Shown one piece after another: positions 1-64,000 of a stretch of DNA of 64,000 bases. Under the pieces are notes generated by a model. The model saw only the letters and a program-made list of their open reading frames with translations. It did not search any database and was not told the DNA's origin. Position 1 is the stretch's first letter. Every line of letters starts with the position of its first letter. Position numbers and translations under genes: made by a program. Source of the stretch: Patescibacteria group bacterium (GTDB lineage: Bacteria; Patescibacteriota; Patescibacteriia; UBA9570); contig JBAZWO010000002.1 of the NCBI GenBank assembly GCA_041660305.1, positions 132,739 through 196,738 of the forward strand, read 5' to 3'.

Positions 1-435
1 TCTTTAGAAGAGCTGATTTACGAAACATTTGCTCCGGAAATAAGAAACCAATTTTTAGCATGGACTGCAATGAATGAGACGTGGAAACATCAAGGCCTAT
101 CAGAAGAAACAATAAAAAAATTTAGAGATGCAAGGGATGATGATGAAGACGTGGACGAACCACCTTTACTTGATAGATTATATCAAGGCATTAATGAAGC
201 ATTAAATCTTTGGGGTGGTTTGCTGAATAAATCAGAATTGATTGAATTGATGCAGAAAATGTTTAACGAGGCTGAACCAAAAACAGGTGAACATGTTGAT
301 ATTACAACCGGATTTTCAGAATACCAAGCCGAAATACAGAAAAAAGAACAATCAGAAACTGTACAAGAACCTGATGAGCAAGCAGAGCCTGCTGTTCCCT
401 CAATGGTGTCAGAAATAAACAGCAAACGAAGATAA
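1..435 (+). CDS. hypothetical acidic protein, 5'-truncated at window edge
   Basis: Frame 1 is open from nt 1 (SLEELIYETFAPEIRNQFLAWTA precedes the Met at 70). Stop is TAA 433-435. D/E-rich, no recognisable domain. Confidence 0.5.
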   Translation, partial: SLEELIYETFAPEIRNQFLAWTAMNETWKHQGLSEETIKKFRDARDDDEDVDEPPLLDRLYQGINEALNLWGGLLNKSELIELMQKMFNEAEPKTGEHVDITTGFSEYQAEIQKKEQSETVQEPDEQAEPAVPSMVSEINSKRR

Positions 436-460
436 TTTGTTTAAGATAAGTATAGAGTAT

Positions 461-2164
461 ATGTTGCAAACCCAATGTAAAAACTGCACCAACACTTTTG
501 TTATCGAGCCGGCCGATGTGGTTTTTTATGAAAAAATGGCCGTGTCAGCGCCAACGCTTTGCCCGGACTGTCGGCAACAGCGGCGATTGGCGCACAGTAA
601 CCAGTTAATGCTTTATCAGCGCAAATGTGATATTACCGGTCAAAACATTATTACCAATTATCATGCGGACAGTCCATATAAGGTATATGCTAATGAATAT
701 TGGTATAGCGATAAATGGAACGCATTAACTTATGGCCGGCCATTTGATTTTAACCGGTCGTTTTTTGAGCAATTCGGAGAGCTGTCATTAGCAGTGCCGC
801 GGCCGGCATTGCACCGCGGTTTTTTCTACGATGATAATTCGCCGTACACTAATTATGCCGGCAAAAATAGAAATTGCCACATGATTTTCGATTCCGATCA
901 AAACGAACAGTGCCTGTATAGTTTTAGCATTAATTCATCGCAAAATTGTTTGGATTGTTTTCGAGTGCGGAAATCGGAATTATGTTATGAGTGTATTGAT
1001 TGTGTTAATTGTTATCATAGTGTGTTTTTGCAGGATTGCGAGCAATGTTTAGACAGCGCATTCTTAAAAGATTGCGTGGACGTGCGCAATTCGTTGTTGT
1101 GCGTTGGTTTGCGCCATAAAGAATATCATGTGTTGAATAAACCGGTCACGGCGGCTGAATTCAAATTAGCTCAACAACAGTTGTTTAGCCGCGTTGGTCA
1201 GCAACAATTATTGCGACAGTTCAGCGATTTAGCGTTACAATTTCCCAATAAATACATGCATGGCGCGCATAATGAAAACGTGCGGGGCGATTATCTGCGC
1301 AATTGCAAAGACGCTATAAATTGCTATGATTCTAACGATTTGGAAAAATGCAAAAATTATTATCAAGCCTTTGATAACGCGAAAGATTGTATGGATGTAC
1401 TGCAGTGCGGCGATCAAGCAGAGTTACTTTATGAATGCTGCTATTTAGGATATACAGCTTACAATATTAGATTTTCCATGCATGGTTTGGGCACTTCAAA
1501 CAATTTTACCTATTGCAACCATTGTTTTCACGCCAGTAATTTATTTGGCTGCATTGGTGTGCATAATCGCGAGCAATATTGTATTTTAAATAAACAATAC
1601 TCTGAAGCGGAGTATAACAAGTTAATACCAAGAATCATTGCGCATATGAAACAAACCGGGGAATGGGGCGAATTGTTTCCAATTGCATTATCATCTTTTG
1701 CTTACAACGAATCACTGGCGCAAGATTATTTTCCACTTACTAAAACCGCGGCTCAAGCCAAGGGATACCGCTGGAGAGAAAATACTATACAAAGTAACCC
1801 GGCTACTTATCAGGTGCCGGATACATTTAGTGCGGTAAAATCTGATATTACTAAAGAACTGTTGGCTTGTAGCCAGTGCCAGCGTAATTATAAGATTATT
1901 GCCGCTGAACTAGCTTTTTTTCAACAAGCTAATTTACCCTTACCAACCCAATGTTTTTATTGTCGTCATCAGCGCCGCCTCATGTTACGCAATCCAAAAC
2001 AGCTGTGGCACCGCCAGTGCATGTGCCTGCCTGACCGGCAGGCAGGCACACAACCAGATCATAATCATCAAGGCAGATGTGCTACAGAATTCGCTACTAC
2101 GTATGCGCCTAATCGCAAAGAACTAGTTTATTGTGAACAATGCTATAATAAAGAAATATATTAA
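461..2164 (+). CDS. Cys-rich multi-zinc-ribbon protein, paralogue A (function unknown)
   Basis: ORF 437-2164 starts at TTG. I prefer ATG 461 (MLQTQCKNC) because paralogues B and C also start 4-5 residues before the first CxxC. Has N-terminal CxxC..CPDCRQQRRLA and C-terminal CxxC..CxxCR..RQCMC..H.H.GRC..LVYCEQCY modules. Collinear with the next two ORFs. Confidence 0.8.
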   Translation: MLQTQCKNCTNTFVIEPADVVFYEKMAVSAPTLCPDCRQQRRLAHSNQLMLYQRKCDITGQNIITNYHADSPYKVYANEYWYSDKWNALTYGRPFDFNRSFFEQFGELSLAVPRPALHRGFFYDDNSPYTNYAGKNRNCHMIFDSDQNEQCLYSFSINSSQNCLDCFRVRKSELCYECIDCVNCYHSVFLQDCEQCLDSAFLKDCVDVRNSLLCVGLRHKEYHVLNKPVTAAEFKLAQQQLFSRVGQQQLLRQFSDLALQFPNKYMHGAHNENVRGDYLRNCKDAINCYDSNDLEKCKNYYQAFDNAKDCMDVLQCGDQAELLYECCYLGYTAYNIRFSMHGLGTSNNFTYCNHCFHASNLFGCIGVHNREQYCILNKQYSEAEYNKLIPRIIAHMKQTGEWGELFPIALSSFAYNESLAQDYFPLTKTAAQAKGYRWRENTIQSNPATYQVPDTFSAVKSDITKELLACSQCQRNYKIIAAELAFFQQANLPLPTQCFYCRHQRRLMLRNPKQLWHRQCMCLPDRQAGTQPDHNHQGRCATEFATTYAPNRKELVYCEQCYNKEIY

Positions 2165-2250
2165 TCCAACCATTTTTTACATGTTTGCTAATAATATTAT
2201 CTTAATTTAGCTAAAAAGTTAGTGTAATTTTAAGTCATGTCAAAAAGTAT

Positions 2251-2279
2251 TTGACCACGTTTTGTCGTGGTATTAAAGT
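2251..2279 (+). promoter_or_regulatory. sigma70-like promoter for paralogue B (TTGACC-17-TAAAGT), -10 ends 7 nt before the ATG
   Basis: TTGACC 2251-2256, 17-nt spacer, TAAAGT 2274-2279, ATG at 2287. No SD in between. Confidence 0.45.
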
Positions 2280-2286
2280 AATATAT

Positions 2287-3966
2287 ATGTTCAAACAACA
2301 ATGTGCTCGGTGCAGTAAAACATTTATCGTTACGGATAACGATCAAGCTTTTTATGAAAAAATAAATGTAGATGAGCCAACGCACTGTCCAACTTGTAGA
2401 TTGTTACGCCGGTTAGCTTGGCGTAATGAGAGATTTTTATATCAACGGCAGTGTGATTTGTGTAAGAAAACTATTATTTCAAATTATTCTTTAGACAAGC
2501 CATATATTGTTTATTGCCATGATTGCTGGTGGAGTGATAAATGGAATGCTTTAGATTATGGACAAGACATTAATTGGTTCGAACCGTTTTTTTTACAAGT
2601 GCAAAAATTATTACAACAGGTGCCGTTGTTGGCTACTATGGTTAGTAAATGCGAAAACTGTGATTATACCAATTATTCATTCGAAAATAAAAATTGTTAC
2701 TTATCGTTCGATATCGGCGGCAATGAAAATGTGTATTATAGCCGAACAATGTACAATAACAAAGATTGTTTTGATTGCTTATTTTGCAAAGAACATTGCG
2801 AATTGTGTTATGAATGTGTTTACTGCACAGCTTGTTATGGTTGTAATTTTTGTTTAGATTGTGAACACTTAACTAACTGTTCATTTTGTTTTGATTGCAG
2901 TGGTTGTAATGATTGTTTTTTATGTTTCAATTTGCGTAATGCGCAATACTGTATAGAAAATAAGCAGTACACTAAAGAACAATATCAAAAAAAAATTAAA
3001 CAATATTATAATTTAGCCAGCTATCCTCGTTTGCAACAACTAAAACAGCATTTCCAAGATTTAAAATTAAAACAACCGCATAGATTTAGTAAAAACATAG
3101 CTACTGAAAATAGTGTAGGCGATCATTTACAACACTGTACTAATTGTACTTTTGTGTTTAGCTCTAATAATTGTGAAAATGCGCATTATGTATTTGAGTC
3201 CATGATTGGCCAGGATTTTTACGATGACAATTTCAGCGGCTGGGGAGCCGAGTTATCTTATGAAACTATAGGTATACCAAAACCATATCATTGCATGGGA
3301 ATAGTTTCTTGCGGTTATCCAATAGAGTTATATTACAGTTTGTTTGCGCAACAGGCTAAACAGTGTTTTGGAGTGGTGGCTACTAAAAACACGCAATATT
3401 GCATTCTGAATAAACAATACACTAAAGAGCAATATGAACATCTTTTACCAAAACTGATTGCACATATGCGCCAAACTAGTGAGTGGGGCGAATTCTTTCC
3501 AAAAGCCATGAGTCCATTTTGTTATAACGAAACATTAGCTAACGAAGTACAACCGCTCACAAAAACCGAAATACTAGCGCAAGGATTGTGCTGGAAAGAT
3601 TTAGATTTTAAAACAACACAGTATTCAGCTGTAAATATACCAAATACAATCAGTGATGTAACAGACAAAATAATACAGCAGATGTTAATCTGCCAACATT
3701 GTCATAAAAGTTATAAAATTATTCCACAGGAATTAGTTTTTTATCATCAACAACAATTAACCTTGCCCAGACTTTGTCCAAATTGCCGACACTTACAACG
3801 CAAAAAATTTATCAATGCTTATAATTTTTGGCACCGTCAATGTATGTGCACACAGCCAGATCATAATCATTCTGGGCGTTGCAGTGTAGAATTCGAAACC
3901 ACTTATTCTCCAGAACAAAAAGAATTAGTGTATTGTGAAGAGTGTTACAAAAAAGAAATTTATTAG
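2287..3966 (+). CDS. Cys-rich multi-zinc-ribbon protein, paralogue B (function unknown)
   Basis: ORF 2251-3966 starts at TTG. ATG 2287 (MFKQQCARC) preferred. Same module order as A and C. Contains an almost uninterrupted C-x2-C ladder (DCFDCLFCKEHCELCYECVYCTACYGCNFCLDCEH..CSFCFDCSGCNDCFLC). Confidence 0.8.
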   Translation: MFKQQCARCSKTFIVTDNDQAFYEKINVDEPTHCPTCRLLRRLAWRNERFLYQRQCDLCKKTIISNYSLDKPYIVYCHDCWWSDKWNALDYGQDINWFEPFFLQVQKLLQQVPLLATMVSKCENCDYTNYSFENKNCYLSFDIGGNENVYYSRTMYNNKDCFDCLFCKEHCELCYECVYCTACYGCNFCLDCEHLTNCSFCFDCSGCNDCFLCFNLRNAQYCIENKQYTKEQYQKKIKQYYNLASYPRLQQLKQHFQDLKLKQPHRFSKNIATENSVGDHLQHCTNCTFVFSSNNCENAHYVFESMIGQDFYDDNFSGWGAELSYETIGIPKPYHCMGIVSCGYPIELYYSLFAQQAKQCFGVVATKNTQYCILNKQYTKEQYEHLLPKLIAHMRQTSEWGEFFPKAMSPFCYNETLANEVQPLTKTEILAQGLCWKDLDFKTTQYSAVNIPNTISDVTDKIIQQMLICQHCHKSYKIIPQELVFYHQQQLTLPRLCPNCRHLQRKKFINAYNFWHRQCMCTQPDHNHSGRCSVEFETTYSPEQKELVYCEECYKKEIY

Positions 3967-4097
3967 GCTATTTTTTTGTTTTATCAGTGGAGCATTGTAA
4001 AAATAAATAGTATAAATTAACTATACATGTTTAGTTTGTATATTATTCTATCATTAGCAAAAAAAGATACTTTTTTATAACCTGTGTAAAACAGTGT

Positions 4098-4126
4098 TTG
4101 ATTGCGTTTACACAGCATGTTAATCT
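4098..4126 (+). promoter_or_regulatory. sigma70-like promoter for paralogue C (TTGATT-17-TAATCT), -10 ends 6 nt before the ATG
   Basis: TTGATT 4098-4103, TAATCT 4121-4126, ATG 4133. The -35 lies in the loop of a 9-bp inverted repeat (CTGTGTAAA 4082-4090 / TTTACACAG 4107-4115). Confidence 0.45.
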
Positions 4127-4132
4127 GCAGGC

Positions 4133-5809
4133 ATGACCAAACAGTGTATTCATTGCAGTAAAACATTTAAAGTGCTGGAAGCGGACATGGTTTTTTTACA
4201 ACGGTTAGCTTTACCAGAACCAACACATTGTCCGGATTGCCGGCAACAACGCAGATTAGCGTGGCGCAATGAAGATAGTTTGTATCAGCGCAAATGTGAT
4301 AAATGTAAAAAAACTATTATTTCTATTTATTCTGATGTAGTATCTTTTCCGGTGTATTGCCATGATTGCTGGTGGCAGGATGATTGGAGCGCTGTGCAAT
4401 TTGGTCGAGATATCAATTGGCAGAAACCATTTTTTGAGCAGTGGTATGCCTTGATGAAACAAGTGCCACACATCGCTTTACATGTGGTAGCCAATGAAGA
4501 CGCTGATTATGTAAATATGTCTGGTTACAATAAACATTGCTATTTATTGTTTGCGGCTGAATATAACGAAGATTGTCTGTATGGCACACAGGTAATTAAA
4601 TCGCGTTCTTGCGTAGATGTGCTTAATTGCACTAATTCAGAACGGTGTTATGAGGCGGTAGATGTAGAAGGCTGTTATAACGTGTTATTTTCGCGTAATT
4701 GCCAGCACTGTACTGATTGTTATTTTTGCTATGACTGCAAAGGTTGCACAGACTGTTTGTTCTCAAATAATTTGCGTAATCAGCGTTATGTAATATTTAA
4801 TCAAGTTTATTCGCCTAATGAATTTGCTCGAAAAAAAGAGCGTTTATTAGCTAAATTATATAATGGTAACAGTGCAGAATTAATCACTTTATTCAAACAG
4901 CACTATCAAAAAGCCATTCACAGGCCTTTAGAAACAACTCGCTCCGAGCAAGCAGTGGGAGATTATTTAACTGGCTGTAATAATATATATTACGGTTTTG
5001 ATTTAACCAAGGCGGAAAACTGCCGTTATGTTTATACCGGTTATCAAATTAAAGATTTAATGGATGTGTGCCATACTATCGAAGCAGAATTGTCTTACGA
5101 AGCTACGGCTACTGGTTATAAATCTCAACGCATTTTTTATTCTATTTCCGCACTTACGAGTAACGATTGTTATTATTCTGATTTTATTTTCTCATCAAAA
5201 AATATTTTTGGCGGTATTGGTTTACGCAATGCGCAATATTGTATTTTAAACAAGCAATATTCGAAAGAAGATTATTTTAAACTTAAAGAAAAACTTATTG
5301 AGCATATGAAAAAAAATAAAGAATGGGGGGAGTTTTTTCCGATGCAATATTCGCCTTACGCCTATAATGAAACCGTCGCCCAGCGTTATTATCCGTTAAC
5401 CAAAGAAGCTGTTTTAGCCAAAGGTTTGCGCTGGAAAGAAGAATTAACTAAATCGGCTAAAGATCATACTAGATATAATGTCGCAACCAGTATTGATAAA
5501 ATAAATAATGACATTACTAAACAAATATTAACTTGTACAGTTACTGAAAAACAATATCGTATCACCAATACGGAATTAGATTTTTATCGTACTTTAAAAT
5601 TACCCATACCATTATTGTGTCCGGAAGAGCGGGCGCGCTTACGCTTTGCCCAGCGCAACAAACGGCAACTCTGGCAGCGTCAGTGCATGTGTACGCAAAT
5701 TAACCACGGCCATCATGGCCGCTGTGGTAACGAATTTACCACCACTTATGCGCCTGAACAAAAAGAATTAGTGTATTGCGAGCCGTGCTATCAAGCCATT
5801 ATTTATTAA
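4133..5809 (+). CDS. Cys-rich multi-zinc-ribbon protein, paralogue C (function unknown)
   Basis: 558-aa ORF starting MTKQCIHCSKTF. Collinear with A and B, including the conserved block QYCILNKQYSKEDY..HMKKNKEWGEFFP..SPYAYNETVAQ. Confidence 0.8.
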   Translation: MTKQCIHCSKTFKVLEADMVFLQRLALPEPTHCPDCRQQRRLAWRNEDSLYQRKCDKCKKTIISIYSDVVSFPVYCHDCWWQDDWSAVQFGRDINWQKPFFEQWYALMKQVPHIALHVVANEDADYVNMSGYNKHCYLLFAAEYNEDCLYGTQVIKSRSCVDVLNCTNSERCYEAVDVEGCYNVLFSRNCQHCTDCYFCYDCKGCTDCLFSNNLRNQRYVIFNQVYSPNEFARKKERLLAKLYNGNSAELITLFKQHYQKAIHRPLETTRSEQAVGDYLTGCNNIYYGFDLTKAENCRYVYTGYQIKDLMDVCHTIEAELSYEATATGYKSQRIFYSISALTSNDCYYSDFIFSSKNIFGGIGLRNAQYCILNKQYSKEDYFKLKEKLIEHMKKNKEWGEFFPMQYSPYAYNETVAQRYYPLTKEAVLAKGLRWKEELTKSAKDHTRYNVATSIDKINNDITKQILTCTVTEKQYRITNTELDFYRTLKLPIPLLCPEERARLRFAQRNKRQLWQRQCMCTQINHGHHGRCGNEFTTTYAPEQKELVYCEPCYQAIIY

Positions 5810-6164
5810 AATAATTACAGATTAATAAGCTAATTCCTAAGCTGGTAATAATTGTGTAACTTGGAATTACATAACGTACTATTTTTTCTGGTAAAAATAA
5901 ACCGAAAAAACCAGTGCTGTCGCCATATTTATGATGTAATAAAGTAAGAGGGCAATCCTTATATATTAATAATAAAACTAACTCAATCATTAGTGGCGGA
6001 ATAGCCAGAATTAACCACAAGCCGGTTTGTTTAGTATATACAGAATAATATAATAATACTAAGCATATAGTTAAAACAACTACGGCTAAACCGTGTAGAA
6101 AGCGTATTAATGAAACAGTAAGTTGATTTTTGGCGGTGAGGGTAGCTTCTGACATATCTGACAT
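5799..6164 (-). CDS. small multi-pass membrane protein (DUF2784-like, 'CPLT' motif)
   Basis: 121 aa with 3-4 hydrophobic helices and 'YKDCPLTLLHHKYG'. Family name is from memory. Convergent 11-nt overlap with paralogue C. Confidence 0.45.
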   Translation of the reverse strand: MSDMSEATLTAKNQLTVSLIRFLHGLAVVVLTICLVLLYYSVYTKQTGLWLILAIPPLMIELVLLLIYKDCPLTLLHHKYGDSTGFFGLFLPEKIVRYVIPSYTIITSLGISLLICNYFNK

Positions 6165-6230
6165 AATTTAATAGTTATTTTTATTAAAACAAATCAGACA
6201 GAATCGTCAAGTTAAATAGACCTGGTTACA

Positions 6231-6258
6231 TTGACAGGGTTACTAATAACGTTAAAAT
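6231..6258 (+). promoter_or_regulatory. sigma70-like promoter for the sortase gene (TTGACA-16-TAAAAT), -10 ends 6 nt before the ATG
   Basis: TTGACA 6231-6236, TAAAAT 6253-6258, ATG 6265. No SD. Confidence 0.5.
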
Positions 6259-6264
6259 ACAAGC

Positions 6265-6825
6265 ATGTTTAGTAAACGTAAATGGTTATTTTGGTGGAAA
6301 ACTTGTGGGTTGATAATTTTTGGAATTATTATAATCAGCTTATGGCCGAATAATGGACGATTTATTCAAGATAGTAATAATATTGTGGCGCAGTTTAAGC
6401 AGTCTAACGAACTTATTCCACAAGACAACCATTTATATATTCCAGTTATTAATGTTAATACCAAAATCGTAGAAGGGACATCGTTAAAAGCGATTGATAA
6501 AGTAGAGGGTGTTTGGCACGAGCCCAACACAGCCAATCCAATATTACCTGGTAATATGGTAATTGCTGGACATCGTTTTAAATGGTTACCGCCAAATCGC
6601 ACTACATTTTACAATTTAGATAAGGTTAAAGTAGGAGATGAAATTATTATAGTATGGCAGCAACACGTGTATCGTTATCAAGTATACGAAACAACAGTAG
6701 TACAGCCTACCGCTGTGGAGATACGCGATAATCATGGTTTTAATGAGCTTACCATCTATACCTGTACACCTTTATGGACTACAAAACAGCGTTTGGTGGT
6801 AAAAGCCAAACCTGTGGATAAATAA
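6265..6825 (+). CDS. sortase (membrane-anchored cysteine transpeptidase)
   Basis: N-terminal TM helix. Catalytic His in MVIAGHRF, catalytic Cys in LTIYTCTP (TLxTC-type), downstream Arg in QRLVVKA. Confidence 0.85.
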   Translation: MFSKRKWLFWWKTCGLIIFGIIIISLWPNNGRFIQDSNNIVAQFKQSNELIPQDNHLYIPVINVNTKIVEGTSLKAIDKVEGVWHEPNTANPILPGNMVIAGHRFKWLPPNRTTFYNLDKVKVGDEIIIVWQQHVYRYQVYETTVVQPTAVEIRDNHGFNELTIYTCTPLWTTKQRLVVKAKPVDK

Positions 6826-6910
6826 TTTATCAGCATAGCCAAAATTGTACATAAAATGCTAATATTAACAAGTAATTAATTAAAAAAAGAAAATATTTAT
6901 TAATTTATTT

Positions 6911-8023
6911 ATGATTATTTATAAAAAAGCTTGGCTGATAGGCGCTGTTATAACAGCAAGTATCGGTATTTTTAGTGCGTCTACTGTGTTAGCGGCGGCT
7001 GATTTAATTGTTACGGAAGAAGCGGCGGATACTAATAATACCATTGGTTTTAGCCAAACGGTTAATTTAGTAGATGAAACCAGTTTGTTATTTAGAGCTA
7101 CCATAGAAAACAGCGGCGATAGCAGAGCGTACAAAGTAACGTTTAGCAATGATTATGACGAACAAAAATTAACTAATCCGGTTTTAATTAGTGTTAAGTT
7201 AGATACCGATGGTGATGGAACATATGATCGTGAATTAACCAGCGCTGAATTAGTAGCGGTTAGCGATACGGTTAGTGGCGTGTTTAACATTGATTTTGAT
7301 GTTATCAGCGGGTTAACTATGCGTAAAGATGTAAAAGTGCAACTAAAATATTCTATGGAAATTGTTCCTACTGTTATTAGCACGTTATTACAAAACGTTG
7401 GCACAGTTGGTTGGAGTAATACAGCCACTGGTACAGCCGATCAATCAACATCTTCTACAGCCAGTGTATTTCTTATTGTGTCCGCGTCTGACACAGATAG
7501 CGACACTATACCTGATGGTACGGAAGCGGGCAGTACTAGTACTGGAACAGCTCCGGTTGATACAGATGTTGACGGTACTCCTAATTATCAAGATACCGAC
7601 AGTGATAATGATGGCACTGCCGATGCAGTAGAAGGGACAGGCGATACCGATGGTGATGGTGTACCGAATTATGTTGATGATAATTCAACTAGTACTGATA
7701 CAAATACTAATACCAATACTAATACCAATACAAACGATAATGCTAATGCGAATACAAACACTACGAATAGCAATACAAATGATAATACAAATAGTAATAC
7801 AAACAGCAACGCTAACACTAACTCCGTTAATAGTGCTGATTCTAACGAAAATACTAATACAAATTCAGCCGCGGCAACTAGCAACACCAATGCTTCAAGC
7901 GCAGGTACAACGGATACATTAGCCGAGACCGGCAGTAATGCTATATTGCCTATGGTTGTAGGTTTATTACTAGCTAGTCTTGGTTTAGCCTCGTTATTAG
8001 TTGTACGGCAACGAATGAATTAA
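6911..8023 (+). CDS. sortase-anchored surface protein (LAETG sorting signal) with Asp-rich Ca-binding-type repeats
   Basis: Signal peptide. Thrombospondin-type-3-like DxDxDG repeats (DTDVDGTPNYQDTDSDNDGTADAVEGTGDTDGDGVPNYVDD). T/N low-complexity stalk. LAETG at 7919-7933, followed by a hydrophobic span and RQRMN. Confidence 0.85.
   Translation: MIIYKKAWLIGAVITASIGIFSASTVLAAADLIVTEEAADTNNTIGFSQTVNLVDETSLLFRATIENSGDSRAYKVTFSNDYDEQKLTNPVLISVKLDTDGDGTYDRELTSAELVAVSDTVSGVFNIDFDVISGLTMRKDVKVQLKYSMEIVPTVISTLLQNVGTVGWSNTATGTADQSTSSTASVFLIVSASDTDSDTIPDGTEAGSTSTGTAPVDTDVDGTPNYQDTDSDNDGTADAVEGTGDTDGDGVPNYVDDNSTSTDTNTNTNTNTNTNDNANANTNTTNSNTNDNTNSNTNSNANTNSVNSADSNENTNTNSAAATSNTNASSAGTTDTLAETGSNAILPMVVGLLLASLGLASLLVVRQRMN
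7690..7870 (+). repeat. imperfect AAT-ACN hexanucleotide tract encoding a (T/N/S/D) low-complexity stalk
   Basis: Runs such as aatactaataccaatactaataccaatacaaac, translated TNTNTNTNTNTNDNANANTNTTNSNTNDNTNSNTNSNANTN. Confidence 0.8.
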
Positions 8024-8024
8024 A

Positions 8025-10208
8025 TTAAACAATCGGTGCATCAAAGGTTTCTTCTTTATTGCCTACGGCGTTAGTGTTTTCTTCATCGCTATATATTTTG
8101 GCCATTAATTTATCAATTTCAGTAAGTGTGGTGCCATAGGTTTTGCGATTATAAGCAATAATTGCTTCCGCAAAGTTAGGTTGCGGTGGTGGTGGTACAG
8201 CTAAAGTAGTAGCCGAAAATGGCTGAGTAGTTTGTCCGGCTACGCTCATTTTAATTAACATTTCGCGCACGCCAAGATTAATAAAATCCTCAGTACTAAA
8301 TATTGGCGTAAATTCGTTAGCTAAATATGTGCCATCATCGGCACCAACGCGCATAGCAACAATGGAGCCGATATTACCAAATACTGTGCCTTTAATGCGA
8401 TCGGGCACTTGTGAGAGATATTGATGAGAAATAGTTAGTAATAAACGGTATTTTCTAGACTCTGATAAAATATTTTCAAAGGTTTCAGTAGCAAAATTTT
8501 GAAACTCATCAATGTAGAGATAAAAATCTTTGCGTTGTTCTTCAGGTAGTTTGGCTCTAGCCATAGCAGTTTGATAAACTTTGGTAATCATCATAGCGCC
8601 TAATAAAGCGGCATTTTCTTCGCCTAATTTACCCTTAGATAGTTCAATCAATAGCACTTTATGTTGATTCATGGCATCATCAAACGAAAACTTGTTATGT
8701 GGTTGAGCCACGATATTACGCACTAAATGATTGGACAAAAACTGTCCTAATTTATTTACTAATGGCAAAATAGCTTCATTATCAAATTTTTCTGACCAAC
8801 TAGAAAATTCATTAGCCCAGAAGTGTTTCACTACAGCATCTTTAATTTCTGGAATTACTTTCTGACGAAATTTTCGATTAGTTAACATTTTCATCATGCC
8901 TACTAAGGTAGCTTCTGGGTAATCGAGCATAGCTAAAGTGGTATAACGGAAAACATGTTCAATTTTTGGTGACCAATCACCGCCGAAAAATTTTTCAAAT
9001 ACCTCAATCATTCCTTGAGTAACTTGTTGTTTCATGTCTAAAGACACATTTTCTAAGGGATTAAAGGCAATCGGGAAATCAAAATCAGATACGTTCATGT
9101 AAATAATATCTTTCATTTTATGTTCTGGAATATATTTTAAAATATCCTGAATTAAATCACCGTGTGGATCCATTACACAGATACCTTTATCGCTGAGAAT
9201 GTCATTAATAATAAAAGTTTCTAATAATTTTGATTTGCCTGAGCCAGACTTACCAACAACATATAAATGTCGGCGGCGATCTTCACGTAACATGCCAAAT
9301 TTAGTGCAATTACCACGGAAATTAGTTAAACCAAAAAACGTAGCTTGTTTATTAGTGGTATTAGCTTCAGTGGGTAAACTAAACGGTGGTTGAGCACGTT
9401 TTGATAATACCCAATTAATTGCTGGCATTTTTAAAGCTGGATCGGGCACATGGAACAACGTAGCCACCTCTTCTTGAGTTAATGTTAAGCGACTAGAAAA
9501 ATCACGAGCCAACAATTCTTTTAATAAAGCCTGAACATTTGGTGCGGTGGTAAATACAATCCGATTTTTTTCGGCAGAAAATTCATAAAAAGTGCGCTGC
9601 AATTCTTGCACGGTATTTTCAGCTTGGCTCGCATCAGTATTAGGAAACAGATAAACTAAACGCATGACAGCATTAAATTTTGGTATTTCAATAGATTCTC
9701 CGCTGCGTTTGGTTTCCCCGTAAAATAAGCCGCTAGAGCCAGCCTCAGCTTCTTCATTAATAGGTTTGATGACTAATTGGAAAAGGATACTGTGATAAGG
9801 AGAAATTGACGAAGCTAGGTTAATGAATGAACTAAGTGGATCATGTGGTATAGATGTACGATAAGTGCGCAGTGAATATTGTTCTTGATGAGCTAATTGT
9901 AAATAATAGCCAATGGCATTATCTGGCAGATGAGTAATATCTAGAAAACTAGCTACTTCAGTAATCTCAATATCAGGAAATACAGAAAACATCATATTAC
10001 GCACAGTATTAGTAACGCGAGAATTTACTGTAATATAAAAATTCAATTTATTATTTATACTGACAATTTCGCAAGCTAAAGTAGCGGCATTATTTTCTTC
10101 TGGCTTTAATAAATAGAAGAAATTATGAAATAACTGTTCAAATTTCTGAATATGCTCAGGGATAGGAGTTAGTGGAAAACGTAATAATAATGTGGTTTTA
10201 TTAGGCAT
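8025..10208 (-). CDS. FtsK/HerA-superfamily P-loop ATPase, TraD/VirD4 (type IV coupling protein)-like, without TM anchor
   Basis: Walker A VVGKSGSGKSK, Walker B-like FYLYIDEFQNF, LLLTISHQYLSQV..VFGNIGSIVAMRVG. No N-terminal hydrophobic helices. ATG 10208 preferred over the TTG at 10226. Confidence 0.65.
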   Translation of the reverse strand: MPNKTTLLLRFPLTPIPEHIQKFEQLFHNFFYLLKPEENNAATLACEIVSINNKLNFYITVNSRVTNTVRNMMFSVFPDIEITEVASFLDITHLPDNAIGYYLQLAHQEQYSLRTYRTSIPHDPLSSFINLASSISPYHSILFQLVIKPINEEAEAGSSGLFYGETKRSGESIEIPKFNAVMRLVYLFPNTDASQAENTVQELQRTFYEFSAEKNRIVFTTAPNVQALLKELLARDFSSRLTLTQEEVATLFHVPDPALKMPAINWVLSKRAQPPFSLPTEANTTNKQATFFGLTNFRGNCTKFGMLREDRRRHLYVVGKSGSGKSKLLETFIINDILSDKGICVMDPHGDLIQDILKYIPEHKMKDIIYMNVSDFDFPIAFNPLENVSLDMKQQVTQGMIEVFEKFFGGDWSPKIEHVFRYTTLAMLDYPEATLVGMMKMLTNRKFRQKVIPEIKDAVVKHFWANEFSSWSEKFDNEAILPLVNKLGQFLSNHLVRNIVAQPHNKFSFDDAMNQHKVLLIELSKGKLGEENAALLGAMMITKVYQTAMARAKLPEEQRKDFYLYIDEFQNFATETFENILSESRKYRLLLTISHQYLSQVPDRIKGTVFGNIGSIVAMRVGADDGTYLANEFTPIFSTEDFINLGVREMLIKMSVAGQTTQPFSATTLAVPPPPQPNFAEAIIAYNRKTYGTTLTEIDKLMAKIYSDEENTNAVGNKEETFDAPIV

Positions 10209-10269
10209 AAAAATTAATTCTAACAAAAAAATTGATTTTTGTAAAGAGTCAAGCTATACTAACAATATT

Positions 10270-10839
10270 ATGATTGAACACTTATTTGGTTCACGGACAC
10301 GGTTAAAATTATTACAGTTATTATTTACACATCCTACGGCTTGGTTTTATGTTCGTGAATTAAGTAGAACCGTGCATGAACATATTAACTCTATTCGTCG
10401 CGAATTGGCTAATTTGGAAGCAATTGGGTTATTAGAAAAAAAAGTAGAACAGCGTAAAACTTTTTATCAGGTAAAAAGCGATTTTTTGTTGTATACTGAA
10501 TTAAAAGCTTTAGTGTTAAAATCTCAACTGATTCATGAAAAGAAATTTTTAAGACGCTTAGAGCAAGCTGGCAAAATAGAATTATTGTTGTTGCTTGGTC
10601 ATTTTATAGGTGATACACAATCAGCTATTGATTTGTTTATTGTTGGTAATTTATCAAATAAGCATATTCAAGTGTTATTGGAAGAGTTTAATCAAAGATT
10701 TGGTCAAAATTTACGATACACAGTAATGACTTTAACAGAATATCAGTATCGGCGTGATGTAACTGATAAATTTCTTTTTAATCTTTTGCAAGCACCACAA
10801 ATTGTTTTGGTAGATAATCTGGCATTGAAAAAAAACTAA
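10270..10839 (+). CDS. winged-helix (ArsR-like) transcriptional regulator with C-terminal nucleotidyltransferase-like domain
   Basis: LFGSRTRLKLLQLLF..YVRELSR..INSIRRELANLEAIGLL is a typical wHTH. The C-terminal part (IDLFIVGNLS..) resembles minimal NTase-type domains. ATG 10270 preferred over the 10192 ORF start. Confidence 0.55.
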   Translation: MIEHLFGSRTRLKLLQLLFTHPTAWFYVRELSRTVHEHINSIRRELANLEAIGLLEKKVEQRKTFYQVKSDFLLYTELKALVLKSQLIHEKKFLRRLEQAGKIELLLLLGHFIGDTQSAIDLFIVGNLSNKHIQVLLEEFNQRFGQNLRYTVMTLTEYQYRRDVTDKFLFNLLQAPQIVLVDNLALKKN

Positions 10840-10987
10840 TTTATTTGTATAATAATATAAATAATAATAACCAGTATGATTATGAAAGATAAGATTATTA
10901 AGCATTTACATATTGTTAAGTGGGTACACCGTGTTTTGGTTGGTTTAGTGATAGTATTAGCTTTCTTGTTAGTGATTGTTTATTATA

Positions 10988-11983
10988 ATGCCCAGATTCA
11001 ATAGAGGTATTATTATACTGACATTAATGCTTATTGGTACGGGTTGTGCCGGTAGTTTAACATTGCCAAATGTGCCAACAGAAAAGCTAACATTACCAGA
11101 AGCACCAGTAGTGTATGCTACAACCAAACAATTGTTATTAAATGATAATCAAATAAACAATTCATTAACTGTTCCAGTGTTAGCTGCTTGGTTTGATACG
11201 GAGCATATTTTAATAGTAGAAAAAAATCAGGGAACTAGTTATCAGATTTGGAAACAAAACGTTATTAATGGTGAACGGACATTTATTACTAGTTGTGCTA
11301 TTCAGCTACAATTTTTGGCAGTAGCACCAAATCAGGAAGCATTGTTATTAATTGCGGAACAAGATTTATATGTACTACCTTTAGTTACAACGCAATTAAC
11401 ACGAATACACGAAGGAGTCCTTTCGGCGCAATGGTCCTTAGATAGTAAACGGATAGTGTTCAATACTACAGACAATCGTTTATTGTTGCAACAAATTGGT
11501 TTAGAATTTAAATTAGATACCCCATTAGTGTTGTTAACTGAAACGGTAGCTTCACCTATTTTTTTAGATGAGCGCACATTAGCTTATGAAGGCCAGTGGG
11601 AAAACATGGTTACTATTATTGCTAATGATTTAATTACTCAAGAAACTAAACCATTAACTAGTTTACGTTTTGTCCAAGCGGATGCTAATAGTGTTGTACG
11701 ATTATCACCGAATAGTGAATTATTATTGTATAGTCGACAAGATAACAATACAGGTGATAATAATATTTGGGTTATTCATCGTAACAAAGATGTGCCAAAA
11801 CTTATTTTAACTAAAGCTAATGCACCGATTTGGTCCAAGACCAATGATCGGATATATTATTTTTCAGCTGGTGCATTATGGCAAGCATCAGATAATGGTT
11901 TTGATAAAATTCAGTTAAATCAACAGGCGTTATTTGTAGCTGCTCCAACTAGTTTAATAAGTAATTTAGCTCCTAGTTTATGA
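10988..11983 (+). CDS. putative lipoprotein, TolB/PD40-like beta-propeller
   Basis: Signal sequence ending LIGTGC (imperfect lipobox). Repetitive beta-strand-rich sequence. ATG 10988 preferred over TTG 10976. Confidence 0.4.
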   Translation: MPRFNRGIIILTLMLIGTGCAGSLTLPNVPTEKLTLPEAPVVYATTKQLLLNDNQINNSLTVPVLAAWFDTEHILIVEKNQGTSYQIWKQNVINGERTFITSCAIQLQFLAVAPNQEALLLIAEQDLYVLPLVTTQLTRIHEGVLSAQWSLDSKRIVFNTTDNRLLLQQIGLEFKLDTPLVLLTETVASPIFLDERTLAYEGQWENMVTIIANDLITQETKPLTSLRFVQADANSVVRLSPNSELLLYSRQDNNTGDNNIWVIHRNKDVPKLILTKANAPIWSKTNDRIYYFSAGALWQASDNGFDKIQLNQQALFVAAPTSLISNLAPSL

Positions 11984-12744
11984 TGATATTCAAGCGCTTA
12001 GCTCCGTATTGGAGCAGTGCTGTAGTAGTGGTATTATTATTATTAGGGCAGCAACAACCATTTGCTTGGTTGTATTATAGTGGCGGCTTAATATTAATTG
12101 TATTTGGTACGGTGGCATTAATGCACCAAAAACATTGGCGTTTAGAATATTTAGGATTGTCGATGGTTTTATTAGTTTTGATATTAGCTGGCTATGCTTT
12201 TATATTGATTTTGGAAAATAACTTAATAATTATTAGTATTATTATTTTAACAACGATAATTTATTTTTTATTTGTAAAGAATCTAGTATTATTTCTATTT
12301 GTACCAAAAAAATATATTCCTTATTCATTAGAACATATCTCTACCTATAGTAATTTAGTAGCCTCGTTTTATTTATATGTTAGTGTATTTATTTTTTTTG
12401 TTTTGGGTATTATGCGGTTAAGATATATTTTGTGTATGGCTGTGATAGCTACTTTGATTTTAGTTTGGCAAACATTTTGGATTCAAAAAATTGCACTAAT
12501 TCCTGCAAAATGGTATATAATTTGTATTAGTTTAATTATGACGGAATTAGTGTGGGGATTGCACTACTGGCCGGTGAGTTTTTATGTTTCTGGATTTATT
12601 TTAACAATTGCACTATATATATTATTACATCTAACCAAAAATTGGTTAATGAAAACATTAACTCGGCGAATATTAGCTACTTATTTGCTGACTAGCAGCA
12701 TAGTAGTGGCTTTTTTATTAATAACTACACAATGGTTAATATGA
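11980..12744 (+). CDS. polytopic membrane protein, unknown function
   Basis: 254 aa, about 7-8 hydrophobic segments. ATGA overlap with the upstream gene. Confidence 0.5.
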   Translation: MMIFKRLAPYWSSAVVVVLLLLGQQQPFAWLYYSGGLILIVFGTVALMHQKHWRLEYLGLSMVLLVLILAGYAFILILENNLIIISIIILTTIIYFLFVKNLVLFLFVPKKYIPYSLEHISTYSNLVASFYLYVSVFIFFVLGIMRLRYILCMAVIATLILVWQTFWIQKIALIPAKWYIICISLIMTELVWGLHYWPVSFYVSGFILTIALYILLHLTKNWLMKTLTRRILATYLLTSSIVVAFLLITTQWLI

Positions 12745-13826
12745 AACCAGGCACTATCCCAACATCTTTTTTACAACGCAGTAAAATTAAGGCCAATGCT
12801 TTAAATAATAATTCCGGCCATTTTTTTGTTGTACTAACAGCTATTATTTGTGCGATCATTGCGGCAATATGTAGTAGTATTTTTATTCAGTTTTATCCCA
12901 TTACTTGGTTAATTAATTTTTCTAATGATGCGAAAGTAATATACGTAAATAAAGATCAAGAAAGTTCATCTACTCAGTTAGCCGATTTGATAAAAACAAA
13001 AGCCGGCAGCCTGGTAGTTACGTTATATTCCGCTAACATTGATGATTATAATACAGCTGTGCCACTAGGCCAAGGGGTGTTAATTAGTACTGATGGCTGG
13101 TTAGTAACGTTACAAAAAAATCTGACAGTACAAAATAGCGTGACAGTTTTATTAAGTGATGGTAGGTTATTTGTTTCCAATAAAATTGTGCGGGATGATT
13201 ATAATAATGCGGCTTATGTAAAAATTACGGCCAATGATTTGCCGGCGGTAAATTTTACAGCTAATGCACCGGCGTTAGGCGAATTAGCCATGTGGTATAT
13301 TCCGGCCAGTACCAATGGTGAAACGATACTCTTTGGTCATTTGAATAATTTACAATACAGTGAGAATAATATTTTTTCATCACGACATAATAATTTATTA
13401 TATTTAACCGATATACCAGAAACTAAATTAATGTACCCCGGAGCTCCAGTATTTAATCAAGTCGGTGATTTAATTGGTTTAACGTTCGAACTGAATACTA
13501 TTTTGCCGGTTAATAGTATTTCCAGCAAAGTGTATGATTTATTTGCTAGTAATGAATTAAAACGTACTAATATTAATTTTGAATATACCCTATTAGCGCG
13601 CAGTATTAATTCTGATACCAACCAACAAACGGGTGCTCGTGTTACGGCTATTCATAGTGGGGTTGAGTTATTACAAGTAGACGATGTGATTACTTCGATT
13701 AATAATATCAGTATCGACGCGCAACATGATTTAGCTGAAGTGTTAGCCGGTATTACTGAAGCAACAGCTACAGTAAATTTGCAACGGTCTGGAAAAAATG
13801 TTACGGTGGCTTTGCCGATTGATTAA
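12732..13826 (+). CDS. membrane-anchored HtrA/DegP-like trypsin-fold + PDZ protein, catalytic triad apparently replaced
   Basis: Collinear by eye with DegP: GQGVLISTDGWLVT.., VLLSDGRLF, GDLIGLT, and a C-terminal PDZ-like GARVTAI..VDDVITSINN. The expected His, Asp and Ser positions read K/N, N and P/A. Confidence 0.55.
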   Translation: MVNMKPGTIPTSFLQRSKIKANALNNNSGHFFVVLTAIICAIIAAICSSIFIQFYPITWLINFSNDAKVIYVNKDQESSSTQLADLIKTKAGSLVVTLYSANIDDYNTAVPLGQGVLISTDGWLVTLQKNLTVQNSVTVLLSDGRLFVSNKIVRDDYNNAAYVKITANDLPAVNFTANAPALGELAMWYIPASTNGETILFGHLNNLQYSENNIFSSRHNNLLYLTDIPETKLMYPGAPVFNQVGDLIGLTFELNTILPVNSISSKVYDLFASNELKRTNINFEYTLLARSINSDTNQQTGARVTAIHSGVELLQVDDVITSINNISIDAQHDLAEVLAGITEATATVNLQRSGKNVTVALPID

Positions 13827-13830
13827 TATA

Positions 13831-13901
13831 CGGGCTGTAGTATACCGGTAGTACGCGTCCATGGGGTGGATGTAGACTGGGTTCAATTCCCAGCAGCCCG
13901 A
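13831..13901 (+). tRNA. tRNA-Pro (anticodon GGG)
   Basis: Manual cloverleaf. Acceptor CGGGCTG/CAGCCCG, D stem GTAT/GTAC, anticodon stem CGTCC/GGATG with loop AT-GGG-GT, T arm CTGGG-TTCAATT-CCCAG. CCA is not encoded. Confidence 0.8.
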
Positions 13902-13908
13902 CTATAAT

Positions 13909-14715
13909 TTAAAATATTTTCTTATAAAGCACGGTTATTCCAAACCACGCCGCATTAATCAACACAATCGTGGCGCCGGTGGGCAAATCTAGTAAGAACG
14001 AAGCGGTAATGCCGGTTAATACAGAGAGCATAGAAAATAACACGGCATATAACAAGGCCGCTTTGAAAGTTTTAGCTAATTGTAAGGCGGTTACGGCTGG
14101 TAAAATTAATAAAGCGGATACCAGCATAACGCCTACCATTTTCACGGACAAGATTACGGTAAGGGCAGTTAATAAGGTTAGCACGGTATTGATAAAATTG
14201 GTTTTAATACCGGTGGTTTTAGCGTAATCGGCATCGAAAGTGGCGGAAAACAGATCCCAGTAAAACCAAGTGAGCACAGCTAATACAATAATAGACAACA
14301 CAATAGATAACACAACCTCACTAGTGCTAATAGAAAGAATGTTACCAAATAAATAGCTGAATAAATCGATATTAAAACCTTGGGCGCGGCTGGCTAAAAT
14401 TACACCGCTAGCAATACCAACGGCAGAAACAATGCCAATAGCAGCATCGCCATATAATTTGGCGCGGGTGGTAATTTTTAAGATTAATAGCGAACTTAAC
14501 ATTACAATTGGCACCGCAATATAAAATGGGTAAAATCCTAGCCACAGTCCTAGCGCAATCGCGCCAAAGCTAACGTGCGCCAGCCCATCGCCAATCAGCG
14601 ACATTTTTCTTAACACCAAAAACATGCCTAAGGCGGCACAAGTAATGGCCACAAACGAACCGGCTAAAAATGCTTTTTGAATGAAACCGTACTGTAATAA
14701 ATGTAGTAGCGTCAT
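13909..14715 (-). CDS. znuB: metal (Zn/Mn) ABC transporter permease
   Basis: 268-aa polytopic ABC-3-type permease. In an operon with the ATPase, the substrate-binding protein and a Fur-family regulator. Confidence 0.8.
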   Translation of the reverse strand: MTLLHLLQYGFIQKAFLAGSFVAITCAALGMFLVLRKMSLIGDGLAHVSFGAIALGLWLGFYPFYIAVPIVMLSSLLILKITTRAKLYGDAAIGIVSAVGIASGVILASRAQGFNIDLFSYLFGNILSISTSEVVLSIVLSIIVLAVLTWFYWDLFSATFDADYAKTTGIKTNFINTVLTLLTALTVILSVKMVGVMLVSALLILPAVTALQLAKTFKAALLYAVLFSMLSVLTGITASFLLDLPTGATIVLINAAWFGITVLYKKIF

Positions 14716-14718
14716 AAA

Positions 14719-15477
14719 TTATTCGTGTTGATGCCAAATAATATGTTGATCGGTTTTTTCAAAGTGAGCCGAGGTTTTATTGAAAGCGCAGAAATCGGCC
14801 ATACTGCCGTAATGAATTAAGGTTCTGTCTAAATATAATAACTTGTTGGCGTAATTGCCAATGTAGCCGGTATCGTGAGTAATCATAATGATAGTGATGC
14901 CTTGTTGTTGGCTTAAGGTTTTTAGTAGTTTAAAAAATTTGGTGCGAGAAGCTGGATCGAGCGCCGTGGACGGCTCATCGAATATTAATAATTTTGGATT
15001 GGCTACTAAAGCTCTGGCCAACATTACCCGTTGTTGTTGACCACCGGATAATTGGGTAATTTGTTTATCTTTTAAATCAGCAATGTCTAATTGATCTAAG
15101 GTGTTAGCTACTTTAACTCTATCGGTTTTAGAAAAAAATCGGGGAGCTGATTTAGTGGTCAGTAAACCCAGAAATACTATTTCGGCTACAGTGGCGGGGA
15201 ATAATGGATTTAAACTAAACAGGGTTTGCGGTAAGTAACCAATGTTGTGCCAAGCGGTAAATGTAGCCTGTGGTTCACCAAATAATATAATACTGCCACT
15301 ACTAATAGGTATTAAACCAAGTAAGGTTTTAATTAAGGTGGTTTTTCCGGCGCCATTAGGTCCGGCTACGCCAATAAAATCACCCGGTTCTACTACAAAA
15401 CTAATATTACTTAACGCTTCAATGTTTTCGTAGCGGACGGTTAATTGGTTAACAGATAAAACAGGTGTAGTAGACAT
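14719..15477 (-). CDS. znuC: metal ABC transporter ATP-binding protein
   Basis: Walker A GPNGAGKTT, signature LSGGQQQR, Walker B LLIFDEP. Confidence 0.85.
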   Translation of the reverse strand: MSTTPVLSVNQLTVRYENIEALSNISFVVEPGDFIGVAGPNGAGKTTLIKTLLGLIPISSGSIILFGEPQATFTAWHNIGYLPQTLFSLNPLFPATVAEIVFLGLLTTKSAPRFFSKTDRVKVANTLDQLDIADLKDKQITQLSGGQQQRVMLARALVANPKLLIFDEPSTALDPASRTKFFKLLKTLSQQQGITIIMITHDTGYIGNYANKLLYLDRTLIHYGSMADFCAFNKTSAHFEKTDQHIIWHQHE

Positions 15478-15484
15478 ATACTAC

Positions 15485-16426
15485 TTATAGTTTACACTGT
15501 AAACCCGTACTTAAGCTAGCTAAATTATCGTTCATAATATTAATAAACGTAACGTTAGATTGCATATCTGCTTGGCTAACATTATGCGCGGCATTAAGTA
15601 AGAGTAATTTAGCGGCAGTTTCGTTAGCTAACGTTTCGGCTATTTTTGGGCTAGCTAATTCTTCATAAAACACATAAGCAATTTGATTTTGTTTAATTTG
15701 ATCAACTAAATTTATTAAATCGGTCGCCGTTGGTTCAGCATCTGGTGCCAAACCTTGAGCGGCCGTGTAATTTAATTGATATTTTTTGGCCAAATAACCA
15801 AATGCGTAATGGCCGCCGTAAATAATTTCATTACTCTTACAAGTAGCTAATGTTTTGGCGTAATGATTATCTAATTCAGTAAGCTGATTATTATAATTTT
15901 TAGCGTTGGTTTGATAAAAAGTAGAGTTAGCCGGATCTTGAGCGATTAACGCTTGAGTAATATTATTTACTATTATTTTAGCATTAGCAAAATCTAGCCA
16001 AATATGTGGATCAACTCCAGGCTCATGATCTGCTTCTTTCATCATTTCAATACCAACACTAGCATCAACTATTTTTAAATTTTTGTCAGATCCGGCAATG
16101 ATATCAGCTGCCCAGGGTTCCATAAATGAACCGGTGTACACAAATACATCAGCCTCGTTTATTTTTACCACATCACTTGGTTTTGGCTCAAAACTATGCG
16201 GTTCTACACCAGGCGGTAATAATAACACAACGTTCACGTTAGCTTGCCCAACTTGTTTAGCAAAATCGTAAAGGGGATAGAGCGTGGTAACTATGGTAAG
16301 TGGTTTTTCGGTAGGAGCGGTTTTTTGTTTTGTGCTCAATAACGCAAATAATACAACACTAACCAGGCTAATAACCACTATAAAAAATAATATTTTTTTA
16401 ATTTTGGCATTTTTGGCAATACCCAT
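15485..16426 (-). CDS. znuA: metal ABC transporter substrate-binding protein (ZnuA/TroA family)
   Basis: Signal anchor followed by a cluster-9-type SBP sequence (DPHIWLD, GHYAFGYL, EPT..DL). Metal specificity is inferred from the Zur/ZupT context. Confidence 0.75.
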   Translation of the reverse strand: MGIAKNAKIKKILFFIVVISLVSVVLFALLSTKQKTAPTEKPLTIVTTLYPLYDFAKQVGQANVNVVLLLPPGVEPHSFEPKPSDVVKINEADVFVYTGSFMEPWAADIIAGSDKNLKIVDASVGIEMMKEADHEPGVDPHIWLDFANAKIIVNNITQALIAQDPANSTFYQTNAKNYNNQLTELDNHYAKTLATCKSNEIIYGGHYAFGYLAKKYQLNYTAAQGLAPDAEPTATDLINLVDQIKQNQIAYVFYEELASPKIAETLANETAAKLLLLNAAHNVSQADMQSNVTFINIMNDNLASLSTGLQCKL

Positions 16427-16808
16427 AAAATTCTAATAGATGATTAATAATATTAAATTGGTGTTGTTTGGTAATATATTGTTCTTGCTTGGTTAAATGA
16501 TTATCCATATCTACTCGTTCAATGTTGTTACAGCCTAAACAGACTAAATGATGATGGTGTTGGTGTGCTAATTCGAAATAATCAGTGCCATTAATAGTGC
16601 TTTGGTTAATAATATGGTGTTTTACTAAAAACACGAGTTCGCGATATAACGTGGAGCGATTTGGAGTAACGTGTTTACGTTGTAATTGTTTAATAATAGT
16701 AGCTTTGCTTAATAAGCAGTGTTGGCTTGCTAACACCTCCAATAAGGCCTGCTTGGTTTTTGTTAACCGGCCGCCGGATTTTTTTATGGTTGAGTGTAGT
16801 GTGTGCAT
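16398..16808 (-). CDS. zur: Fur-family metalloregulator (Zur-like)
   Basis: 136 aa. N-terminal wHTH, His-rich HQHHHHLVCLGC plus C-terminal CQKC structural-Zn motifs. Confidence 0.75.
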   Translation of the reverse strand: MHTLHSTIKKSGGRLTKTKQALLEVLASQHCLLSKATIIKQLQRKHVTPNRSTLYRELVFLVKHHIINQSTINGTDYFELAHQHHHHLVCLGCNNIERVDMDNHLTKQEQYITKQHQFNIINHLLEFYGYCQKCQN

Positions 16809-16810
16809 AA

Positions 16811-16845
16811 AATATACTAATGCAACATTGTTGCATTAGTATATT
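16811..16845. promoter_or_regulatory. perfect 17-1-17 palindrome, candidate Zur operator
   Basis: AATATACTAATGCAACA-T-TGTTGCATTAGTATATT. It lies between the zupT stop and the zur ATG (16808) and overlaps the predicted -10. Confidence 0.5.
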
Positions 16846-16869
16846 AATCGATTAAACTAATAGCGTCAA
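16841..16869 (-). promoter_or_regulatory. sigma70-like promoter for zur-znuACB (TTGACG-17-TAATAT on the minus strand)
   Basis: On the minus strand: TTGACG (+16864-16869), 17-nt spacer, TAATAT (+16841-16846). Embedded in the zupT 3' end. Confidence 0.5.
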
Positions 16870-17626
16870 GCAGGTTTAATTCAAAAGCCATTAATATCAG
16901 GCCGCTTACTAAACCAAACAAACTTAAATGCTGGCTGTATTTTCGGGCTGTTGGTATCAACTCAGCAAAAGAAATATACACCATAATACCAGCCACAACG
17001 GCTAGCATTACACCAAGTAAATAAGCATTAATATAGGGCGATAAAACCAGATAAGTAAGCAAAGCACCTAGCGGTTCAGCTAAACCAGCTAGTAACGCAT
17101 AAAAAATACTTTTCTGTTTATTGTGAGTTGCATAATATATCGGCAAAGCGACACAAAAGCCTTCCGGAATATTGTGAATAGCAATAGCAATGGCAATAGA
17201 TAAACCAAATACTATATTAACGCTAGCGGTAGTAAACGTGGCAATACCTTCAGGAAAATTATGAATGGTAATAACAATGGCGGTAAATATCCCAGTTTTT
17301 AACAAAGCCTGTTTGTTCCAGAATGTTTTAGTATAGGGTTGTTTGTAGTTGGTAAAAATATCTATAATGCCAGCAATAGCTAAACCAACTAAAAACAGCA
17401 TAATTACTAACCAATTATTATTTCCAGTACTAGCCAATAAATGATTAGACTCTTTTAATAGTTCAAAAAAAGATAGGTAAATCATCACTCCGGCAGATAA
17501 GCCTAAGCCAAATGATAAAAATTTAGTACAGGTAGTTTTTATCCAAAATATTAAGCAAGCGCCCAGCACGGTGGAAAGTCCGGCTAACGTAGTTAGAATA
17601 AAAGCATAAATAGTATTGGTAGACAT
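16844..17626 (-). CDS. zupT: ZIP-family zinc transporter
   Basis: 260 aa, 8 TM-like segments, two HNFPEG/HNIPEG motifs. Confidence 0.85.
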   Translation of the reverse strand: MSTNTIYAFILTTLAGLSTVLGACLIFWIKTTCTKFLSFGLGLSAGVMIYLSFFELLKESNHLLASTGNNNWLVIMLFLVGLAIAGIIDIFTNYKQPYTKTFWNKQALLKTGIFTAIVITIHNFPEGIATFTTASVNIVFGLSIAIAIAIHNIPEGFCVALPIYYATHNKQKSIFYALLAGLAEPLGALLTYLVLSPYINAYLLGVMLAVVAGIMVYISFAELIPTARKYSQHLSLFGLVSGLILMAFELNLLDAISLID

Positions 17627-17671
17627 GGTGTTTAGCCAAAGTATACCATAACAAATACGATACTGTAGTAT

Positions 17672-17699
17672 TTGATTAATTTCAGAGATTTAGTATAAT
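17672..17699 (+). promoter_or_regulatory. sigma70-like promoter (TTGATT-16-TATAAT) for the SPFH gene
   Basis: TTGATT 17672-17677, TATAAT 17694-17699, ATG 17743. Confidence 0.45.
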
Positions 17700-17742
17700 A
17701 AAAACAGGTTAAGTAATTTAATTAAATAGTAATATAAAATTT

Positions 17743-18534
17743 ATGGAAATTGTTGGTGCACTTTTATTTTTATTAGTCTCTGGTTTTTTTGGGTTAGTTA
17801 TTTTATTAATGTTTTTTATTCGGCAGGTTAATCAATACCAGCGCGGTTTAGTGTTTACCATGGGTAAATACTCCAGCACCAAAATGCCGGGTTGGAGAGT
17901 AATTATTCCAGTGTTGCAACGCATGGTGAAAGTGGATATTCGTATTAAAACGGTAGATGTGCCCGATCAAGATGCTATTACCAAAGATAACGTGTCGGTA
18001 CGCATGAACGCGGTAATTTATTATAAAGTAGCCAGTCCAGAAAAAGCTATTTTGGAAGTGGAAGATTTTTATTATGCGGTATCGCAATTAGCCCAAACTA
18101 CCATGCGTAATATTATTGGGGCAGTTAGTTTAGATGAATTATTAGCGAATCGCGATGAAATAGCTAAAAAAATTAAAACTATCGTGGATGAGGCTACTGA
18201 GCAATGGGGTATTGATGTGGTTAGTGTAGAATTAAAACATATTGAATTACCGGAAAACTTAAAGCGCACTATGGCCAAACAAGCCGAAGCTGAACGAGAA
18301 AAACGAGCTACCATTATTAACTCTGAAGGTGAAGTGATTGCCGCTGATAACCTATCCAAAGCCGCTGCTACCATGGCTGCTACACCTGGCGCTTTGCATT
18401 TACGCACCCTTAATAGTATTAACGATATTTCGTCTGATCAGTCTAATACCGTAGTATTTGCCGTGCCGATAGAAGTATTGCGCGCCGTAGACGGTATTAC
18501 TGAATACATGAAACACATGAGTAATAAAAAATAA
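17743..18534 (+). CDS. SPFH/band-7 (stomatin/slipin-like) membrane protein
   Basis: N-terminal TM helix and a typical SPFH core (VDIRIKTVDVPDQDAITKDNV..VIYYKV, coiled EAEREKRA). Confidence 0.85.
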   Translation: MEIVGALLFLLVSGFFGLVILLMFFIRQVNQYQRGLVFTMGKYSSTKMPGWRVIIPVLQRMVKVDIRIKTVDVPDQDAITKDNVSVRMNAVIYYKVASPEKAILEVEDFYYAVSQLAQTTMRNIIGAVSLDELLANRDEIAKKIKTIVDEATEQWGIDVVSVELKHIELPENLKRTMAKQAEAEREKRATIINSEGEVIAADNLSKAAATMAATPGALHLRTLNSINDISSDQSNTVVFAVPIEVLRAVDGITEYMKHMSNKK

Positions 18535-18536
18535 TT

Positions 18537-18923
18537 ATGAAATTACAACTTGGCTCTAATGATGTAGTAGGAGAAATTTTAAAAGACAACAACAATAACG
18601 GTATGCCAGATATTGTTGAGCAAGCTTTTAAAACCGGTAATGTAACCACTAATGTTAATACCGCGTATGTAGTAAAAGGCAAACAGTATAATAGTTTAGC
18701 CGAAATGCCACCAGCAGACAGAGCTTATGTTGAACAAAAAATGAAAACGGTTACAGCTACACAAACAGAAGGGCAGGGTACTAGACCAGTGGTAACACGG
18801 CCAGAACTGCAAACTCATCCGTTAGCTGAAATGGACGATGGTGGTGAACGCCTAAAAATGGCACTAGTTTTCCTAGTTTGTTTTGCGGTAGTAGTAGGAG
18901 CCATCTATTTTGTTGTGTTTTAA
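18537..18923 (+). CDS. hypothetical tail-anchored membrane protein
   Basis: 128 aa with a single C-terminal TM helix. Likely translationally coupled to the SPFH gene (2-nt gap). Not NfeD-like. Confidence 0.4.
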   Translation: MKLQLGSNDVVGEILKDNNNNGMPDIVEQAFKTGNVTTNVNTAYVVKGKQYNSLAEMPPADRAYVEQKMKTVTATQTEGQGTRPVVTRPELQTHPLAEMDDGGERLKMALVFLVCFAVVVGAIYFVVF

Positions 18924-19003
18924 AGAATAGATTTTATCGAGACGATAGCCAAGTTAAAACACTGTTGGTAGGTAAAAAAATTGAAAAACGCGTACCGCAA
19001 TAA

Positions 19004-20236
19004 ATGTTATTACATATGTCATTAGAACAACTGCGTCAAGATTTTCCAATGTTACAACAGCGGTTGAACAACAAACCGATCGTGTATTTTGATAATGCCT
19101 GTGTTAGTTTGCGGCCACAAGTGGTAATTGACGCAATTACCCAGTATTATCAGGAATATTCGGCTTGTGGCGGTAGGAGTATGCACAAATTAGGTAAGCG
19201 CGTTACGCAGGAATGTGCTGTAGCGAGACAAATCATCGCTAATTTTATTCACGCGCAAAAACCAGAGGAAGTAATATTTACGCGTAACACTACTGAAGGA
19301 ATTAATCTGGTTGCGCGCTCGTTAAATTTAACAGCTGGCGACGTAGTGTTAACGTCTGATAAAGAACATAATTCTAATTTGGTACCGTGGCAAGTTTTAG
19401 CTAAACAAAAAAATATTGCTCATAAAATTATACCAAGTAATCCAGATAACACATTTAATTTAGAAACATATCAAAATGTATTAAATACTCATAAGGGTAA
19501 AGTTAAATTAGTGGCGATAGGGTATACTTCTAATTTAGACGGGGTAACGTTTCCGATTAAAGACATTGTTAAATTAGCTCATCAGGCCGGTGCTAAAGTG
19601 TTGGTAGATGCCGCCCAGGCCATGTTGCATCATAGAATAGATGTACAAAATTTAGATGTAGATTTTTTAGCGTTTTCCGGCCACAAAATGCTTGGTCCAT
19701 CTGGCATGGGCATTTTATATGGTAAATATGATTTATTAGAACAATTAGAGCCGTTTTTAGTAGGTGGCGATACAGTAGAATACACTACTTACACTGAACA
19801 CAAATTTTTATCAGCGCCAAAAAAATTTGAAGCCGGTTTGCAAGATTATGCTGGCATGATTGGTTTAGGTACGGCGGCTAAATATTTAGAATCACTAAAT
19901 TACGCTGAAATTAATCAACAGGAATTTACTATAAATAAATATATCACTGAACAAATTAGTCAGTTACCAAAATTACATATTATTGGACCGGTTGAGCCGG
20001 CCCAGCGGGGAAGTATTGTGTCGTTTTACGTAGACGGTGTAGATTCGCATAAGATCGCTCTAATGCTAGATGAATCGGCTAATATCATGGTACGGTCGGG
20101 GCAACACTGCGTGCATTCGTGGTTTAACGCACATAACATTCATAGCTCCGTACGCGTCTCGTTTAGCTTTTATAATACGTTAGCAGAAGCCGAATTGTTT
20201 GCTACACAACTAAAAAAGATATTAATGGTTTTGTAA
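19004..20236 (+). CDS. sufS: cysteine desulfurase, SufS/CsdA-type (class V aminotransferase)
   Basis: PLP-Lys motif FSGHKMLGPSGMGILYG. Active-site Cys loop RSGQHCVH. Confidence 0.85.
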   Translation: MLLHMSLEQLRQDFPMLQQRLNNKPIVYFDNACVSLRPQVVIDAITQYYQEYSACGGRSMHKLGKRVTQECAVARQIIANFIHAQKPEEVIFTRNTTEGINLVARSLNLTAGDVVLTSDKEHNSNLVPWQVLAKQKNIAHKIIPSNPDNTFNLETYQNVLNTHKGKVKLVAIGYTSNLDGVTFPIKDIVKLAHQAGAKVLVDAAQAMLHHRIDVQNLDVDFLAFSGHKMLGPSGMGILYGKYDLLEQLEPFLVGGDTVEYTTYTEHKFLSAPKKFEAGLQDYAGMIGLGTAAKYLESLNYAEINQQEFTINKYITEQISQLPKLHIIGPVEPAQRGSIVSFYVDGVDSHKIALMLDESANIMVRSGQHCVHSWFNAHNIHSSVRVSFSFYNTLAEAELFATQLKKILMVL

Positions 20237-20237
20237 T

Positions 20238-21203
20238 ATGTTTTGCATCATTGCTTTAATTATATTTGCAATATTAGGTATTTTTAGTGCCTCACATCGC
20301 TTATTGGCTAAAGAAGCGCTGGATTGCGTGTTGCGCCGAGTAACTTTACGGCCATGTAATACTGGTTTTAAAGAAAAAATTCAGGCTAAAATTTTAGGCC
20401 AGTTAATTAATCGTTCAGTGCGGTTAACTAAATTTGTAAACCGGTATTTTGAAGTGTTAGCTTGGATATTTTTTATCTTAATGGTGGCCAGTACGGTTTA
20501 TGTAATGCGTGGCGGCTATAATTTTTATATGTACGGCAATTGCAATGGTTTAAACGAAGCCGGTTTTTGTGTGTTCGATCCTACTGGCGCTAATAATCAA
20601 ACTACCCCTATTAACGAAAGCTGCAGCTTAACTCCGCCTAGCGCTAAAGATTTACGTTTTGACGTGTTAAAATTAACCGATTTTCCGCAAGTAACCGCCA
20701 ATACCGAAAAAGCAGTAGTGTTCATAGGCTGTTACAGCTGTGATGCTACGCGTAAAACTTACCCGACGATTAGAAAATTGTTAGCCAATAATACTACTAA
20801 TTTTACGTTTATTCATTTTCCTATAAAACCAGAATTAAATTTTTTATCTAATTATACTTATTGTATTAATAAAATAGCTCCGAATAAATTATGGGAGTTT
20901 AACGATGCCATGTTCGCGGCGCCGGTAAATAATTTAACGGATAAAAATTATGTAAATAGCGTAATACAGCAAATTGGCTTGGATGCTAATGCAATAGAGC
21001 AATGTGTTAACGATCCTGAAACACAAAAAATAGTTGATGATCAATTTCAGCAAGTAGTGGCTACTAATATTTATGGTACGCCTACCACTTTCGTAAATGG
21101 TCAGGCTATTGTTGGACCAAAGCCATATCGCGTGTACCAACGGTTACTTAGCGGAGGAATGTTTGCTGAAATTAGAGATTATTTTGCGAGGTTGACAAAA
21201 TAG
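20238..21203 (+). CDS. membrane-anchored DsbA/thioredoxin-fold thiol:disulfide oxidoreductase
   Basis: N-terminal TM region with DCVLRRVTLRPC. Periplasmic-type domain with redox motif CYSC and YGTPTTFVNGQ (cis-Pro loop). Confidence 0.65.
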   Translation: MFCIIALIIFAILGIFSASHRLLAKEALDCVLRRVTLRPCNTGFKEKIQAKILGQLINRSVRLTKFVNRYFEVLAWIFFILMVASTVYVMRGGYNFYMYGNCNGLNEAGFCVFDPTGANNQTTPINESCSLTPPSAKDLRFDVLKLTDFPQVTANTEKAVVFIGCYSCDATRKTYPTIRKLLANNTTNFTFIHFPIKPELNFLSNYTYCINKIAPNKLWEFNDAMFAAPVNNLTDKNYVNSVIQQIGLDANAIEQCVNDPETQKIVDDQFQQVVATNIYGTPTTFVNGQAIVGPKPYRVYQRLLSGGMFAEIRDYFARLTK

Positions 21204-21257
21204 AAAAAAGGTGTTATTATAGCGTTAATATTATTAACATTATTATCATAAAAATAT

Positions 21258-22847
21258 ATGGCTCGAGAAAATGCTGAACAAATTTTTCGAAGATCTGTAC
21301 AGACAGAAGAACCAAGAACGGAACAACAAGAACATGAAAAAGATACAGATGAAAAACTACACGAGTTAATTGTTGTATTAGGTGCTAAAATTTATGAAAA
21401 TAGTACTGTCAAATCTAAATTATTAGGTTTATTACGAGGTAACAAACAAGAAAAAAGAAGTTCAGATCCAAAACGATTAGAGCATTTTTATGTTAGATTA
21501 ACGGAATTACAAAAGAAGGGTAGACAGTTAGACGATGCTGATCTGGAATTAATTAAGCGATTGCATACTGAGTTTAAACCTAATTTAGCAGATGTAACAG
21601 AAACATCTCCAGCTGCAGTACCAACAGTTCCAGAAATGTTATCAGCTGTGGCGGATACGCCTGAAGGTAGAAGAGTGAGTGAGCCAGCTTTATATCGATT
21701 ACTTGAAAAGAAATTACAAGACGAATTAGTATCTTTACGAGAAAAAAGTACCTCCAAAATATTTTTTTGGAAACAAACAGAGATTCGTGTAAGAATGCAG
21801 GCGGCTGAAATGCAATTACGTTTAGTTACTGAAGAAATTAAAAATAGAAAAGAACAACAACAAGCAGCATTATTTGTACCTAAAGAACAATTAAGTGGGT
21901 TACAGCTAACTGATATTAAAAAGGTTGAGAAAAACACAGTGTTAGAAATTGCCAGTGGTTTAACTACTTCAAGTGCAACTAGACGTGATAGAATAGAGGC
22001 ATTTAAAGATTTAGATGTTGCGCAGCTAGGTAGCACAGAGATAAATGTTCAAGTGCAAATTAATGATTTAGTTAGACAACACAGAGAATTAAATGAACAA
22101 GTAATGAATTCATTAACTAAGGTACCAGATGTTTGGATAGCGCAGATTAATAATAATTTTCAGCGTTATGGTTTAAAGAGAGAACAACTTTTGCAACCAG
22201 GAATTACTTTGAAAGATTTAAAAGAACAGTTAATGTCTGTAAACCAAGCTTTAGTTGAGCATCGTCAACGATTAGCAACAAATATGCGTACAGCATCATA
22301 TGCTCTTCATCATTATTATGAAAATCGCCAAGGAACAGTAGCTATTGATGAATCAAAACGTAGACATGATTATTTTGAAGGAGTTGTAGTAGCACGAGGC
22401 AATAATCTAAAAGAGCAATATTCATATGATGAATTACGTGAGATAGTGGTAAATTTTAGAATACAGTTGCAACGAGTGGATGATGTGAGTGTAAATATTA
22501 TTAGATCCGTAAATACAATGGCTGAACAGCAACAAAAAGCCATGACGCCAGAAATGCAAAAAAAATTAGCAGCATTTGATGTGAAAATTCATGAGTTACA
22601 ACAATTGCAGCGTATTATTGCGGAGGCAGCTATTTCTAAGCAGACTGTCGCACAAAACAGAAGTCGTGCTGATGAAGCGTTGCGGTCTATTCAAGCAACA
22701 GCACAAGAATATAGTAGTCAAGATCAAATAGATGTGGAAGATGTGACTAATGCCATTGGTTATACCATGGATATGGAAAGTGCTTATGTTGCTGAAGCGG
22801 CCACTGAAGATGCTCCTATTATTACTGCGTACGAACAAGTTTCATAA
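21258..22847 (+). CDS. large charged coiled-coil protein, unknown function
   Basis: 529 aa, E/K/Q-rich heptad-like sequence, no TM helix or catalytic motif. Confidence 0.5.
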   Translation: MARENAEQIFRRSVQTEEPRTEQQEHEKDTDEKLHELIVVLGAKIYENSTVKSKLLGLLRGNKQEKRSSDPKRLEHFYVRLTELQKKGRQLDDADLELIKRLHTEFKPNLADVTETSPAAVPTVPEMLSAVADTPEGRRVSEPALYRLLEKKLQDELVSLREKSTSKIFFWKQTEIRVRMQAAEMQLRLVTEEIKNRKEQQQAALFVPKEQLSGLQLTDIKKVEKNTVLEIASGLTTSSATRRDRIEAFKDLDVAQLGSTEINVQVQINDLVRQHRELNEQVMNSLTKVPDVWIAQINNNFQRYGLKREQLLQPGITLKDLKEQLMSVNQALVEHRQRLATNMRTASYALHHYYENRQGTVAIDESKRRHDYFEGVVVARGNNLKEQYSYDELREIVVNFRIQLQRVDDVSVNIIRSVNTMAEQQQKAMTPEMQKKLAAFDVKIHELQQLQRIIAEAAISKQTVAQNRSRADEALRSIQATAQEYSSQDQIDVEDVTNAIGYTMDMESAYVAEAATEDAPIITAYEQVS

Positions 22848-22910
22848 TGATTTAATATTTACTTTCCAACCAAAAACTGCTATTAATATAGCTACTCTTT
22901 TTAAGTGCAG

Positions 22911-22987
22911 GGATGCATAGCTCAGCTGGTTAGAGCGTACGATTCACATTCGTAAGGTCAGTGGTTCGAGCCCACTTGCGTCCACCA
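22911..22987 (+). tRNA. tRNA-Val (anticodon CAC), CCA encoded
   Basis: Manual cloverleaf. Acceptor GGATGCA/TGCGTCC, D arm GCTC-AGCTGGTTA-GAGC, anticodon arm TACGA-TT-CAC-AT-TCGTA, T arm AGTGG-TTCGAGC-CCACT, ACCA tail. Confidence 0.9.
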
Positions 22988-23047
22988 AGAGAAATGTTTG
23001 CGAAATTAGAAATGCGGGGCGGGCATTAAAAATTGGAGGCGTAAAAT

Positions 23048-23077
23048 TTGACAAGAGCATAGTTCCTATGCTAATAT
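23048..23077 (+). promoter_or_regulatory. sigma70-like promoter (TTGACA-18-TAATAT) of an orphan ~120-nt transcription unit
   Basis: TTGACA 23048-23053, TAATAT 23072-23077. An ATG at 23084 opens a 23-codon ORF. Terminator at 23184-23206. Confidence 0.4.
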
Positions 23078-23183
23078 AAACATATGAATTTTTTAATTAA
23101 ATTTTCCGCAAACTACTATTACACCCGCCTAGTGGGACGGTCTTCTTTTTGCTAATTGATTCATTGAAACCAAGCACAAAATG

Positions 23184-23206
23184 ACCGCCCACGAGGCGGT
23201 TTTTTT
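23184..23206 (+). terminator. rho-independent terminator
   Basis: ACCGCC-cacga-GGCGGT followed by T7. Confidence 0.7.
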
Positions 23207-23333
23207 GTCTATTAACTCTAAATTTATGATTAAAAAAACTTTTCAAAAAAATAATGTTTATTACTACGGCTCTTTGCAAGAGACTTGTTTCAAGGTGCCG
23301 AAGTAATTTTTTCTAACATTTCGACTCCTCCAA

Positions 23334-23360
23334 CTGGTCTCTTGCGAGACCAGTTTTTTT
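23334..23360 (+). terminator. rho-independent terminator (no annotated gene upstream)
   Basis: CTGGTCTC-ttgc-GAGACCAG followed by T7. Confidence 0.7.
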
Positions 23361-23467
23361 GTTCTTTTCGGCGGAGTTTGTGAAAACTTCTAAAAAAATT
23401 ATCAGGTGAAGGAATCTACCTAGCAAGTGATTCCAAAGAAGTTCTTTGAAAACAAAAAGGAGAAAAA

Positions 23468-23941
23468 ATGAAAGCGTTGATTCTACACGTGAACCGATGG
23501 GCGTCGAGAGCAGAAAGTCCGTCGGAGAGAATTGGGGACTGCGAACCCGAAACTATTCCACAAGAAGTCGCCGGTTACGATGACACTGGCGAGGGTTCGC
23601 CTCATCTGGACCAACGATTTGTCGTTCAAGAGACGGAGTGTCTGGTCATCTTTTTCCAAGTCGAAAAGGACGATACAGAGAAACAAGTACGTCTTCTCTG
23701 TAAGGACATTCCAAAAATCGCCGTCAAGGTTGGGACGAAATGCCTCGTGGTTGAATGCTTCGCGCATCTTAGTCATAGCCGACCCGACCCAATAGTGGCA
23801 AAACGACTCGTCGAGCAAGTCCTCAAGATTTGTCGAAACTTCGAAGGCTACACGGTAAAAACTTCCCCTTTTGGTTGGAACAAGGGGCTAGAACTGGACG
23901 TGAAAGGTCACCCCGATGCGTTCAAGCACCGGAGTTATTAG
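23468..23941 (+). CDS. stand-alone archaeal-type ThrRS editing-domain-like protein (tRNA-Thr_ED / DTD-like fold)
   Basis: 157 aa. Motifs ECLVIFFQVEKDD, VVECFAHLSHSRPDP and SPFGWNKGLELDVKGHPDAF parallel the Pyrococcus ThrRS N-terminal editing domain as I remember it. Strong SD (AAAGGAGA) 7 nt upstream. Visibly higher G+C than neighbouring genes. Confidence 0.6.
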   Translation: MKALILHVNRWASRAESPSERIGDCEPETIPQEVAGYDDTGEGSPHLDQRFVVQETECLVIFFQVEKDDTEKQVRLLCKDIPKIAVKVGTKCLVVECFAHLSHSRPDPIVAKRLVEQVLKICRNFEGYTVKTSPFGWNKGLELDVKGHPDAFKHRSY

Positions 23942-23980
23942 TTCTGTTCGCAAGGCAAGAAAGGGCCAAACCTTTCACAA

Positions 23981-24021
23981 ACGAGCAACATCCGAAAGGA
24001 GGAAGAGTTGCTCGTTTTTTT
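23981..24021 (+). terminator. rho-independent terminator of the ThrRS-ED-like gene, abutting the racemase stop
   Basis: ACGAGCAAC...GTTGCTCGT (9-bp stem, inner TCC-GAAA-GGA) followed by T7. Confidence 0.7.
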
Positions 24022-24709
24022 ATTTGAAAATTTCCTCAACAGTCGCGTCATAAAATATTTTCATCGTATCGAATATTTTAAGGTTTTGATGACTAGGAAT
24101 CAGAAGCTGTAAATCAGTGCAAGCCAAAATGACACAATCCAAACCTTTGTTTTCAAAGTCATTGATAATACTTATCAATTCCTCGCGGTCTTGATTTTTA
24201 TGTTGTCCAACTACAAGGTTTAAAATAAACTTACCCATTCTTGCCTGCTGAAGTTCGTTTGGAACGACATACTCAATTCCATTTTCCGCAAAAGAATTTT
24301 CGTAAAGTTTATTTTTAATCGTTGCCGAAGTCGAAACAATTCCGACTTTATTCATTCCTTCTTTTTTCAAAAACTTAACAGTTTCTTCAACAATGCTTAA
24401 AACCGGAACGGAAACAGATTTTCTAATCTGTTCTATAAAGACATGGAGCGAATTACAAGGTATGACGATAAAATCTGCCCCTGCTTTTTCAAGTCTTTGA
24501 GCTTCTGCTGTGAGATATGGAATATATCGCTCCATGCCCTCACTTTTCAAAATTAAATCTTCCTCGATTTTGTATGGTAGCGGAACACTAGCAATAACAA
24601 TTGCTGGTCTAGCTGTTTTGTCTTTTTTAGCACACGAAAAAACCAAATCGAGGTAAAACTCGGAAGTTGTTTCTGGTCCAAGTCCGCCAATAATGCCTAC
24701 TGTTTTCAT
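24020..24709 (-). CDS. aspartate/glutamate-family amino-acid racemase (aspartate racemase-like)
   Basis: IGGLGPETT N-terminal motif. Two catalytic Cys motifs, IPCNSLH and LACTDL. Confidence 0.85.
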   Translation of the reverse strand: MKTVGIIGGLGPETTSEFYLDLVFSCAKKDKTARPAIVIASVPLPYKIEEDLILKSEGMERYIPYLTAEAQRLEKAGADFIVIPCNSLHVFIEQIRKSVSVPVLSIVEETVKFLKKEGMNKVGIVSTSATIKNKLYENSFAENGIEYVVPNELQQARMGKFILNLVVGQHKNQDREELISIINDFENKGLDCVILACTDLQLLIPSHQNLKIFDTMKIFYDATVEEIFK

Positions 24710-24768
24710 AGCAAAATCATTTTATCATAAAATCATTCTTTTTAGTAGTTTTTTCTAGTTGCCTGCCC

Positions 24769-24984
24769 TTCCAAAAAAAGAAAAGCCGAAGCCCGCGCGG
24801 ATTTCTCCCCATACCCCTCCTCCGCGCGGGCGAGTCCATCACTCCGCCTCATTAACCCCCAGAAAATTAGTGGCGGAGTGCGTATTGCGGTTTTCCCCGC
24901 ACTTTCCATTTTGGAAAAGCTCTGTGCTTCGCACAGAGGCGCGTAGCGCGCGTGGAAACGCTAGTCCTTTAATTTTTGCTGGAA
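24769..24984. ncRNA. GC-rich multi-hairpin element, candidate structured RNA of unknown class
   Basis: Hairpins at 24791-24831 (11-bp GC stem), 24840-24880 (CACTCCGCC/GGCGGAGTG) and 24920-24938 (CTCTGTGC-ttc-GCACAGAG). The ends (24769-24785 and 24966-24984) are largely complementary. About two-thirds G+C in an AT-rich genome. Confidence 0.4.
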
Positions 24985-25024
24985 AAAAGTTCGCGCAAAT
25001 GCTACAATAACACCACTATAATAT

Positions 25025-25666
25025 ATGATACCAGTGCCTGAAATTTACTCTGATCATTCTAAAGTTAAAAAAAATCTTTTTAGTTGGATAAAAAAAGTAA
25101 CAATTATTTTAGGAATCCTGTTTATAGTGGCGTTATTATTATTTTTGATATTATCAAAAAATCAAACTTTTCCTGTATTAGATAGTAATATATGTGAACA
25201 AGATTGGTTTTTAGATCAGTTGGCTTTAAAAACAAAGGGCTCTTGTCATAATTATAATACTGAGCGTTTTATAATAGATGGTAAACCGTATGATTTTATA
25301 GATGCTAGTTATAATACCGGTATGGATTGTGAATCCGGTTGTATTACAGAGCATTATTATGGCTTAGTAGATTTATTTTCTAGGCAGTTGTATGATTTTT
25401 TTGAATTGAAGAATCCATTTGAAATTATGCGTTATGGTAAATGTGCTTCGTTTTTGTACGAGCAAAATTTTATACCATACTACGAGCGACGGATTATAAA
25501 AAAAGATCAACAATTCTATTGGGAGTTAGTGTTTAATAATTTTGATCCTAGCAAAGTTGGTACTAATCCAAATAATGAGGCTAGTTGTAACATTAATGGT
25601 AGCTTAATTATAAAATCTTTTGAGAACGATTTTGATAGTAGTCAGCTTATTATTTTGCCGCAATGA
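25025..25666 (+). CDS. hypothetical membrane-anchored Cys-containing protein
   Basis: 213 aa with one N-terminal TM helix. No recognisable domain. Confidence 0.45.
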   Translation: MIPVPEIYSDHSKVKKNLFSWIKKVTIILGILFIVALLLFLILSKNQTFPVLDSNICEQDWFLDQLALKTKGSCHNYNTERFIIDGKPYDFIDASYNTGMDCESGCITEHYYGLVDLFSRQLYDFFELKNPFEIMRYGKCASFLYEQNFIPYYERRIIKKDQQFYWELVFNNFDPSKVGTNPNNEASCNINGSLIIKSFENDFDSSQLIILPQ

Positions 25667-26940
25667 AAACTAATCTTATAAAAATCGATAAACTAGTGTT
25701 CGGTGGGCAGGGGCTTGGCCATGTGGATGGTAAGGCCTGTTTTGTGTGGAACGCGTTACCGGGGGAAACGGTGGAAATGGAGCCGGTGAGAAAACGGAAG
25801 GATATTATAGAAGCGGTGGCTACTAATATTGTTCAGGCTTCGCCGGATAGAACAGCGGCTAAAGAAGCGCATTTTTTATCGTGCAGTCCGTGGCAAATTT
25901 TAACGCCAGAACAGGAAACCTATTGGAAACAGCAATTAGCGCTGGAAACTTATCAACATATTGGTAAATTAGATATCAAACAAATTGAGTTAGTGGATGA
26001 TGCCAGTAATTATTATGGTTACCGCAATAAAATGGAATTTAGTTTTGCGGAATTGACTGACGGCACAATTACGCTGGCTTTGTTTGAACGCGGCAAAAAA
26101 GTGCGTACTAGTATTCCTGGCTGTATATTAGCTTCGGCTAATATTAATACTTGTGCCCAAACTATTTTAATCTGGATTAATCAGCAGCATATTCCGATTC
26201 GTTCCTTAAAAACATTAATTATTCGAAGCAATCAAGCTGGCGAAGTATTAGCTGCTTTATTTATTAAAGATCGTTTAACATTTGATAATTTACCAATTAT
26301 TACCAAACCATTAACTGGTTTATATATTTATTATTCCACGCACAAAAGCCCGGCTTCAGTTCCAACAGAATTGTTATATCAAATCGGTGATACGGCGCTT
26401 ACCGAAACATTAAATGATTACAAGTTGCAATATGGTGTGTTTAGCTTTTTTCAGGTTAATTTACCAATTTTTACTCAAGCTTTAAAAACAATTAGTGAGT
26501 ATTTAGAACCAAACACTCCGTTATTGGATTATTATTGTGGCGTTGGTGCTATTAGTATTGCGTTAGTGAAACACTGTGCCAGCGCTATATTAGTAGATAA
26601 TAATGCCGAAGCGATTAGTTTTGCGCAAAAAAATATTGAGCACAATAAATTACATAATTACACGGCCCAGTGTTTACCGGCAGAGCAATTATTGGACGTG
26701 ATTACTAGCACACATATTATGATAGTGGATCCACCGCGAGCTGGCTTGCACACTAAGTTAATCGAAACTATTTTAACCAAAAAACCACAACGTTTAATTT
26801 ATTTATCATGTAATTTAGCTACGCAAGCGCGCGATATTAATTTGCTTGATTCTGGTTATTCAGTAAAATCACTAAAATTATTTAATTTTTTTCCACGGAC
26901 ACCGCATATTGAAGGATTGTGTATCTTAGAGACAAGATAA
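25663..26940 (+). CDS. SAM-dependent RNA (uracil-5-)-methyltransferase, TrmA/RlmD family
   Basis: N-terminal TRAM-like beta domain. FFQVN, SAM motif LLDYYCGVGAISIAL, DPPRAG, and catalytic region YLSCN..R. Confidence 0.8.
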   Translation: MKTNLIKIDKLVFGGQGLGHVDGKACFVWNALPGETVEMEPVRKRKDIIEAVATNIVQASPDRTAAKEAHFLSCSPWQILTPEQETYWKQQLALETYQHIGKLDIKQIELVDDASNYYGYRNKMEFSFAELTDGTITLALFERGKKVRTSIPGCILASANINTCAQTILIWINQQHIPIRSLKTLIIRSNQAGEVLAALFIKDRLTFDNLPIITKPLTGLYIYYSTHKSPASVPTELLYQIGDTALTETLNDYKLQYGVFSFFQVNLPIFTQALKTISEYLEPNTPLLDYYCGVGAISIALVKHCASAILVDNNAEAISFAQKNIEHNKLHNYTAQCLPAEQLLDVITSTHIMIVDPPRAGLHTKLIETILTKKPQRLIYLSCNLATQARDINLLDSGYSVKSLKLFNFFPRTPHIEGLCILETR

Positions 26941-27590
26941 TAAATTAGCTTTCCTTGTTTGCGCCAACGTTGTTCATAATCAGTAATAATTTGTAGGCGA
27001 GGATCGGTGTTTATAATGCTATCAACGTTGTTAGTGCTGGTAATAATAGTACCGTGTAAAGCTTTAATATTGATAATAGCAGCATTAAATAATTCTACAC
27101 TATCAGTTTTTAAGTGAATGCAACCGATTGGTTTTAATAAACGTTGGTAAAGCAGCAAATAATTTGGATTAGTTAAGCGGTGCTTGGCTTGACGAGGTTT
27201 TAATAGAGGATCGGGAAATGTGATCCAGATTTCATTAACAGAATGATCAGGAATAAAATCAGGCAAGCGTTCAATGTCGGTAGCAATAAACGATACGTTA
27301 GTTAATTTTTGTTCCAAGGCCAGTGTGGCGGCGCGATAAATGCGATCGCGTTTCCGATCCACGCCTATAAAATATTGCTCGGGATATAATTTAGCCAAAG
27401 CTAGCGTGTAAGCGGCTTTACCACAGGCCAGTTCTAATACTAAGTCCCCCAGCCCCCTAAAGGGGGAGTAATTTTCCCCCTGCCCTTTAGGGAAGGGGGA
27501 TAGGGGGAAAGGCCGGGGGTCGGGGGGCCTAGTGATTACATTCGGTAATTTACTACAAGCTATAATATGGTTTAATTTTTGGCGTGACAT
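26856..27590 (-). CDS. trmB: tRNA (guanine46-N7)-methyltransferase with an in-frame GC-rich insertion
   Basis: LELACGKAAY (SAM motif), IGVD, ITFPDPLLKPRQAKHRL, LKTD. N-terminal Pro/Gly-rich segment encoded by 27445-27530. Confidence 0.8.
   Translation of the reverse strand: MSRQKLNHIIACSKLPNVITRPPDPRPFPLSPFPKGQGENYSPFRGLGDLVLELACGKAAYTLALAKLYPEQYFIGVDRKRDRIYRAATLALEQKLTNVSFIATDIERLPDFIPDHSVNEIWITFPDPLLKPRQAKHRLTNPNYLLLYQRLLKPIGCIHLKTDSVELFNAAIINIKALHGTIITSTNNVDSIINTDPRLQIITDYEQRWRKQGKLIYYLVSKIHNPSICGVRGKKLNNFSDFTE
27445..27530. repeat. GC-rich palindromic segment translated in frame within trmB
   Basis: gtcccccagCCCCCtaaaGGGGGagtaattttCCCCCtgCCCtttaGGGaaGGGGGataGGGGGaaaggccgggggtcggggggcc. 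Contains multiple short G5/C5 hairpins and contrasts sharply with the AT-rich flanks. Confidence 0.6.
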
Positions 27591-27625
27591 AATCTTGAAT
27601 TGTTTGCTATTATACAGGATAGCTT

Positions 27626-28471
27626 ATGTCACAATATTATCAAGCCAAACGAAAAACGAATTTGTATCAGCCGGGTAGTGCACAACCGTTTAAATTAAGC
27701 CGGTCTAAGATAGATTTGTTTTTACAGTGCCCGCGCTGTTTTTATTTAGATAGAAAATTAGGGGTAGCGCGGCCACCGGGGTTTCCGTTTAATTTAAACA
27801 GCGCTGTAGATACGTTATTAAAAAAAGAGTTCGATGTGCATCGACAGCAACAAACACCGCATCCATTAATGGAACATTATGGTGTAAAGGCCGTACCGTT
27901 TCAACACCATAAAATGAACGAGTGGCGTGAAAATTTTAAAGGCGTGCAATTTCATCATTTAGCTACTAATTTTATTATTACCGGTGCGGTGGATGATATT
28001 TGGGTAACGCCACAGCAAGAATTAATGGTAGTGGATTATAAAGCTACTAGTAAGGCTGGCACGGTGAATCTGGATGCTGAGTGGCAAATTGGCTACAAGC
28101 GGCAAATGGAAGTATACCAGTGGTTATTGCGTAATAATGGTTTTAACGTTTCAGATACCGGTTATTTTGTGTATTGTAACGGCCAAACAGATCGGCCGGC
28201 GTTAGCGAATAAATTAGATTTTGAAATTATTTTGTTACCTTATCAAGGTAAGGCGCAGTGGGTAGAAGAAGTAATTACGCAAGCAGCGCAATGTTTAAAT
28301 AATCATGAGTTACCACAATCCGGTGCGCAGTGTGATTTTTGTGCTTATGTAGAGGCTAATCACGCAGTAACTAAACCAGTTACTAAAACAAAACGAGTAA
28401 CAAATAAAAAATCAGCTAATAAAACCAAACTAGTTGGCACAACAGGATTTAAACAGCGTTCCTTATTTTAA
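27626..28471 (+). CDS. PD-(D/E)XK nuclease, Cas4/RecB-like with Cys cluster
   Basis: N-terminal CPRCFY, core GAVDDIWV..MVVDYKA, QMEVYQWLL (QxxxY), C-terminal CDFCAY. This is a 4-Cys Fe-S-type arrangement. Confidence 0.65.
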   Translation: MSQYYQAKRKTNLYQPGSAQPFKLSRSKIDLFLQCPRCFYLDRKLGVARPPGFPFNLNSAVDTLLKKEFDVHRQQQTPHPLMEHYGVKAVPFQHHKMNEWRENFKGVQFHHLATNFIITGAVDDIWVTPQQELMVVDYKATSKAGTVNLDAEWQIGYKRQMEVYQWLLRNNGFNVSDTGYFVYCNGQTDRPALANKLDFEIILLPYQGKAQWVEEVITQAAQCLNNHELPQSGAQCDFCAYVEANHAVTKPVTKTKRVTNKKSANKTKLVGTTGFKQRSLF

Positions 28472-28481
28472 TAGTATTATT

Positions 28482-29198
28482 ATGAAACGGGTTTTAGTAA
28501 TATTGGGAATTATTATCATTATAGCGGCGATATTTTTTGTTACGATCGGCAAACCAGTGGCTATTAAATTATTAAATCGTAATACAGCAGCCGAGCATGT
28601 AGTGCTTGTACCAGGTTACGGTGCGCCGGTATCTGGTAATAAAACATATGAGGGCTATATTGAAAATGTAGCTAATTATGTGTTTATGAAAGAAAATCAG
28701 GTAACAGTAGTTATTTTTACCGGTAGTTATTCGGTGTTATCAGAATTATCTGAAGCCGAGGCCATGAACCAGTATTTTAATAGTAGTTTGGATATTACAG
28801 CGTTACAACAACGTGGTGTGCGCGTGTACCAAGAACGTTGTGCCATTACCTCGGCACAGAATATTTCATATAGTAAAGATTTATTAGATGAACATAAAAT
28901 TTTTCCAGAGCGAGTAACTATTTTTGGTGACAGTGCGCACAAAGATAAATTAGTAGCCACTGCCGAATATGAATTTAGCGGTGCAAGCATTGATTTTCAA
29001 GGTTATAGCCTAGGGGCGCAGGCTAATTTATTAACGGATGTAAAAGATTTAACAGAATTGGTTACCGGCTATGATTCGGCTAAGAATTACAATAAGGTTT
29101 TGCAAGAACGAATTAAACAATGGTCGACTAGTTATCATTATGATGTAGCGGCTAATTTAGTAGCTAAAGGCTGTACACAATATAAAGGCTTTCAATAG
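28482..29198 (+). CDS. membrane-anchored DUF218/YdcF-like protein
   Basis: ATG 28482 (MKRVLVILGIIIII) preferred over the 28434 ORF start. VVLVPGYGAP..FTGS pattern. Family assignment is weak. Confidence 0.35.
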   Translation: MKRVLVILGIIIIIAAIFFVTIGKPVAIKLLNRNTAAEHVVLVPGYGAPVSGNKTYEGYIENVANYVFMKENQVTVVIFTGSYSVLSELSEAEAMNQYFNSSLDITALQQRGVRVYQERCAITSAQNISYSKDLLDEHKIFPERVTIFGDSAHKDKLVATAEYEFSGASIDFQGYSLGAQANLLTDVKDLTELVTGYDSAKNYNKVLQERIKQWSTSYHYDVAANLVAKGCTQYKGFQ

Positions 29199-29201
29199 TA
29201 C

Positions 29202-29230
29202 TAGACAAAATATCAAAATATTGTTATAAT
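29202..29230 (+). promoter_or_regulatory. sigma70-like promoter (TAGACA-17-TATAAT), -10 ends 7 nt before the ATG
   Basis: TAGACA 29202-29207, TATAAT 29225-29230, ATG 29238. No SD. Confidence 0.45.
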
Positions 29231-29237
29231 TATAAAC

Positions 29238-30842
29238 ATGGCTAATACCAGTTATACTATCCCAGTATCTATTCAGCGCTTAATTAAAAGCTATACAAAA
29301 CAGCGGCATGAACACGATCAGTTAGAACACGTGCCTAAGGTTAAGGTACGTCAAGCGATTGGTAAAGTAGCGTTTTTTTATGAAAAGATTCGTAATGCGT
29401 TAGATTACAAAGAAGAAAATTTATTAATTAAAACCTCTATCGAGCGCATTATTCGGCGGCGGTTTGTAGCTGGAGCAGATTCTAGCACTATTGCCAAACC
29501 ATTGACAGTGGAATTGATTCGCAGCGGTTATGTAGCCAACCAATCATTACCGGAAGCAGTGTTGGAGGAAATTACCAAAGTGATTGTGAAATATGCGGAT
29601 TGTTTAAGTATAGCCACACCGCCTTTAGATCAGGCACAACGTGAAGAAGTGTTTGATTGGTTAGTGCGTTTGTTAGCGTGTGAAATTGCAGATATTATTG
29701 CTAGTAGTTCATCACAACAAGGTATGGTGGAATTCATGTATCTTACTATGCTAGAGCGGGTGGATATTTTGTCCGATAAAATTTCAGAAGATGAACGCAA
29801 AGTGCAAATTTATACAGCGGTGTTGCGTACTTATACTCAATACGACGCTGATTTAACTAGTTATCATTTACTGTGTTACTTTTATCCAGCTTGGCGCAAT
29901 AATCAAGCCACTACTATACAAACCGTAGCACAACATATTTTAAGTATTAAAACTACATTAGAAAAACAAATTCAACATCCGTTGCAAGAACGTTTAATTC
30001 GACAATTTAAAAAAATAAATATTTTGTTTGTTATTTTGCACGATGTGTTTGTACAGCAAAGTGATACATTAAGTTTATTACAACAACCTGATAAATTTGA
30101 TAATGCTGTGCAAACAGCGGTGCAAGAAAAATATAAAGAAATAAAGAGTAAATTACGTCGCCGTAGTGTGCGTAGTATTATTTACTTGTTTGCTACCAAA
30201 ATGGTCTTGGCCTTAGTAATTGAATTACCATATGATTTATATTTTCTTGGGGAAATTAATAAAATTCCATTATTAGTAAACGTGATTTTTCATCCATTAT
30301 TGTTGTTTGTAATTGCTTTGGCGGTACATATTCCAGCTAAAGAAAATACCCAGCGAATTAAAGAAGGGATTCGTGATTTGGTTTATAGATATAAAGGAAA
30401 AAATATCACTTATCGCATTCGACCAAAGACTAAGCGGCGGACGGTTGCTTCTATATTATTTCAATTATTGTATGGTGTTACGTTTATCATTACGTTTGGT
30501 TGTTTGATTGCTATTTTATACATGTTACATTTTAATTGGTTGGGCGGTTTATTATTTGTAACATTTTTAACATTAGTAAGTTTCTTTGGTTTACGGGTGC
30601 GGCAGTTAGCGCGTGATGTGGTGGTGCTAGATAGGGCAGATAACTTTTTTAGTGCGACCATTGATTTTTTTGCTATTCCAATTGTGCGGGCTGGACGTTG
30701 GTTATCAATTAAATTTTCTAAGATTAACGTATTTATTTTTGTGTTAGATGTAATTATTGAAGCGCCGTTCAAGTTAATTATTGATATTTTTGAACAGTGG
30801 ATGGAATATATTAGAGAGAAGCGGGAAGAAATTTATGATTAA
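29238..30842 (+). CDS. hypothetical protein with C-terminal polytopic membrane domain
   Basis: 534 aa. About 300-aa soluble N-terminal part followed by 5-6 TM helices. No motif recognised. Confidence 0.5.
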   Translation: MANTSYTIPVSIQRLIKSYTKQRHEHDQLEHVPKVKVRQAIGKVAFFYEKIRNALDYKEENLLIKTSIERIIRRRFVAGADSSTIAKPLTVELIRSGYVANQSLPEAVLEEITKVIVKYADCLSIATPPLDQAQREEVFDWLVRLLACEIADIIASSSSQQGMVEFMYLTMLERVDILSDKISEDERKVQIYTAVLRTYTQYDADLTSYHLLCYFYPAWRNNQATTIQTVAQHILSIKTTLEKQIQHPLQERLIRQFKKINILFVILHDVFVQQSDTLSLLQQPDKFDNAVQTAVQEKYKEIKSKLRRRSVRSIIYLFATKMVLALVIELPYDLYFLGEINKIPLLVNVIFHPLLLFVIALAVHIPAKENTQRIKEGIRDLVYRYKGKNITYRIRPKTKRRTVASILFQLLYGVTFIITFGCLIAILYMLHFNWLGGLLFVTFLTLVSFFGLRVRQLARDVVVLDRADNFFSATIDFFAIPIVRAGRWLSIKFSKINVFIFVLDVIIEAPFKLIIDIFEQWMEYIREKREEIYD

Positions 30843-31992
30843 ATTATCTAAGCGGATTAGTGCTGTTACTCCATCCGGTACCATTATGCTGGATCAATTA
30901 GCTAAACAATTAATTACTACTGGAAAACCAGTAATTAATTTAACCGCTGGTGAATTATCAAATAATCCAGATGCTCAAGTAATTACAGTGGCTCAACAAG
31001 CTTTACAGCAAGATTGCCATCATTATAGCGCTGTAGCAGGCATGCCATTATTACGTGAGGCAATAGCTAATTATTTACTTGAAACACAACAACTAGCATA
31101 TCAGCCTAATCAAATATTGATTACTAATGGCGTGAAACAAGCCATTTATACTTGTTTACAAGGCTTGTTAAATGAAGGTGATGAGGTGATTATTTTGTTA
31201 CCGGCGTGGGTAAGTTATATAGAACAAATTAAGTTAGCCGGTGGCAAACCAGTGTTCGTGCATACAACAGCAACATTTCATTTAGATAGTTCAGCTATAG
31301 CACGAGCTATTACACCTAAAACTAAAGGTGTTATTATAAATTCACCAAATAATCCAACCGGAGCAGTATATAGTAAATTTGAATTACAAGAATTAGTGCC
31401 TATTATTCAGCAACATCAGTTATGGGTATTGTCAGATGAAGTATATGAACAATTATATTTTACTAAAGAACACAAACCATGTTCTATTGCAACATTATTA
31501 CCAGATCAAACTATTATTGTGAATGGTATTTCAAAATGTAGTGCCATGACAGGGTGGCGCTTAGGTTTTATAGCCGCGCCGGTTTTTTTAATTAATGCGT
31601 TAACAGCCTTGCAAAGCCATTTATGTGGCAACGTGGCTAACATTGTGCAAATAGCAGCTAAAACGGCTATAACATTAATTCCAAAAACTAGTGCACGTTA
31701 TCGAGCTTCGTTAAATAAACAACGCACAGCGATTAAACAGTGGGTTAAACAAGAAACTCGTATTACACTCCAACTGCCACAAGGGGCTTTTTATGCATTT
31801 ATTAATATTACATCCGTTACAACCGATTCGGTAGTTTTTTGCGAGCGTTTATTAGCTAAATATCAAGTAGCATTAGTGCCGGGTAAATTTTTTGGTCAAG
31901 ATGGTTTTGTACGTTTATCATTTACCAAAGCTGTGCCAATGTTACAAACGGCCTTAGAGCGGTTAACGCAATGTTTGGATGATTATAAATAA
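30835..31992 (+). CDS. class I/II PLP-dependent aminotransferase (aspartate aminotransferase-like)
   Basis: ATG 30835 (MIKLSKRISAV) overlaps the upstream stop. PLP-Lys motif SKCSAMTGWRLGF, plus NSPNNPTG. Confidence 0.8.
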   Translation: MIKLSKRISAVTPSGTIMLDQLAKQLITTGKPVINLTAGELSNNPDAQVITVAQQALQQDCHHYSAVAGMPLLREAIANYLLETQQLAYQPNQILITNGVKQAIYTCLQGLLNEGDEVIILLPAWVSYIEQIKLAGGKPVFVHTTATFHLDSSAIARAITPKTKGVIINSPNNPTGAVYSKFELQELVPIIQQHQLWVLSDEVYEQLYFTKEHKPCSIATLLPDQTIIVNGISKCSAMTGWRLGFIAAPVFLINALTALQSHLCGNVANIVQIAAKTAITLIPKTSARYRASLNKQRTAIKQWVKQETRITLQLPQGAFYAFINITSVTTDSVVFCERLLAKYQVALVPGKFFGQDGFVRLSFTKAVPMLQTALERLTQCLDDYK

Positions 31993-32011
31993 TCTGCTAT
32001 AATATTATTCT

Positions 32012-32791
32012 ATGAATATTGCTATTTGTGGTTTAGAAAAAAATAATTTAGCTAGTTATTTAAAGAAACATTATTCTGGTAAATTCAATTTAGTTAAAAC
32101 TAATCCGGAATTTGTATTATGTTACGGTGGCGATGGCACGTTATTATTTGCTGAACGCAATTATCCGGGCGTACCAAAAGTAATGATTCGTAAAAGTCGG
32201 GTTTGTTATCATTGTGTTGATCTTACTAAAGAAACCATCTTACGGCTGTTATTGAACAAACAATATCGTTTACAAACACATCAATTATTACAAGCTACTG
32301 CTTGCGGCAAAACATTATATGGCTTAAATGATATCGTGGTTGGACACCGGTCGATTAATACCGGCTTGCGTTTTAAAGTATATTTAGATGGTGAACAATA
32401 TGGCCGAGAATTTTTGGGCGATGGTGTGGTAGTAGCTACACCAATCGGTAGCACCGGTTATTATCAAAGCATTACACGCAGTACGTTTCAGCGTGGTTTA
32501 GGCATTGCGTTTAATAACGCTATTAATAATATTGGACATCTAGTGATTGATCCTAAAATAGAAATCATGGTAAAAGTAACTCGCGAACCAGCCGTAGTAA
32601 CAGCGGATAATAATCAAAAAATGATTAATATTCAAGCTGGTGACAAAGTGGTTATAAAACTAGCTAAGCAGCGTTCAACTAAAATTGTGTATTTTCCCGG
32701 AAAACATTACAAACCGTTTAACCTTGGTTTAAATGAGGATAGAGTGCCGTTAGGGTATTGTCAGGTGTGCTCTAAACTATTTAATGATTAA
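32012..32791 (+). CDS. nadK: NAD+ kinase
   Basis: GGDGTLL motif, ATPIGSTGY motif. Confidence 0.85.
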   Translation: MNIAICGLEKNNLASYLKKHYSGKFNLVKTNPEFVLCYGGDGTLLFAERNYPGVPKVMIRKSRVCYHCVDLTKETILRLLLNKQYRLQTHQLLQATACGKTLYGLNDIVVGHRSINTGLRFKVYLDGEQYGREFLGDGVVVATPIGSTGYYQSITRSTFQRGLGIAFNNAINNIGHLVIDPKIEIMVKVTREPAVVTADNNQKMINIQAGDKVVIKLAKQRSTKIVYFPGKHYKPFNLGLNEDRVPLGYCQVCSKLFND

Positions 32792-32793
32792 AC

Positions 32794-33369
32794 ATGCGTT
32801 CAGTAACACTTATTACTGGTAACGTACAAAAAGCTAAAGAAATTGCGCAGGCATTACTGCCTTACGGTATTAAATTAAAGCACCGCGCGCTTAATTTACC
32901 AGAATTACAAGCCGCTACCATTCAAGAAGTTATTGCAGAAAAAGTGGAGACTGCTTATCGTATGGTAAAACAGCCAGTATTAGTAGATGATACTGGAATT
33001 TTTTTTCATGGTTACAAAAATTTTCCTGGGGTCTTTTGTAGATTTGTGTACATGAGTTTGGGATTTGAAGGACTATTAAGATTAATAGAGCCTGGTCAAG
33101 CCGCTTATTTTTCTAGTTTTATTGCGTTTAAATCAAATAAAAATGAACCTGCCAGAATTTTTAACGGTAAATGTGTTGGAACATTAACCAAGCAAGTACA
33201 TGGTAAGATAAAACACAAAATGCCGTATGATAATATTTTTATTCCTAAAGGAGATACGCGTACATTTGCTGAAATGGGAGTAGCTAATAAACAGCAGTAC
33301 GATCATCGTTCCAAAGCAGTGCGTAAATTTGCTCGTTATTATTTAACTAACTACCAAGCTGAATTATGA
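32794..33369 (+). CDS. rdgB: non-canonical purine NTP pyrophosphatase (RdgB/HAM1 family)
   Basis: LITGNVQKAKE, L.ELQ, VLVDDTGIFF..FPGV, HRSKA. Confidence 0.75.
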   Translation: MRSVTLITGNVQKAKEIAQALLPYGIKLKHRALNLPELQAATIQEVIAEKVETAYRMVKQPVLVDDTGIFFHGYKNFPGVFCRFVYMSLGFEGLLRLIEPGQAAYFSSFIAFKSNKNEPARIFNGKCVGTLTKQVHGKIKHKMPYDNIFIPKGDTRTFAEMGVANKQQYDHRSKAVRKFARYYLTNYQAEL

Positions 33370-34097
33370 AATTTAAATTTTATCTATTCGGTGCATTATT
33401 ATTAAACGGTTTTTTCTTTAATTTTCAATTAGTCCAAGCAGCTAATTTAATTGAGTTGAGTAATGATGATATTGATAATGATAATGACGGTGTAATTGAT
33501 GAAGTGAACACGGTAACAGAAAACGGTTATCATTCATTATATGCTGAAACCGATCCAAAATCTGCTACATTATTTTCTGAAAGCATTAGCTCCGTTAAGG
33601 GCAGTAAAAATGGTAAAATTAAAGTAACGTTCAATGATGGAGCGGTTTATAAATATGCCGTGTTTGATAATAATACTGCTATTAAAACTATCGTTAAACA
33701 ACATAAAAAATCTGGTTATTTATTAACCATTAACTATAATGGACAAAAACTAAAACTAATCAATCCTTATACCGGAGTAACTGTAAAAACCATTACTTTA
33801 TCCGATCAACCATTTTCCAGTAACAGTTTAAAACAATTAAATTTGCAATCTAAACAAGATGATAATATTGAAGCGGTAATTACTTCTCAAGAAGATAGCT
33901 TAGTAAGAGTAATGTTATTAAAAATTAATCCCACTAAACCGAATATAACAATTACAGCAACGGTAACGTACATTAATGAATTAGTGGATGTAACCAATAC
34001 CGTTTTAAGTGATACTAGTGTGGTATTGCGTAATAGCACGGAACAAAATTTAAGAGAATATCGTGTTACTAGCGATTATCAATTACAGATCCGCTAG
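33366..34097 (+). CDS. secreted hypothetical protein
   Basis: Signal peptide ending VQAAN. One DxDxDG-type motif (DIDNDNDGVIDE). Otherwise beta-rich with no known motif. Confidence 0.45.
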   Translation: MKFKFYLFGALLLNGFFFNFQLVQAANLIELSNDDIDNDNDGVIDEVNTVTENGYHSLYAETDPKSATLFSESISSVKGSKNGKIKVTFNDGAVYKYAVFDNNTAIKTIVKQHKKSGYLLTINYNGQKLKLINPYTGVTVKTITLSDQPFSSNSLKQLNLQSKQDDNIEAVITSQEDSLVRVMLLKINPTKPNITITATVTYINELVDVTNTVLSDTSVVLRNSTEQNLREYRVTSDYQLQIR

Positions 34098-34118
34098 GCT
34101 TGTGCTATACTGTTAAGC

Positions 34119-35468
34119 ATGAAGTTAACTTTTTTAGGCGCCTGCAGAATGGTAACTGGTTCGTGTTATTTATTGGAGCACAACCAAGTTAAAATACTGA
34201 TTGATTGTGGCATGGTGCAAGGCGGCCGTTTTGCCGAAACGGCTAATTATGAACCATTTCCTTTTAATCCGGCCGAGATAGATTATTTATTAGTTACGCA
34301 TGCTCATATTGATCATTGTGGCCGAATTCCACGCTTAGTGCAACAAGGTTTTAAAGGAGAAATTATTAGTACGTATGCTACGTTGGATTTTGTGCAGTTA
34401 ATGGTGTTAGATAGTGCTCGGGTGATTCAAAGTGAGGCTAGAGTATTAGGCAAGGAGCCGTTATATACTGAAACAGATGTGATTAATATGACCAAGCTGT
34501 TTCGAGGCGTGCAGTATGAGCGTCCGATTACGCTTAATAATATTGCGTGTACGTTTTATGATGCTGGCCATGTGCTAGGCTCGTCTTTCATTGCTGTTAA
34601 TATAGCTGGTAAAACAATAGTCTTCTCTGGAGATTTAGGTAATCCACCGGTGCCATTATTAAAACCTACGCATCCATTAGTTGCGGCCGACATGTTAGTA
34701 ATGGAATCTACGTATGGTGGGAAAACGCACGAACCGGCTTACGAGCGCAAGTTATTATTATGTTCCGCTATTTACGAAACCATTACCATGAACGGGGTGT
34801 TATTAATTCCGGCATTTGCCTTAGAACGTACCCAAGAAATTTTATATGAACTTAATCAACTAGTAGAACGTCATGAAATACCAAATGTGCCGGTATATAT
34901 TGATAGTCCATTAGCCATTAAAGCCATTACGTTATATAGAAAATATGGCGAGTTATTTAATAATGAAACTAAATATTTAATTGCCTCTGGTGACGACGTA
35001 TTTAAATTTAAAGGCTTAACATTAACCGAAACTAAAGAAGAATCAAAACGCATTAATCAAGTTAGGCCACCTAAAATTATCATGGCTGGTTCTGGCATGA
35101 TGCAAGGCGGGCGCATTCGCTTTCATTTGCAGCGTTATTTGGCTAGTGCTAATAATCAAGTATTGATTGTTGGTTATCAGGTAGAAAATTCATTAGGCAA
35201 ACAATTATTAAATAAAGCCGATTCCGTAGTAATTGATGGCGAGACCGTGTCGGTTTGTGCTAAAATTAGAGCCATCGGCGCCTATTCAGCGCATGCCGAT
35301 GAACCAAAACTAATACACTGGCTGAAATCGGCACCAACCCTACCAAAACAGATATTCCTAACACATGGTGAGTTACCACAAGCGGAAAAATTACAAAGCC
35401 ATATTGCGCAACAATGTAATAACATTAACACAGTTATTCCAGAATATAGACAAAGTGTAGAATTTTGA
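34119..35468 (+). CDS. MBL-fold beta-CASP ribonuclease (CPSF/RNase J-related)
   Basis: HAHIDHCG metallo-beta-lactamase motif, DAGH, ESTYG, and a C-terminal AHAD..H beta-CASP-type motif. Confidence 0.8.
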   Translation: MKLTFLGACRMVTGSCYLLEHNQVKILIDCGMVQGGRFAETANYEPFPFNPAEIDYLLVTHAHIDHCGRIPRLVQQGFKGEIISTYATLDFVQLMVLDSARVIQSEARVLGKEPLYTETDVINMTKLFRGVQYERPITLNNIACTFYDAGHVLGSSFIAVNIAGKTIVFSGDLGNPPVPLLKPTHPLVAADMLVMESTYGGKTHEPAYERKLLLCSAIYETITMNGVLLIPAFALERTQEILYELNQLVERHEIPNVPVYIDSPLAIKAITLYRKYGELFNNETKYLIASGDDVFKFKGLTLTETKEESKRINQVRPPKIIMAGSGMMQGGRIRFHLQRYLASANNQVLIVGYQVENSLGKQLLNKADSVVIDGETVSVCAKIRAIGAYSAHADEPKLIHWLKSAPTLPKQIFLTHGELPQAEKLQSHIAQQCNNINTVIPEYRQSVEF

Positions 35469-35512
35469 TAGAATAGATATACGATCTTATATAATTATTA
35501 ATCTTATTTTTT

Positions 35513-35848
35513 ATGAAAACACTTACTAAAGTAGGGGTGGGCGTAGGCACAGCACTAGGGGCTGTATTAGCGGCTGGAATAGCTACGCATTATTTTACAA
35601 AAACACCTTCAGGAAAAGTGGCGGCTAAAAAAGTAAAAAAACTAGCTACCGATTTAAGCAAAGATTTAACGCAGCGCATTACTACAGCGAAAAAAGTTAG
35701 CAAACAACACTATCATGCAGCGGTTGAAGATTTAGTGGATAAATATACCGAAAAGAAAAAGGTGGCTAAAGTGGCCGGTAAACAATTAAAACAAGATTTA
35801 AAAAAGAGTTGGAAGGTAGTACAAAGTGAATTGAAGAAAAATAAATAA
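35513..35848 (+). CDS. small Lys-rich membrane-anchored protein (YtxH-like)
   Basis: Gly/Ala-rich N-terminal helix followed by an amphipathic K-rich region. Confidence 0.35.
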   Translation: MKTLTKVGVGVGTALGAVLAAGIATHYFTKTPSGKVAAKKVKKLATDLSKDLTQRITTAKKVSKQHYHAAVEDLVDKYTEKKKVAKVAGKQLKQDLKKSWKVVQSELKKNK

Positions 35849-36225
35849 TGTTAACTAGTGTTACCGGCAAGGTAGTAAAAAGAAGTGGTCGCGGTAAACA
35901 ATTAGGTTTTCCTACAGTTAATTTAGAGGTTCCGACTACGTTTACGTTAGCGTTTGGTAGCTACGCTGGTTATGTACAGGTACAGAACCAGCGTTATTTA
36001 GCGGCCATTTATTATGGTACTACTTCGTGGCCATCATCTAAACCACAATTAGAAGCGCATTTATTAGATTTTTCTGGTGATTTATTTAATCAAGCAGTAA
36101 CTGTTGAATGCGTACAATTTATCCGGCCGCATAAAAAAATAAAGCACCTTAAGGAATTAATTGATTGTATTAAACAAGATATAAAACAGGTGCGAACATG
36201 TTTACCGGTATTACTCAAACCATAA
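35848..36225 (+). CDS. riboflavin kinase domain protein (no FAD-synthetase domain)
   Basis: GKVVKRSGRGKQLGFPTVNL, EAHLLDFSGDLFNQ..FIR. This corresponds to the C-terminal half of a bifunctional RibF only. Confidence 0.75.
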   Translation: MLTSVTGKVVKRSGRGKQLGFPTVNLEVPTTFTLAFGSYAGYVQVQNQRYLAAIYYGTTSWPSSKPQLEAHLLDFSGDLFNQAVTVECVQFIRPHKKIKHLKELIDCIKQDIKQVRTCLPVLLKP

Positions 36226-36785
36226 GTAAAATTACAAAAATACAATATCAAGGAAAAATATTGTGCGTGTCTTTAAATAGACCAAAAATTGGTAAGTATA
36301 AACTAGGAGATAGTATTTTATTGAATGGGATTTGTTCAACAATTACCAATCTTACCAAGCAAACACTTACGGTAGAGTACATGCCGGAAACGTTACAACT
36401 TACCACGGTTGATAGTTGGCAAGCTCAACAGCCTATTAATGTAGAAGCACCATTAACATTACAAACTGGTTTAGCAGGTGGATTGGTTACTGGCCATGTT
36501 GATGGAGTGGGTGTGGTAAAACAATTTCAGCAACTAGCCGATAATGTTGAGCTAATAATTACTTATGCAAAATGTTACCAAGAATATGTTATGTTAAAAG
36601 GTGGTATTACCATAAACGGAGTTAATTTAACGATTAGTAACTGTTCAGCTAATTCTTTTTCTGTAAAACTGATACCGTATACATTAACACATACTACATT
36701 GAACACATTAAAAAAAGGTGATAAAGTAAATTTAGAATTTGATTATATTACAAAAAGTGTAGTTAATTATTTAAAGAAAAAATAA
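36198..36785 (+). CDS. ribE: riboflavin synthase alpha chain
   Basis: MFTGI start, duplicated lumazine-binding halves (NG.C.T, GH.DG, NG..LT). Collinear with E. coli riboflavin synthase. Confidence 0.85.
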   Translation: MFTGITQTISKITKIQYQGKILCVSLNRPKIGKYKLGDSILLNGICSTITNLTKQTLTVEYMPETLQLTTVDSWQAQQPINVEAPLTLQTGLAGGLVTGHVDGVGVVKQFQQLADNVELIITYAKCYQEYVMLKGGITINGVNLTISNCSANSFSVKLIPYTLTHTTLNTLKKGDKVNLEFDYITKSVVNYLKKK

Positions 36786-36800
36786 TTTAATTGATTATTT

Positions 36801-37256
36801 ATGTTTGAACAAGTATCGCCTAAACCAGTTGTTGTTGCTAGTAATCCTAAAGTATCACCAACACCAGCAATAAAAAAACCGAAAGTAAAATCAGACATAG
36901 TGAATTTATTGGAACGTGCTAAATTATCTGGCATACAAAAACTAGCTCTTATTTTAATTACTATAGTGGTAATTGTGCTTGTGCTAGGTATTGGTGTTTG
37001 GTTAAATAGTGGGAATAATACACTTAGTACAATTATTCCGGTGTCAAACAATAATAATTCTGTTAAACAAATCAACAATAATTCAACTAGTAATGACAGC
37101 GATAATGATGGCCTAACGGATTACGAAGAAATAAACATTTATCATACCAATCCGAATAATCGTGATACGGACGGCGACGGTTATGTAGATGGTTATGAAG
37201 AAGTGGATCGTGGTTTTAATCCTACTGGCGCTGGTAAATTAACGAATACACAATAA
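36801..37256 (+). CDS. membrane-anchored protein with thrombospondin-type-3-like Ca-binding repeats
   Basis: Central TM helix. DSDNDGLTDYEE and NRDTDGDGYVDGYEE. Confidence 0.5.
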   Translation: MFEQVSPKPVVVASNPKVSPTPAIKKPKVKSDIVNLLERAKLSGIQKLALILITIVVIVLVLGIGVWLNSGNNTLSTIIPVSNNNNSVKQINNNSTSNDSDNDGLTDYEEINIYHTNPNNRDTDGDGYVDGYEEVDRGFNPTGAGKLTNTQ

Positions 37257-38509
37257 TGCGCCGCCTAGCATTGTTAGTAGTATTAGGTTGTTTATTAGCT
37301 AATCCAGTATTAGCTGGCGAACGAGTACAGATTAAAATTACTAAAGCCATTAGGGCGTCTGGTTACACATTAGAATTAAATCAATTAAAACTAGGCTTAC
37401 CAGCCGGCAGTATTAAAAAATCTGCGCGGGTTTGGTTGCGTGAAAAAAATCATGCAGTAACATTACCGGAATATTTAACTAGAGTATCACCGGATTTTGT
37501 TTTTAACATAAAAGCAAAGTTACCCCAGCCATTAAATAAAGCTCTTTGGATAACGTACTCATTAACTAATGTTCCAACACAACGCACTGGCTTTTATGTG
37601 TATGATTATGTTCAGCAAACCTGGGAACCACTAGCTACTACGTATCGCTTTGATACCAAAACATTAGAAGCGGTTATAAATAATAGTGCTGTAACGTTCG
37701 CTGTATTAACCGATACGCGGTTTTCATTTGGGCCAGTAGCCAAAACTAACTGGCAAGCCTTCGGTGATATTAATGCTGTTTCGGCTGTGGCATTAGATGA
37801 TGCGACTGGAAATATTTTGTATGAAAAAAATAGTAATTCTGTTCGTTCTATAGCTTCGCTAACCAAATTAATGACAGCATATGTAGTATTAAATAATAAT
37901 GTTGATTTGAATAAGATAGTTACTTATCATGATGATTACGATCGTATCGGCGGAATGTTATATGTACATGAAGGCGAAACTATGACACTGGAAAATTTAA
38001 TGAATGCCATGGTAGTAGGGTCAGCGAATAATGCCGCGATTGCTTTGGTAAATCAAGCTGGTTATAAAGAAGCTGATTTTATTGGTTTAATGAACGAACA
38101 AGCTAAAACATTAGGCTTGGCTAATACCAGTTTTGCTGATCCATCTGGTTTAGAAGTAAATAATTTATCTACAGCGTATGAATATGCGCAGTTTTTACGC
38201 ACAGCGTTAAACAATGAACAATTAACTAAATTCAGTACTACTGGTTATTACAGTTTTTCCACTATTAATACAGAACAGTTTCATGATTTTAATAATACTA
38301 ATCCGTTATTACGTACCAGTGCGTTAGATATTACCGGCAGTAAAACCGGTTATATCGATGAAGCCTTATATTGTTTGGCGCTCAAAGCTAAAGCGGGGGA
38401 TCACGAAGTGATTACTGTGGTACTAGGTGTGTCTAGTTCCAGTGTACGGTTCAGTGAATCAGAGCGTTTAATGCAGTGGGCACTGGATAATTACGAGTGG
38501 GCGGAATAA
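37256..38509 (+). CDS. D-alanyl-D-alanine carboxypeptidase (S11, PBP5-type) with N-terminal extra domain
   Basis: SxxK (SLTK), SxN (SANN) and KTG (SKTGY) motifs in the C-terminal two-thirds. Signal peptide present. Confidence 0.8.
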   Translation: MRRLALLVVLGCLLANPVLAGERVQIKITKAIRASGYTLELNQLKLGLPAGSIKKSARVWLREKNHAVTLPEYLTRVSPDFVFNIKAKLPQPLNKALWITYSLTNVPTQRTGFYVYDYVQQTWEPLATTYRFDTKTLEAVINNSAVTFAVLTDTRFSFGPVAKTNWQAFGDINAVSAVALDDATGNILYEKNSNSVRSIASLTKLMTAYVVLNNNVDLNKIVTYHDDYDRIGGMLYVHEGETMTLENLMNAMVVGSANNAAIALVNQAGYKEADFIGLMNEQAKTLGLANTSFADPSGLEVNNLSTAYEYAQFLRTALNNEQLTKFSTTGYYSFSTINTEQFHDFNNTNPLLRTSALDITGSKTGYIDEALYCLALKAKAGDHEVITVVLGVSSSSVRFSESERLMQWALDNYEWAE

Positions 38510-39060
38510 GTTTTTGTCATCTCACCAAAATACCGGTGTACCGATAAATTATTAGTTAATTCTGGATGAAAAGTGCCGGCTAAAATATTTTTCTCTCGCA
38601 CCAGTACTGGACTGTTGTTGTGTTTTAACAATATAGTTACGTTTTTGCCGGCATGTAATATTTTTGGCGCGCGGATAAACACAACCGGTATATTTTTAAA
38701 ATGATTTGCCGATAAATTTGTTTCAAACGAATCAAGCTGGCGGCCATAGGCGTTGCGTTGTACTGCAATGTCTATTAACTTTAAAGAATAGTCAGAATCT
38801 ACTTGTTTAGCTAATAAAATACAGCCGGCACAGGTGCCATAAACTGGAAAGCCGTTTTTAGCAGAATTTTTTATCCAGTTTGCCAAGCCGGTGTTTATTA
38901 ATAATTTACCTATTACAGTACTTTCACCGCCGGGCATAATTAAACCAGCTACTTGCTTAATATCATTTATCGTTCGAACTTCTTTTGTAGAGTAACCTAA
39001 CTTTTGCAGACTATAAACATGCTCAATAAAATCACCTTGCAAAGCTAACACGCCGATCAT
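38491..39060 (-). CDS. pdxT: pyridoxal 5'-phosphate synthase glutaminase subunit
   Basis: [15 protein letters not shown] catalytic Cys, FHPE. Confidence 0.9.
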
Positions 39061-39935
39061 CTCCCCGCCATTTTAACTGTTAACTTATCAATCTCAATTC
39101 CCGTCATTGGCTCGCCAATATTTTCAGATACTTTTGCCAGTATATCAGCATCACGAAAATTAGTAACAGCCTCTACAATAGCTTTAGCTCGCTTAGCCGG
39201 GTTATTCGATTTAAATATGCCACTGCCAACAAAAACACCGTCTACACCTAGTTGCATTACTAATGCGGCATCAGCTGGCGTAGCAATACCACCGGCCGCA
39301 AAATTTACTACCGGTAATCTACCTAATTTTTTTACTTGTTGTACTAATTCTACCGGTACACGCATTTCTTTGGCTATTTTTTTCAGTGCCGTCAAGTTTT
39401 TCAGCGTTTTCAGTGATTCTATTTCTTCATTAATAGCACGAATGTGGCGCACGGCTTCAATAATATTACCGGTACCAGCTTCGCCTTTAGAGCGAATCAT
39501 CGCCGCACCTTCGTTAAGGCGACGCAGGGCTTCGCCTAAATTACGCGCGCCGCACACAAACGGCACTTTGAATGCATTTTTGTTAATATGATTAAACGGA
39601 TCAGCTGGAGTCAACACTTCAGATTCGTCGATATAATCTATTTCCAACGCTTCTAAAATTTGCGCCTCTACAAAGTGGCCAATCCGCACTTTGGCCATTA
39701 CCGGAATAGTAACAGCTTTTTGAATGGCTTTAATTAATACCGGATCGCTCATGCGCGCCACGCCGCCTTGAGCACGAATATCAGCCGGCACGCGTTCTAA
39801 GGCCATTACCGCGCAGGCACCGGCTTGTTCAGCAATTTTGGCGTGTTCTGGTGTAACCACATCCATAATTACGCCGCCTTTAAGCATTTGCGCTAGGCCA
39901 GCTTTTAATTTGAAAGTGTTCTTGGTTTCTGTCAT
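39057..39935 (-). CDS. pdxS: pyridoxal 5'-phosphate synthase lyase subunit
   Basis: [44 protein letters not shown] 39935 (MTETKNTF) preferred over the 39974 ORF start. Confidence 0.9.
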
Positions 39936-39944
39936 AGTTATGGC

Positions 39945-41036
39945 ATGAATATAGCACAGCCAAATAATCATCACAAGAGCGCGACTGTAGCCGTGGCATT
40001 AAGCGGCGGCGTAGATTCCGCCGTGGCGGCGGCGTTGTTACAACAACAAGGTTATCAAGTAACTGGTTTTTACATGAAGAATTGGACGGATATCGGTCAG
40101 GCCAATTATCGGGCAGAAGAAAATTGTCCGTGGATGCAAGATTATGCTGACGCGCAAGCAGTGTGTCAGCACTTAAATATACCTTGCGAAATTGTGCATT
40201 TTGAAAAAGAATATCGCGAACGCGTACTAGCTTATTTTTTGGAGGAATATAAGAATAACAGAACGCCAAATCCGGATGTGATGTGCAATACCGAAATTAA
40301 ATTTAAAGCTTTTTTAGAACACGCGCAAAAACTAGGTTTTCAATACATGGCTACTGGTCATTATGCCCGCACTAAAAATAATCAATTATTGCGCGGGGTT
40401 GATCCTAATAAAGATCAATCTTATTTTATTTATCATTTGAATCAAGAACAGTTAAAGCAAGTATTGTTTCCCATTGGCCATTTATTAAAACCAGCCGTAA
40501 GAAAACTAGCGCAAAATTTTAATTTGCCAGTAGCCAAAAAGCCCGATAGCCAAGGCTTGTGCTTTATTGGTGATATAAATTTTTCTAAATTTTTAGAACA
40601 GTACTTGCCGCATGAACCCGGCAATATGATGTTGTTAGATAATGACAAAAAGACTAAAATAGTTGGTGAACATAAAGGTTTAGCTTATTACACTATCGGC
40701 CAGCGTTATGGCATCAATATCGGCGGCACGGGGCCGTATTATGTAGTGGAAAAGCGAGTGGCGGATAATACGTTGGTAATTTGTCAGGGCAAAGATAATC
40801 CCGCTTTGTTTACTAAGCAGTTTTCTTTTACTAACGAGCACTGGGTAAGTGGAAAAAGGCCGGCAGAAACATTTAATTGCACCGTAAAAGTGCGCTATCG
40901 TTCGCCGGATACTGCTTGCACCGTAACTAAAGATAATATAGTTATGCTGGACAAACCAGAACGCGCTATCACACCGGGTCAGTTTGCCGTGTTTTATCAG
41001 GATGATGTTGTTCTGGGCGGGGGAGTGATTGTGTAG
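39945..41036 (+). CDS. mnmA: tRNA 2-thiouridine(34) synthase
   Basis: PP-loop [28 protein letters not shown]-like DQSYFI. Confidence 0.9.
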
Positions 41037-41096
41037 ACTAATAATTTTAAGTATAATTACGGATGTTATTAATTTAAATCAAGTTTATCATAAACT

Positions 41097-42146
41097 ATGA
41101 AAAAACTACTTTTTTTTGCCCCAGTTATCGCCACTGTATTTCTATTGACGGGTTGTGCTAATCAACAAGCTCCGAGCCAGCCACAGGCAGTTCAGAATGT
41201 AGAAGCTAATACGGCTGACCACTATCTTGGAAGCGACTATAAAGGAAATTATGTTTGGGGTGGGGCTATGAATCTGGCCTGGAATGAATTAAATGAAAAT
41301 ATTTTGCATGAAAAGTTAAAACTTAATACAGATGATAGAATTGTCTTGGAAATGGCAGAAGAGTTGAATAACCCAATATTTACTAAAAATGACTTGGACG
41401 ATAAAAGCTATTATATAAAAAGCGGTTACGGACAAACAACGGTTGATACTATTAACAAAGAATCCAGGGAGAAATTTCCTAACAAAAGTTTCAGTGATTT
41501 AGAAATGGAATTATTACCAACTTATATTATTTCATACGCTTACTTTTTGAAAGAAGTGGAATATACAACTGTATTTGAGAAAAAAGATATTTCTTTCAAC
41601 GGACAAAAAGTAAAAGGATTTTATGCTAAAGAAGAAAGCCAAAAAGATAATGTGAAGATAATTCAATATGAAAGTGATGATAAATTTATTGTTAGTTTGC
41701 AACTCAAGGATGAAAGTGATCGGCTAATTTTAGCCAAGGGATATGATATGACTAATCCGCAAATTGTTGTGAATGAAATAAATCAAAACAACAAAGGTGA
41801 TCTGGCCACTATCGGAGAATCTGATCGTTTTGAAGCTCCGAAATTGCATCTTGATCACCACAGAGATTATGTGGAATTAATTGGAAAGTATTTAGCCAAC
41901 AAAGGATTTGAAAAATATTTTATCGCTCAAATGTTTGAAAACATTAAATTTAATATGGATGAAAAAGGAGCTAAGGTAGAAAATGAAGCTGTTATTGCAC
42001 TTAACGACGTTTTGATGATGGAACCTGAAAAACCAAAGAATTTAATTTTAAATAAACCTTATTGGGTGATTATGCAAAGAGAAAATTCTTCAAATCCATA
42101 CTTTATTTTAGGAGTGAACAATACAGAATTAATGGATAAAATTTAA
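41097..42146 (+). CDS. lipoprotein, remotely serpin-like
   Basis: Lipobox LLTGC. The C-terminal pattern IKFNMDEKGAKVENEAVI..LILNKPYWVIMQ..PYFILGVNN parallels the serpin hinge/strand region. The similarity is weak and judged by eye. Confidence 0.35.
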   Translation: MKKLLFFAPVIATVFLLTGCANQQAPSQPQAVQNVEANTADHYLGSDYKGNYVWGGAMNLAWNELNENILHEKLKLNTDDRIVLEMAEELNNPIFTKNDLDDKSYYIKSGYGQTTVDTINKESREKFPNKSFSDLEMELLPTYIISYAYFLKEVEYTTVFEKKDISFNGQKVKGFYAKEESQKDNVKIIQYESDDKFIVSLQLKDESDRLILAKGYDMTNPQIVVNEINQNNKGDLATIGESDRFEAPKLHLDHHRDYVELIGKYLANKGFEKYFIAQMFENIKFNMDEKGAKVENEAVIALNDVLMMEPEKPKNLILNKPYWVIMQRENSSNPYFILGVNNTELMDKI

Positions 42147-42209
42147 AAATAGTATCAAAGCACAACTGTCTACACACAGACATTGAGTGAAAACTTTTAA
42201 CTCACAAAC

Positions 42210-42620
42210 ATGAAACCAATTTCAATTAGAATTATAAATGGATTATTAATATTTCGATGTATAGTAATTCTTACAACCCTTAGTGTTACTGGATATGTAA
42301 TTTATAGCTCACCCGAACCAGGTGTATTGACTGGTATTGCAGATGGGACGATAGAAGCAGTGGGAATTGAAACGCCTATTATAAATGCTAATAAGAGTTT
42401 TGGCATGGTAATAGGATACTCTCTTCCAACAATAATGATCCTATTGCTAGAGCTATCATATGTAAAAAATCGAAAAACAAAAGGATTTTTAATTGTTATG
42501 GGAATTGATGTATTAATAGCTATTGCCTTAAGAAACTTGCCTTTGTTAGCGATAATTATCTTGCTACTTGGTTTAACGAAAAAATCAAAGATCTACTTCA
42601 AAAATAAGCACAGAAATTAA
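42210..42620 (+). CDS. small polytopic membrane protein
   Basis: 136 aa with 4 hydrophobic segments. Confidence 0.45.
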   Translation: MKPISIRIINGLLIFRCIVILTTLSVTGYVIYSSPEPGVLTGIADGTIEAVGIETPIINANKSFGMVIGYSLPTIMILLLELSYVKNRKTKGFLIVMGIDVLIAIALRNLPLLAIIILLLGLTKKSKIYFKNKHRN

Positions 42621-42768
42621 TTTGAGACTATTTTTAATTTTTTAAAATACAAAATAATATCTGGCTTCGAAATGAACTTATGGATACGGTACACACATCA
42701 TCTTCATCAAAGCCAACTGACGCTGAATTAATTAATGCTATAAAAAAAATTTTATAATCAGCAAACTT

Positions 42769-43917
42769 TTACTTATTAGAGGGTGCTTGTGTAAATAAAT
42801 AAAATTCTTGCGCCACTTGTTCTAATTCAGTAATGGCTTGTGGTAATAATAAAACTTCATCAAAACGTTTACTGCGCATTTTGGTTATAATTGGATTTAT
42901 TTCTTTTTCATAACACAGGTACTCAGCATTACTAAGATATTCAAGAAAATTTGATAAAACTGAATCTAAACTTAAACCAAATTGATAAACCATTAATTTT
43001 TCAAAAAAACGATCCTGTTGTATATATTCTTCAGCATTTTGCCATATTGGCCTATATCCATCATGAGCCGGTATTGGATGAATGGCAATGTTTTTTGATG
43101 TGTTTAACCTTAGTCCGTCCAAATCAAACATAATGCCACTTTTATCAGATTTTTTTACACCTAAATTTTTTGGACAAATATCTTGTATCACTAAACCATT
43201 GTTTAATAAGTGAAGAGCCGCTTTCATGCAATCAAGCGTAGCCTTCAACAACTCTTGAGCTGAATAGAAATTTTCATCTTCTTTCATGGTATAAAAATCC
43301 ACTTCTTCAACAATCATTGGTACGGCAAAACTACTCCAATGCAAACGTGATGGTAATGGTTTGAATCCTACTCTATGTATACGAACAATGTTAGGATGTG
43401 GTGGTAATGATGCTAGCTTTTGTGTCGCTAAAGAAAAACTAGGAGGAAAGCTTACAGGTTTGCCGCGCCATACATAGCGTTGTCCAGCGTAATCTTGAAT
43501 AACGTATTTTAAAGTATTAGTATCAAGTTCCTCAGCCGGTTTTTGTAGTGCTTTTTCATTAAAATAATATTCATAATTTTGATGAGGTAACAACACTAGT
43601 AGCTTGTCTAGCAACGCTTTTTTAATAGGCTGAACAACAGCTTCTACTTCAGCCGCGCTAAGTACCATGCCTTCGTCATCAGGCAACATAATATCACGAG
43701 CATATGTTAAAAAATATTCTTCTTCTAAACCATGAATTAAAATACTTGCTTGTTCTATGTTAGCTGGCAACCAACGTATACTTGTAGCAATGTTTTCGGC
43801 ACAAGTATCAATGTCGGTAGCTAATACTGCCTCATGTTGGCAGATAGCTCTATTTAAAATCATCGTTTTTTCACGGTTAGGGTTATTTTTAAAAAATTGT
43901 TCTAAATGTCTAGACAT
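42769..43917 (-). CDS. atypical protein-kinase-like protein (possibly pseudokinase)
   Basis: HPNIVRIH, hinge-like MIVEEVDF, catalytic-loop-like VIQDICPKNLGV (compare HRDLKPEN), DLDG (compare DFG). No Gly-rich loop recognised. Confidence 0.45.
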   Translation of the reverse strand: MSRHLEQFFKNNPNREKTMILNRAICQHEAVLATDIDTCAENIATSIRWLPANIEQASILIHGLEEEYFLTYARDIMLPDDEGMVLSAAEVEAVVQPIKKALLDKLLVLLPHQNYEYYFNEKALQKPAEELDTNTLKYVIQDYAGQRYVWRGKPVSFPPSFSLATQKLASLPPHPNIVRIHRVGFKPLPSRLHWSSFAVPMIVEEVDFYTMKEDENFYSAQELLKATLDCMKAALHLLNNGLVIQDICPKNLGVKKSDKSGIMFDLDGLRLNTSKNIAIHPIPAHDGYRPIWQNAEEYIQQDRFFEKLMVYQFGLSLDSVLSNFLEYLSNAEYLCYEKEINPIITKMRSKRFDEVLLLPQAITELEQVAQEFYLFTQAPSNK

Positions 43918-44047
43918 AATATTACTAAACGTATTAATTTAAGTTGCGAACTGTTTAATTTAGATCATGTTTATGTTATCATATTACCATATATTTTATG
44001 CCAGACAAAAGCTCTATTTAGTATAATTAAAATTATTATTAGTTTTT

Positions 44048-44278
44048 ATGAATCAAATACAAAATTTTAATAAATGTAACGTTTGTAACAGCACCAACAT
44101 TGATCGTGGCGAAATTAGCGGTAGCGGAAATTTTGGTTACAGTCCAGCGCACACAGATTGGCTAGCGGAAAATACACCCGTATCGGCTAATTTATGCTTA
44201 GATTGTGGTAATTTACAACTTTATTTTAAAACGGATTATCTTAATATTATTAAACAGCGTTTGGCAAAACAAAAATGA
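44048..44278 (+). CDS. small zinc-ribbon protein
   Basis: 76 aa with CNVCNS ... CLDCGN. Confidence 0.45.
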   Translation: MNQIQNFNKCNVCNSTNIDRGEISGSGNFGYSPAHTDWLAENTPVSANLCLDCGNLQLYFKTDYLNIIKQRLAKQK

Positions 44279-44336
44279 AACCAACCACACGATTTTTAAT
44301 AAAAGACATATTATTTATACTTGGTTTTTTGGATAT

Positions 44337-44741
44337 ATGGCCATTAGTTATCTAATGGTCTTTGTGCCGGCTCCTATTTATAAAAATTATTATCAACCAC
44401 TTTGCCAGAAAAATTGTTTAAATATTGGTTACGATCGTAGTGAAGCTGTGATACCAAGCTTAGGCCATCGTTCTGGCAACAATCCGACTTATTACATTAG
44501 ATCAATTCATGACGATACGCAAGAATTGACAGGAAAAAAGTTATGCTGTATTTGCAGTAGGTTTATTAGGACGAGCGATAAAGGATATAAATGGGAGGAT
44601 AAAGTCATTTGGCCAGCATTTTTTACTGGCATATATTGGCTAGATTATAACATTGCTTTGATTATCCCAATTTTACCTTTAGGTACACTACTTTTTATTA
44701 CTGGCATTATCGTGGTAATAAAAATAAAAAGACAAAAATAA
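44337..44741 (+). CDS. hypothetical membrane protein
   Basis: ATG 44337 (MAISYLMVFVP) preferred over the 44205 ORF start, which overlaps the previous gene. N- and C-terminal TM helices with a Cys-containing middle part. Confidence 0.4.
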   Translation: MAISYLMVFVPAPIYKNYYQPLCQKNCLNIGYDRSEAVIPSLGHRSGNNPTYYIRSIHDDTQELTGKKLCCICSRFIRTSDKGYKWEDKVIWPAFFTGIYWLDYNIALIIPILPLGTLLFITGIIVVIKIKRQK

Positions 44742-44973
44742 TAATATCACCTACTTTTAATACATAATCAATCTTATCCGGATTTTATTTGCAGAAATAA
44801 CTATAATAATAAGTCACTACATACTTTGCGTGATGTGTAAAATAATATATATTGGCAGAATCACTGATGTCACAGATTAAATTTTATCTGTGTCATCATG
44901 AATTTTATCAGAATTATCAGTGATTCAAACAAAAATAGTAGACACTTACTCTAATTTATGCTAAAAAGCGTAT

Positions 44974-46752
44974 ATGCCATTAACTACTCAGGCTATACGT
45001 CAAAAATATTTAGACTATTTTAAAAGTAATGGTCACGCTGTTATTAACTCGGCTAGCTTGTTGCCAGAAAATGATCCAACAGTGTTGTTTACCACGGCTG
45101 GCATGCACCCGTTAACGCCTTATTTAATGGGTGAAACGCATCCATTAGGGACGCGGTTAACTTCGTGTCAGAAATGCGTGCGCACGGGTGATATTGATGA
45201 AGTCGGCGATCGCTGGCATCTCACGTTTTTTGAAATGTTAGGCAACTGGTCGTTAGGTGATTATTTTAAAAAAGAGGCTATTAGCATGAGCTATGAGTTT
45301 TTAACGAGTAAAAATTGGTTAGGTATTAATCCAGAAAAATTATCGGTTACGGTATTTGCCGGCGATGCTGATGCTCCTAAAGATAATGAAGCCGCTACTA
45401 TCTGGCGTAATTTAGGCATCCCAGATGAGCGCATTTATTATTACGGTAAAGAACACAATTGGTGGGGGCCGGCCGGCACTACCGGGCCATGCGGGCCAGA
45501 CACTGAAATGTTTTATGATACCGGCACCGAAAAATGCAATCCACAATGCGACCCTAGTTGTTCTTGCGGCAAATATGTAGAAATTTGGAACGATGTGTTT
45601 ATGCAGTTTAACAAAAAAGCTGACGGCACTTATGAAGAGTTGAAACAAAAAAACGTCGATACCGGCATGGGACTAGAACGAGTAGCGGCTATTATTAATC
45701 AACAGGAAGATGTGTATAGTACCGATATTTTTTCACCGTTACTGCAAGCCATTCGATCTGCTAGTACAGCGCCACATGAACAAAAATCAGCTAGAATTAT
45801 TGCCGATCATGTGCGGGCAGCTGTGTTCATGATTACCGATGGCATAGCGCCGTCAAATTTAGATCAGGGCTACGTGTTGCGCCGTTTAATTCGTAGAGCG
45901 TTGCGTCATGGTAAAAAAATTGGTTTAAAACAGTTTGGCTTGCAAGATTTAGCCGACATCGTTATTCAACAATATCAAGCCTTTTATCCTGAATTAGATA
46001 CTAACAAATCAGAAATAAAGTTAGAATTAGTAAAAGAAGAAGAAAAATTTCAGCACACCTTAGTAAAAGGCGAACAGCAATTTGCTAAAATGATTGTTGG
46101 TTTAAAACCCAATGCTCAATTATCTACCGAACAGGTTTTTCATTTATATGATACTTACGGTTTTCCATTAGAATTAACCGAAGAACTGGCTAAAGAGCAT
46201 GGTTTAACAGTAGATAATACTGGTTTTACAAAGCTATTTAAACAGCATCAAGCGCAATCACGCTTAGGAGCGGAGAAAAAATTTAAAGGCGGGTTAGCCG
46301 ACGCTTCAGATATTTCTGTACGTAGCCATACTGCTACACATTTATTGCAAGCGGCTTTGCGCCAAATTTTAGGCAATCATGTTTTTCAAAAAGGTTCGAA
46401 TATTACGCCAGAGCGGATTCGCTTTGATTTTTCTCACCCACAAAAAATGACCAGCGAACAAATTAAATTAGTGGAAGATTTAGTTAACGAACAAATAAAG
46501 CGCGCTTTACCAGTTCAGCAAGACATTATGAATCTAGATGATGCTAAAACCACTGGCGCCATTGGTTTATTTTCTAGTAAATACGGTGATAAAGTAAAAG
46601 TGTACACTATTGGCGATTTTTCCAAAGAATTTTGCGGCGGGCCGCACGTAAATAACACTCGCGAAATTGGTCATTTTAAAATTATCAAAGAAGAAGCCTC
46701 TAGCGCCGGCGTGCGCCGAATTAAAGCTAAGTTATCCACAGTTTCAATTTGA
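44974..46752 (+). CDS. alaS: alanine--tRNA ligase, compact form lacking the C-Ala domain
   Basis: FTTAGMHP, CQKCVRTGD..HLTFFEMLGNWSLGDYFK, DTGMGLERV, editing-domain HTATHLL..CGGPHV. The ORF ends after 592 aa. Confidence 0.9.
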   Translation: MPLTTQAIRQKYLDYFKSNGHAVINSASLLPENDPTVLFTTAGMHPLTPYLMGETHPLGTRLTSCQKCVRTGDIDEVGDRWHLTFFEMLGNWSLGDYFKKEAISMSYEFLTSKNWLGINPEKLSVTVFAGDADAPKDNEAATIWRNLGIPDERIYYYGKEHNWWGPAGTTGPCGPDTEMFYDTGTEKCNPQCDPSCSCGKYVEIWNDVFMQFNKKADGTYEELKQKNVDTGMGLERVAAIINQQEDVYSTDIFSPLLQAIRSASTAPHEQKSARIIADHVRAAVFMITDGIAPSNLDQGYVLRRLIRRALRHGKKIGLKQFGLQDLADIVIQQYQAFYPELDTNKSEIKLELVKEEEKFQHTLVKGEQQFAKMIVGLKPNAQLSTEQVFHLYDTYGFPLELTEELAKEHGLTVDNTGFTKLFKQHQAQSRLGAEKKFKGGLADASDISVRSHTATHLLQAALRQILGNHVFQKGSNITPERIRFDFSHPQKMTSEQIKLVEDLVNEQIKRALPVQQDIMNLDDAKTTGAIGLFSSKYGDKVKVYTIGDFSKEFCGGPHVNNTREIGHFKIIKEEASSAGVRRIKAKLSTVSI

Positions 46753-46756
46753 GTAT

Positions 46757-46784
46757 TTGACATTCTAACGGATCATTGTATAAT
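46757..46784 (+). promoter_or_regulatory. near-consensus sigma70 promoter (TTGACA-16-TATAAT) upstream of the infA r-protein operon
   Basis: TTGACA 46757-46762, TATAAT 46779-46784 preceded by TG. infA ATG is 113 nt downstream. Confidence 0.6.
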
Positions 46785-46896
46785 AGCAAATGCTGTTCAG
46801 ACACCCAAGAATTAGGCAAAGAAATTGACAATATAGCATGAATTTAATGATTTATTAAATAATTTTAATAAAAACTCTTCTAGAGTTATTTTTTTA

Positions 46897-47157
46897 ATGC
46901 CAAACGTTCAGAACAATTCAGTAGCCAGAGCCAGCGCTAAAGCTAGCAAAAAAGGTTTTATTGAAGTACAGGGAGAGGTGCTAGAATTATTGCCAAATGC
47001 CATGTCTAAAATAAAGCTAGATAATGGCCATCAGATTCTTGGAATCATGTCTGGAAAAATGCGCATGCACAAGATTAAAGTAATGCCCGGAGATAGAGTA
47101 ACATTAGAAATGACACCTTACGATTTAACCAAAGGAAGAATTACTTATCGATATTAA
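46897..47157 (+). CDS. infA: translation initiation factor IF-1
   Basis: [62 protein letters not shown]. Carries an N-terminal extension of about 14 aa. Confidence 0.9.
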
Positions 47158-47166
47158 ATTAATATT

Positions 47167-47280
47167 ATGAAAGTACAATCATCGGCCAAACCAATTTGCA
47201 AACAATGTCGTGTAGTGCGACGGAAGGGTCGAGTAAGAGTGATTTGTAAAATTGCTAAACATAAACAACGACAAGGATAA
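47167..47280 (+). CDS. rpmJ: 50S ribosomal protein L36 (not in the ORF track)
   Basis: Manual translation: [37 protein letters not shown]. Has the C-x2-C...C Zn-ribbon-type pattern and the canonical position between infA and rpsM. Confidence 0.9.
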
Positions 47281-47304
47281 TATATTAAAATAATATATAA
47301 AACT

Positions 47305-47700
47305 ATGGCAGCACGTATATCGGGAGTAAATTTACCAAGTGAAAAACGTATTGAAATAGCGTTAACGTATATTTATGGCGTTGGTTTAACGTTGTCTAAG
47401 AAAATTTTAGTAGCCACTGGTATCGATCCAAATACTAGAGCTAAACAGTTAACTGAAGCACAAGTTAATGCGATTAAAAATTATATTGATAAACAAGAGT
47501 ATATTATTGAAGGAGAATTGCGGCGTGAAATATTAGCTAATATCAAGCGCTTAAAGGAAATCAGTTCTTATCGTGGCAATCGGCACAGTCGACATTTGCC
47601 AGCTCGTGGTCAACGCACTAAAACTAATACTAGAACGGTGCGTGGTAATGTACGTAGAACTATGGGTTCTGGCAGAAAATCAACTTCTGAAAAAACTTGA
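47305..47700 (+). CDS. rpsM: 30S ribosomal protein S13
   Basis: [35 protein letters not shown]. Confidence 0.95.
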
Positions 47701-47729
47701 TTAATTATTTTTATAAATCATTGTAATTT

Positions 47730-48113
47730 ATGGATGAAGTTAAGCGAAAAAAGAAACGAAAGAAAGCTATTAGTAAGGGCAGTATTCATGTGCTGTCTAC
47801 GTATAATAATACGATTATTACGTTTACCGATGAAATGGGTAATGCTTTAGCTAGTGGCAGCTCTGGTCGTTATGGTTTTCGTGGACCAAAAAAAGCCACA
47901 CCATATGCCGCTGGGGTAGTAGTAAGAGAAACCACGGAAAAAATAAAAGACATTGGTTTAAAAGATGTTACAGTGTTTATTAAAGGTATTGGTAGCGGTA
48001 GAGATGGCGCGTTACGCGCTATTAATGCGGCTGGCTATAATATTTTAGCTATTAAAGATATTACACCAATTCCACATAATGGTTGTCGGCCAAAAAAACC
48101 ACGCCGAGTCTAA
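47730..48113 (+). CDS. rpsK: 30S ribosomal protein S11
   Basis: IHVLSTYNNTIITFTDEMGN..TPYAA...ITPIPHNGCRPKKPRRV. Confidence 0.95.
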   Translation: MDEVKRKKKRKKAISKGSIHVLSTYNNTIITFTDEMGNALASGSSGRYGFRGPKKATPYAAGVVVRETTEKIKDIGLKDVTVFIKGIGSGRDGALRAINAAGYNILAIKDITPIPHNGCRPKKPRRV

Positions 48114-48130
48114 ATAAATAAATATAAATT

Positions 48131-48745
48131 ATGGCAAGAAATTTAAAACCACGCTGTAAACAATGTCGCAGAATCGGCGAAAGCGTTTGTGGCAAAGCTA
48201 AATGCGCTCTACGTAAGCGCAATACTGTTCCCGGACAACACGGCAACTCTAAACGCCGACCACGTATTACACAATATGGTCTGCAATTACGAGAAAAACA
48301 AAAAGCCAAGTTACTTTATGGTATTTTAGAAAAACAATTTCAAAATTATTTTACAGCCGCTAGTAAGCACGTTGGTAATACCAGCGAGTTGTTCATGCAA
48401 TTATTAGAAATGCGTTTAGATAATGCGGTGTATCGTAGTGGCTTTTCTACTACTCGGCGACAAGCTCGACAATTAGTTTCGCATGCTCACGTATTAGTGA
48501 ATGGAAAAATTTGTAATATACCATCTCGACAATTAAAAATAAACGATGTAGTTAGTATTAAAACTAATAGTCAAGCTAGTAAGTTAATTAAAGATATGGT
48601 ACCTACTTTAAAAATGCATGAAGCGCCGCAATGGTTACAAGTAAGCGCCGATCCATTGCAATTTAAAGTAATGGCCAAACCAACTACTAAGGATGCCGAA
48701 CAGGGGATACTAGTTAATTTAATCGTAGAATATTATTCTCGTTAA
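48131..48745 (+). CDS. rpsD: 30S ribosomal protein S4
   Basis: N-terminal Cys cluster CKQCRR..CGKAKC, QLREKQK, S4 domain RLDN..YR.GF..TRRQARQLV.H. Confidence 0.95.
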   Translation: MARNLKPRCKQCRRIGESVCGKAKCALRKRNTVPGQHGNSKRRPRITQYGLQLREKQKAKLLYGILEKQFQNYFTAASKHVGNTSELFMQLLEMRLDNAVYRSGFSTTRRQARQLVSHAHVLVNGKICNIPSRQLKINDVVSIKTNSQASKLIKDMVPTLKMHEAPQWLQVSADPLQFKVMAKPTTKDAEQGILVNLIVEYYSR

Positions 48746-48766
48746 TAAATCAAAAACTACAATTAT

Positions 48767-49465
48767 ATGGAAATTCAATTACCAAGCCAAATTACCAATA
48801 CGCCAATTGCTGAACATCGTACTTTATTTACTATCTCACCTTGTTATCCAGGTTATGGCACTACCTTAGGCAATGCCTTGCGTCGAGTACTATTATCATC
48901 TATTCCCGGAGGAGCTATTGTGGCTTTCAAAATTAAGGGAGTGGATCATGAATTTTCTACTATAAAACACGTAAAAGAAGACATGGTTGATGTGATGTTA
49001 AATTTAAAACAAGTGCGTTTAAAAGTATTTTCTGATGAACCAGTGGAATTTCATTTAGTGGTTACGGGTAAGAAAAAAGTACAAGCTAAACATTTTGAAA
49101 AACATAACGAAGTTGAGGTAGTTAATCCAGATCAAGTAATTGCTACATTAACAGATGCGGCCGCTAAACTTGATATGACTGTTTTGGTACAAAAAGGCAT
49201 TGGTTATTGGCCAGTGGAAATGCGTGAAAACGAAAAATTGGATGTTGGTTATATTGCCGTAGATGCAGTTTATACACCAATAAAAAATGTGAATTTTAAA
49301 ATTGAACATGTGCGAGTAGAACAAATGACTAATTATGATAAGTTAATGCTAGATATTAGTACCGACGGTTCAATTTCACCACAGGAGGCTTTAACGGAAG
49401 CTTGTAGTCGTTTAGTTAATCACTTTAACTTAATTCAGAACTCAGTAACTACAGTTGCTGAATAA
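48767..49465 (+). CDS. rpoA: DNA-directed RNA polymerase alpha subunit, N-terminal domain only
   Basis: GYGTTLGNALRRVLLSSIPG and the rest of the alpha-NTD. The ORF stops at 232 aa and rplQ starts 8 nt later. Confidence 0.9.
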   Translation: MEIQLPSQITNTPIAEHRTLFTISPCYPGYGTTLGNALRRVLLSSIPGGAIVAFKIKGVDHEFSTIKHVKEDMVDVMLNLKQVRLKVFSDEPVEFHLVVTGKKKVQAKHFEKHNEVEVVNPDQVIATLTDAAAKLDMTVLVQKGIGYWPVEMRENEKLDVGYIAVDAVYTPIKNVNFKIEHVRVEQMTNYDKLMLDISTDGSISPQEALTEACSRLVNHFNLIQNSVTTVAE

Positions 49466-49473
49466 AAGCTTAT

Positions 49474-49743
49474 ATGAGACACCATAAAACCATTCCTAAA
49501 CTAGGCAAAAATAAAGCGGCTCGTACGGCATTATTGAATAATTTAGTAAGAAGCTTTTTTTTACATCACAGTTTAGTTACCACTGTAGCTAAAGCTAAAG
49601 CAGTGCAGCCGTTAATTGAAAAATCCATTACCAAACAGCCAAAGTTAAAGTTAAATAAAAACGGTGGTTATACTCGGCTAGTGCATTTAACGCCTAGGGT
49701 TGGTGACGGTGCTCCGCGGGCTAAACTTGAATTAATATCATAA
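49474..49743 (+). CDS. rplQ: 50S ribosomal protein L17 (short form)
   Basis: MRHHKTIPKLGKNKAARTALLNNL.., GGYTRLVHL..R.GDGAP.A.LEL. About 30 aa shorter than E. coli L17 through an internal gap. Confidence 0.85.
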   Translation: MRHHKTIPKLGKNKAARTALLNNLVRSFFLHHSLVTTVAKAKAVQPLIEKSITKQPKLKLNKNGGYTRLVHLTPRVGDGAPRAKLELIS

Positions 49744-49747
49744 TTAT

Positions 49748-50086
49748 ATGAAACGTAGTGTACATAATATCAATGCTAGTGGTCGTGTCTTGGGTAAGTT
49801 AGCTACGGAAGTGGCCGTATTGTTAATGGGTAAGCACAAACCGGAATATGAACCGCATACTAATTGTGGTGATATTGTAGTTGTTACTGCCGTAGATCAG
49901 ATGAAATTAGATAAGAAAAAAATGGAACAAAAAATCTATTATCATCATACATTGTTTCCTGGTGGAGTGAAAGCTAAAACAGCCAAAAACATGCCGAAAG
50001 ATAAAATGCTAAGAACAGCGGTTTATAATATGTTACCTAAAAATAAATTACGAGCTAAATTGCTTAGACGTTTAACAATACAATAA
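49748..50086 (+). CDS. rplM: 50S ribosomal protein L13 (short form)
   Basis: GRVLGKLATEVAVLLMGKHKPEY.PH...GD.VVV, YYHH..FPGG, MLPKN.L. Confidence 0.9.
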   Translation: MKRSVHNINASGRVLGKLATEVAVLLMGKHKPEYEPHTNCGDIVVVTAVDQMKLDKKKMEQKIYYHHTLFPGGVKAKTAKNMPKDKMLRTAVYNMLPKNKLRAKLLRRLTIQ

Positions 50087-50499
50087 TGGTACAAGCAACA
50101 ATTTCAAAAAAATCATATCTTAGCGCTATTGGTCGGCGTAAATGTGCTGTGGCCAATGTTCGTTTTTATAAAAAAGACACTGGTGATATTGAAGTGAATG
50201 GCCAGCCGTTTAAAAAATATTTTCCAACTAAAGAGCTACAAGCTATCGTAAAATCACCATTGGTTCGTGTTGGTGTTGGTGAAACCAGTAAAATTACTAT
50301 TAAAGTAAATGGCGGCGGCAAACAAGCGCAGGCTGAAAGCACTAGATTAGCTATTGCCAGAGTTTTGGTATTAACTGAAGCTACTTTGAAACCGGCTTTA
50401 CGCCAAGCTGGGTATTTAACCAGAGATCCGCGTGTGAAAGAACGCAAGAAACCAGGCTTAAAACGAGCCAGACGAGCACCACAGTGGGCTAAACGCTAG
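50086..50499 (+). CDS. rpsI: 30S ribosomal protein S9
   Basis: GRRK.AVA.V, GGG...QAE..R.AIAR.L, TRDPR.KERKK.G...AR...Q..KR. Confidence 0.95.
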   Translation: MVQATISKKSYLSAIGRRKCAVANVRFYKKDTGDIEVNGQPFKKYFPTKELQAIVKSPLVRVGVGETSKITIKVNGGGKQAQAESTRLAIARVLVLTEATLKPALRQAGYLTRDPRVKERKKPGLKRARRAPQWAKR

Positions 50500-50519
50500 T
50501 AATTATTTACATATTCGGT

Positions 50520-52001
50520 ATGGCTTTGCCTGCCCGTTTAGCAAAAAATTCTACTTATCTTACATTATCTTCAATTTTTCAAAAAATTGTTTCTTTTTGG
50601 TATTTTGCCTATATTACTGGGGCTTTAGAAGCTAAAACGTTAGATAATTATGTGTTTGCCTTAAATTATGCTGGTATTTTTGTGATTATCATGAATTTTG
50701 GTCTTATTCCAGTGTTAACACGAGAAGGAGCGAAACAGCCAGAAAAAATACAAGAACAAATGGACACGATTCTTACTTTAAAACTAATTATAACAGCTAT
50801 ATCTTCTGTGGTAATGTTGGTAGTATATTATGGCTTAAATTGGTTTAAGGTATATTGGTTACACACGGTAGCTTTACCTCGCTCAGTAACTATTTTAGTG
50901 TATTTAACGTTGGCTATGATTATTTTTGATACATTTCGCTCTATTTTTTTGGCGGTATTTCGAGCTCGTCAGGAAATGCATTATGAAGCCATTGGTCAAT
51001 TTATCTATCAAATTATTGTGGTGGCCGGCGGCGTTGGAGCGATTGTCCTGGGGTATAAAAGTCGTTGGTTAATTTTAGCTTTAATTTTAGCTAGTGGTTG
51101 GTATTGTTTGTATGCTTTAATTATAATGTTGTCTAAGGCAAAAATTCGTCTAAAATTTGCTAAATTTGATAAAACAATTCTAATGACCTTATTAAAAATA
51201 GCTGCACCGTTTGCGTTAGCAGATGCTTTTTTTAAACTCAATGGATCGTTAGATTCTGTAATGTTAAAGTATTTGGCAGGTGAAGGTTCGGTTACTTGGC
51301 ATGCAGTAGCTTTAAAATTAACCGTCACTTTAACTGTTATACCAGGAGCGTTTGCTACGGCTTATTTTCCGGCTATGAGCCGAGCGTTTACAGAATCAAT
51401 TCAGGCTTTAAAAAAAGTGTTCCAACAAATGCTATATTATTTATTAATACTAAGCGTACCTATTAGCGGCGCCGTGTTTGTACTGGCACCACATATTATT
51501 AATTTATTTTTTCATAAATTACCAGCTGCCATTCCAGCCTTACAAATTTTTTCTGTCAGCATTGTGTTATTGTTTGTGAATTATCCCATTGGTAACGTGT
51601 TAAACGCGGCTAACAAACAAACAGTCAATACCATTAACATGGGTATTGCCATGGCCGTAAACGTATTATTAAATTTTATACTAATACCATTATACACTTA
51701 TATTGGTGCGGCTATTGCGGCAGTAATTAGTACAGTCGTATTAATTGTATTAGGGTTTATTCAAGTGCAGCGTTTATTTAACATTGATACAAAACTATTA
51801 CTAAATAAATTTGCTAGAATAGCGCTAGCCAGTGCCGGTATGGTGGTAGTAGTACAGTATGTACAATATAAAGTTTCATTTATCATATTAGTGATATTGG
51901 GTGCGCTACTCTACTTGGCGTTGTTATTATTAATTAAAGGAATTACGGTAGCAGAATTACGTGATTTGTATCGAGCCTTATTAAAACGTGGTCAATCATA
52001 A
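50520..52001 (+). CDS. MOP-superfamily polysaccharide/oligosaccharide flippase (Wzx-like)
   Basis: 493 aa with about 12-14 TM helices. Leads a glycosyltransferase cluster. Confidence 0.7.
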   Translation: MALPARLAKNSTYLTLSSIFQKIVSFWYFAYITGALEAKTLDNYVFALNYAGIFVIIMNFGLIPVLTREGAKQPEKIQEQMDTILTLKLIITAISSVVMLVVYYGLNWFKVYWLHTVALPRSVTILVYLTLAMIIFDTFRSIFLAVFRARQEMHYEAIGQFIYQIIVVAGGVGAIVLGYKSRWLILALILASGWYCLYALIIMLSKAKIRLKFAKFDKTILMTLLKIAAPFALADAFFKLNGSLDSVMLKYLAGEGSVTWHAVALKLTVTLTVIPGAFATAYFPAMSRAFTESIQALKKVFQQMLYYLLILSVPISGAVFVLAPHIINLFFHKLPAAIPALQIFSVSIVLLFVNYPIGNVLNAANKQTVNTINMGIAMAVNVLLNFILIPLYTYIGAAIAAVISTVVLIVLGFIQVQRLFNIDTKLLLNKFARIALASAGMVVVVQYVQYKVSFIILVILGALLYLALLLLIKGITVAELRDLYRALLKRGQS

Positions 52002-52004
52002 ATT

Positions 52005-53033
52005 ATGCAACGGGTATTATTAGTTACATTAGAATATCCGCCAATGGTAGGTGGGGTGGCTAATTATTATCAACAATTAGTGTGGCACGTTACTAACGAT
52101 AACATTACGGTGTTAGATAATAAATCAGGTTCATTAACTCCCTGGTGGAAAAGTTTTTGGGTTATTTATAAAAACATTAAAGTCAAACAAATAAATTATG
52201 TGTTAGTTGGTCAAATTTTACCGCTTGGCACAGTATTAATAATATTAAACTTATTATTTAACACACCGTTTGCGGTGTTTATTCATGGCATGGATATTAC
52301 AGTACCGCAAAAATATTGGCGTAAGCGCGTGTTACTAAAATTAATTTTAAACAAAGCCAAACACATTATTACTGTATCAAATTATACCAAACAAGAAATC
52401 GTTAAATTAGTATCAAACGTTAATCAAGAAAAGATCGTGATTATTTCACCAGCGCCAACCGTTACGCCAGAATCAATATCTAATAATAGAGCAATATTAC
52501 CAGTTGATTTACCAGGGTGCTACATATTATCTGTTGGGCGTTTAGTAGAAAGAAAAGGTTTTGATTTAGTTATTCAAGCTCTAGCTAAATTATCAATTAA
52601 ACACAATAATGTACACTATGTTATAGCCGGTTCTGGCATCGAAACTTATCAAGTTAATGAACGAGTGCATGTTTATTCAGGATTATCCAATGAACAAATC
52701 GCCCTCTTATACCAACAGTGTGCGTTTTTGGTTATGCCAGCTAGACGCTTAGCTAACGGTGATTTTGAAGGCTTTGGCACAGTAGTGTTAGAGGCAGCGT
52801 TGTTTGGCAAGCCGTGCATTGGTGGCGAAGGTGGTATGAGTGCTGCTATTATTCATAATAAAACGGGCGTTATATTACAACCAGTTACTGTAAACACGCT
52901 AGCTAATCAATTACAAAACTGGTTAGATAATCCTGTTTTAGTTCAGCAATTAGGTGTTCAAGCACAACAGCGCGCCAAATTAATAACCTGGGAAGATAAT
53001 GTTAATAAATTAGAAAGTGTATGGCAGAAATGA
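52005..53033 (+). CDS. GT4-family (GT-B) glycosyltransferase
   Basis: C-terminal EGFG..LEA...G.P motif (FEGFGTVVLEAALFGKPCIG). Confidence 0.8.
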   Translation: MQRVLLVTLEYPPMVGGVANYYQQLVWHVTNDNITVLDNKSGSLTPWWKSFWVIYKNIKVKQINYVLVGQILPLGTVLIILNLLFNTPFAVFIHGMDITVPQKYWRKRVLLKLILNKAKHIITVSNYTKQEIVKLVSNVNQEKIVIISPAPTVTPESISNNRAILPVDLPGCYILSVGRLVERKGFDLVIQALAKLSIKHNNVHYVIAGSGIETYQVNERVHVYSGLSNEQIALLYQQCAFLVMPARRLANGDFEGFGTVVLEAALFGKPCIGGEGGMSAAIIHNKTGVILQPVTVNTLANQLQNWLDNPVLVQQLGVQAQQRAKLITWEDNVNKLESVWQK

Positions 53034-53884
53034 ATAATAAATTACAGCTATCTATTTTAATTGTTTCTTGGAATGTACGTGAACATCTCAAGCGCTGTTT
53101 ACAAGCTATTTATCAACATACTAGTGGTATAGATTTTGAGGTGATTGTAGTAGATAATGCTTCAAATGATGGCTCGGCAGATATGGTAGCTAAAGAATTC
53201 TCTCAAGTGCAATTAGTTCGTAATTTAAAAAATAGAGGTTTTGCGGCGGCGAATAATCAGGTGATTAAGTTAGCTAAAGGGGAATATATTCTATTTTTAA
53301 ATGATGATACAGAAATTACTAGTAACATTTTTAAAACACTGTTAGATAAATATCAGGCTTTGGATTCAGCTATTGGCATGTTGGGTTGTAGATTATTAAA
53401 TCCAGACGGCGCACAACAGGCTTCGGTTCGTAAATTACCAACTATATTTGATCAAACCGTTATCTTGTTAAAATTACAGCATTTATTTCCAAAATTATTA
53501 ACTAAGTATTGGCAGAGTAATTTTAATTATCAGCAAGAACAAATAGTAGAACAGGTGATGGGGGCGTTTATGTTCATGCCTAAAGTGGTATTAGATAAGA
53601 TAGGTTATTTTGATGAACGATTTTTTAATTGGTTTGAAGAGGTGGATTTACAAAAACGCTTACAAGAGCAACATTATAAAATATTATATACACCAATAGT
53701 AAGTTGTATTCATGTTAAAGGCCCTAGTTTTAAACAATTAAGTAAACCAGCGGCTCAAAAAATGTTTAATGCAAGTATGTTGAGTTACTTTAAAAAACAT
53801 CATTCTGTGTTAGCGGTAATCTGGCTTGGTATTTTATGGCCATTTAGTATACTATTAGCTTATGCGCTTAACTTTTTTCGTTAG
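53021..53884 (+). CDS. GT2-family glycosyltransferase
   Basis: SILIVSWN..VVDNASNDGS, FLNDDT (DxD). Confidence 0.8.
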   Translation: MAEMNNKLQLSILIVSWNVREHLKRCLQAIYQHTSGIDFEVIVVDNASNDGSADMVAKEFSQVQLVRNLKNRGFAAANNQVIKLAKGEYILFLNDDTEITSNIFKTLLDKYQALDSAIGMLGCRLLNPDGAQQASVRKLPTIFDQTVILLKLQHLFPKLLTKYWQSNFNYQQEQIVEQVMGAFMFMPKVVLDKIGYFDERFFNWFEEVDLQKRLQEQHYKILYTPIVSCIHVKGPSFKQLSKPAAQKMFNASMLSYFKKHHSVLAVIWLGILWPFSILLAYALNFFR

Positions 53885-55340
53885 AGCTACAGCCATACTA
53901 TTGGCGATTGAGTTAATTTCTTGGTTAGCTTTTAATAATCCAATTATTAATACAGTAGCTTTTATTAGTGTATTGTTAGTGGTGTTGCTCAGTAGTTGTT
54001 ATAAACTAGAATATGGTGTGTATGCGATAATAGGAGAACTAGCAATTGGTTCGCAAGGACACTTATTAAATCTTGATATTGGCTCATTAATTAATGTTCC
54101 TTTGCGCTATGGATTATTTTTAATAGTAATGTTGGCCTGGTTAATTACTGTTATTAAAGAAAGAAAAATTATTTTTTTTAAATTAATATTTTGGCGTTGG
54201 TATGTAGCTTTAGTGGTTTGTTTTGGGTTGGGAATATTAATTGGTTATTTAAATGGTAATCAATTAAGCAATATTTATAATGATGTTAACGGCTATTTAT
54301 TTTTTGTTTTAATACTGCCATTTAGCCAAGCGCTTGTTTCAAAACAACAAATTGAGAAAGTGTTGTTAGTTGTTTTGGCTGGAGTAGCGGTGTTAACCGG
54401 TGAAACGATACTGTTATTATTTCTTTACTCACATCGCGAAACTTTTATTAATGTATTGCCGTTATTATACCGCTGGTTACGTGATTGGCGAATTGCCGAA
54501 ATTACTTTACACGAAAATGGTTTTACCAGGATATTTTTACAGAGCCAACTTTATGTGGTGTTGGTTATGTTACTTAGTTTAGCGGCTTTATTACAAAAAT
54601 ATTGTTATAAATATTTAGCAGTATTTGGTACGACTAGTATTTTAATTTTTATTAGTTATTCACGCAGTTTTTGGGTAGGAGCAATAGCGGCGTTAGGATT
54701 AGTGGGATTATATTTGTTATTTGTTAAAAAAATAAAATTATTTAATATTATTAAATTGTATGGTAGTTTGTTATTAGTATTTGTATTAGGCTATGTAATA
54801 GTATTGGGTATTATTAATGTACCGTTATTTGGTATGGCTGGTTCTAATGTTTCCGCTGAATCTTTATTTAGCGAACGCACGGATAATCCAGCGGACGACG
54901 CGGCCGGTGGTTCACGCATGGCTTTATTAAAACCATTATTTAACACTAATTTACAATATCCAATATTAGGAGCAGGTTTTGGTAAAACAGTAACCTATAA
55001 AACATTAGAGCCGCGTATTTTAGAAAAAGATCCTAATGGCTTATTAACTACATTTTCATTCGAATGGGGTTATTTAGATTTGTGGCTAAAATTAGGTATT
55101 ATTGGTTTGTGTGTGTATTTATTAATATTAGGTAAATTATTATATAGAGGATATGGTTTAATGAATATTGTTTCTGGTGAAGATAATATTATTTTAACGG
55201 GCACATGGTTGGCAGTTGTAGCATTATTGGTCATTCATATATTTACACCATTTTTAAATCATCCGTTAGGGATCGGCCTTATATTATTGTTTATTTGTTT
55301 TATTAATATTTATGCAGCAAACAAAATTACCGCTCGTTAG
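53862..55340 (+). CDS. O-antigen ligase/polymerase-like polytopic membrane protein (Wzy_C-like)
   Basis: About 12 TM helices. FISYSRSFWVG loop typical of the O-antigen ligase family. Confidence 0.65.
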   Translation: MRLTFFVRATAILLAIELISWLAFNNPIINTVAFISVLLVVLLSSCYKLEYGVYAIIGELAIGSQGHLLNLDIGSLINVPLRYGLFLIVMLAWLITVIKERKIIFFKLIFWRWYVALVVCFGLGILIGYLNGNQLSNIYNDVNGYLFFVLILPFSQALVSKQQIEKVLLVVLAGVAVLTGETILLLFLYSHRETFINVLPLLYRWLRDWRIAEITLHENGFTRIFLQSQLYVVLVMLLSLAALLQKYCYKYLAVFGTTSILIFISYSRSFWVGAIAALGLVGLYLLFVKKIKLFNIIKLYGSLLLVFVLGYVIVLGIINVPLFGMAGSNVSAESLFSERTDNPADDAAGGSRMALLKPLFNTNLQYPILGAGFGKTVTYKTLEPRILEKDPNGLLTTFSFEWGYLDLWLKLGIIGLCVYLLILGKLLYRGYGLMNIVSGEDNIILTGTWLAVVALLVIHIFTPFLNHPLGIGLILLFICFINIYAANKITAR

Positions 55341-56283
55341 TGTTATTATTTTAACGCATAATAGTAAGCAATATTTGCTAGCTTTATTTTTTTCATTACA
55401 ACAACAAACTTATAAAAATTTAGAAATTATTGTAGTAGATAGTGCTTCTACAGATGATACGGTAGTTTGGCTAAAACAACAAAACATATTATCTAATATT
55501 AAAATAATTACTTGTGCAGAAAATATTTGGTTTGCTAAAGGTAATAATTTAGGTGCTCAAGCAGCTAAAGGTGATTATTTGTTATTTTCTAATGATGATA
55601 TTGTTTTAGAGTGTAATTACATTGAATTATTAGTGCAGTTATTGCAAAAGAATCATAAGATTGGCATGATTAGTGGCAAATTATTAAAATTAATTAATGG
55701 TAAACCAAGCGGTATAATTGATTCTACAGGCTTGGTGATTAATCATTATCGTAAGGTAATTAATCGTGGTGAAAATGAATTAGATCGGCAGCAATTTGAA
55801 CAGGCCGGTGAACTATTTGGTGTTACTGGAGCTCTTATGATGGTTAGTAAGTTAGCGCTTAATAATATTTTGGAAGCTGGCCAGTTTTTTGATGAAGATT
55901 TTGTGGCTTATAAAGAAGATATTGATGTGTCTTGGCGGATGCAGCGAGCTAGTTGGCAAGTGTATTATTCGCCAACAGCCATTGCTTATCATGCTCGCAC
56001 AGTGCAGCAACAAAATTTATCGGAACGTAAATCTAGAGCAACTATTGTAAAAAAATATTCTTATCGTAATCACATCTGGCTGTTAATCAAGAATGAATAT
56101 TGGCGTGATTTTTTGCGTGATGGGGTTTTTATTATTGGCTATGAAATAATAAAATTGGTATATATTTGCTTAAAAGAGCCAGCTACGCTAAAATGTTTAC
56201 CGCAATTATTAAGTCAAATTAAGCACATCTGGCATAAACGCAAATTATTGCCTAAACAATCACTTGGTTTATGGATACAGTAA
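55312..56283 (+). CDS. GT2-family glycosyltransferase
   Basis: VSVIILTHNS..VVDSASTDDT, FSNDDI (DxD). Confidence 0.8.
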   Translation: MQQTKLPLVSVIILTHNSKQYLLALFFSLQQQTYKNLEIIVVDSASTDDTVVWLKQQNILSNIKIITCAENIWFAKGNNLGAQAAKGDYLLFSNDDIVLECNYIELLVQLLQKNHKIGMISGKLLKLINGKPSGIIDSTGLVINHYRKVINRGENELDRQQFEQAGELFGVTGALMMVSKLALNNILEAGQFFDEDFVAYKEDIDVSWRMQRASWQVYYSPTAIAYHARTVQQQNLSERKSRATIVKKYSYRNHIWLLIKNEYWRDFLRDGVFIIGYEIIKLVYICLKEPATLKCLPQLLSQIKHIWHKRKLLPKQSLGLWIQ

Positions 56284-57095
56284 TATTATCAATTATTATT
56301 TTAAATTATAATACCAAACACTTATTAAGATTAATGTTAAAAAATTTAGTGGCTTTAAATTTAACCATTAGTCATGAAATAATTGTAGTTGATAATCATT
56401 CCCAAGATGATAGTGTTAAAATGGTAAAAAAATATTTTCCGCAGGTGCGCTTAATTGAGAATGATAAAAACGTTGGTCATGCGGCTGGTAATAATATTGG
56501 TATGCGTGTAGCTAAAGGTAAATATTTTTTAATTATTAATAGTGATATTATTATTCATCAGACTAAAGCGCTATACGACATCATTGAATACATGGAGCAA
56601 CATACGGATATTGGTATATTAGGTCCAAAATTATTAAATGGCGATGGTAGTGTGCAATATTCTTGTTTTCGACCATATCGTTTGTTAACGCCAATTTTTC
56701 GACGGACGCCATTAGGAAAATTGGCTTTGGCCAAACGAGACTTAGCTCGCCATTTAATGACAGATAATAATCATACACAAATTCAGACAGTGGATTGGTT
56801 ATTAGGAGCAATGTTATTGATTCGAGCGCAAGCTGTACAAGAGCACGGTTTTTTTAATGAACGATTTTTTCTGTATTTTGCTGATTATGAATTATGCGAT
56901 CGTTTGTGCCACTATCATTATAAAGTAGTTTATTATCCTAATGTGGCTATGGTTCATTATCATCGGCGTGAATCGGCTGACGGTTCCATTTGGAGTGGTT
57001 TAGGTAGTTTACTTAATTATACAACTAGAGTACACTTAACCGATTGGTTTACTTATTTAGCTATCAAACAACAAGGTTATGACAAAAATTCCTAA
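56271..57095 (+). CDS. GT2-family glycosyltransferase
   Basis: LSIIILNYN..VVDNHSQDDS, IINSDI (DxD). Confidence 0.8.
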   Translation: MDTVILSIIILNYNTKHLLRLMLKNLVALNLTISHEIIVVDNHSQDDSVKMVKKYFPQVRLIENDKNVGHAAGNNIGMRVAKGKYFLIINSDIIIHQTKALYDIIEYMEQHTDIGILGPKLLNGDGSVQYSCFRPYRLLTPIFRRTPLGKLALAKRDLARHLMTDNNHTQIQTVDWLLGAMLLIRAQAVQEHGFFNERFFLYFADYELCDRLCHYHYKVVYYPNVAMVHYHRRESADGSIWSGLGSLLNYTTRVHLTDWFTYLAIKQQGYDKNS

Positions 57096-59064
57096 TATTA
57101 AAATAAATCAACCAAAAAAAATTATTCCTCAGCAAGTTAAATATCAACCTAAAGCACGGTTTTGGTCTAAGCGTAAAAAAACCATTGTTAGTGTAGTGAG
57201 TGCAGTGTTAATAGTATTATTAGGTGGCAGTGGGTTAGCTTATGCCCAAGGTATAGTAGTATATCGAGAAGCCATGTCAGCCAAAACTAGTTTTGAACGG
57301 GCTAAACAGGCTTTAGAAAAAAAAGATTTTGATACCATTAAACAGGAATTGCAAACCGGGCAAACTCATTTAGAACAAGCCCAAGTGGCTTCTAATAAAA
57401 TGCGTTGGTTAAAATGGCTGCCAGTAATAACTACACAGTTTGCAGCGGTAGATCATATTTTAAATGGCGGTGTAGCTGTAGCTCAAGCTGGACAGGATAT
57501 TACAGTAGTGACTGAAGATATTTATAGTGCTATGCCCGATGAAGAAGCTAGTTTTAATAGCATATCAGATGAGGAACGCCAAGCCGTATTAGCAAAAATT
57601 TCTAATTCACCAGAGCAATTAATTGGAGCTCAGCAAAAGTTAAATTACGCGGTTAGTGAATTTGATTTAGTGCCTAGTAGTGGTGTAATTGGTCCGTTAG
57701 CTAGTTTAACCGGCATGTTGAAAGAAAAACTACCTTTTATGAAAGAAATGGTACAGAAAGTTTTACCATTACTACAAGTAGCGCCGAGCATTTTAGGTTA
57801 TCCAGATGAGCAAACCTACTTATTTTTATTACAAAATAATCGTGAATTAAGGCCCACTGGTGGTTTTATTGGTACTTATGGCACTTTAATTTTACGAGAT
57901 GCACAAATTGAAAAATTTGAAACTAATAATATTTATAATTTAGATGAACCAGTCAAAAACACATTATTTCGTAAACCACCAGAACCACTGGGACGTTATT
58001 TAAAAATCGATCAATGGTTTATGCGTGATGCTAATTGGGATCCAGATTTTCCCACCACCGCTCAAATAACCGAAGATTTTTATCATGCCGAGAACGGTCC
58101 AATTGAAAATATAGACGGTGTTTTAGCAGTTACTCCCATGTTTATTCAGGATTTAATGGTGCTAACCGGTCCAATTACTGTAGATGGTGATCAATTCACC
58201 AAGGAGAATATCATTGATACTATTCAATATCAATCAGAATTTGGCTATATAAAAAAAGGTTTAAAAAATTCAGAACGCAAAGTGATAATTGGCAAATTAG
58301 CTACTATTATTAAAGACAAGTTATTAAATTTACCCAGTGCACAATGGGGTACATTATTGGAAATCATGATAAAAAATTTAGATGAAAAACAAGTATTAAT
58401 ATATTCAAAAAATAATCAAGCCCAAACATTAGTTCAGCAATTAGGCTGGGATGGTTCCATTAATCAGCCAAAGAGTGATTTCCTAATGTTGGTAGATGCA
58501 AATTTATCAGCTTTAAAGACTGATAAAGTAATGGAAAAACACATTGATTATCAAGTGACTCAAGAAAATGGTGATTATATTGCTAATTTAAAAATTACTT
58601 ATAAACATGCTGGTATCCAAGATGATAAATTTATTACTCGTTATCGTAGTTATGCCAGAGTCTATGTACCAAGTGGTAGTCAGTTACTTGGTTCGGATGG
58701 TTTTTTAACTAATTCTGAATTTGAAGGCGGTGTACCAGTGGAAGCACAAACTACCGAAGCGGCTGCAGTAAATAAAACAGTATTTGCCGGCTTTATTTCT
58801 GTGGAAGCACAAACTAGTAAAACCATCTCTTTACGTTATAAGTTACCAGTGGCCATGCAACAAGCTGTATTGAACGATCAACAGTATCGTTTATATGCAC
58901 AAAAACAACCCGGCACTAATAATGTTACACTAACTGTCAGTTTTGATATTGGTAAAGCAATAAAAGATTATACACCAGTTGACAAAATTGAAAAAAATGA
59001 TAATAATAAAATAATCTTACAAACTCCTTTAAATGTAGATCAACAAATTACCGCAAGTTTTTAG
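57079..59064 (+). CDS. membrane-anchored extracytoplasmic protein, DUF4012-like
   Basis: One N-terminal TM helix. LQNNRELRPTGGFIGTYG resembles the conserved NNAE.R.TGG motif I associate with DUF4012. Confidence 0.5.
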   Translation: MTKIPNIKINQPKKIIPQQVKYQPKARFWSKRKKTIVSVVSAVLIVLLGGSGLAYAQGIVVYREAMSAKTSFERAKQALEKKDFDTIKQELQTGQTHLEQAQVASNKMRWLKWLPVITTQFAAVDHILNGGVAVAQAGQDITVVTEDIYSAMPDEEASFNSISDEERQAVLAKISNSPEQLIGAQQKLNYAVSEFDLVPSSGVIGPLASLTGMLKEKLPFMKEMVQKVLPLLQVAPSILGYPDEQTYLFLLQNNRELRPTGGFIGTYGTLILRDAQIEKFETNNIYNLDEPVKNTLFRKPPEPLGRYLKIDQWFMRDANWDPDFPTTAQITEDFYHAENGPIENIDGVLAVTPMFIQDLMVLTGPITVDGDQFTKENIIDTIQYQSEFGYIKKGLKNSERKVIIGKLATIIKDKLLNLPSAQWGTLLEIMIKNLDEKQVLIYSKNNQAQTLVQQLGWDGSINQPKSDFLMLVDANLSALKTDKVMEKHIDYQVTQENGDYIANLKITYKHAGIQDDKFITRYRSYARVYVPSGSQLLGSDGFLTNSEFEGGVPVEAQTTEAAAVNKTVFAGFISVEAQTSKTISLRYKLPVAMQQAVLNDQQYRLYAQKQPGTNNVTLTVSFDIGKAIKDYTPVDKIEKNDNNKIILQTPLNVDQQITASF

Positions 59065-59082
59065 AGGTTAATTCATGTTAGC

Positions 59083-60090
59083 ATGTTTATAAAGAAAATT
59101 GGTATAGATTTAGGTACAGTTAATACATTGGTTTATGTACCAAAGCGTGGCATTGTTATTAATGAGCCATCAGTGGTGGCGATTGGAAAAGATGAAAAAA
59201 TAGTGTTAGCCGTAGGCGGCGAAGCTAGAGAAATGTTAGGGAGAACTCCTGATACTATTATAGCTAAACGACCATTAAAAGACGGTGTAATTGCTGATTA
59301 CAAAACCACTGAGAGCATGTTGCGTTATTTTATTAATAAAGCGCTTGGTGGAATTAGATTTATCAGTCCAGAGGTGATGATTGCTGTACCGGCTGGTATT
59401 ACTTCAACCGAGCGTCGAGCGGTTATCGACGCTACTTTACAGGCCGGGGCGAAAGCCGCTTATATTATTAAACAACCAGTGGCTTCAGCCATTGGTGCCG
59501 GTATTCCTATTGGTTCGGCTTCCGGACACATGATTATTGAAATTGGTGGGGGCACTAGTGAAATTGCGGTTATTTCGTTAGGTGGAATTGTGGCTAATGC
59601 TTCTGTGCGCATTGGTGGCACAAAATTTGATTCGGCTATTCAAGAATATGTTCGTAAGCAATATAATTTAGCCATTGGTGAACGTAGTGCCGAAGAGTTA
59701 AAAATTAAAATTGGTTCAGCTTTACCATTACGTGAAAAATTAAGTATGGAAGTACGTGGGCGTGATATGATTACCGGTTTGCCACGCACGAATGAAGTAA
59801 CATCGGATGATATTACTTTAGCTATTCAAGATGAGTTACAAGGTATTATCCAGGCAGTGAAATCTGTGTTACAAGAAACCCCGCCAGAATTATCAGCTGA
59901 TGTAATTGATAAAGGCATGGTAGTGTCGGGCGGCTCCGGCATGTTACGAAATTTAAATGAATTGTTAGCGCGAGCTATTGGAGTGCCGGCCTATGTAGCT
60001 GATGAACCATTACAAAATGTAGTAAAAGGTACTGGCATTGCTTTAGATAACCTAGAATCGTATAAACGTTCTATTTTAGCTACTAAGTAA
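59083..60090 (+). CDS. mreB: rod-shape-determining actin homologue MreB
   Basis: IGIDLGTVNTLVY, actin-fold phosphate and adenosine motifs (EIGGGTSEIAV, VSGGSGMLRNL). Confidence 0.95.
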   Translation: MFIKKIGIDLGTVNTLVYVPKRGIVINEPSVVAIGKDEKIVLAVGGEAREMLGRTPDTIIAKRPLKDGVIADYKTTESMLRYFINKALGGIRFISPEVMIAVPAGITSTERRAVIDATLQAGAKAAYIIKQPVASAIGAGIPIGSASGHMIIEIGGGTSEIAVISLGGIVANASVRIGGTKFDSAIQEYVRKQYNLAIGERSAEELKIKIGSALPLREKLSMEVRGRDMITGLPRTNEVTSDDITLAIQDELQGIIQAVKSVLQETPPELSADVIDKGMVVSGGSGMLRNLNELLARAIGVPAYVADEPLQNVVKGTGIALDNLESYKRSILATK

Positions 60091-60094
60091 AATC

Positions 60095-61264
60095 ATGAAA
60101 ATAATTGGCATTGATGCTTCACGAGCCAATGTGCATAATAGAACCGGTACAGAATGGTATATTTTTAATTTATTAGAACAATTTAAAACTATTATACCGA
60201 GTAGTTATAGAGTAATATTATACAGTAAAGAACCATTAATAGAAGGCTTGAATACGTTACCGGTTAATTGGAAAAATAAAACTTTGCGTTGGCCACCCAA
60301 ATTATTATGGACGCAGTTACGTTTGTCTTTAGCTATGTTCAATGGTCATGATAAACCGGATGTATTATTTATACCCGCACATACTATTCCAATTTGGCAT
60401 CCAAAAAAAACTATCTATGTAGCCCATGATCTTGGTTTTGAAGCGTATCAGGAGATTTATAGTAATAGTTACATTGGTGGTAAGTGGATGAATTATTTAA
60501 TAAAATTAGGTTCGTTGGGTAAATATAGTACTAGTGAATTAGATTATCATCGTTGGTCAATGCGTTTTTCAGCTCGCACGGCTAGTAGTATTATTACTAT
60601 TTCAAATTTTAGTAAACACGAATTACAAAAATATTATCACATTCCAGCGGAAAAAATTACAGTTATTTATAATGGTTTTACTAATAATGATTATTTTTAT
60701 TTAAACAAAAATCATAATAATCAACCACCTTATATATTATTCGTTGGACGAATTGAGCATAAAAAAAATATTTTAAATTTAATTCGTGCTTATGCCTTAC
60801 TAAAACACAAATACCATTTACAACACCATCTAAAATTAGTTGGCATACCAGGTTATGGTTACCAGGATATTTTACAGGAAATAAATAAACAAGCTTTGCA
60901 GCAGTACATTGATTTATGTGGCTATGTACCGCAAGCTGATATGAATATATTAATGAATCAAGCAGCGGCGTTTGTATTTCCTTCTCATTATGAGGGTTTT
61001 GGTATTCCTATTTTAGAAGCTTTAGCAGCCGGTACACCGGTGGCCTGTTCTGATATACCGGCTTTGCGCGAGGTTGGTGGATCAGCTAGTGCTTATTTTA
61101 ATAAAGATAATCCAGCAGATATAGCCAAAAAAATTACAGCTGTGTTACAACGGTCAGTCATTGAACAACAACAATATCGTGTAGCTGGTTTTCAACAAAT
61201 TAAATTATTTAGCTGGAGAAAATGTGCTATGGCAACTTGGCAAATCATCGTTTCATCATTATAA
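60095..61264 (+). CDS. GT4-family (GT-B) glycosyltransferase
   Basis: FVGRIEHKKN, PSHYEGFGIPILEALAAGTPV. Confidence 0.8.
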   Translation: MKIIGIDASRANVHNRTGTEWYIFNLLEQFKTIIPSSYRVILYSKEPLIEGLNTLPVNWKNKTLRWPPKLLWTQLRLSLAMFNGHDKPDVLFIPAHTIPIWHPKKTIYVAHDLGFEAYQEIYSNSYIGGKWMNYLIKLGSLGKYSTSELDYHRWSMRFSARTASSIITISNFSKHELQKYYHIPAEKITVIYNGFTNNDYFYLNKNHNNQPPYILFVGRIEHKKNILNLIRAYALLKHKYHLQHHLKLVGIPGYGYQDILQEINKQALQQYIDLCGYVPQADMNILMNQAAAFVFPSHYEGFGIPILEALAAGTPVACSDIPALREVGGSASAYFNKDNPADIAKKITAVLQRSVIEQQQYRVAGFQQIKLFSWRKCAMATWQIIVSSL

Positions 61265-61272
61265 TATAAGTT

Positions 61273-62229
61273 ATGGACTATACCGTTCAATATATTGGTC
61301 ATACCAAAAATATAGCTTATATTAAGCAACTAATTGCCAAACAATGTTTACCGGCAGCTTGGCTATGGTTAGGAGAGGAACAGCTTGGTAAATTTACTTT
61401 AGCGATTAATTTAGCTTATTGGTTAATGTGTAGTGATAAACGTGACAATAATCCTTGCGGGCATTGTGTTAGTTGTTTAACTTTGCATAATAATACTAAT
61501 TCTAATTTAATAGTTATTAAACCAAAACAGTCCAATAAAATTACCAAAGCAGATGTGCAACAATATTTTCAGGCACTCCATCATACTAATTTAAATCATA
61601 CTATACCACGTTTGGTTATCATCGATCCGATTACTGCCTTAACTGAAGAAGCTATTAATGCATTATTAAAAATTTTAGAAGAGCCAATTTCTAATGTTTA
61701 TTTTATTTTGTTGGCTCGTCAACAACAAATGGTTATGGCTACTATTAGATCACGTTGTGCTTTATTAAATTTTTATCCGGTGTGGCAATCTGAAAAAATT
61801 AAGCCAGCCTGGTTAACCTTAGCTGATGGTTTACCTGGTAGAGCCTTATTATTCAACAATGTTGTTGAACGTAAACAATTAGACATATTAACTAAACGGT
61901 GGGCGGCTATTTTTAATACAACGTCATTTAGTCAACGTTTAGCATTGTATAAGCAATATTGGCCAACTTTGTCAGAAACAGAATTTTTACAGCAACATTT
62001 TCCAGTAATTACTGAATTATGTCGACAAGTTTGTTTATGGCTTTATCAAGTGCCTATAAAATATACATGGAGCCAAGTAGAGCTTGAACAATTAGCTAAT
62101 AAATATTCGACCAAATACCATATTCAACGTATATTAAAATTAGCCGAGCTACGAAAGCAATTATTACAACACTGTCAATTTAAGCTTATTATCGAACAAT
62201 TAATGTTAAATTTATATTATTCTATATGA
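61273..62229 (+). CDS. holB: DNA polymerase III delta' subunit
   Basis: Degenerate P-loop GEEQLGK, Zn module CGHCVSC, LLKILEEP, SRC box IRSRC. Confidence 0.75.
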   Translation: MDYTVQYIGHTKNIAYIKQLIAKQCLPAAWLWLGEEQLGKFTLAINLAYWLMCSDKRDNNPCGHCVSCLTLHNNTNSNLIVIKPKQSNKITKADVQQYFQALHHTNLNHTIPRLVIIDPITALTEEAINALLKILEEPISNVYFILLARQQQMVMATIRSRCALLNFYPVWQSEKIKPAWLTLADGLPGRALLFNNVVERKQLDILTKRWAAIFNTTSFSQRLALYKQYWPTLSETEFLQQHFPVITELCRQVCLWLYQVPIKYTWSQVELEQLANKYSTKYHIQRILKLAELRKQLLQHCQFKLIIEQLMLNLYYSI

Positions 62230-63371
62230 CTACTCATGCATGGTTATGGCGCTTGGGCATATTACTTTTTCCAATTATGTTAGTAGGTTTAAGTTGTAAT
62301 GAAGCTAAAGATGGGGGAGTATATCGATCAATTGATGGTGGGCAAAGCTGGGAACAAAAAACATTCATGTCTCAACAAGGCAAGAATATTGTTAGTATTA
62401 GTGATGTGGAGGTATTAACATTGGTAGCGCACCCAACTGATAGTAATCGTGTTTATTTAGGTTCCAAAGGTTTGGGCATGTATGTAACTTATAATAACGG
62501 AGAACAATGGAATTATACTCCAATTAAACAAGGTAATATTCTAGCAATTGGCATTGACAGTATCAATCCAGCTAATATGTTCGTGGCGCAAGATAATGTT
62601 GTTTTGCGATCTACTGATGCTGGTGAAACTTGGCAACAATCCTATGTGGAAGTGAATAAAAAATTAGTATATAGTGTATTAGTAGATAGTTATGACAATA
62701 GCCGGATTTATGCGGCTACTTCGGGCGGAGAAATATTAAAAAGTGTTGATTATGGGATTACTTGGGATATTCATTATAATGGTAGAAGTAGTATTACTAA
62801 GCTATTAATGAGTAAGCAAGATACTAGAATTATCTATGTTTTAGACTCTAAAGGTGAGTTAGTGCAAACTACTAATGGCGGCGAATTTGATAGTGCTTTA
62901 ATTGATTCGGCAGATTATATTAATTCAGGTTGGCATAAATTATTAGATGAGAAATATGAAGACATGTTTAGCCATAATGCTATGAATGCTGCTAATATTA
63001 CATTAGATCCGCAAGATAATTCTATTGTTTATATCAGCACTAAACGTGGTTTAATGAAAGGAGAAAATAATGGACAAAATTGGAGTGATGTAATTAATAT
63101 TTTTGGCGTTAATGACAAGAATAATTCTAATATTAAAAATTTAACTATTGCAGCGGATGCCAATCATACTATATATTACACTTTAAACAAGGTTATTTAT
63201 AAATCAAGTGATCAAGGCAATAATTGGCAAACATTAGAAACGTTTCCATCGGCGCGTATTTTATCGGCTTTAATCATTGATCAAACCAATGCCAATATTG
63301 TCTATATTGGTACGCGACAACCTAAAGATGAAGGAGGCGGAATATTTAAAGTGAAAAAAAATACTAATTAG
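62226..63371 (+). CDS. BNR/Asp-box repeat beta-propeller protein (Ycf48/sialidase-like), possible lipoprotein
   Basis: At least six S/T-x-D-x-G-x-x-W boxes (SIDGGQSW, STDAGETW, SVDYGITW, SSDQGNNW ...). N-terminal LVGLSC. Confidence 0.75.
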   Translation: MTTHAWLWRLGILLFPIMLVGLSCNEAKDGGVYRSIDGGQSWEQKTFMSQQGKNIVSISDVEVLTLVAHPTDSNRVYLGSKGLGMYVTYNNGEQWNYTPIKQGNILAIGIDSINPANMFVAQDNVVLRSTDAGETWQQSYVEVNKKLVYSVLVDSYDNSRIYAATSGGEILKSVDYGITWDIHYNGRSSITKLLMSKQDTRIIYVLDSKGELVQTTNGGEFDSALIDSADYINSGWHKLLDEKYEDMFSHNAMNAANITLDPQDNSIVYISTKRGLMKGENNGQNWSDVINIFGVNDKNNSNIKNLTIAADANHTIYYTLNKVIYKSSDQGNNWQTLETFPSARILSALIIDQTNANIVYIGTRQPKDEGGGIFKVKKNTN

Positions 63372-63383
63372 CAATTAAACAAT

Positions 63384-63917
63384 ATGCAAACAGAATTTGA
63401 AAAAATAATGGAACAGTTAAAAGCTAAGTTAGCTACTTGGCAAGTAGGCAGAGCTACACCAGCTTTAATTGAGCGTACTTTGGTAGATAGTTATGGTAAC
63501 AAAATGCCTTTACAACAATTAGGCTCTATTACCAGTTTAGACGCGCAAACACTACAGGTGCAACCCTGGGACGTTAGTACTATTAAGGCTATAGAAAAAG
63601 CCTTGTATGTCTCGGTGCAAAATATTACCGTGGCTGTATCCGGACAAACATTACGCGTACATTTTGCTCCGTTAACCATGGAAAAACGACAGGCCTTGGT
63701 AAAAGCAATGAAACAACAATGTGAAGAAACGCATATTATGATTAAACGGTTACGCGAAGATTTACTTAACAAATTAAAACAAGATAAAAAAAATAATGGT
63801 TTAGCAGAAGATGTATTTTTTACTGAACAAAAGAAAATTCAAAAAATGGTGGATGATTACAATCAAAAAGTTAAGCAAATTGAAAGTGACAAAGAAAAAG
63901 TTCTGCTAACAGTATGA
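63384..63917 (+). CDS. frr: ribosome recycling factor
   Basis: 177 aa. GRATPALIERTLVDSYG...L.QL..I......L.VQPWD, K/E-rich helical C-terminus. Confidence 0.9.
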   Translation: MQTEFEKIMEQLKAKLATWQVGRATPALIERTLVDSYGNKMPLQQLGSITSLDAQTLQVQPWDVSTIKAIEKALYVSVQNITVAVSGQTLRVHFAPLTMEKRQALVKAMKQQCEETHIMIKRLREDLLNKLKQDKKNNGLAEDVFFTEQKKIQKMVDDYNQKVKQIESDKEKVLLTV

Positions 63918-64000
63918 TAGTATCAATTATTGTTTTTATTGTTGTCTTAGGTGGTTTAGTGATTATTCATGAGCTAGGTCATTATGGTTTAGCTAGATTA
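63914..64000 (+). CDS. rseP: site-2 (M50) zinc metalloprotease, 3'-truncated at window edge
   Basis: ATGA overlap with the frr stop. MIVSIIVFIVVLGGLVIIHELGHYGLARL contains the HExxH motif in TM1. Confidence 0.75.
   Translation, partial: MIVSIIVFIVVLGGLVIIHELGHYGLARL

What the first reader, a model, noticed from the sequence alone, without database searches (positions are those of the whole stretch)
23468..24709. Free-standing archaeal-type ThrRS editing-domain (DTD-like fold) homologue convergent with an aspartate racemase
**Sequence match.** The 157-aa ORF follows, motif by motif, the N-terminal editing domain of Pyrococcus ThrRS (Pfam tRNA-Thr_ED) as I remember it:
- an N-terminal M.ALILH strand;
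- LVIFFQVEKDD (compare LVAFISVEKVD);
- CFAHLSHSRPDP (compare PFAHLSSELAKP);
- a C-terminal SPFGWNKGLELDVKGHPDAF (compare APFGYYKAFKISCKGHPL).

**Established knowledge.**
- This domain deacylates Ser-tRNA(Thr).
- It is normally fused to archaeal ThrRS, or sits in a trans-editing ThrRS paralogue.
- It shares its fold with D-aminoacyl-tRNA deacylase (DTD).

**What is unusual.** Here it is stand-alone, in a bacterial context, and on a foreign-looking islet. It shares its terminator region with an Asp/Glu-racemase-family gene that has both catalytic Cys motifs.

**Hypotheses (inference).**
1. It is a trans-acting proofreading factor compensating for an editing-deficient ThrRS in a reduced genome.
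2. It is a DTD-like chiral proofreader coupled to D-amino-acid production by the neighbouring racemase.
Basis: partly seen in the sequence, partly recalled or inferred. Interest (0 to 1): 0.72.

Follow-up and report, generated by a model that had tools for sequence, protein, structure and literature searches.

The report
Racemase-linked free-standing tRNA-editing domain
A small stand-alone copy of the archaeal threonyl-tRNA-synthetase proofreading domain sits next to an amino-acid racemase in a few ultra-small (Patescibacteria) bacteria, and this conserved pairing suggests an undescribed enzyme that strips racemase-made D-amino acids off tRNAs.

Summary
ORF 23468-23941 (+) is a 157-aa free-standing member of PF08915 (tRNA-Thr_ED; 78 bits). 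Its model superposes best on archaeal ThrRS editing domains, then on DTD. It converges on a 229-aa Asp/Glu-family racemase with both catalytic Cys motifs.

New evidence:
- The window protein belongs to a small Patescibacteria clade. In 15 of 18 informative genomic contexts it lies directly beside such a racemase. Three gene arrangements and two racemase lineages are involved.
- More distant 138-aa stand-alone relatives (CPR and Nanoarchaeota) lack this linkage (0 of 3 contexts).
- Exceptions and further neighbours point the same way: a glycine/D-amino-acid-oxidase-like gene, aspS (twice), trpS, murD, and a TrpR-like repressor.
- The racemase is common in Patescibacteria; the editing-domain gene is a rare add-on.
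- The tRNA-A76 pocket and the His and Lys residues are invariant. The two side chains that contact the amino acid in ThrRS (Tyr120, Glu134) are replaced.
- The gene is under purifying selection, uses host-rare codons, and follows a conserved structured leader with terminators.

Best reading (about 0.4): a low-dosage, trans-acting D-aminoacyl-tRNA deacylase, probably for D-Asp, coupled to the racemase. Ser-tRNA(Thr) trans-editing is not excluded. No biochemistry exists, and genome-wide dtd/thrS content could not be checked.

The parts
23048..23077 (+). Promoter-like site (TTGACA-18-TAATAT with TG) about 390 nt upstream of the editing-domain ORF. An inverted repeat GCATAG-TTC-CTATGC lies between the two hexamers.
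   Evidence: Consensus scan and sequence. This is a consensus match only. The conserved leader begins just downstream (ACATATGAAT, shared with the leaders of L005, L013, L014 and L031).
23084..23210 (+). Leader unit 1: a structured RNA ending in a terminator-like hairpin (23183-23201) plus a U-run.
   Evidence: Folding z=-4.07, 0 of 200 shuffles as stable. The terminator scan finds the hairpin. The stretch 23084-23343 is 74% identical to L001 9675-9956, although the encoded proteins are only 66% identical. A compensatory U-A to C-G change sits in the long stem between window and L001 (sequences).
23236..23362 (+). Leader unit 2: a structured RNA ending in a terminator-like hairpin (23332-23355, AACTGGTCTC..GAGACCAGTT) plus a U7 run and GTTCTTT.
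   Evidence: Folding z=-4.42; terminator scan. It is conserved in L034 and L001. L034 carries a compensatory GGCCTC/GAGGCC version of the stem.
23372..23437 (+). Conserved 66-nt leader segment with two small hairpins (GGAGTTTGTGAAAACTTC; GGAATC..GATTCC) just before the ribosome-binding site.
   Evidence: It is 89% identical to L005 and about 83% identical to L034, while the proteins are 59% and 88% identical. Folding alone is not significant (z=-0.2). The segment is absent from L001.
23458..23462 (+). Shine-Dalgarno AGGAG, 5 nt before the ATG.
   Evidence: Sequence.
23468..23941 (+). Free-standing ThrRS-NTD-type (DTD-like fold) domain protein, 157 aa. Residues about 20-52 form a variable, low-confidence insertion carrying a DDTGEG motif.
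   Evidence: - Family and fold: PF08915 at 78 bits; PDB sequence hits; AF2 model; Foldseek.
- Clade alignment with invariant F98, H100, L101, F135, G136, K139.
- dN/dS about 0.06 against L034.
- GC3 0.52, the highest of all window ORFs of at least 100 aa, with host-rare codons.
23979..24024 (.). Hairpin (11-bp stem) plus U7 between the convergent genes. It is the terminator of the editing-domain gene, and its U-tract overlaps the racemase stop codon.
   Evidence: Folding z=-3.5 on + and -3.0 on -. It is conserved in L034.
24020..24709 (-). Asp/Glu-family amino-acid racemase (aspartate-racemase-like subfamily), 229 aa, with both catalytic Cys motifs.
   Evidence: - Family: PF01177 E=1e-39; TIGR00035 166.7 bits (cut-off 93.1); CuyB model 153 bits, below its cut-off of 190. 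Closest structure 1JFL, E=1e-39.
- PCN[ST]LH and LACTDL are invariant in 14 linked racemases.
- More than 120 clusters at 76% identity or above exist in Patescibacteria.

Best explanation
**Proposal.** The 157-aa protein is an accessory, trans-acting aminoacyl-tRNA deacylase. It derives from the archaeal ThrRS N-terminal editing domain (DTD-like fold) and is functionally coupled to the neighbouring Asp/Glu-type racemase.

**Most likely mechanism.**
1. The racemase keeps a cytoplasmic pool of a D-amino acid. D-Asp is most likely; D-Glu is possible.
2. The cognate synthetase occasionally esterifies that D-amino acid to tRNA.
3. The free-standing domain, probably a homodimer like NTD and DTD, binds the 3'-terminal A76 and hydrolyses the D-aminoacyl ester by the RNA-assisted mechanism of this fold. 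This recycles the tRNA.
4. Because such free deacylases are harmful in excess, expression is kept low. The means are a long leader with intrinsic terminators and host-rare codons in this window, and a TrpR-like repressor in many relatives.

**Shown.**
- Family and fold.
- Retention of the A76-pocket residues and of the His and Lys.
- Purifying selection.
- Conserved linkage to the racemase.
- A conserved structured leader and rare codons.

**Inferred.**
- tRNA deacylase activity.
- D-chirality and the identity of the amino acid.
- Dimerisation.
- The regulatory logic.
For: **Fold and active site**
- PF08915 match and NTD-like model.
- The residues equivalent to Pab-NTD Phe117/Gly118 (A76 stacking and 2'-OH binding), His83 and Lys121 are invariant over 27 stand-alone relatives. 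PMC4491819 and PMC3845328 name these as the functional core of the fold.
- Tyr120 becomes Asn/His/Asp and Glu134 becomes Phe/Val/Ala. Glu134 is the cross-subunit holder of the L-amino group. These changes occur in stand-alone proteins but not in fused ThrRS domains, so amino-acid recognition has changed.

**Linkage to a racemase**
- A racemase lies directly adjacent in 15 of 18 informative contexts of the clade, against 0 of 3 for distant stand-alone relatives.
- Three arrangements occur, and two racemase lineages about 40% identical to each other, with partner swapping. Mantel r=0.44, 2 of 5000 permutations.

**Exceptions and further neighbours fit D-amino acids or aminoacylation**
- A ThiO/D-amino-acid-dehydrogenase-like FAD oxidase plus a PheS-related ligase in L005.
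- ED, then a T-box, then aspS in L038.
- trpS, RAC, ED, prs, aspS on one strand in L041.
- murD and gatA in L039.

**Literature**
- E. coli AspRS charges D-Asp, and D-Asp-, D-Trp- and D-Tyr-tRNAs are the classical DTD substrates (PMC1807948).
- Overexpressed DTD is toxic and must be tightly regulated (PMC4880308). This matches the terminator-bearing conserved leader and the rare codons.

**Selection**
- dN 0.075, dS 1.17.
Against: - There is no biochemical evidence for any member.
- The defining chiral-selection element of DTD, the cross-subunit Gly-cisPro within NxGPVT, is absent. The sequence reads KGHPDAF with no Gly-Pro dipeptide (sequence).
- The closest characterised relatives act on an L-amino acid (L-Ser-tRNAThr). 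Mutating Tyr120 and Glu134 does not change that specificity in vitro (PMC4491819), so their loss does not prove a new substrate.
- The racemase is very common in Patescibacteria (more than 120 clusters at 76% identity or above), while the editing-domain clade is rare (about 20 clusters). Most organisms with this racemase therefore manage without the protein.
- Whether carriers lack canonical dtd could not be tested.
- The racemase substrate is unknown. From the alignment, and relying on my recollection of the 1JFL active-site residues, Lys164 of P. horikoshii AspR aligns to Val.
- In the window the two genes are convergent, so they are not co-transcribed.
- A tRNA-Thr gene lies upstream of the L001 homologue. 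This is a weak hint towards the Thr system.
Confidence: 0.4

Rival explanations
1. It is a trans-editing factor for L-Ser-tRNA(Thr), the ancestral activity of the domain. It would supplement or replace ThrRS editing in these reduced genomes. The racemase adjacency would be a historical or regulatory accident.
For: - The best sequence and structure matches are Ser-tRNAThr-editing NTDs.
- His83, Lys121, Phe117 and Gly118 equivalents are invariant.
- Y120A/E134A mutants of NTD keep Ser/Thr discrimination (PMC4491819), so the substitutions seen here are compatible with the old activity.
- A tRNA-Thr(UGU) gene lies about 510 bp upstream of the L001 homologue.
- CPR bacteria are known to have imported archaeal translation parts (PMC5370408).
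Against: - It does not explain why 15 of 18 contexts keep a racemase next door through rearrangements and across two racemase lineages. It also does not explain the oxidase and aspS neighbours in the exceptions.
- No thrS is linked in any of about 20 contexts.
- The protein lacks any anticodon-binding domain, unlike the crenarchaeal trans-editing ThrRS-2. NF011500 scores 46 bits against a cut-off of 362.
- A separate, far larger group of 138-aa stand-alone relatives exists in CPR and DPANN and is a better candidate for that job.
Confidence: 0.2
2. It is an aminoacyl-tRNA deacylase for another mischarged species tied to the racemase substrate or to Asp metabolism. Candidates are a non-proteinogenic L-amino acid (homoserine- or cysteate-like), or surplus Asp-tRNA(Asn)/Glu-tRNA(Gln) from the indirect pathway.
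For: - The racemase scores nearly as well on the cysteate-racemase model CuyB (153 bits) as on asp_race.
- L005 carries an Ldh_2 protein resembling sulfolactate dehydrogenase.
- L038 links the gene to a non-discriminating-type AspRS, and L039 to gatA.
- Precedent exists for new stand-alone deacylases against non-protein amino acids: canavanyl-tRNA deacylase (bioRxiv 10.1101/2025.05.04.652006, listed; abstract only read).
Against: - The CuyB and sulfolactate-dehydrogenase scores are below their curated cut-offs.
- Hydrolysing the obligatory Asp-tRNAAsn intermediate would be wasteful.
- None of these ideas explains the racemase link better than a D-amino-acid substrate does.
Confidence: 0.15
3. 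It has no tRNA-related function. The domain would have been recruited as a small-molecule or protein partner of the racemase: a D-amino-acid-binding or regulatory subunit, or a hydrolase of another aminoacyl ester.
For: - The tight, conserved adjacency to one enzyme family.
- The altered amino-acid-contacting residues.
- A clade-specific loop with a conserved DDTGEG(P)PR motif that could be an interaction site.
Against: - The invariant positions are exactly those that hold A76 of tRNA in NTD and DTD.
- No ED-racemase fusion occurs among the multi-domain representatives checked.
- In the window and two relatives the genes are convergent rather than co-transcribed.
- aaRS genes recur nearby.
Confidence: 0.1
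4. It is a recently transferred, functionless passenger or decaying gene beside a tRNA gene. The adjacency to the racemase would be chance.
For: - Atypical GC and codon usage.
- A tRNA-Val gene lies 480 bp upstream.
- The gene has a patchy distribution.
Against: - dN/dS is about 0.06 at saturated dS, with GC3 unchanged in both lineages.
- The ORF is intact in all relatives, and the leader is conserved.
- The linkage recurs in many contexts.
- No match was found in the phage or plasmid collections.
Confidence: 0.02

Closest known systems
[quoted passage not shown]
   Same: - It has the same Pfam family and fold. Foldseek gives E about 4e-13, TM 0.74-0.83 and 24-27% identity.
- It has the same PFAHLS-like, FGxxK and KGHP motifs.
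- The Phe117, Gly118, His83 and Lys121 equivalents are conserved.
   Different: - It is not fused to a synthetase.
- It is bacterial (Patescibacteria).
- Tyr120 is replaced by Asn and Glu134 by Phe; Pro80 is replaced by Cys.
- It carries a roughly 30-residue insertion after strand 1.
- It is genomically linked to a racemase, not to thrS.
Crenarchaeal trans-editing ThrRS-2 / Ser-tRNA(Thr) hydrolase (NCBIfam NF011500; A. pernix, Sulfolobus)
   Same: It is an NTD-type domain acting, or presumed to act, in trans, separate from the catalytic ThrRS.
   Different: - ThrRS-2 is about 390 aa with a degenerate core and an anticodon-binding domain for tRNAThr.
- The window protein is the bare domain. It scores 46 bits against a cut-off of 362.
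D-aminoacyl-tRNA deacylase DTD (PF02580) and its animal paralogue ATD
   Same: - It is a free-standing small protein of the same DTD-like fold (Foldseek E about 2e-6 to 1J7G/1JKE).
- The proposed activity, trans-acting removal of D-amino acids from tRNA, is that of DTD.
- The need for low dosage is shared (PMC4880308).
   Different: - It is not a sequence member (18.7 bits, below the cut-off of 25).
- It lacks the SQFTL and NxGPVT (Gly-cisPro) motifs that define DTD enantioselectivity (PMC5802732, and the sequence).
- It descends from the NTD branch.
[quoted passage not shown]
   Same: - They are stand-alone and share the substitutions at the Tyr120 and Glu134 positions.
- They share the C-terminal F-[RK]-[YFH]-R-[ES]-[FY] ending.
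   Different: - They are only 25-34% identical to the window protein.
- They form a separate branch in a neighbour-joining tree.
- They show no racemase linkage in 3 sampled contexts.
- They show no GC3 excess.
- They are also uncharacterised.

Membership tests
tRNA-Thr_ED (PF08915), archaeal ThrRS editing domain / DTD-like fold | Profile match above Pfam's gathering score | tested here: met
   78.2 bits against a cut-off of 30.2, E=8.1e-22, profile positions 32-131 of 137.
tRNA-Thr_ED (PF08915), archaeal ThrRS editing domain / DTD-like fold | Three-dimensional fold of the solved NTDs | tested here: met
   AF2 model with pLDDT 80. Foldseek ranks 1-23 are all NTD structures, E 4e-13 to 2e-11, TM 0.73-0.86.
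tRNA-Thr_ED (PF08915), archaeal ThrRS editing domain / DTD-like fold | A76-binding and catalytic-zone residues (Pab-NTD Phe81, His83, Phe117, Gly118, Lys121) | tested here: met
   F98, H100, F135, G136 and K139 are invariant in 27 stand-alone relatives and nearly so in 202. The roles of these residues come from PMC4491819 and PMC3845328.
tRNA-Thr_ED (PF08915), archaeal ThrRS editing domain / DTD-like fold | Amino-acid-contacting side chains Tyr120 and cross-subunit Glu134 | tested here: not met
   The window protein has N138 and F152. Fused ThrRS domains have Tyr in 30 of 38 and Glu in 19 of 21 aligned sequences; stand-alone proteins have H/N/D and A/V/F. Both side chains are dispensable in vitro.
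tRNA-Thr_ED (PF08915), archaeal ThrRS editing domain / DTD-like fold | Covalent fusion to a ThrRS core or anticodon-binding domain | tested here: not met
   The 157-aa ORF ends at the domain boundary. ThrRS models score 67 and 12 bits against cut-offs of 484 and 384.
tRNA-Thr_ED (PF08915), archaeal ThrRS editing domain / DTD-like fold | Hydrolysis of L-Ser-tRNA(Thr) but not L-Thr-tRNA(Thr) | not testable with these tools
   Needs a deacylation assay.
DTD (PF02580), D-aminoacyl-tRNA deacylase | Profile match above the gathering score | tested here: not met
   18.7 bits against a cut-off of 25, with only residues 50-84 aligned.
DTD (PF02580), D-aminoacyl-tRNA deacylase | Cross-subunit Gly-cisPro within NxGPVT, and the SQFTL motif | tested here: not met
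   The 157-aa sequence has no Gly-Pro dipeptide and no SQFTL. The corresponding segment reads KGHPDAF. The motifs are as given in PMC5802732.
DTD (PF02580), D-aminoacyl-tRNA deacylase | D-specific deacylation of aminoacyl-tRNAs | not testable with these tools
   This is inferred only from genomic context.
Crenarchaeal Ser-tRNA(Thr) hydrolase (NF011500) | Whole-protein equivalog score; NTD plus anticodon-binding domain | tested here: not met
   46.1 bits against a cut-off of 362, with only the NTD part aligned.
Asp/Glu racemase superfamily (PF01177; TIGR00035 asp_race subfamily), for the neighbouring gene | Profile matches above cut-offs and two catalytic cysteines | tested here: met
   136.9 bits (cut-off 31) and 166.7 bits (cut-off 93.1). 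The Cys residues in PCNSLH and LACTDL align to Cys82 and Cys194 of 1JFL and are invariant in 14 linked homologues.
Asp/Glu racemase superfamily (PF01177; TIGR00035 asp_race subfamily), for the neighbouring gene | Aspartate as substrate | tested here: inconclusive
   - The best solved relative is an aspartate racemase.
- The equivalog models for cysteate, Asp/Glu and Glu racemases all score below their cut-offs.
- The position aligned to 1JFL Lys164 is Val (alignment; the role of that residue is from memory).
- aspS is a neighbour in two relatives.

The most novel reading that the evidence does not exclude
The clade is a fourth functional branch of the DTD-like fold, after DTD, ThrRS-NTD and ATD. 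It would be a Patescibacteria-specific chiral proofreader that evolved from the L-Ser-specific archaeal ThrRS editing domain back to D-aminoacyl-tRNA (D-Asp/D-Glu) hydrolysis without a Gly-cisPro motif. It is genetically tethered to the racemase that creates the hazard. An attenuator-type leader RNA, rare codons and a TrpR-like repressor hold it at very low dosage.
Probability: 0.3. Interest if true: 0.8.

Novelty: new variant of a known kind. Interest (0 to 1): 0.62.

Why it matters
**For the field of translational proofreading.** The DTD-like fold is a model for RNA-assisted proofreading and for how translation enforces homochirality. The papers read here describe only DTD, the ThrRS NTD and the animal ATD as its functional contexts.

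**What this clade would add, if its function is confirmed.**
- A free-standing NTD-type protein that is locked to an amino-acid racemase.
- A natural experiment in switching substrate chirality, or substrate identity, on this scaffold without the Gly-cisPro device.
- A possible explanation of how ultra-small Patescibacteria protect translation from the D-amino acids they make or scavenge for their cell wall.
- A case of archaeal translation parts re-used in bacteria.

**Testability.** The prediction is simple. Assay the recombinant 157-aa protein on D-Asp-, D-Glu- and D-Tyr-tRNAs against L-Ser-tRNAThr.

**A separate lead.** The conserved leader RNAs in front of these genes are candidate new cis-regulatory elements.

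Tried and rejected
- **thrS and dtd in the available DNA.** The only hit was a ProRS in L001. The genome-level test of either hypothesis was therefore impossible.
- **Overlapping or antisense gene as the cause of the GC-rich coding.** In 17 homologues no alternative frame is consistently more open than in synonymous-codon shuffles. Rejected.
- **Recent horizontal transfer as the cause of the GC anomaly.** dS against L034 is 1.17 with GC3 unchanged, and the adjacent racemase is AT-rich in every locus. Rejected.
- **ED-racemase fusion proteins.** The multi-domain representatives checked are ThrRS fragments, a tandem ED, or ED-methyltransferase fusions. None found.
- **Known RNA families for the leader and the GC-rich spacer.** Rfam gives only tRNAs at gathering threshold and chance-level hits at E up to 5. 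The leader is not a T-box by Rfam.
- **One common leader family.** A covariance model of the 136-nt 'module B' leader (L013/14/17/20/31/33) finds nothing in the window. The leaders fall into at least three sequence types.
- **Conserved partner of the generic stand-alone relatives.** Upstream ORFs in L023, L026 and L043 are unrelated.
- **Phage or plasmid carriage.** No match.
- **Literature.** No paper was found on stand-alone PF08915 proteins, on CPR DTD, or on 'SrmL'.
- **Tool failures.** The afdb50 fold library was unavailable. The search for related loci with the broad alignment failed for lack of a conserved stretch.
Full report
**1.
- The ORF listing gives a 157-aa ORF at 23468-23941 (+) and a convergent 229-aa ORF at 24020-24709 (-).
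- The first ORF has an AGGAG 5 nt before its ATG.
- It matches Pfam PF08915 (tRNA-Thr_ED) at 78.2 bits, E=8e-22, well above the gathering score. It matches DTD (PF02580) only at a sub-threshold 18.7 bits.
- NCBIfam aligns only the first about 130 positions of archaeal ThrRS and of the crenarchaeal Ser-tRNA(Thr) hydrolase, so this is the bare domain.
- Against PDB sequences, every significant hit is an archaeal ThrRS editing domain.
- An AlphaFold2 model built on ten homologues (pLDDT 80; residues 32-46 disordered) has NTD structures as its 23 best Foldseek matches in the PDB (E about 1e-12, TM 0.73-0.86). DTD structures follow at E about 1e-6.
- The neighbour is an Asp/Glu-family racemase (PF01177 E=1e-39; TIGR00035 166.7 bits). 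It is closest to Pyrococcus horikoshii aspartate racemase 1JFL, and both Cys motifs are present.
- The 78-bp spacer folds into an 11-bp hairpin followed by U7 (z=-3.5). This hairpin is conserved in a relative.

**2. Host and distribution.**
- The window is AT-rich (GC 0.354), and many of its proteins have no Pfam hit.
- The racemase is identical to an NCBI protein from a 'Patescibacteria group bacterium' MAG.
- Relatives of the 157-aa protein in reference genomes are all in Patescibacteria MAGs: Nomurabacteria, Parcubacteria, Yanofskybacteria and Saccharibacteria. One is binned as Gammaproteobacteria on a 1.9-kb contig.
- An exhaustive profile search of 1.84 billion representatives finds 620 PF08915-like proteins. 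Many are about 138-aa stand-alone proteins.
- A word-indexed profile search shows that these occur in both CPR and Nanoarchaeota. NCBI names them 'threonyl-tRNA synthetase editing domain-containing protein'.
- 'Stand-alone' is therefore already recorded in databases. I found no paper about such proteins.
- In a neighbour-joining tree of 263 domain sequences, the window protein falls in a clade of 29 representatives. This clade is separate from the fused ThrRS domains and from the generic stand-alone group. No branch support was computed.

**3. Active-site signature.**
- PMC4491819 lists the residues within 6 A of the scissile bond in Pab-NTD: Pro80, Phe81, Ala82, His83, Tyr120 and Lys121, plus Glu134 from the other subunit. 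His83 and Lys121 matter for activity. Tyr120 and Glu134 contact the seryl moiety but are dispensable.
- Phe117 stacks on A76 (PMC3845328).
- In 202 stand-alone sequences the His is invariant, and the Lys, Phe and Gly are nearly invariant. Tyr120 is replaced by His/Asn/Asp, Glu134 by Ala/Val/Phe, and the next residue is basic.
- The 38 fused domains keep Tyr and Glu.
- The window protein has C97-F-A-H100, F135-G-W-N-K139 and G-H-P-D-A-F152-K-H-R.
- The tRNA-end pocket is thus retained, and the amino-acid site has been remodelled. The sequence has no Gly-Pro dipeptide, so the DTD device for chiral selection (PMC5802732) is absent.

**4. The racemase linkage is conserved.** I collected contexts by exact-protein look-ups and by scans of reference genomes and metagenomes. 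I located partners by tblastn. The contexts were then dereplicated.

*Racemase directly beside the gene:*
- Window, L034 and L001: convergent.
- L009, L010, L015, L018, L020, L032, L033 and L039: ED then RAC, 45-105 nt apart.
- L013/L035 and L031: ED, a 73-aa Cys-rich ORF, then RAC.
- L017/L041 and L036: RAC then ED.

*Exceptions:*
- L005: a PheS-related ligase, ED, a ThiO/D-amino-acid-dehydrogenase-like FAD oxidase, and an Ldh_2 protein.
- L014/L037: no racemase nearby.
- L038: see section 5.
- L016 ends at the gene and is uninformative.

*Further points:*
- This gives 15 of 18 informative contexts with an adjacent racemase.
- Three contexts of generic 138-aa relatives have no racemase.
- The linked racemases fall into two lineages about 40% identical to each other. 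Type A comprises the window, L001, L017 and L036.
- The editing-domain sequences do not follow that split. The gene has therefore been paired with racemases more than once.
- Pairwise identities of the two genes are nevertheless correlated (Mantel r=0.44; 2 of 5000 permutations reached this value).
- The racemase is a common, highly conserved Patescibacteria gene. More than 120 clusters are at least 76% identical to it, and 2407 clusters reach E<=1e-30.
- The editing-domain clade comprises only about 20 clusters at 90% identity.
- The gene is therefore a rare accessory partner of a common enzyme.

**5. Other recurrent neighbours.**
- A TrpR-family small protein (PF01371) lies just upstream in seven loci. 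Perfect 10-nt palindromes with an ACTAGT core lie next to it or in front of the leader. As I recall, that core resembles E. coli trp operators.
- L041 reads trpS, RAC, ED, prs, aspS on one strand.
- L039 reads gatA, murD (opposite strand), TrpR-like, ED, RAC, pheS.
- In L038 the gene is followed by a degenerate T-box leader and then by an archaeal-type non-discriminating AspRS. The T-box scores 37 bits, below Rfam's threshold, but carries a perfect T-box sequence.
- E. coli AspRS esterifies D-Asp to tRNAAsp. D-Asp-, D-Trp- and D-Tyr-tRNAs are the classical DTD substrates (PMC1807948).

**6. Selection, composition and regulation.**
- Against the 88%-identical L034 homologue, dN=0.075 and dS=1.17. 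This indicates strong purifying selection.
- GC3 is 0.52 in the window gene and 0.51 in L034. It is 0.44-0.69 in all clade members, whereas the adjacent racemases have 0.22-0.41.
- In the window this is the highest GC3 of any ORF of at least 100 aa.
- The gene uses codons that the host almost never uses: CTC, CTG, GTC, GAC, TTC and CGA. It contains no TTA.
- Saturated synonymous sites with unchanged GC3 argue against recent transfer. No overlapping ORF explains the bias. The bias remains unexplained, and a translational throttle is my inference.
- Upstream, the non-coding DNA is better conserved than the protein:
  - window 23084-23343 is 74% identical to L001;
  - window 23372-23437 is 89% identical to L005;
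  - other loci share 85-92% over more than 300 nt.
- In the window a promoter-like site (23048-23077) is followed by two structured units, each ending in a terminator-like hairpin (z=-4.1 and -4.4). Both stems show compensatory changes between relatives.
- A different 136-nt leader in six loci folds into a long hairpin plus a terminator, with three compensatory pairs. A covariance model of it finds no copy in the window.
- DTD is toxic when overexpressed and must be tightly regulated (PMC4880308). This offers a rationale for such layered restraint.

**7. Interpretation.**
- Most probable: a trans-acting aminoacyl-tRNA deacylase whose substrate is created by the partner racemase, that is, a D-aminoacyl-tRNA. 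D-Asp is the leading candidate. I put this at about 0.4.
- The ancestral Ser-tRNAThr activity remains possible (0.2). The substituted side chains are dispensable in vitro, a tRNA-Thr gene lies upstream of the L001 homologue, and I could not inspect thrS or dtd in carrier genomes.
- Another mischarged species (0.15) and a non-tRNA role (0.1) are less likely.
- A passenger gene is effectively excluded.

**8. Comparison and novelty.**
- The protein passes the sequence, fold and core-residue tests for PF08915.
- It fails the tests for fusion to ThrRS and for the Tyr/Glu pair.
- It is not a DTD or a ThrRS-2 by their defining features.
- It is best described as a new variant: a racemase-linked, Patescibacteria-specific subfamily of a known domain.
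- The linkage, the leader RNAs and the codon anomaly were not described in any paper I could find.

Noticed in passing
window 23084-23437; L001 9675-9956; L034 1884-2057; L005 9751-9977: The roughly 390-nt non-coding leader of the editing-domain gene is conserved at the nucleotide level (74-89%) between loci whose proteins are 59-66% identical. It contains two terminator-ended structured units with compensatory stem changes. There is no Rfam match. It is a candidate attenuator/riboswitch-like leader or a small RNA.
   Followed up: partly
L013 250-385, L031 3829-3964, L014 7833-7968, L020 4825-4960, L017 1238-1370, L033 105-241: A second, different 136-nt leader ('module B') lies in front of homologous genes.
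- It has invariant AAATACGCC...GGCGTATTT arms.
- A GGGAGCCT segment can pair either upstream or downstream; three pairs covary.
- It ends in a terminator.

This looks like a switch between two folds. It is found only in these loci by covariance-model search.
   Followed up: partly
window 23468-23941 and all clade homologues (e.g. L001 10001-10462, L020 5001-5486): The editing-domain genes keep GC3 at 0.44-0.69 and use host-rare codons. The adjacent racemases have GC3 of 0.22-0.41, whatever the host composition. dS is saturated (1.17), so this is maintained rather than a transfer scar. The cause is unknown.
   Followed up: partly
window 24740-25010: A GC-rich (0.47) 270-nt intergenic stretch lies upstream of the racemase, between it and the 25025 ORF. 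It contains five or six perfect hairpins and is strongly structured on both strands (z=-3.8 and -4.6). It occurs once in the window and has no Rfam hit.
   Followed up: partly
L009 105, L010 401, L016 7421, L018 7601, L032 2313, L036 544, L038 21: Perfect 10-nt palindromes with an ACTAGT core (ATACTAGTAT, GTACTAGTAC, GCACTAGTGC) sit beside TrpR-like genes and ED leaders. They are likely operators of the TrpR-family repressor. The window has no TrpR-like gene and no such site near the ED gene.
   Followed up: partly
L038 709-868 and 890-1945: A degenerate T-box leader lies in front of an archaeal-type non-discriminating AspRS in a CPR contig, immediately downstream of the ED gene. It scores 37 bits, below Rfam's 93-bit threshold, but has a perfect AGGGUGGCACCGCG T-box sequence. 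CPR T-boxes may be missed by the Rfam threshold.
   Followed up: partly
L005 8554-12550: A four-gene cluster:
- a 393-aa PheS catalytic domain fused to an FDX-ACB domain (mitochondrial-PheRS-like architecture; 223 bits on NCBIfam 'PheS-related mystery ligase SrmL', below cut-off);
- the ED homologue;
- a ThiO/D-amino-acid-dehydrogenase-like oxidase;
- an Ldh_2 protein resembling sulfolactate dehydrogenase.

AbiE and other defence genes lie upstream.
   Followed up: no
proteins P0130 (380 aa), P0152 (363 aa), P0023 (291 aa): P0130 and P0152 are stand-alone-type editing domains fused to a class I SAM methyltransferase. P0023 is a tandem duplication of the domain.
   Followed up: no
L013 919-1134, L031 4503-4724, L035 1042-1257: A conserved 73-aa Cys-rich (zinc-ribbon-like) ORF is inserted between the ED and racemase genes in one sub-lineage. 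It has no Pfam match.
   Followed up: no
window 44974-46752; L001 5941-7200; L041 5535-6947: Several synthetases are shortened:
- an AlaRS of 592 aa ending right after the tRNA_SAD motif (no C-Ala domain);
- a ProRS of 419 aa without the INS editing domain;
- a bacterial-type AspRS of 470 aa, matched by the model in two separate stretches, as if lacking the insertion domain.
   Followed up: no
window 22911-22987; L001 9413-9488; L039 2935-3183: tRNA genes lie 0.5-1 kb upstream of the ED gene in three loci: tRNA-Val(CAC), tRNA-Thr(UGU) and two copies of tRNA-Met. Whether this reflects insertion next to tRNA genes or co-expression is unknown.
   Followed up: no
window 23483-23818 (-): A 111-aa antisense ORF lies inside the ED gene, in the codon-aligned antisense frame. 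Comparison with synonymous shuffles in 17 homologues shows no consistent excess, so it is most likely a by-product of the GC-rich codon usage.
   Followed up: yes
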